Positions 1 through 20,822 of a DNA stretch of 20,822 nucleotides are shown here, piece after piece. Source of the stretch: Fibrobacteria bacterium (GTDB lineage: Bacteria > Fibrobacterota > Fibrobacteria > UBA11236). Made by a program: the position numbers and the translations under genes. The notes beneath the pieces are model-generated. The model was not told the origin of the DNA. It did no database searches and was given only the letters and a program-made list of their open reading frames with translations. Position 1 is the first letter of the stretch, and each line of letters opens with the position of its first letter. Where the stretch lies: contig JAYTHY010000124.1 in NCBI GenBank assembly GCA_043732185.1, forward strand, positions 1 to 20,822. The letters are read 5' to 3'.

Positions 1-33
1 TTACATACCCAGTTATAAGGATGCCACTGGCAA
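1..33. repeat. 33-bp terminal direct repeat, left copy (circular-contig overlap)
   Basis: TTACATACCCAGTTATAAGGATGCCACTGGCAA at 1-33 is identical to 20790-20822. Confidence 0.97.
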
Positions 34-2119
34 TAGTTTGCAGAAGGTGAATTATTTTTTCACTGCCAAGCATTCGGATTCGGTGCTTTTAGACGGATCG
101 GCTACGACTAAGCTCGTCGATGAGATGTCTGAGCGCATGATCGAATCGCATATCCTGCCTGATCTGACCTTCGCTTTCGACAAAAGCTTTTTACACCCCA
201 AGCATGCCGACGCACTCAAGAGCATGTGTGCCACGATTAAAACTTGGCGGGAAAAGAATCCGGATGGAAAGTTGACGGTATTCGGACATGCGGATGCAGT
301 GGGCAAAGAAGAATACAATAAGGCCTTATCGGAGCGCCGGGCGAAATCGGTTTTTAGTTTTCTGATGAAGGATACCGGAATTTGGAGTGAATTGGATAAA
401 GAGGAAAAGTGGGATTTGGTTTGTATTCAGGATTTGCTGAGGCATTTAGGGCATGATCCAGGGGCGTCTGATGGGCAGGATGGGCCTAAGACTCAAGGCG
501 CGGTGAAGGAGTTTCAGAAAAAGCAGGGCTTGGTTGAGGATGGCAAAGCTGGGAGCGACACGCGTAAGGCCATGTACCAAAGTTTTATGGATGACTGCAA
601 TTCATTGAGTTTGAAGGCAAAAAACTTTGACGATATCAATGGGAGTCCAATAGCGGGTTGTAGTGAGTTTAATTTGGTGGAAGAAACGAAAGGCGCCTGT
701 GAAGCGAATCGACGAGTAGCGGTGTTGTTATTGAAGTCGAATAAGAATTTTCCGATTCATTATCCTTGTGCTAAGTTGGACGTGAATGCGTGCAAAAGTC
801 AGGTGGGCAGGGAGGGAAAGCGGCGGACGGCTGGGTTTGGGTGCTTTTTTTATGATGGTTTGGTTGTGGAAAAGAAGGGCGGCGGTGGGAAATCCACCGA
901 ACCAATTAGCAACTTACATTGGGATGTAGAGACGGCTCAATGCGGTGATTCGGTAAAGCTCCTTGGAGATTCGACCTTACCAGCGGGTACTGAAGTAAAG
1001 GTGAAACTGGCTACAGAATCCGAAGTATGTGAAGAGACAAAGTGCACAATAACCTCAGGAAAATTCGAACTCATTTGGGTAGTACACAGTGTACATTTCT
1101 CTAATGGCGAGGATGGTAAACCCTTACCGGAAGCAGAAATATTCACAGACCTGGAAATATCAGGTAAAAAGTATGACCCAACTAAAAACTTGAAGGTCAA
1201 AAAAGTGCATGCTGGCAAACCGGAAATTTTTGATCAAAAATTTCAGTGGGGCAAGTACGGAGTTCATTCAAGATTTACCCAGGCGATCGAAGGGAAAACC
1301 CAAAAAATTACTGTAAAAAAGAAAGTCATGAAAACTTGGGGTGCCACATATGTTGACTTAACCAAGGCTGGTGTTAAAGGCGTTGGCGGTGATTTCCCCT
1401 GGGCAGGAATGCGTTGGGCACGATGCAAAAAAAACACGATGGCTCCAGTGGAATACTGGGATAATAAAGAGTGGAAACTTATTCCAACTTCAGCAGGCAT
1501 TGATTCAGGGGATTATGGAACCCTTCCCATCATCAAAACTGGGAATAAAGCCCATTGGGTCAAATCAAAAGATGCGATCTGGCCCGACCCAGTGGAAGAT
1601 TACAAGTGGGAAGATTACGAAAACAAGCGAAATGCATGGATAAACGATTCGAATAAACGTTGGTCCGAAGTCTTCAATATTAGACGCAAAGATTGCAAAG
1701 CCCCTCCAGAAAAATTCTGCTGTAGCTATGAATTTAGCTTAGAATTCACGATGGAAAAAGTTGATGCCTACGGTGAAGATGTTATCTGTCTTTCACCCGG
1801 TCCTTTACGATCCAATGCAGGACTCTTGTTCTATGGTGATGATCGGATTGCCATGGGAGCCCACGAGGTAGGGCATCTTGTGGGTCAACCGGACGAATAC
1901 CCAAAGGGTGCTGTAGATTCTTCCGTGAATGGTGATGGTGCAATAAATGGGTTGGACAATACGACCTTGATGGGTAGTAGCTTGGTCAATGAAAACAATA
2001 ACAAGATCAAAAAGAGGCATTACTCAAATTTTGTTTCAATGGCTCGCAAGCTAATCAAAAATAGTGGTGGAAAAGACGAAGACAGGGTATTAGTAGAAGC
2101 AAAGGTAGCTGGCAAATGA
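1..2119 (+). CDS. 3' part of an ~846-aa OmpA-like / peptidoglycan-binding / HExxH metallopeptidase protein (5' part at 20368-20822)
   Basis: OmpA motifs FAFDKSFL, GHADAVG..YNKALSERRAKSV and NRRV; PG_binding_1-like IQDLLRHLGHDPG..DG.DGPKTQGAVKEFQKKQGL..DG.AG..T; zincin motif AHEVGHLVGQPDEY. The frame is open from position 2 (TAC ATA CCC AGT...), so the TTG at 38 is probably not the real start. Confidence 0.85.
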   Translation, partial: YIPSYKDATGNSLQKVNYFFTAKHSDSVLLDGSATTKLVDEMSERMIESHILPDLTFAFDKSFLHPKHADALKSMCATIKTWREKNPDGKLTVFGHADAVGKEEYNKALSERRAKSVFSFLMKDTGIWSELDKEEKWDLVCIQDLLRHLGHDPGASDGQDGPKTQGAVKEFQKKQGLVEDGKAGSDTRKAMYQSFMDDCNSLSLKAKNFDDINGSPIAGCSEFNLVEETKGACEANRRVAVLLLKSNKNFPIHYPCAKLDVNACKSQVGREGKRRTAGFGCFFYDGLVVEKKGGGGKSTEPISNLHWDVETAQCGDSVKLLGDSTLPAGTEVKVKLATESEVCEETKCTITSGKFELIWVVHSVHFSNGEDGKPLPEAEIFTDLEISGKKYDPTKNLKVKKVHAGKPEIFDQKFQWGKYGVHSRFTQAIEGKTQKITVKKKVMKTWGATYVDLTKAGVKGVGGDFPWAGMRWARCKKNTMAPVEYWDNKEWKLIPTSAGIDSGDYGTLPIIKTGNKAHWVKSKDAIWPDPVEDYKWEDYENKRNAWINDSNKRWSEVFNIRRKDCKAPPEKFCCSYEFSLEFTMEKVDAYGEDVICLSPGPLRSNAGLLFYGDDRIAMGAHEVGHLVGQPDEYPKGAVDSSVNGDGAINGLDNTTLMGSSLVNENNNKIKKRHYSNFVSMARKLIKNSGGKDEDRVLVEAKVAGK

Positions 2120-2994
2120 ATTTCGATCGACTTTCTGAAGCCTATTTTTCTGGAACGTCTGAATCAAAAATGAAATCGAGCATTGAGTACAAGAGCATGT
2201 CTGGAGTAGGAATTGGATCTGGCTTAACCACTCAACAGACGACGCTAACTGTCAAGGGAAATGGCGAATTAGAGTTTTTTCGACGAGGGGACTTCATGGA
2301 AAGGGGCGAGGTTTGGCCAGGGATTTGGCGCGCCTTTTGCCAAAATCACGACATTGACAACGTTTGGGACAAACTTGGAAATTTGGGTCCCGACAGTTTT
2401 CCAGAACGAATGGCTGACCCTGGGGATACGGTTACCAATTTAACCGCATTTTTTCCTAATACAATTGAAAAGCTTGAGTGGGGTCCAAGAGACCATTCCA
2501 CCTCTGCTCCAGGATCTGATTTTCTTGTCGCCTTAGCCCCCTTAATAAATCAAGCTTCCCAGGGGGAATGTCTTTGGGCTGTGGAAATGCAATTCGTCAC
2601 TCTTGAAACCTCTAGCCAAGGCTTTTCGATTACTCTAGTTCTAAAAAATCCAGGCAAACTAACCGTAGGAATAGTGCTTTCTAATCCTGACAATCAAGAT
2701 GGGTTTTTATTCCAATATGCACTGGACAGGGAAGCTCCGGAGGGAATGACGGCCTTACCCCCCGACTGGACTTCGACAATGCTAGACATTCCTAATCGAG
2801 ATTCAGAAATTCTTTGGCCCTTGGATCCAGATAAATCTATTACAGTCAAACTGTATTCGGACCTGAAGCTTGCGCCAAACCAAAAGCTTATCGGAAAGCT
2901 ACGGTTTCAACAGACTCGATACATTGATACCCTTGCGGGAATTCCGATTTTGACCGGAATGTGCTTTTCCGAGATCTTCGAATTCAAATCATAA
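2116..2994 (+). CDS. Hypothetical protein, putative immunity/partner protein (paralog 1)
   Basis: 292-aa ORF with an ATGA overlap on the upstream stop; motif-level similarity to 3024..4001; no recognisable family. Confidence 0.75.
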   Translation: MNFDRLSEAYFSGTSESKMKSSIEYKSMSGVGIGSGLTTQQTTLTVKGNGELEFFRRGDFMERGEVWPGIWRAFCQNHDIDNVWDKLGNLGPDSFPERMADPGDTVTNLTAFFPNTIEKLEWGPRDHSTSAPGSDFLVALAPLINQASQGECLWAVEMQFVTLETSSQGFSITLVLKNPGKLTVGIVLSNPDNQDGFLFQYALDREAPEGMTALPPDWTSTMLDIPNRDSEILWPLDPDKSITVKLYSDLKLAPNQKLIGKLRFQQTRYIDTLAGIPILTGMCFSEIFEFKS

Positions 2995-3023
2995 TTTTTT
3001 AAAGTTTTAAAAAAAGGTAAGGC

Positions 3024-4001
3024 ATGAATCATTGGTTCTCTAGGTGTATTTGGCTTGCAACAATCCTCCTTTTAGTGTTTAGCCTGGATTGCCTAGCCAC
3101 GCGAGATCTTGAGCTCAAGAAATTGAAAGAGTTAGCGCTTTCGCTCTTGAAAAAAAAGGATTTTGGCGCTACTACCGCCCGTTGTGAATACACAACGGCA
3201 CGGAATACGAATGAATGCTCTGGTCCAGAAAAGCTTGAGTCCAAAATCATCGTCCAACCGAATGGTTCAGTGAAATGGAGTCGATTTAGATCCTGGTCTG
3301 AAAGCCATGACACCGGCCCTGGTGAGTTTCAAGGAAATTTTCAAACTGAAAAATGGAAAGCTCTCCTTATAGCAATTTCAGAAATGTCATGGGACGAAAC
3401 TTCGGACGAGATGGGTCCACCATTGTCCATGCCTGGGCCGTCAGAAACAATCCGGGAAATTATTTTAATTGATGGCAATCGAAAAGCAAAGTATGCCATT
3501 GCTGGACAGGCCCCTCGCGCAATTTCATTAGGCTTGGCACAGCCTGGAATGTTAGCTCAATACGCAACTGACACGCTCTGGTATCTATCGCTCAATGCTC
3601 TGAAGCCAAAGATTTCAAAGGGGATCATGGATATTGGCGTCAATTGGACGATAGCAGGAAAGAGTTCAGTTCGCATTTCTATTGCGTCAAATGTTGAGAA
3701 CTCTTCATGTGGAGGCTCTACCTTGGCGTGGTTTTATGACCGATCGGAAAAATCGGGTGAGACTGCAGAGCCGGGTGAAACGGAATCCATCCTATCCCAA
3801 AAACTTTCTGAAAGGGACAAATCATGGAAGACGATTGATTCCAAGACACCGATCCAATTCCAACTCCAGTTTATCCTTCCAAGTAATCCACAAAAAAAAC
3901 CAAGGACAGGAAAACTCATTCAGTTTGGAATACTTGTAAAAACGGCCAGTGCAACTTCTGTCTTTCCGGTGTCGCTTTATTCTGATTTCATTTCGTTTTA
4001 A
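3024..4001 (+). CDS. Exported hypothetical protein, putative immunity/partner protein (paralog 2)
   Basis: 325-aa ORF, AAGGTAAGG upstream of the ATG, hydrophobic N-terminal signal-like segment (WLATILLLVFSLDCLA). Confidence 0.75.
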   Translation: MNHWFSRCIWLATILLLVFSLDCLATRDLELKKLKELALSLLKKKDFGATTARCEYTTARNTNECSGPEKLESKIIVQPNGSVKWSRFRSWSESHDTGPGEFQGNFQTEKWKALLIAISEMSWDETSDEMGPPLSMPGPSETIREIILIDGNRKAKYAIAGQAPRAISLGLAQPGMLAQYATDTLWYLSLNALKPKISKGIMDIGVNWTIAGKSSVRISIASNVENSSCGGSTLAWFYDRSEKSGETAEPGETESILSQKLSERDKSWKTIDSKTPIQFQLQFILPSNPQKKPRTGKLIQFGILVKTASATSVFPVSLYSDFISF

Positions 4002-4016
4002 AACTCATTCAGTTTG
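3911..4016. repeat. 17-bp direct repeat AAAACTCATTCAGTTTG (3911-3927 and 4000-4016)
   Basis: Exact match read directly from the sequence; the second copy overlaps the stop codon of 3024..4001. Confidence 0.85.
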
Positions 4017-4030
4017 CGGACATTTCGACT

Positions 4031-4768
4031 TCAATACCGCCAATCCTCATATCCAAGGGGCTGCGAATTAAGCTCCTGTCGATACAACCGCCACTTCGGC
4101 ATTTTCTTATCCATCACCGCCACAAACCGCGCATTATGCCGCCGCTCAATCAAATGAACGAGTTCATGCACAATCAAATACTCCAAGGACTGCGCTGGTT
4201 TCTTCGCCAATTCCAGATTAAGCCAAATCCGACAAGCCGAAGTATTGCAAGAGCCCCATTTCGTCTTCATCTTACGAATGCCCCATTCAGCGAGCTTCAC
4301 ACCCAATACCCGCTCCCATTTTTTCACTAAAAGGGGAATAGTCGCCTTTAACTGATCTCGATACCATTCCTGGAGCAAATGTTCTCGTTGCGCAACGGTA
4401 CTCCCAGCGGCAACCCGCATTAATATCGTAGAGCGATTCTTGAGAGTAACCGAAGCTCCTTTTTCCACTTCCACCACACGCAGTCGATGAGCACGGCCTT
4501 GAAAATAGTGCGTCTCACCGCTAACCATTTCACGCGCGGATTGACGGGGCTGGGCGGCGAACTGTTTTTTCTGGCGTTTGATCCAGCCGAGTTTATGAAT
4601 TACTGCCAAACGAATTGCCGAATCGCTGACTGACAAGGGTGCAGCCACGCGCACGCGACCCAAGGGTGGATATACGCCAAGGTGCAGATTTTTAATGTCC
4701 TTGCGGATGATTTGGACAGGAAATCCGCTGACCGTAATTTTATGCGGCTCAGTATTCTCAGTACTCAT
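4031..4768 (-). CDS. M48/YgjP (DUF45) family metal-dependent hydrolase associated with type I RM
   Basis: IRKMKTKWGSC and YLIVHELVHL..RHN.RF motifs; typical position overlapping the 3' end of hsdR. Confidence 0.93.
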   Translation of the reverse strand: MSTENTEPHKITVSGFPVQIIRKDIKNLHLGVYPPLGRVRVAAPLSVSDSAIRLAVIHKLGWIKRQKKQFAAQPRQSAREMVSGETHYFQGRAHRLRVVEVEKGASVTLKNRSTILMRVAAGSTVAQREHLLQEWYRDQLKATIPLLVKKWERVLGVKLAEWGIRKMKTKWGSCNTSACRIWLNLELAKKPAQSLEYLIVHELVHLIERRHNARFVAVMDKKMPKWRLYRQELNSQPLGYEDWRY

Positions 4769-7700
4769 TCTGGTTTTTCACCAATTCGAGAATTTTATTG
4801 GTAAGTACTTCTAAATCTTCGGCCAAATAGCCGTCATTGTCTTCGCCGAAATAACTTGTGCCTCCTGCACCTGCGGTTGCTCCTTGTTCACGAAAATTCT
4901 GAATGGCCGTTTTGATTAAAAGCCTGGTGGCCCGAATCTTAATGGCCGAGTTTTTCCAATCATCCTGCAAGTTTCCGCGAATGGCATTGTCGACGGCTAA
5001 GGCCAGGGCTTCATTCTGGAACAAGTTGTCAAACAGGGCTTTCTTGGCAGGGGAGTTCAAAGACTTGGGGTAGTCCGAAGCATTAGGACCGCCCTTGACT
5101 TGAAGTGTCAAAGTCACGATTTTTTCCAAGTATTTTTTATAGTCCAGAGCTCCCTTTTTGCGCTCCTGGATTAATGCGTCCAAGAGTTGGGACATCTTTT
5201 CATAGTACTTGGGATTGATGGGGTTTTCATCCAGAATTAATTTGCGGACATTGTTTTCAATGGTTTCGGCAACGGCCTGCTCACTTTTTTGAATGCCTTC
5301 CGGCAAAGCTTCGATAGCCTTGGCACCACGCTCTACTATCAACTGAATGAGTGACATATCCTCAAAAGCGGAAACTTTGACGCTATCTTCGGCCCGGATA
5401 TACGTGTCGATGAGATGTCGCATGGCAGGCTCGTATTGCTTAAGGTCGATGGCATCGCCGCTATGCATTTTGATTTGGGTTCGGAGGTTTTCGAAGTAAA
5501 TGACTTCTGCTTTGATGGCGGCCGCTTCGGTTTCGGAGAAGCCGGCCTCGGTCATTTCGTTGGCGATATTGGCATAAGCGCGAATTAAGGATGCGGTGTG
5601 CGTATACAGGGCAAGCCGTTGGGGTTCATTGGCGGCAAGCTGTTCCGCATTGCCATGATCTTTGGCCGAGAAATAATGGTAGAACGCAGCTTCGTCTTTG
5701 GGCGGTTCCACGGATTCGCACAGGGCGCGCATCGATTCGAGACAGGTTTCTAATTTTTCGCGGGCTTTTTCCAAACGATCTTCCAATAAACCGGCCACGT
5801 CTTCTTTGTCAAAACCGTCGAGAGCTTCGGAAGCATAGTCGTTGACGGCGCCTTCCAACTTTTTGAACAGGTCTTTATAGTCGACGATATAGCCATAGTC
5901 TTTATCGTCCCCGTCCAGGCGGTTGACGCGGCAGATGGCTTGGAAAAGACCGTGGTCGCGCATTTGTTTGTCGATATAGAGATAGGTGGCTGGAGGCGCG
6001 TCGAAACCGGTGAGGAGTTTATCGACCACGATGAGCAGCTTCATTTGGCCGGGTTCGTTGATGAACTTTTTTTTGACGGCCTTTTCAAATTCTTCGGCGC
6101 GATTGACGGCTGTTTCGGCGGGCTCGTTGAACCAATCGGCCAGCATTTGGCGATAGATTTCGTATTTGTCTTGTTTGTCCGTGACGCCTTCACCGGTTTC
6201 TTCGCCTTTGATATCGGCGGCGGCGGGCGTATAGGAGGTTACAATGGCGCATTTGCCTTTGAGCTCGGTTTTGGAAAACAGTTCGTAGAACTTGCAGGCC
6301 TCGTAGATGCTGCCGGAAACGAGCATGGCATTGCCATGTCCGCTGCTTAACCTGTCCTTGGTGGTCAAGTCCATGAGAATGTCGGCGACGATTTTACTGA
6401 GTCGTGATTGGCTGGATAAGACCCGTTGCAGGGTCCCCCACTTTTGTTTGAGCAGCGCCTTGGCAATAGGCGTCAAACCCTTGGTCTTGCCTTCGAACCA
6501 TTGATCGATTTTATCCTGCGAGGTGATATTCTGATCGATATCGCGAGCCTCGTAGCGCAAGTCCAGGATCACGCCGTCGCGAACCGCCTCATCGAATTTA
6601 TAGGTATGAATATAGGTGCCGAAAACTTCTACGCTTTTTTGCTTGTCGGCTTTTAAGAGTGGTGTCCCCGTAAATCCGATGAACATGGCATTGGGTAAAA
6701 TGGCTTTCATGGCCCGATTGAGGTCACCGCTTTGAGTACGATGGCATTCGTCCACGAAGACATACAGGTCGCCTTTGGCCGAAAAGCCATGCGGCAATTT
6801 CTGTATGGCATTAAGAAATTCAGACGTGTCATCAGACTTACCCTTAATGCTACCCTTGCTATTCCTGGAGTCGTCATCCTCCTTGCCGCCAAACTTATGC
6901 ACCAAGGAGCAGAGCAGCCATTTTTCATTGGCATTCAGCTTGGCGATGAGGTCGCTGCCGTTTTTAGTACGATAAATGGCTTCTTCCACACCGAAGAATA
7001 CCTTTTCGATTTGGTCATCCAACTCAGTTCGATCGGTAATGATCAGTACGCGGGAATCGGTGACATTTTCACGAATCCATTTGGCCAGCCACACCATGAT
7101 AAGGCTTTTTCCAGATCCCTGGGTATTCCAGATGATACCCCCTTCACGCTTGCGAATGCGGACCTGCGAGCACTTTACGGCAAAGTACTGGTTTTGCCGA
7201 CACAGTTTTTTGATGCCCGCATCGTAGACGATAAAGTCGTGGAAGATTTCCAGTAGGCGCGGTTTGGCGCAGATTTGCAACAGAGCCCGATCGAGGCGAT
7301 TTTCAACCAGGCTGTCTTCTTTCCAATCCAGCCAATATTTTTCCTTGGTTTCGATACTTGCATAACGCAGACCTTCGGTATCATTGCCGGCCATAAGGAT
7401 TTGGATGGTCGAGAAAAAGGGCTCGATGAATTCCTTTTTCTGATTGTCCAAGTTTTGCCGAATCCCCTCCGAAACGGAAACGGTGGAACGCTTAAGCTCC
7501 AGCACTCCCAAGGCAATGCCATTTACATAAAGCACGATGTCCGGACGCTTGGTATAAGCCTTGGCATTGGAGGCGAGGATAGTGACTTCTTCTGCGATGG
7601 CAAAATGATTTTTTTCAGGATGGTCCCAATCAATGAGAAAAACCGTTTGTTTGTTTACGCCGATTTCTGGGCGAACTTCAATGCCATAACGTAGCAGTCC

Positions 7701-7955
7701 GTAAACGGCGCGGTTACGGTCATAGATGGATTTGCCGGTATCGCCTACGGCCTTTTCGAAAATGTAGAGGGCACGGGATATCAAGTCTTCCGCATGGCCT
7801 TGTTTGCGAAGCCAGGTGCGGAGAAGCTCGACCTCCAAATTGGCATTGCCGGATCGGTCTTTCCAATCGCCCAGGTATTGATAGTCTAAGGATTCTTGGA
7901 ATAGCTTGACCACGCGGTCTTGGGTCTTCTTTTCGTTTTGGCCGATGGGACTCAT
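4758..7955 (-). CDS. hsdR: Type I restriction enzyme, restriction subunit R
   Basis: 1065 aa; nuclease motif RPDIVLYVNGIALGVLELK, Walker A TQGSGKS, DECHR, FTGTP, LLTGFDAP, QAICRVNR. Confidence 0.97.
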   Translation of the reverse strand: MSPIGQNEKKTQDRVVKLFQESLDYQYLGDWKDRSGNANLEVELLRTWLRKQGHAEDLISRALYIFEKAVGDTGKSIYDRNRAVYGLLRYGIEVRPEIGVNKQTVFLIDWDHPEKNHFAIAEEVTILASNAKAYTKRPDIVLYVNGIALGVLELKRSTVSVSEGIRQNLDNQKKEFIEPFFSTIQILMAGNDTEGLRYASIETKEKYWLDWKEDSLVENRLDRALLQICAKPRLLEIFHDFIVYDAGIKKLCRQNQYFAVKCSQVRIRKREGGIIWNTQGSGKSLIMVWLAKWIRENVTDSRVLIITDRTELDDQIEKVFFGVEEAIYRTKNGSDLIAKLNANEKWLLCSLVHKFGGKEDDDSRNSKGSIKGKSDDTSEFLNAIQKLPHGFSAKGDLYVFVDECHRTQSGDLNRAMKAILPNAMFIGFTGTPLLKADKQKSVEVFGTYIHTYKFDEAVRDGVILDLRYEARDIDQNITSQDKIDQWFEGKTKGLTPIAKALLKQKWGTLQRVLSSQSRLSKIVADILMDLTTKDRLSSGHGNAMLVSGSIYEACKFYELFSKTELKGKCAIVTSYTPAAADIKGEETGEGVTDKQDKYEIYRQMLADWFNEPAETAVNRAEEFEKAVKKKFINEPGQMKLLIVVDKLLTGFDAPPATYLYIDKQMRDHGLFQAICRVNRLDGDDKDYGYIVDYKDLFKKLEGAVNDYASEALDGFDKEDVAGLLEDRLEKAREKLETCLESMRALCESVEPPKDEAAFYHYFSAKDHGNAEQLAANEPQRLALYTHTASLIRAYANIANEMTEAGFSETEAAAIKAEVIYFENLRTQIKMHSGDAIDLKQYEPAMRHLIDTYIRAEDSVKVSAFEDMSLIQLIVERGAKAIEALPEGIQKSEQAVAETIENNVRKLILDENPINPKYYEKMSQLLDALIQERKKGALDYKKYLEKIVTLTLQVKGGPNASDYPKSLNSPAKKALFDNLFQNEALALAVDNAIRGNLQDDWKNSAIKIRATRLLIKTAIQNFREQGATAGAGGTSYFGEDNDGYLAEDLEVLTNKILELVKNQNEY

Positions 7956-9097
7956 GGGACCATCTCTCTTTCAAATAGGGCAATGTATCTTTGGAAAGCG
8001 AAAATTCGATTGCGTTTGAACCCGGTGGTTTCCTTGAGGATTCCCAGCCGCATCAAATCCTCTAATAGCCGCATAGAGGTGGAAATACTAATGGAGAAGG
8101 CTTCGACCAAATCGTGAGCATCCACAATGGGCTTGCTGAAAAGCAGATGCAACGCGTTTTGTCCAAGCGAGGTCTTTTTGCCCAAGGTTAGGAGGACTCG
8201 CTCGCATTCTTCTCGTAGGGCAATAATGGAGCGAAAAGTCTGAATCGAGTTTTCCGATGTTTGCCTAATTCCCTCCAAAAAGAATTTGAGCCACTGGGTC
8301 AGATCGCTATGTGTCCTTACCCTCATGAGATGGTCATAATAGAGTGATTTATGCTGCTCGAAAAACGCAGACAGGTAAAGGGAAGGCTTGGACAATAATC
8401 CGCTCTCCACCAAGTAAAGTGGTATTAGCAGACGTCCGATTCTCCCGTTCCCATCCAAAAAGGGATGGATAGTCTCGAATTGGTAATGGCCAATTGCGAT
8501 TTTGATCAGCTCAGGCACCGGATGGTTTTGATCATTGAGAAATTTTTCCAGATCGGACATGAGCCCAGGAACCTCATCCTGATGCGGAGGTATAAATGTC
8601 GCATCCTTCAGGGACGCACCCCCGATCCAATTTTGACTGCTACGGAACTCACCTGGCAACTTATGGGCTCCTCGCACGCCTTGCATCAGTGTCCGGTGCG
8701 TGTCCTTCAATAATCGGCCCGAGAGTGGCAGGCCTTCCAATGCCTCCATGGTCTGATTCATGGCCTGGATATAATTTTGAACTTCTTCCCAATCATTGCG
8801 TTTCTCGGGATCGATGTTTTCAATTTTCTGCAAGACATCTTCAATATTGGTTTGCGTGCCTTCGATGCGACTACTCGTCGTAGCCTCTTTGCTGACATGC
8901 ATGCGGATGAAAAAATCGACATCCGGCACCAGTTGGGAGAAGGCATTCAGTTCCCCAAGCTTTCGATCGGCTTGACTGAGCAAAACCCCCACTTCGCCAT
9001 CGCTCAAATTCCAGGCATGATTGACTGGGGCCGGCTGGAAACTCCGGTACTGGTAATGCTCGCGGTATTCGCCAGACCGGAACTCTTTGATTTCCAT
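7952..9097 (-). CDS. Fic family protein with N-terminal inhibitory helix (class II-like)
   Basis: Canonical HPFLDGNGRIGR; SSRIEG (S/T)xxxE(G/N)-type motif; probable start ATG 9097 after AGAGGGA; stop overlaps hsdR start (ATGA). Confidence 0.93.
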   Translation of the reverse strand: MEIKEFRSGEYREHYQYRSFQPAPVNHAWNLSDGEVGVLLSQADRKLGELNAFSQLVPDVDFFIRMHVSKEATTSSRIEGTQTNIEDVLQKIENIDPEKRNDWEEVQNYIQAMNQTMEALEGLPLSGRLLKDTHRTLMQGVRGAHKLPGEFRSSQNWIGGASLKDATFIPPHQDEVPGLMSDLEKFLNDQNHPVPELIKIAIGHYQFETIHPFLDGNGRIGRLLIPLYLVESGLLSKPSLYLSAFFEQHKSLYYDHLMRVRTHSDLTQWLKFFLEGIRQTSENSIQTFRSIIALREECERVLLTLGKKTSLGQNALHLLFSKPIVDAHDLVEAFSISISTSMRLLEDLMRLGILKETTGFKRNRIFAFQRYIALFEREMVP

Positions 9098-9371
9098 CAG
9101 TCCCTCTATCCTACACTTGCTGCGCATATAATTTACCATATTCGCAGGAAATTGAGTTGGTGATAATATAGGAATCTATATTTTCAGATCGCGCTGGTGC
9201 GAGAATTCACTAAAAATGGGCAATTTGAATGAAATTTGGCTTTAGCCAAGGAATGCCTCCAGATACGGGTCGATGGTTTTGGCCACTCCCCGTTGTTCCG
9301 CGAATTTCCGAATCTCGGTTGGCTTCGCCTGATTGGAACCGATTATCCTTTAGCCACGAATCGAATATTGG

Positions 9372-9986
9372 CTATGCCGTCATCAAGTGAGCGGCCTCGT
9401 AGAAACGCTTGGCCATTTTACTGCCGGCATTGTCCAGTAAGTCCAGCTTTGCTCTAACTAGCATCGCCTTTATAAGCTGGCTTCGATTCATTCCCATTTT
9501 GGTGGATTCCAAATCCAAGCCAATAAGAAACCGGTTAAGAATTCGTAGGGATATGCGACTTGTTCCCCTGCCATCGGCGAAATCATCGGTGAGCGCGAGT
9601 CTGATCTGTTTTTGAAATGCGCGATTCTTCAATTCATGGGTGTAAAAACTCAGGACCATACGCGTTATTTCGGAGGCATCGACACCAATTTTTGCGCCAA
9701 GGATATAGATGACGTCCTCCAATTGAGGTGAAATGCGTACTTCAAGGGGAATTGGGTTATCTCCCAACTGCTCTTTGATCTTTGGCGAGGATTGATCGGG
9801 AATAGCGGTTAGCTAATCACAGGTATTGCAAAATGCCTGCAGAACATTATGAACGACTTTCTTTGTTGCCGTAGATTTGTAATCACGATAATGGAAGGTC
9901 GAGGCTCTAATTTCCAGGCAACTCTCACAAAGAGCCTTTATGGAATCACCGGCCTTGAACATTCTGATTTTTATTTGTTTTTCCAT
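9372..9986 (-). pseudogene. Zinc-finger (CxxC...CxxC) putative DNA-binding/antitoxin-like gene interrupted by an in-frame TAG at codon 58
   Basis: Manual translation from ATG 9986 gives MEKQIKIRMFKAGDSIKALCESCLE...NVLQAFCNTCD*LTAIPDQSSPKIKEQ, continuing in frame into the listed 9372..9767 ORF; TAG at 9813-9815. Confidence 0.75.
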
Positions 9987-10044
9987 GTGCACTTTCAGAT
10001 TACTGTACGTAATTTAACGTACATAACCAAGAGGAAAAATGGGT

Positions 10045-10407
10045 TTATCCAACCTTCATCAATTTGAAGCTGATTTGGTACCGATAGAAAACAATACTCG
10101 ACACCATGTTCAAAGCCCGGCGAATCCGCTGGTCATCCTCCAAGGCTATAATCACCCCGCGCACGGTCTGCCCCACTTCGGCCAGCTCCTCCTGCACATA
10201 TCCCATATAGCGCAGCGCCTGACCGACCACGGCATCACTGGCGCGGCCCTTTTTTAATTCCACAACGAGTAAGGTTTTCTTGTCTTTGCTAATGGCCAGG
10301 ATATCGAGTGGGCCGGTATCGGTGGCATATTGTTGGCCGACGCGCTCGCCGTCTTTGTGGCGGGAGCGATATCCCCGGATGCCAGGTGCCTCGGCTATAA
10401 AACCCAA
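10045..10407 (-). pseudogene. N-terminally truncated NucS/DUF91-like PD-(D/E)xK endonuclease
   Basis: QQYATDTGPLDILA...VVELKKGRASDAVVGQALRYMGYV; only ~120 codons with a weak TTG start, directly abutting the XRE promoter region. Confidence 0.72.
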
Positions 10408-10432
10408 ATTTTAGGACAAAATACGCAATATG

Positions 10433-10469
10433 GTTGACAAATATACCATCCAAGGTGTACTTTGTCAAC
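10433..10469. promoter_or_regulatory. Palindromic overlapping bidirectional sigma70-type promoters / operator
   Basis: Inverted repeat GTTGACAAA (10433-10441) / TTTGTCAAC (10461-10469). Plus strand: TTGACA 10434-10439, 18 bp, TACTTT 10458-10463. Minus strand: TTGACA 10468-10463, 17 bp, TATATT 10445-10440. Confidence 0.75.
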
Positions 10470-11543
10470 ATGAATCCCCAAACCCTTCCCGAAGTCAAGA
10501 ACCTATTCGGCCAGCGTCTTGCGCAAGCCCGGCGAATGCAGGGGCTTTCCCTCCGGGAACTGTCGGAACGCATGCAGCCGCCAGTCAGTTACAATGCTCT
10601 CCACAAATACGAGTCCGGAATGATGCTGCCCGAATCCGGGACCTTGCGCACCCTGGCCCATACTTTAGAGCAGTCTATAGATTTCTTTTTTCGGCCGGTG
10701 ACTGTTACTTTGGAATCAATCGAATTCCGGAAAAAGTCGAAACTTGGAGCCAAAAAGATTGAAGCGATCCGAGAAGAGGCCACAGATTTTTTTGAACGGT
10801 ACCTACAAATCGAGCAGTCCCTAGGATTAAAAACCGAGTTTACTAATCCAATTTCCAACTTCGTGGTTGAGCGGCCTGAGCAGATCGAGTCCGCCACTGA
10901 AAAACTTCGTTCTGCATGGAACCAGGGATTGGCTCCTTTGGGAAACGTTGTCGAACTATTGGAACATAATCAGATCAAGGTTCTTGTACTCAAGGCGGAT
11001 GATAGTTTCGATGGATTCTCAGGATGGAGCGGGAAAATACCAGTGATAGTCTTGAATGGAAAAATGCCTCAAGACCGAATCCGGCTTACTGCTCTGCATG
11101 AACTTGGCCACTTGTTGATGTCATTCGATGCTTCTTTCGACGAGAAGGCAAAAGAAAAAATGTGTCACCGATTTGCGGGGTCAATGTTAATGCCCAAAAC
11201 GATTTTTGAAGAGGAATTCGGATTGGCACGCAATCAAGTTGCATTGGAAGAGCTTAAAGACATGAAATGCGATTACGGAATCTCCATCGCCGCAATCATG
11301 GCTCGAGCGCGCGACCTTGGGTGCATTTCGGACGGAATGTACAAGGAGTTTTGCATGTATCGAAATCGGATGGGGTGGCACAAGAATGAGCCTGGTGAAT
11401 ACACTGGAGAAAAAAGCCCAAATCGTTTTGACCAATTGCTTTATCGCGCGGCATCCACGGAGGTTATTAGCCTTTCATTGGCAGCTAGCTTAGCCAAGAA
11501 ATCATTGGCAGAGTTTCGTGAAAGCTTGCAGCTAGTGCCGTGA
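10470..11543 (+). CDS. XRE-family HTH regulator fused to an ImmA/IrrE (peptidase M78) domain
   Basis: FGQRLAQARRMQGLSLRELS...LHKYESG HTH; RLTALHELGHLL and E..CHRFAGSMLMP; ATG 10470 preferred over TTG 10434, which lies inside the -35 box. Confidence 0.93.
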   Translation: MNPQTLPEVKNLFGQRLAQARRMQGLSLRELSERMQPPVSYNALHKYESGMMLPESGTLRTLAHTLEQSIDFFFRPVTVTLESIEFRKKSKLGAKKIEAIREEATDFFERYLQIEQSLGLKTEFTNPISNFVVERPEQIESATEKLRSAWNQGLAPLGNVVELLEHNQIKVLVLKADDSFDGFSGWSGKIPVIVLNGKMPQDRIRLTALHELGHLLMSFDASFDEKAKEKMCHRFAGSMLMPKTIFEEEFGLARNQVALEELKDMKCDYGISIAAIMARARDLGCISDGMYKEFCMYRNRMGWHKNEPGEYTGEKSPNRFDQLLYRAASTEVISLSLAASLAKKSLAEFRESLQLVP

Positions 11544-11588
11544 TTGTTGATGCCCATCCAGCCCGGATTTCTCTGAACGCCAATCAGT

Positions 11589-11789
11589 CTATACTTGTTG
11601 GTGAATAGTAGAGTAGCTGCTTCTATTCATAGCATCCTCCAGTTGATTACCTCGAGGTTTTGTTAATCCTTCTGCCAACATTTTTTTAAACTCACCCAGC
11701 GCTTCTGAATACTCTATAATTTTTTGATCGCCTTTGATGGTTTCCTCAAAAGCACTTAGAATTTCTTTTAAGTTTTTTTCCGTATTCAT
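11589..11789 (-). CDS. Small hypothetical protein (66 aa) coupled to the upstream protease
   Basis: ATG 11789 lies 1 nt after the protease TAA; MNTEKNLKEILSAFEE...EGLTKPRGNQL; same AT-rich composition as the protease gene. Confidence 0.65.
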   Translation of the reverse strand: MNTEKNLKEILSAFEETIKGDQKIIEYSEALGEFKKMLAEGLTKPRGNQLEDAMNRSSYSTIHQQV

Positions 11790-11790
11790 T

Positions 11791-12666
11791 TTAAAAGAAC
11801 CTCCGTGTATGGTAAAAATTCTTTGTGTTATTTTTGGATACATAATCGGTCAACATGTCGTGGTAGGCATTAACTTTATCGCGCAAAGTTTTATTTGAAG
11901 AGTAATTTTCGATTTTTAAGCGCAAATCTGTTTCAAGCCTTTCAATGTTAATCGGCCGCCCATGAGACTTCCATTTATTGTTATCACTTAAGGCTGCCGC
12001 AATTTCAGCTGCACGCTGTTCCTTTTCCGGAATAGTAACTGCCTGTCCTTTTTTGCCAGGATCCGTTTGATGCTGATTCCAATCTTTGAATTTAAAATTT
12101 ACAAGCCAACGCTTGAGTAAATCAACTGTAAGGTCGCGGGCTTGTTCATAGCCCTTTAACTCGGCTAAATCGAAATCTTTTAAAATCAAAAACTCGGCTT
12201 GAGATAGAGTTTTATTCCGCGCTCTTTCAAGTAGTTCATTGATTTTATCTAAATAGCCTAGAGCACCAACAAATTTTCCTTCTTTATTTCTGACCTGAGG
12301 ATCTATTGGTCCAAGAACACTGAAATAGTCCATATAAATATTATCACCAGACATGCAAAAAATTGTACCGGCGCTGAAGGCGTAATCCGGAACGATGAAA
12401 TTTACTTCCGTGTAATTATGTCGCAGAATATGGACATAGCGCTCGACAGTTTCCGCAATTCCACCGGGTGTAGTGAGGACGATACAAATCCGGTCCTTCT
12501 TATTCGGATCATTAGCTAGTTCTTCAACTAATTTTAAAATGATTCGTTCGGTGCCATCTAAAATTGGACCATACATGGTCAAAATATCGGAAGAAAGCAA
12601 CGTCTCGAGGTCAACAAGCTTTTGTGTGAGAATGTCTTTGACGGTCATGTCTACAGGGTTAAGCAT
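11791..12666 (-). CDS. SDH_sah-like ClpP-fold serine protease
   Basis: LTTPGG, VPDYAFSAGTIFCMSGDNIYM, LGPIDPQ and W.SHGRPI motifs. Confidence 0.88.
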   Translation of the reverse strand: MLNPVDMTVKDILTQKLVDLETLLSSDILTMYGPILDGTERIILKLVEELANDPNKKDRICIVLTTPGGIAETVERYVHILRHNYTEVNFIVPDYAFSAGTIFCMSGDNIYMDYFSVLGPIDPQVRNKEGKFVGALGYLDKINELLERARNKTLSQAEFLILKDFDLAELKGYEQARDLTVDLLKRWLVNFKFKDWNQHQTDPGKKGQAVTIPEKEQRAAEIAAALSDNNKWKSHGRPINIERLETDLRLKIENYSSNKTLRDKVNAYHDMLTDYVSKNNTKNFYHTRRFF

Positions 12667-12732
12667 TCTTTTGTCCCTTAATCATCTTTTCTTCAAAGCT
12701 AGGAAGGTAGGAAAAATTAATAAAAGCGAAAA

Positions 12733-12771
12733 ATCCACTGGTTTTGGAAGCGATCCACTGGTTTTGGAAGC
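12733..12771. repeat. Tandem duplication of ATCCACTGGTTTTGGAAGC (19 bp, 20-bp period)
   Basis: Exact copies at 12733-12751 and 12753-12771, upstream of the protease gene. Confidence 0.9.
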
Positions 12772-12854
12772 AATATTTATCGATTTTGGCTTGCTTTAGT
12801 TTTCCCCGGGCGTTCGCACTAATCTTCGGGCTGGCGGTAACCCCAAAATACCTT

Positions 12855-13133
12855 TATGAAGGATAGCCAATCACCGTATCAATTTCGAGCCAATTCCTGG
12901 AATAAAAACCTGTATCAAGGTCTGTCATGATACGTTTCGGATTGCCAAAACTGTTTTAGAAATTCTGGGACTTGATCCTCAGAATGGAATATTTGTGCAA
13001 GATGCTTAAAACCGTGGCGCTGAGGATCATAGAGATTCGTACAAATTTGTTCGGTTAATTTAGTACCTGTTGGATAGCCATAAATTGAACTCGCTCCAGC
13101 GCCGACTACGAGGACAATTTTCTGAATAGACAT
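12855..13133 (-). pseudogene. Remnant of a SIR2-like domain gene
   Basis: N-terminus KIVLVVGAGAS..YGYPTG..L is typical of SIR2-like proteins. After the TGA at 12915-12917 the frame reads YRFLFQELARN, and a shifted frame gives VIGYP, resembling the VIGYS motif. Boundaries are approximate. Confidence 0.65.
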
Positions 13134-13146
13134 ATTAATCGGTGCC

Positions 13147-14406
13147 TTAAATTAAACGGGTTTTGCCGGTGAGGAGCTCTTGCATCATGCCTTGTTTGAG
13201 GGCGCGGGTTTTGTCGCGGCGTTGTTCGAGGGCAGTGAGTTCGGTGTCCATGTCGGAGAGGACGGTTGCAATGGAGGCTTGTTCGGCACGAGATGGTGGG
13301 AGGGAAAGTGTTATTAGCCCCAAATTATCTTGGTTAATGTTGGTGTTTGCGCTAACAGAGCTTAAACTGATCAACCTCTTCCTAAAACCTTCTTCGTAAA
13401 AACAATGCTTTTTAAAACCAAGGTCTAAAACACCTCGATCACGAAACCTTATGAGAAACCCAGAGTAAACTGTCTCGGGTAGGTCATTCTCGATTACAGC
13501 TGTGAGACCGACTCCAGATGGTTTAACTGATGAACGAATAAAAACAACGTCACCACTTCTTAGGTCATAAGTCTGCTTATCATTTTCAGAAGAATTGATA
13601 AGTCCAAATCCTTCGTTTTTCGATATGACCGAAACACCAAACACATCCATTAAATTTACAAAGGGACTACCGTGGCCGAAATCCTTGGCGTCCTTATTTA
13701 TTCCATTCTTGAATTCACCAATTTCTCCCAGTTTTTGTTCTACCCACTCCCCCTGAAATCCCGGCAACCTCTTCTGCCCGGTGAGAAGCTGCTGCATGGC
13801 GGCCTGTTTGAGGTCGCGTTTCTTGGCGATGAGTTGGTCCAGTCCGGCGATCAGGGCATCGACATCCGACAGGGCGGTGGCGATGGCGCGTTGTTCGGGG
13901 AGGGGGGGGATAGGAAGAGAAATCCCACCGATTTGGGATAAGGATAAAAATGGTTGCGCCCCACCGTTCGACAACTCTTGTGTGATTTTATCTTTTCTAT
14001 TCCAAAGTGAGTAGTTGATGAAATGGCCATCCGTTTTCTTTGCGTTTGGCTTAAGGAGTGCGACATTTTTTAGGCTAAACTCGAACTCGACATTTACAAC
14101 TGCGGTTGTCGCGACACCAGCACCAATGTTTACAAATAAAACATCATTCTTTTCCGGGTTACATCTATTATAAATTATTTTATGGTCGAACAAGGAAAGG
14201 TACAAGCAATTTTCAAAATCAATATGGTTATCCTTCACGTGAATTGCAGTTAAAAATGGAACACCAGATCGAACGGGCTTAGGTGTGTCATGGGTGCCGT
14301 CCGTGATTTTTTTACAGCAATCTTTAAGAATTTGAACTTCCCACTCCGCCGGAATCACTCCCACTTCAGTCTTCTTATACCCCTTGGGAATCTTCGTCTC
14401 ACTCAT
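13147..14406 (-). CDS. hsdS: Type I restriction-modification specificity subunit S
   Basis: Start MSETKIPKGYKKTEVGVIPAEW after GGAGG; two TRDs; repeated conserved blocks PP..EQ.AIA..LSD.D and KQ..MQ.LLTG..RL. Confidence 0.96.
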   Translation of the reverse strand: MSETKIPKGYKKTEVGVIPAEWEVQILKDCCKKITDGTHDTPKPVRSGVPFLTAIHVKDNHIDFENCLYLSLFDHKIIYNRCNPEKNDVLFVNIGAGVATTAVVNVEFEFSLKNVALLKPNAKKTDGHFINYSLWNRKDKITQELSNGGAQPFLSLSQIGGISLPIPPLPEQRAIATALSDVDALIAGLDQLIAKKRDLKQAAMQQLLTGQKRLPGFQGEWVEQKLGEIGEFKNGINKDAKDFGHGSPFVNLMDVFGVSVISKNEGFGLINSSENDKQTYDLRSGDVVFIRSSVKPSGVGLTAVIENDLPETVYSGFLIRFRDRGVLDLGFKKHCFYEEGFRKRLISLSSVSANTNINQDNLGLITLSLPPSRAEQASIATVLSDMDTELTALEQRRDKTRALKQGMMQELLTGKTRLI

Positions 14407-14438
14407 GTTAACCTCCACGTGACCGCGTCCGTACTCTT

Positions 14439-14540
14439 CGCGCAAGGGATGCGGCGGGCAGCGGGCGTTAGCCTGCTGGTCCCGAAGGGACGGGAGCGAT
14501 AGCGTACCCCAGAGCAAGCCCGACCCGTAGGGGTGCGCCC
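14439..14540. repeat. GC-rich multi-hairpin (REP/MITE-like) element immediately upstream of hsdS
   Basis: Plus-strand hairpins: CAGCGGGC-GTTA-GCCTGCTG (14459-14478, one G-T pair), GTCCC-GAA-GGGAC (14479-14491), CCC-GTA-GGG (14524-14532). Confidence 0.6.
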
Positions 14541-14878
14541 ACTAAGAGAATGGGAACTTTTCCTGTGAGCGAAATTTTCGATATATCGCCCGAAACCGAG
14601 GAGTGGCGCAGAAATTTTAAATACGGCGGAATCGCCACAAATAGAACGGGATGGCAATTGGCCCGGGGCCTGCTGACCAATTAATGAGAAGGGACATTCA
14701 GGATTCATTGGCAATTCTTTAGACAGCGTCTGAAGAATTTGTGCAAGGGAGGGCTGCACTTTTTGAAGAATGGCCAGATTATGCCCCCATTGAGTTACAG
14801 CCAATTGCGAAACAGGCTGTTTCGTAATGGATTGGGTGATAATCCAGGTCTTGTAGCCCGCATTTTTCTGTAACAACC

Positions 14879-14900
14879 TCATACCGTAAACCCCGTCTTC
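14879..14900 (-). repeat. hsdM-3'-end motif, copy 3
   Basis: Minus strand GAAGACGGGGTTTACGGTATGA versus GAAGATGGGGTTCACGGTATGA at 17644-17665 (2 mismatches in 22). Confidence 0.85.
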
Positions 14901-14929
14901 GACCACCTCGGATTGATTGTAACCGGGCT

Positions 14930-15343
14930 TCATGTTTTATCCGATGATAGTGGGCGTCGCGCGTTTTGCTCTCGGGCATGTTCGATGGCCTGGTGCAGCA
15001 GTTTCACCTGTTCGGCATCGGCCGAGGCGCATAAGATGAGACCGATGGGGGAATCCTCGCTTTGGGCACACTCGTGTTTATCCAACCAGCGGAGGTCAAG
15101 TTCCAGGAGCACGCCCTCGATTTCACGAAGGATGGCATTTTCCAGATCGCGCTCGCTATAGGCCCCTTTGAGACCCATTTCAGCATAGAATTCACGGGCA
15201 AGCGGGTCTTTGATAGGGATAAGTTCGATAAAATGGCTCCAGCTCAATTCTTGCGACAATGTCGCAAGAATTTGTTTCTCGTGCATCACCCGGCTACCAT
15301 CGAGGGTAGACTGTCTTCGGTGGACCCTGGAGATGGCCTTCAC
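14930..15343 (-). pseudogene. Internally deleted DUF1016/YhcG-like gene
   Basis: Collinear fragments LSWSHFIEL..AREFYAEM / YSERDLENAILREIE..LLEL / PIGLILC joined in frame; lacks the DLxFY...ELK nuclease core present in the two neighbours. Confidence 0.75.
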
Positions 15344-16485
15344 GAATTCACGTCCCCGCCCCGATTCTGAGAAAGCTCAGCCTCGATGCGCTCCAGCTGC
15401 TGCTTCAACTCTTCCTTGGAGGGCAAGTACAGTTGATACTTTGATGCGAAAATATTCGCATTCGCGGGCAAGGTCAATTCCACCAGTGCGTCGCTTTTTC
15501 GATGGCACAGTACAATGCCGATGGTCGGAAGTTCGTCTTCCGCTTTCACATAGCGGTCGAAATAATTGACGTACATCTGCATTTGGCCCAGGTTCTGGTG
15601 CGTCAATTTATCGCGTTTCAAATCGATCAAGACATAGCAGCGCAGGAGGCGATTATAAAATACCAGGTCCACGTAAAAATGATCGTTGTCGAAGGTGAAC
15701 CGCTTTTGACGCGCTTCAAAGAGGAAGCCCTTACCCAGTTCCAGCAGGAAGGTTTCCAGTTTATCGATTATGGCGGATTCCAAATCCTCTTCCGAGTAGG
15801 CCGGTTTTTCTTCGAGCCCCAGAAACTCCAGCACGAAAGGATTTTTAATGATGTCGGAGGCTTTTTCGATGACCAAGCCCTTTTTGGCGAGGTTGTGGAT
15901 CTCGTCCTTGTCGCGGCTCAGGGCCAGTCTTTCGTAGAGGGAGCTGGCAATTTGCCGTTCGAGTTCACGGACACTCCAACTCGCAGCGGTTGCTTCGATT
16001 TCGTAGAAACGGCGTTCTTCAAGGTTATCCAAAGTCAGTAGGGTGACGTAATGGGACCAGCCTAAGGTGAAGTACTGGAGTAAAGCTTCGGAAACAAAGC
16101 GCATCTTTTCGTCGCCCGGCCTAAGGGTCGACGCCAATTCAACAGACGTTGTCTGTTGAATCTGTTCGAGGGGGAAAGAGTGGGCGGAAGCCGTTTGGCC
16201 GATGTCCTTGTAGCCTTGATAAAAAGCACGGCTCTTTCTGAGATTAACCGGCGAAACACCTTTAATTCCTTTATTTTTTAACGCTTCGGATAGATTTTCA
16301 ATTAAGTGGTTCCCGTATTCAGCCCGATCCACGCCGTGTTGTTCAAACTCCACCAAATACCACCCAAATAGCCAATTTCGGACGACCAGATAGGTATCTA
16401 CGGTACGGCTGGCCCGGTTTTGCAGCTCTTGATGAGCCTGCCCACACAAGTCAACCAACTGCCGGAATTCGAATGCATCGCTCAT
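15340..16485 (-). CDS. DUF1016 / YhcG family PD-(D/E)xK nuclease-domain protein
   Basis: LGWSHY, RRFYE, WSVRELERQI, KNPFVLEFLGL, FLLELGKGF.F..RQ, VDLVFYNRLLRCYVLIDLK, GQMQMY; probable start ATG 16485. Confidence 0.93.
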   Translation of the reverse strand: MSDAFEFRQLVDLCGQAHQELQNRASRTVDTYLVVRNWLFGWYLVEFEQHGVDRAEYGNHLIENLSEALKNKGIKGVSPVNLRKSRAFYQGYKDIGQTASAHSFPLEQIQQTTSVELASTLRPGDEKMRFVSEALLQYFTLGWSHYVTLLTLDNLEERRFYEIEATAASWSVRELERQIASSLYERLALSRDKDEIHNLAKKGLVIEKASDIIKNPFVLEFLGLEEKPAYSEEDLESAIIDKLETFLLELGKGFLFEARQKRFTFDNDHFYVDLVFYNRLLRCYVLIDLKRDKLTHQNLGQMQMYVNYFDRYVKAEDELPTIGIVLCHRKSDALVELTLPANANIFASKYQLYLPSKEELKQQLERIEAELSQNRGGDVNS

Positions 16486-16503
16486 ACTGTGAACCCCATC
16501 CTT
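16482..16503 (-). repeat. hsdM-3'-end motif, copy 2
   Basis: Minus strand AAGGATGGGGTTCACAGTATGA; its GATGGGGTTCACAGTATGA core differs from the hsdM copy at 1 of 19 positions and supplies the ATG of the downstream DUF1016 gene. Confidence 0.88.
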
Positions 16504-16531
16504 TCTAGGTGCGACCACAAAACAAAAGGCG

Positions 16532-17647
16532 TCACGGCCGAGTCTCCTCGTCTAAATCCTGAGATAATTCCGCCTCGATTTCTTCAATACTCGGAAGGGA
16601 GCTTTTCAGGTCATCGGGCAGAGACTGCTGAATTTCCTTCTCCCAATTTGCTACTCCAATAGGATTACCAAATCCAGCAAGGGAATATTCTACTACCATC
16701 TTGTTTTTTGATTTGACGAGTAAAAGGCCGATGGTTGGCTTGTCATCCGGGTGTCGCATCAAATCATTCACAACATTGCAATACATGTTCAGTTGGCTCA
16801 CATGCCCTGGTTTAAAGTGGCCAGACTTCAACTCTACTACCACAAAACAGCGGAGTTTGAGGTGATAGAAAAGCAGGTCCAGCGAAAAATTGCTCCCACC
16901 TACTTCCATGAGTACCTGACGACCTACAAAGGCAAAACCTTGCCCCAATTCCAATAGGAATTTCTGAACATGGTCTATCAATTTTTGTTCAAGCTCCGCC
17001 TCACGTCGGGTATCCGCTGTCCCTAGGAAATCAAAAACATAAGGATCCTTAAATGCCTGGGCGGTCATGTCCGATTCCAAGGGGGGCAAGGTCGTTTTGA
17101 AATTGGTCAGCGCCGCCCCAGCTCGTTGATGCAACCGGCTTTCAATTTGATGGACTAACATGTCTTTGCCCAAACCCAGTTCTAGGGCTTTTTGCGCATA
17201 CCAGAGCCGGGTTTCGGGATCCTCAAGCCGGTCCAATAAGGTGATATTACTACGCCAGGGCAATAGTGCAACGGTGCGTTGCACTATTACAGGGTCGGGC
17301 CAGGCTTCGGCGAATTTCCGCATATATTTAAGGTTTCGTGGGGAAAACCCATGCATCTGAGGAAAGGCTTGACGCAAATCATAGGAAAGTCGGTCGATCA
17401 CCTTTGCTCCCCAACCCTCTTGCTTTTGCCTCTGAAGGATTTCGTTTCCAAAATCCCAATACATTAGAATCATTGCTGTACTTGCAGACAAAACGGCTTT
17501 TAGCCGCTCCTTGGCAATGCGCTCTTTTAAATTTTCCAAAAGGAGAACATAGCCGTCAGGTAATGCCAAGGTTGGCATTGGGGCTGGCAAAATAACTTCC
17601 GGTTTTGATCGGCCAAGGTGGTGGCGCTCATGCTTCTTTTTGTTCAT
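16532..17647 (-). CDS. DUF1016 / YhcG family PD-(D/E)xK nuclease-domain protein
   Basis: YWDFG..I...Q...GWGAKVIDRLS.DL, GFSPRNLKYMRKFA, KDPYVFDFL, FLLELGQGFAFVGRQ, DLLFYHLKLRCFVVVELK; ATG 17647 overlaps the hsdM stop (ATGA). Confidence 0.94.
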   Translation of the reverse strand: MNKKKHERHHLGRSKPEVILPAPMPTLALPDGYVLLLENLKERIAKERLKAVLSASTAMILMYWDFGNEILQRQKQEGWGAKVIDRLSYDLRQAFPQMHGFSPRNLKYMRKFAEAWPDPVIVQRTVALLPWRSNITLLDRLEDPETRLWYAQKALELGLGKDMLVHQIESRLHQRAGAALTNFKTTLPPLESDMTAQAFKDPYVFDFLGTADTRREAELEQKLIDHVQKFLLELGQGFAFVGRQVLMEVGGSNFSLDLLFYHLKLRCFVVVELKSGHFKPGHVSQLNMYCNVVNDLMRHPDDKPTIGLLLVKSKNKMVVEYSLAGFGNPIGVANWEKEIQQSLPDDLKSSLPSIEEIEAELSQDLDEETRP

Positions 17648-20106
17648 ACCGTGAACCCCATCTTCTCCAGATGCCCGGCCACCCGCTTTTCCAACTCCTC
17701 CACCTGACTCAGCACCTGCGGCAACGGCGTCCCATACCGCTCCGCCAATTCCCGCACGCGCCCGGTCAAAGCCTGCGACACGCGATCCAATTCCGATTGC
17801 ACCGAAGCCCCCAAGGTGGCCAACCATTTGTCCTCGACCACCAAGGCCTTGATATCCGCTTCGCTCAACTTACCGTATTGCGCCGCCACCTTTTCTTCCA
17901 AGGCATTCTGTGCTGCTTTGACTTTCTTAGAGGCCGTGGCCGCCTGCTCGACCAAATCAAGATACGCTTCCAGCACCTTGCGTTCATCTGCCGCCGTCTT
18001 ATCCGTCTTGATCGTTTTCAATCGCGCGGCCATGGAGCCTTTGGCGATCTTGCCCTCCTCGATCACTTCCGCCATCAGACCCTCATCGCCACCATGCTCT
18101 TCCTTAAGCTCTTCCAACTTTTGATTGAGGCCGGCTGCTTCCGCTTCCAGTCCTTCAATAGCCGCAGCCTCATTCGCAAAATACCGGGCGACTAACAAGG
18201 GCATGGGAATCAGTTCCGCTTTGTACTTGAGTTTGCCGATGGTGTAGTCGGCCTGTTCCTTGGTTTTCTTTTCCTTATCCTCGATGATTAACCTGGGCTT
18301 GGCCGCTTCCTTCCAGCCGTCGCTGACAATCATGTACACATCATCCTGCATGGTTTCCGACCACATATCCATCAGGTGCTGGTACATATCGTATGTGTCG
18401 ATGAGCGGGGCCTCACGGAAAGTTTCCAAGAGGGATTCGGATAGGGTTTCGATCAGCGCCTTGGGCTTGCCCCCGATGGTGATGCCTTTGAGCTTGGGCA
18501 GATGCTTGCTTTTCCAGGTAGTAAACAGGGCCGTTACCCCCTGATTAAAGGTCGTGAACTCGGCATGGCCGAAGATGGCGGCCTTGACTTCGCTGATCGG
18601 CACCTTGAGCATGGCGTATTCGGGCCGGTCCGCTTTTTTCAAAATGGTGGAGCGGACGCCGGGAAAGACTTTCCAGAAGCGGTCGAGGGCGTCGATGTCG
18701 CGCCGGGGAATGCCGCCGCGCAAATGGCCGTCGATATCTTGGATATCTTCCGGTTCGGTACTGTCGATATAGCGCGGGAGGTTGAGGTTGAAATCATTGC
18801 CTTCGATTTCGGCCATGGGCACCATGCGCGAGTACCGGGGCAATTCCAATTGACGCGTGAAGGCATCGACGATGAGGTGGATGTCTTGGGCGCGCAGGCG
18901 ATTTTTATTCCCGTCTTTTAGAAAACCTTTGGAAGCGTCGATCATGAATAGGCTCTTGCGGGCGGCGGATTGTTCTTTATCCAGTACGATGATGCAGGCG
19001 GGAATGCCGGTGCCGTAAAAAAGATTGGCGGGAAGTCCAATGATGCCTTTGAAATAGCCACGACGCAATATGGTTTTGCGGATGGCAGCTTCGGCTCCAC
19101 CTCGGAAGAGTACCCCATGCGGGAGAATGACCGCGCCCTTGCCCGTGCTCTTGAGCGTAGCGAGGATATGGAGGAGAAAAGCATAGTCGCCGTTTTTATC
19201 GGGTGGGATTAAAGTCTGGTCCCCGAATTGGAAGCGTTTGAATTCATCTTCCTCGGGATTGAAACCATTGCTCCAGGCCTTGGTGGAGAAGGGCGGATTG
19301 GCAACGACGAAATCAAAGGTCTTGAGCTTTCCGTCTTTGTCTTTGAAATGCGGGGTGGAGAGGGAATTGTCTTGCCAGATTTCCGCGGAAGGGCAATCGT
19401 GCAGGATCATGTTCATCTTGGCCAAGGCCTTGGTGGCATTGTCCATTTCTTGTCCGTAGATTGTGAGGTCATGGCCCGTACTGCCTTTGGCTTCATCATG
19501 AGCCTTGAGCAAAAGCGATCCGGAACCGCAGGCAGGGTCGTGAATAGTTTGCTTGGCGCCGGTGGCCTCGCCCATGCCGATGACCTTGGCCATGATTCGC
19601 GAGACTTCCGCTGGCGTATAGAACTGGCCTTTGCTCTTGCCGGATTCGGTGGCAAAGTGGCGCATCAAATATTCATACGCGTCACCGAGGATATCATCGC
19701 CCTCGGCGCGATTGCCTTTGAAGTCCAGCGCAGGGGTATTGAAAATGCCGATGAGGTTGGAGAGGCGGTCGACCTTTTCCTTTTCCTTGCCGAGCTTGTC
19801 GCTGTCGTTGAAGTCGGCCACGTCGATGATGCCCTTGAGGTCATTGGCTTCGGCGAGTTTGCCTATGATCTTGTTGATCTTGTCGCCGATTTCCTTGTCG
19901 CCTTTGAGGGCGACCATATCCGCAAAGCTGCCGCCCTTGGGGACTTCGAGCAGGGCATCGCGCTGGCCCATGTATTTGTCGGAGACGTATTTTACGAAGA
20001 GGAGGACGAGCACGTAATCTTTGTATTGGGACGCATCCATACCGCCGCGGAGTTCGTCGCAGCTTTTCCAGAGGGAGCTGTAGAGGTCGGATTTTTTGAT
20101 GGCCAT
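17644..20106 (-). CDS. hsdM: Type I restriction-modification methyltransferase subunit M (m6A)
   Basis: LWKSCDELRGGMDASQYKDY, GQFYTP, DPACGSGSLL, VANPPF, LPHGVLFRG; 820 aa with a long C-terminal extension. Confidence 0.97.
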   Translation of the reverse strand: MAIKKSDLYSSLWKSCDELRGGMDASQYKDYVLVLLFVKYVSDKYMGQRDALLEVPKGGSFADMVALKGDKEIGDKINKIIGKLAEANDLKGIIDVADFNDSDKLGKEKEKVDRLSNLIGIFNTPALDFKGNRAEGDDILGDAYEYLMRHFATESGKSKGQFYTPAEVSRIMAKVIGMGEATGAKQTIHDPACGSGSLLLKAHDEAKGSTGHDLTIYGQEMDNATKALAKMNMILHDCPSAEIWQDNSLSTPHFKDKDGKLKTFDFVVANPPFSTKAWSNGFNPEEDEFKRFQFGDQTLIPPDKNGDYAFLLHILATLKSTGKGAVILPHGVLFRGGAEAAIRKTILRRGYFKGIIGLPANLFYGTGIPACIIVLDKEQSAARKSLFMIDASKGFLKDGNKNRLRAQDIHLIVDAFTRQLELPRYSRMVPMAEIEGNDFNLNLPRYIDSTEPEDIQDIDGHLRGGIPRRDIDALDRFWKVFPGVRSTILKKADRPEYAMLKVPISEVKAAIFGHAEFTTFNQGVTALFTTWKSKHLPKLKGITIGGKPKALIETLSESLLETFREAPLIDTYDMYQHLMDMWSETMQDDVYMIVSDGWKEAAKPRLIIEDKEKKTKEQADYTIGKLKYKAELIPMPLLVARYFANEAAAIEGLEAEAAGLNQKLEELKEEHGGDEGLMAEVIEEGKIAKGSMAARLKTIKTDKTAADERKVLEAYLDLVEQAATASKKVKAAQNALEEKVAAQYGKLSEADIKALVVEDKWLATLGASVQSELDRVSQALTGRVRELAERYGTPLPQVLSQVEELEKRVAGHLEKMGFTV

Positions 20107-20367
20107 GGGGAGGTCCTAACGCGGCTGGGGATGCATTTCAGGAAGGCCGAAAATTTAGGTTATTCGGGGGAAGTAATGAATGGGGGATTTGGACTTCCTC
20201 TGTATCCCCAAAAGGAAAGTCCTTTTTTCTAGAAAACCGATGGCACTAGTTTCAATTTTCGTCGTGGCGCATTTCCATCTGTTCACGATCGATGGAAATA
20301 AGAGAAGGCAGGAATCGAAAATCTGCTGTAGAATTTCTGACGCCACTGAATTTGTACCTTTTCCTCA

Positions 20368-20822
20368 ATGAACTTAGATCCGTTTAAATCCCTTGACGGC
20401 TTTAACCCCAAAGCCCCCGATGACATATTTACCAAGCCCAAACCTAAGTTCGGTGGCGGTGGCGGTGGCGGTGGTGGCGGAACGGGCCGACCGCGCCGAC
20501 CTGAACCTGAACCGGAGTTAGAGCCCCTTGACATTCCAGTCGAGCCCGTCGCCGCTGAGCCGGAAAAGCCCAAGCCCTCCGTCACCCTTCGCAACCCAAA
20601 ATGGGAAGTGGAAAAAGTGGGATTTAATGAGGAGACGGACATCTCCGTTGAAGTGGACCTGCCGGAAAAGATCGCCCATAGGACCAAAATTGCTTTTGAA
20701 CTTTTTGCTAAAACACCGGATGGGCCAAGTTTAATCGTAAAAGGTGAAGGGCATGCCAAGGATGGCAAGGCTATCTGTCGCATACCGGTTTACATACCCA
20801 GTTATAAGGATGCCACTGGCAA
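20368..20822 (+). CDS. 5' part of the OmpA-like / PG-binding / metallopeptidase protein, continuing across the circular junction
   Basis: Open frame from ATG 20368 (MNLDPFKSLDGFNPKAPDDIFTKPKPKFG10TGRPRRPEPEPE...CRIPVYIPSYKDATG) to the window end, in frame with position 2 onward; absent from the ORF track because it has no stop in the window. Confidence 0.88.
   Translation, partial: MNLDPFKSLDGFNPKAPDDIFTKPKPKFGGGGGGGGGGTGRPRRPEPEPELEPLDIPVEPVAAEPEKPKPSVTLRNPKWEVEKVGFNEETDISVEVDLPEKIAHRTKIAFELFAKTPDGPSLIVKGEGHAKDGKAICRIPVYIPSYKDATG
20452..20481 (+). repeat. GGN microsatellite encoding Gly10
   Basis: GGTGGCGGTGGCGGTGGCGGTGGTGGCGGA. Confidence 0.9.
20790..20822. repeat. 33-bp terminal direct repeat, right copy
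   Basis: Identical to 1-33. Confidence 0.97.

What the first reader, a model, noticed from the sequence alone, without database searches (positions are those of the whole stretch)
14879..17665. Cassette-like array between hsdM and hsdS: the hsdM 3' end is repeated three times, each heading a DUF1016 unit
Seen on the minus strand: GAAGATGGGGTTCACGGTATGA (17665-17644, the true hsdM end), AAGGATGGGGTTCACAGTATGA (16503-16482) and GAAGACGGGGTTTACGGTATGA (14900-14879). Each ends in ATGA whose ATG opens a DUF1016 gene or fragment (translated as EDGVHGM, KDGVHSM, EDGVYGM). Units nearest hsdM are intact and distal ones are decayed, and the paralogs are very divergent, so this is not simple duplication. 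Inference: serial, polarised capture of YhcG-family genes at the hsdM stop, with the motif acting as recombination site plus start signal. This would be an integron-like accessory array built into a type I RM operon. The role of DUF1016 in defence is poorly defined.
Basis: partly seen in the sequence, partly recalled or inferred. Interest (0 to 1): 0.78.

Follow-up and report, generated by a model that had tools for sequence, protein, structure and literature searches.

The report
Stacked gene-end scars in restriction operon
Inside a bacterial restriction-modification operon, two leftover copies of the end of the methylase gene sit between stacked nuclease-family cargo genes; close relatives carry these genes one at a time, so the stack likely formed when related operons were spliced together by ordinary recombination, not by an integron-like machine.

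Summary
The repeat is real: three copies, and no others within 4 mismatches in the 4.46-Mb genome. Copies 2 and 3 are the last 31 and 22 nt of hsdM alleles. Each is preceded by about 30 nt of what normally follows a cargo gene. Same-genus genomes hold the single-unit forms: hsdM-duf1-hsdS (G006) and hsdM-duf2-hsdS (G007); G002 has the same stack. So the slot is variable and the stack is not a local duplication. An integron is not supported: no attC, no linked integrase, and scar lengths vary (22, 31, 60, 121 nt; 4 of 144 loci). The best reading is Rhs-like displacement: a related operon recombines into hsdM at one end and is joined by microhomology at the other. A chain of six 4-nt stop/start overlaps runs from hsdM to hsdS through neutrally evolving remnants, which suggests that keeping hsdS translated filters which events survive. 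Corrections: there are four DUF1016-type units for three copies, and the unit after copy 3 is assigned by motif only. The scan has noted such scars, and the in-gene DUF1016 palindromes seen here, on other DNA before.

The parts
17644..20106 (-). hsdM, type I methyltransferase, 820 aa
   Evidence: Pfam N6_Mtase and HsdM_N; PADLOC MTase_I
17644..17674 (-). Copy 1: live hsdM 3' end; its stop overlaps the duf1 start (ATGA)
16532..17647 (-). duf1, intact DUF1016/YhcG gene, 371 aa, under purifying selection; sole insert in G006 (90% identical)
   Evidence: PADLOC PDC-S02
16482..16535 (-). 17-codon bridging ORF: degraded start of the downstream spacer element fused to copy 2 (16512-16482, hsdM frame); overlaps the duf1 stop and the duf2 start
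15340..16485 (-). duf2, intact DUF1016/YhcG gene, 381 aa, about 27% identical to duf1; sole insert in G007 (90% identical)
14930..15343 (-). Remnant 3: DUF1016 gene of a third clade lacking its first ~110 codons and three internal in-frame stretches (about 60, 54 and 26 codons, the middle one holding the nuclease core); still one open frame of 137 codons; no hsdM copy at its head
14901..14933 (-). Relic of an hsdS 5' end (about 10 codons), start of the 176-codon bridging ORF 14933-14403
14879..14900 (-). Copy 3: last 22 nt of an hsdM allele
14556..14882 (-). Remnant 4: probable DUF1016 debris holding 2 clear and 2 weak palindromes; family assignment inferred from motifs only
   Evidence: no hit
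14410..14555 (-). Spacer element before hsdS, shared with G002, G006, G007, G011 and G019 (77-92% identical); an open frame that ends on the hsdS start; single copy in the genome; no Rfam match; folds no better than shuffles
13147..14406 (-). hsdS, 419 aa; target-recognition domains differ from those of G002 and G006
17262..17288 (-). In-frame 27-nt palindrome in duf1
16137..16161 (-). In-frame 25-nt palindrome in duf2
15246..15272 (-). In-frame 27-nt palindrome in remnant 3
4758..7955 (-). hsdR of the same system, 1065 aa

Best explanation
Copies 2 and 3 are leftover 3' ends of hsdM alleles, likely left behind when related type I R-M operons carrying different cargo genes were spliced together by the cell's ordinary recombination. 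Shown: in this hsdM subfamily the hsdM-hsdS junction is a variable slot, and cargo often starts on the hsdM stop; relatives hold duf1 alone or duf2 alone; each scar reads [cargo][about 30 nt of what follows cargo in single-unit loci][last 22-31 nt of hsdM][next cargo]. Inferred: an incoming fragment hsdM'-X pairs with the resident hsdM by homology, and its other end is joined at a few matching bases just upstream of the resident hsdM stop (homology-facilitated illegitimate recombination, or an equivalent two-step route through a circle or tandem duplication). X is added next to hsdM and the resident cargo is pushed downstream with the old hsdM tail. Also inferred: the tail is kept because it holds the ribosome-binding and stop/start signals of the next gene. 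Events and later deletions that keep a chain of coupled open frames down to hsdS survive, because hsdS is needed for methylation and restriction. Displaced cargo then decays by in-frame deletion.
For: Single-unit forms in same-genus genomes: G006 (hsdM 88%, duf1 only) and G007 (hsdM 93%, duf2 only); G011 (unpublished) also has duf2 only; G019 has a KilA-N gene, G059 and G057 a Fic gene, G056 nothing. 36 of 144 loci with a located hsdS have an insert; 26 of these 36 have a start codon on the hsdM stop, as do 62 of the other 123 loci. The DNA between the duf1 stop and copy 2 aligns with the spacer start of G006 and G007 up to a GCACC and then switches to hsdM sequence. Copy 3 is preceded by an hsdS head. 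4 of the 5 differences between copies 1 and 2 over 30 nt are synonymous in the hsdM frame and the fifth is K to R, as expected of another allele. duf1, duf2 and remnant 3 fall in three separate clades (quick tree). Other hsdM-tail relics have other lengths: 121 nt in L063, 60 nt in L046. hsdS-head relics occur in L061 and L230. In the last 150 nt of hsdM, informative sites side with the duf1 carrier G006 18:8, against 118:205 in the rest of the gene (Fisher p=0.0014). Six successive 4-nt overlaps link hsdM to hsdS in the window and G002, although the remnants evolve neutrally (pN/pS 0.044/0.043 and 0.050/0.039, against 0.006/0.093 for duf1).
Against: No recombination event was observed, and the scar geometry is symmetric: a donor anchored downstream (spacer or hsdS) gives the same pattern with opposite polarity. 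The hsdM-end signal depends on the cut chosen (p 0.001-0.04 over five cuts) and is weak in G002 (p 0.02-0.15). The duf2/remnant 3 joint has no hsdM tail. Only 10 of 36 insert loci have a complete 4-nt overlap chain, so the chain is not required in general. In-frame deletions can also come from codon-aligned microhomology. The lack of new stops among 43 substitutions between the window and G002 is not significant (about p 0.2, my rough estimate). G006 and G007 are other species, so they model the parents and are not the parents.
Confidence: 0.7

Rival explanations
1. Two or more whole R-M islands first came to lie in tandem (for example through the flanking ompA-family repeats), and internal deletions then removed everything from just after one cargo gene to just before the next hsdM stop. 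The scars are deletion joints, and order says nothing about age.
For: It gives the same joint structure. The contig begins and ends in the same 33 nt of a multi-copy ompA/peptidoglycan-binding gene family, and a second hsdM-cargo-hsdS-hsdR locus lies beside another ompA copy on C136. Jackson et al. propose a circular intermediate for rhs.
Against: It needs at least three whole islands followed by deletions that twice end within 31 nt of the hsdM stop. The decay gradient and the G006-like hsdM end fit addition next to hsdM. No second hsdR or hsdM body remnant was found in the window.
Confidence: 0.18
2. DUF1016 proteins drive their own capture. The N-terminal domain would bind the palindrome inside DUF1016 genes and the nuclease would cut at or near the slot, so that repair from an incoming operon installs the new gene at the hsdM stop.
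For: All identifiable units of this stack are DUF1016-type. 39 of 66 intact genes carry a palindrome scoring 10 or more, against 4 of 198 synonymous shuffles; in 33 of 66 it is centred 6 codons before a conserved Trp. DUF1016-type remnants in the slot keep a palindrome: window remnants 3 and 4, G021, L061, L112, L155, L230. Both intact genes keep a D...(E/D)xK motif.
Against: The slot takes Fic, KilA-N, PIN, TIR, AbiEii, HEPN and other genes too, and the relics in L063 and L046 flank no recognised DUF1016 gene. Several remnants were recognised by the palindrome itself, which biases the count. Remnant palindromes carry lineage-specific mismatches in the window and G002. No binding or cleavage data exist here.
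Confidence: 0.08
3. The motif is a site-specific recombination site of an integron-like cassette array acted on in trans by a recombinase.
For: Repeated boundary, one gene per unit, intact units proximal. The genome has an integron integrase above the TIGR02249 cut-off on C132 and seven tyrosine-recombinase matches.
Against: No R-box pair 52-337 nt apart in the array, no GTTRRRY core in the copies, only 46 nt between duf1 and duf2. No integrase among the 18 window ORFs scanned. Scar lengths vary and scars are rare. Single units in relatives are not flanked by two copies. No copy-to-copy joint in 4 runs.
Confidence: 0.03
4. The motif is only a generic translation-initiation sequence, or chance.
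For: It contains a G-rich stretch 7 nt before an ATG and pairs with a generic anti-Shine-Dalgarno motif at -5.9 to -8.6 kcal/mol (motif recalled, as the 16S end was not found in the assembly).
Against: No other site within 4 mismatches in 4.46 Mb. The copies keep the hsdM reading frame with synonymous changes.
Confidence: 0.01

Closest known systems
C-terminal displacement at rhs loci (Jackson et al. 2009, PMC2935791; passages read)
   Same: New variable DNA is added at the 3' end of a conserved gene by recombination. The incumbent is shunted downstream with a core fragment of variable length, and distal units degenerate.
   Different: In rhs the swapped part is the tip of the same protein and core fragments are long. 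Here whole separate genes are added behind the stop, the relic is 22-31 nt, and the displaced gene can stay intact and translationally coupled.
Genes embedded in type I R-M, BREX, DISARM and Hma operons ('guilt-by-embedding', Payne et al., bioRxiv 10.1101/2024.01.29.577857, passages read; PrrC in EcoprrI, PMC12707154, passages read)
   Same: Co-oriented cargo between core hsd genes. Both intact genes match the PADLOC candidate family PDC-S02. DUF1016 between type I core genes is on record (PMC9881135, passages read).
   Different: The main text of the Payne preprint has no occurrence of 'recombination' or 'PDC-S02' and the passages seen give no insertion mechanism. Its supplementary tables could not be seen. 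No test of DUF1016 defence activity was found in my searches.
Homology-facilitated illegitimate recombination (as summarised in PMC6382021, passages read; the primary paper PMC122324 was not held)
   Same: A RecA-dependent homologous anchor at one end plus an illegitimate joint at a few bases at the other.
   Different: Shown in naturally transformable Streptococcus, Acinetobacter and Pseudomonas; nothing here shows competence or the route of DNA entry in this organism.
Integron cassette arrays (features recalled)
   Same: Linear stack of single genes that appears polarised.
   Different: No attC, no attI, no linked integrase, no fixed crossover.

Membership tests
Integron cassette array | attC sites (complementary R boxes, folded bottom strand) after each cassette | tested here: not met
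   No R-box pair 52-337 nt apart in 14300-17800; no GTTRRRY core in the copies; 46 nt or less between units
Integron cassette array | Integron integrase and attI next to the array | tested here: not met
   No integrase in 18 window ORFs; the one IntI over cut-off is on C132. Arrays without an integrase exist (recalled), so this alone is not decisive.
Integron cassette array | Fixed crossover point and excision of units as circles | tested here: inconclusive
   Relic lengths 22, 31, 60 and 121 nt; no copy-to-copy joint in contigs of 4 runs, but contigs drop rare variants
Type I R-M system | hsdM, hsdS and hsdR open and co-oriented | tested here: met
Type I R-M system | Methylation and restriction activity | not testable with these tools
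   No methylome or assay available
R-M-embedded cargo genes | Co-oriented non-core genes between core genes, variable among homologous systems | tested here: met
   36 of 144 loci with inserts of many families; close relatives differ
DUF1016/YhcG (PDC-S02) | DUF1016_N plus YhcG_C domains above Pfam cut-offs, with PD-(D/E)xK motif | tested here: met
   Met for duf1 and duf2. Remnant 3 passes DUF1016_N only and lacks the nuclease core. Remnant 4 passes neither.
DUF1016/YhcG (PDC-S02) | Nuclease or anti-phage activity | not testable with these tools
   Low-confidence model (mean pLDDT 59); only weak matches to PD-(D/E)xK nucleases, none at E<=0.001; no solved relative by sequence
3'-end displacement arrays (rhs type) | Fragments of the conserved gene's 3' end, of variable length, each followed by a different variable module | tested here: met
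3'-end displacement arrays (rhs type) | Incumbent module displaced downstream by the newcomer, shown across strains | tested here: inconclusive
   G007 (duf2 only) has the closer hsdM, and the hsdM end leans to G006, but there is no within-species series

The most novel reading that the evidence does not exclude
DUF1016/YhcG genes are self-mobilising cassettes: the protein recognises the covarying palindrome written inside DUF1016 genes and uses its nuclease to force capture of new family members at the hsdM stop, building an integrase-free, ordered array whose scars and remnants are kept in frame as a ribosome relay to hsdS.
Probability: 0.08. Interest if true: 0.82.

Novelty: new variant of a known kind. 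Interest (0 to 1): 0.4.

Why it matters
How defence genes come to be embedded inside R-M operons is described mostly as a pattern; the passages I read give no mechanism. This locus, with its single-unit counterparts in sister species, shows the joints base by base and points to ordinary additive recombination plus a translational-coupling filter. That is directly testable: place stops in the 17- and 176-codon bridging ORFs and measure HsdS. It also offers two intact, purifying-selected DUF1016 genes for the untested PDC-S02 defence prediction. It is not a new cassette machine, and the scan has recorded similar scars in other genomes, which limits the surprise.

Tried and rejected
Position-weight scans for hsdM tails in 127 loci found only L063 and window copy 2 at the stricter setting; the looser one added background hits. 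The reverse-strand control in the last part was faulty and is not used. The search for an intact relative of remnant 4 found none among 70 candidates. Rfam: no match at E<=1 in 14200-17800. The spacer element is not unusually structured (z -0.56) and is single-copy, so a REP, attC or RNA-gene reading was dropped. attC scans were negative. Structure prediction of Duf2 was low-confidence, with the palindrome-coded residues in a pLDDT<50 stretch; fold and PDB searches gave nothing significant. No RNA holder was listed among public runs. Only 4 of the 20 listed runs were laid on the region; the others were not examined. One search used wrong G006 coordinates and is replaced. The careful tree did not finish; the quick tree is reported. 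Literature: ten searches listed no paper whose title or abstract start describes hsdM-tail scars or DUF1016 coding palindromes; the library lacks most subscription journals.
Full report
Observation. They are the only sites within 4 mismatches of copy 1 in the 4.46-Mb genome; chance expectation in the 3.3-kb interval is about 1e-5. Contigs assembled from public runs bridge the joints, including a divergent strain and a second study for copy 2, so this is not an assembly artefact (4 of 20 listed runs laid). The window is the whole contig C124 of a genome whose same-genus relative is labelled Fibrobacterota in a protein record.

Anatomy, minus strand. hsdM (20106-17644), duf1 (17647-16532), a 17-codon ORF ending in copy 2 (16535-16482), duf2 (16485-15340), remnant 3 (15343-14930), a 176-codon ORF (14933-14403), hsdS (14406-13147). 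The 176-codon ORF is made of an hsdS head relic, copy 3, remnant 4 and a 146-nt spacer. duf1 and duf2 have both DUF1016 domains and match PADLOC candidate PDC-S02. Remnant 3 is 74-77% identical to intact proteins over what is left, and has lost its start and three in-frame stretches including the nuclease core. Remnant 4 is DUF1016-like by motifs only. In the hsdM frame the copies read HLEKMGFTV*, HLERMGFTV* and KTGFTV*; 4 of 5 differences between copies 1 and 2 are synonymous.

Close relatives. Of 61 genomes searched, six besides the window's own hold an hsdM at least 69% identical. G002 (97%) has the same stack with a different hsdS. G007 (93%) has duf2 alone and G006 (88%) duf1 alone, each followed by the same spacer and hsdS. 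G021 (84%) has a 33-codon palindrome-bearing ORF and then a duf2 homologue; its contig ends there. G019 has a KilA-N gene. G011 has duf2 alone; this genome is unpublished and only this supporting case and one spacer match rest on it. In G006 and G007 two genes that are under 30% identical sit between the same borders. The window's DNA after the duf1 stop follows the G006/G007 spacer start up to GCACC and then turns into hsdM sequence. Copy 3 is likewise preceded by the first codons of an hsdS. Both scars therefore have one form: cargo, about 30 nt of its normal downstream neighbour, an hsdM tail, next cargo.

Wider survey. From 160 loci plus 26 fetched from the phylum, 159 including the window had a locatable hsdM stop. 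hsdS was found in 144: 108 direct junctions and 36 with an insert. I scanned 43 of the 59 insert ORFs; families include DUF1016, Fic, RhuM, KilA-N, PIN, TIR, AbiEii, HEPN, DUF6883 and ASCH, and many have no hit. Among 144 loci with at least 500 nt downstream, a second hsdM end occurs in four: window, G002, L063 (121 nt) and L046 (60 nt), that is three lineages. hsdS-head relics occur in L061 and L230. Scars are thus recurrent but rare and of variable length.

Origin and order. duf1, duf2 and remnant 3 lie in three separate clades, each nearest to a gene elsewhere (quick tree of 74 rows), which excludes local duplication. Against G002, hsdM, duf1 and duf2 show purifying selection, while the two remnant ORFs are neutral. 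The window's hsdM is closer to the duf2 carrier G007 overall, but its last 150 nt side with the duf1 carrier G006 (18:8 against 118:205, p=0.0014; p 0.001-0.04 over five cuts; G002 p 0.02-0.15). This and the decay gradient fit duf1 arriving last with its own hsdM end. The scar geometry alone cannot give the order.

Coupling. Following only 4-nt stop/start overlaps from the hsdM stop reaches hsdS in six steps in the window and in G002, three in G006 and two in G007, where unresolved bases lie in the spacer. The chain passes both scars and both remnants. Ten of 36 insert loci have such a chain. Translational coupling of hsdM and hsdS is known for EcoKI (PMC3510504, abstract start seen). I infer that joints and deletions which keep the chain open are favoured because hsdS must be made. 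About seven joints are in frame, roughly 5e-4 if each had a one-in-three chance (my estimate), but codon-aligned microhomology also favours in-frame deletions, so this is suggestive only.

Integron test. No attC-like R-box pair lies in the array, even allowing 337 nt because earlier scan notes describe very long attC sites in this genome. The copies lack the GTTRRRY core (recalled consensus), and there are only 46 nt between duf1 and duf2. The genome's integron integrase is on another contig. No contig joint skips between copies.

Palindromes. Each DUF1016 gene carries an in-frame DNA palindrome whose sequence differs between genes: 39 of 66 genes score 10 or more against 4 of 198 synonymous shuffles, and 33 of 66 are centred 6 codons before a conserved Trp (many rows are close kin). 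Remnant 4 holds several, and slot remnants in G021, L061, L112, L155 and L230 keep at least one. I noted this before looking at earlier findings; the scan has 23 findings with these words. Their function is untested. They give the novel case but are not needed to explain the scars.

Comparison. The locus works like rhs C-terminal displacement (PMC2935791, passages), applied to genes embedded in a type I R-M operon (bioRxiv 10.1101/2024.01.29.577857, passages; supplements unseen, and they may list PDC-S02). DUF1016 between hsd genes is on record (PMC9881135, passages) and is described only as a predicted nuclease (PMC4316617, passages). The likely chemistry is homology-facilitated illegitimate recombination (PMC6382021, passages). 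My ten literature searches listed no description of hsdM-tail scars. The scan itself has noted them in several other genomes.

Verdict. Real, and well resolved because the single-unit forms exist in sister species. A new variant of a known kind: displacement scars in an embedded-cargo slot, not an integron. Interest 0.40.

Noticed in passing
window 17288-17262, 16161-16137, 15272-15246, 14828-14804, 14739-14713; 66 DUF1016 genes in held loci: In-frame, position-fixed, sequence-variable DNA palindrome in DUF1016 genes (39 of 66 against 4 of 198 shuffles); remnants in the slot tend to keep it.
   Followed up: partly
window 1-33 and 20790-20822: The contig starts and ends with the same 33 nt inside an OmpA/peptidoglycan-binding gene, also the ends of C47 and C80. 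The R-M island lies between tandem paralogues or is a circle. A second type I locus on C136 also abuts such a gene.
   Followed up: partly
window 14555-14410: 146-nt spacer before hsdS shared by six genomes of the family; an open frame overlapping the cargo stop and the hsdS start in G006. G059 and G289 have longer bridging ORFs in the same place.
   Followed up: partly
window 13133-7952: The hsdS-hsdR interval is a second cargo slot: a 72-aa fragment, ClpP-like protease, an 84-aa ORF, HTH-IrrE (PADLOC RmrA, opposite strand), a NucS-like fragment that is intact and about 308 aa in G006, and SoFic.
   Followed up: no
L061:3251-3590; L194 (G021) first 100 nt after the hsdM stop: Short ORFs behind hsdM made of little more than DUF1016-type palindromes (three to four in L061, an archaeon), in frame and overlapping the hsdM stop.
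   Followed up: partly
L195:4075-4926 (G019): The KilA-N cargo gene also appears to carry an in-frame palindrome (seen by eye; not tested).
   Followed up: no
window 14406-13147 against L191, L192, L193: hsdS target-recognition domains differ (about 40% identity) between genomes whose hsdM is 88-97% identical, with conserved spacers 83-97% identical: domain swapping.
   Followed up: no
G000:C132:898-1830: Integron integrase above the TIGR02249 cut-off, not linked to this array.
   Followed up: no
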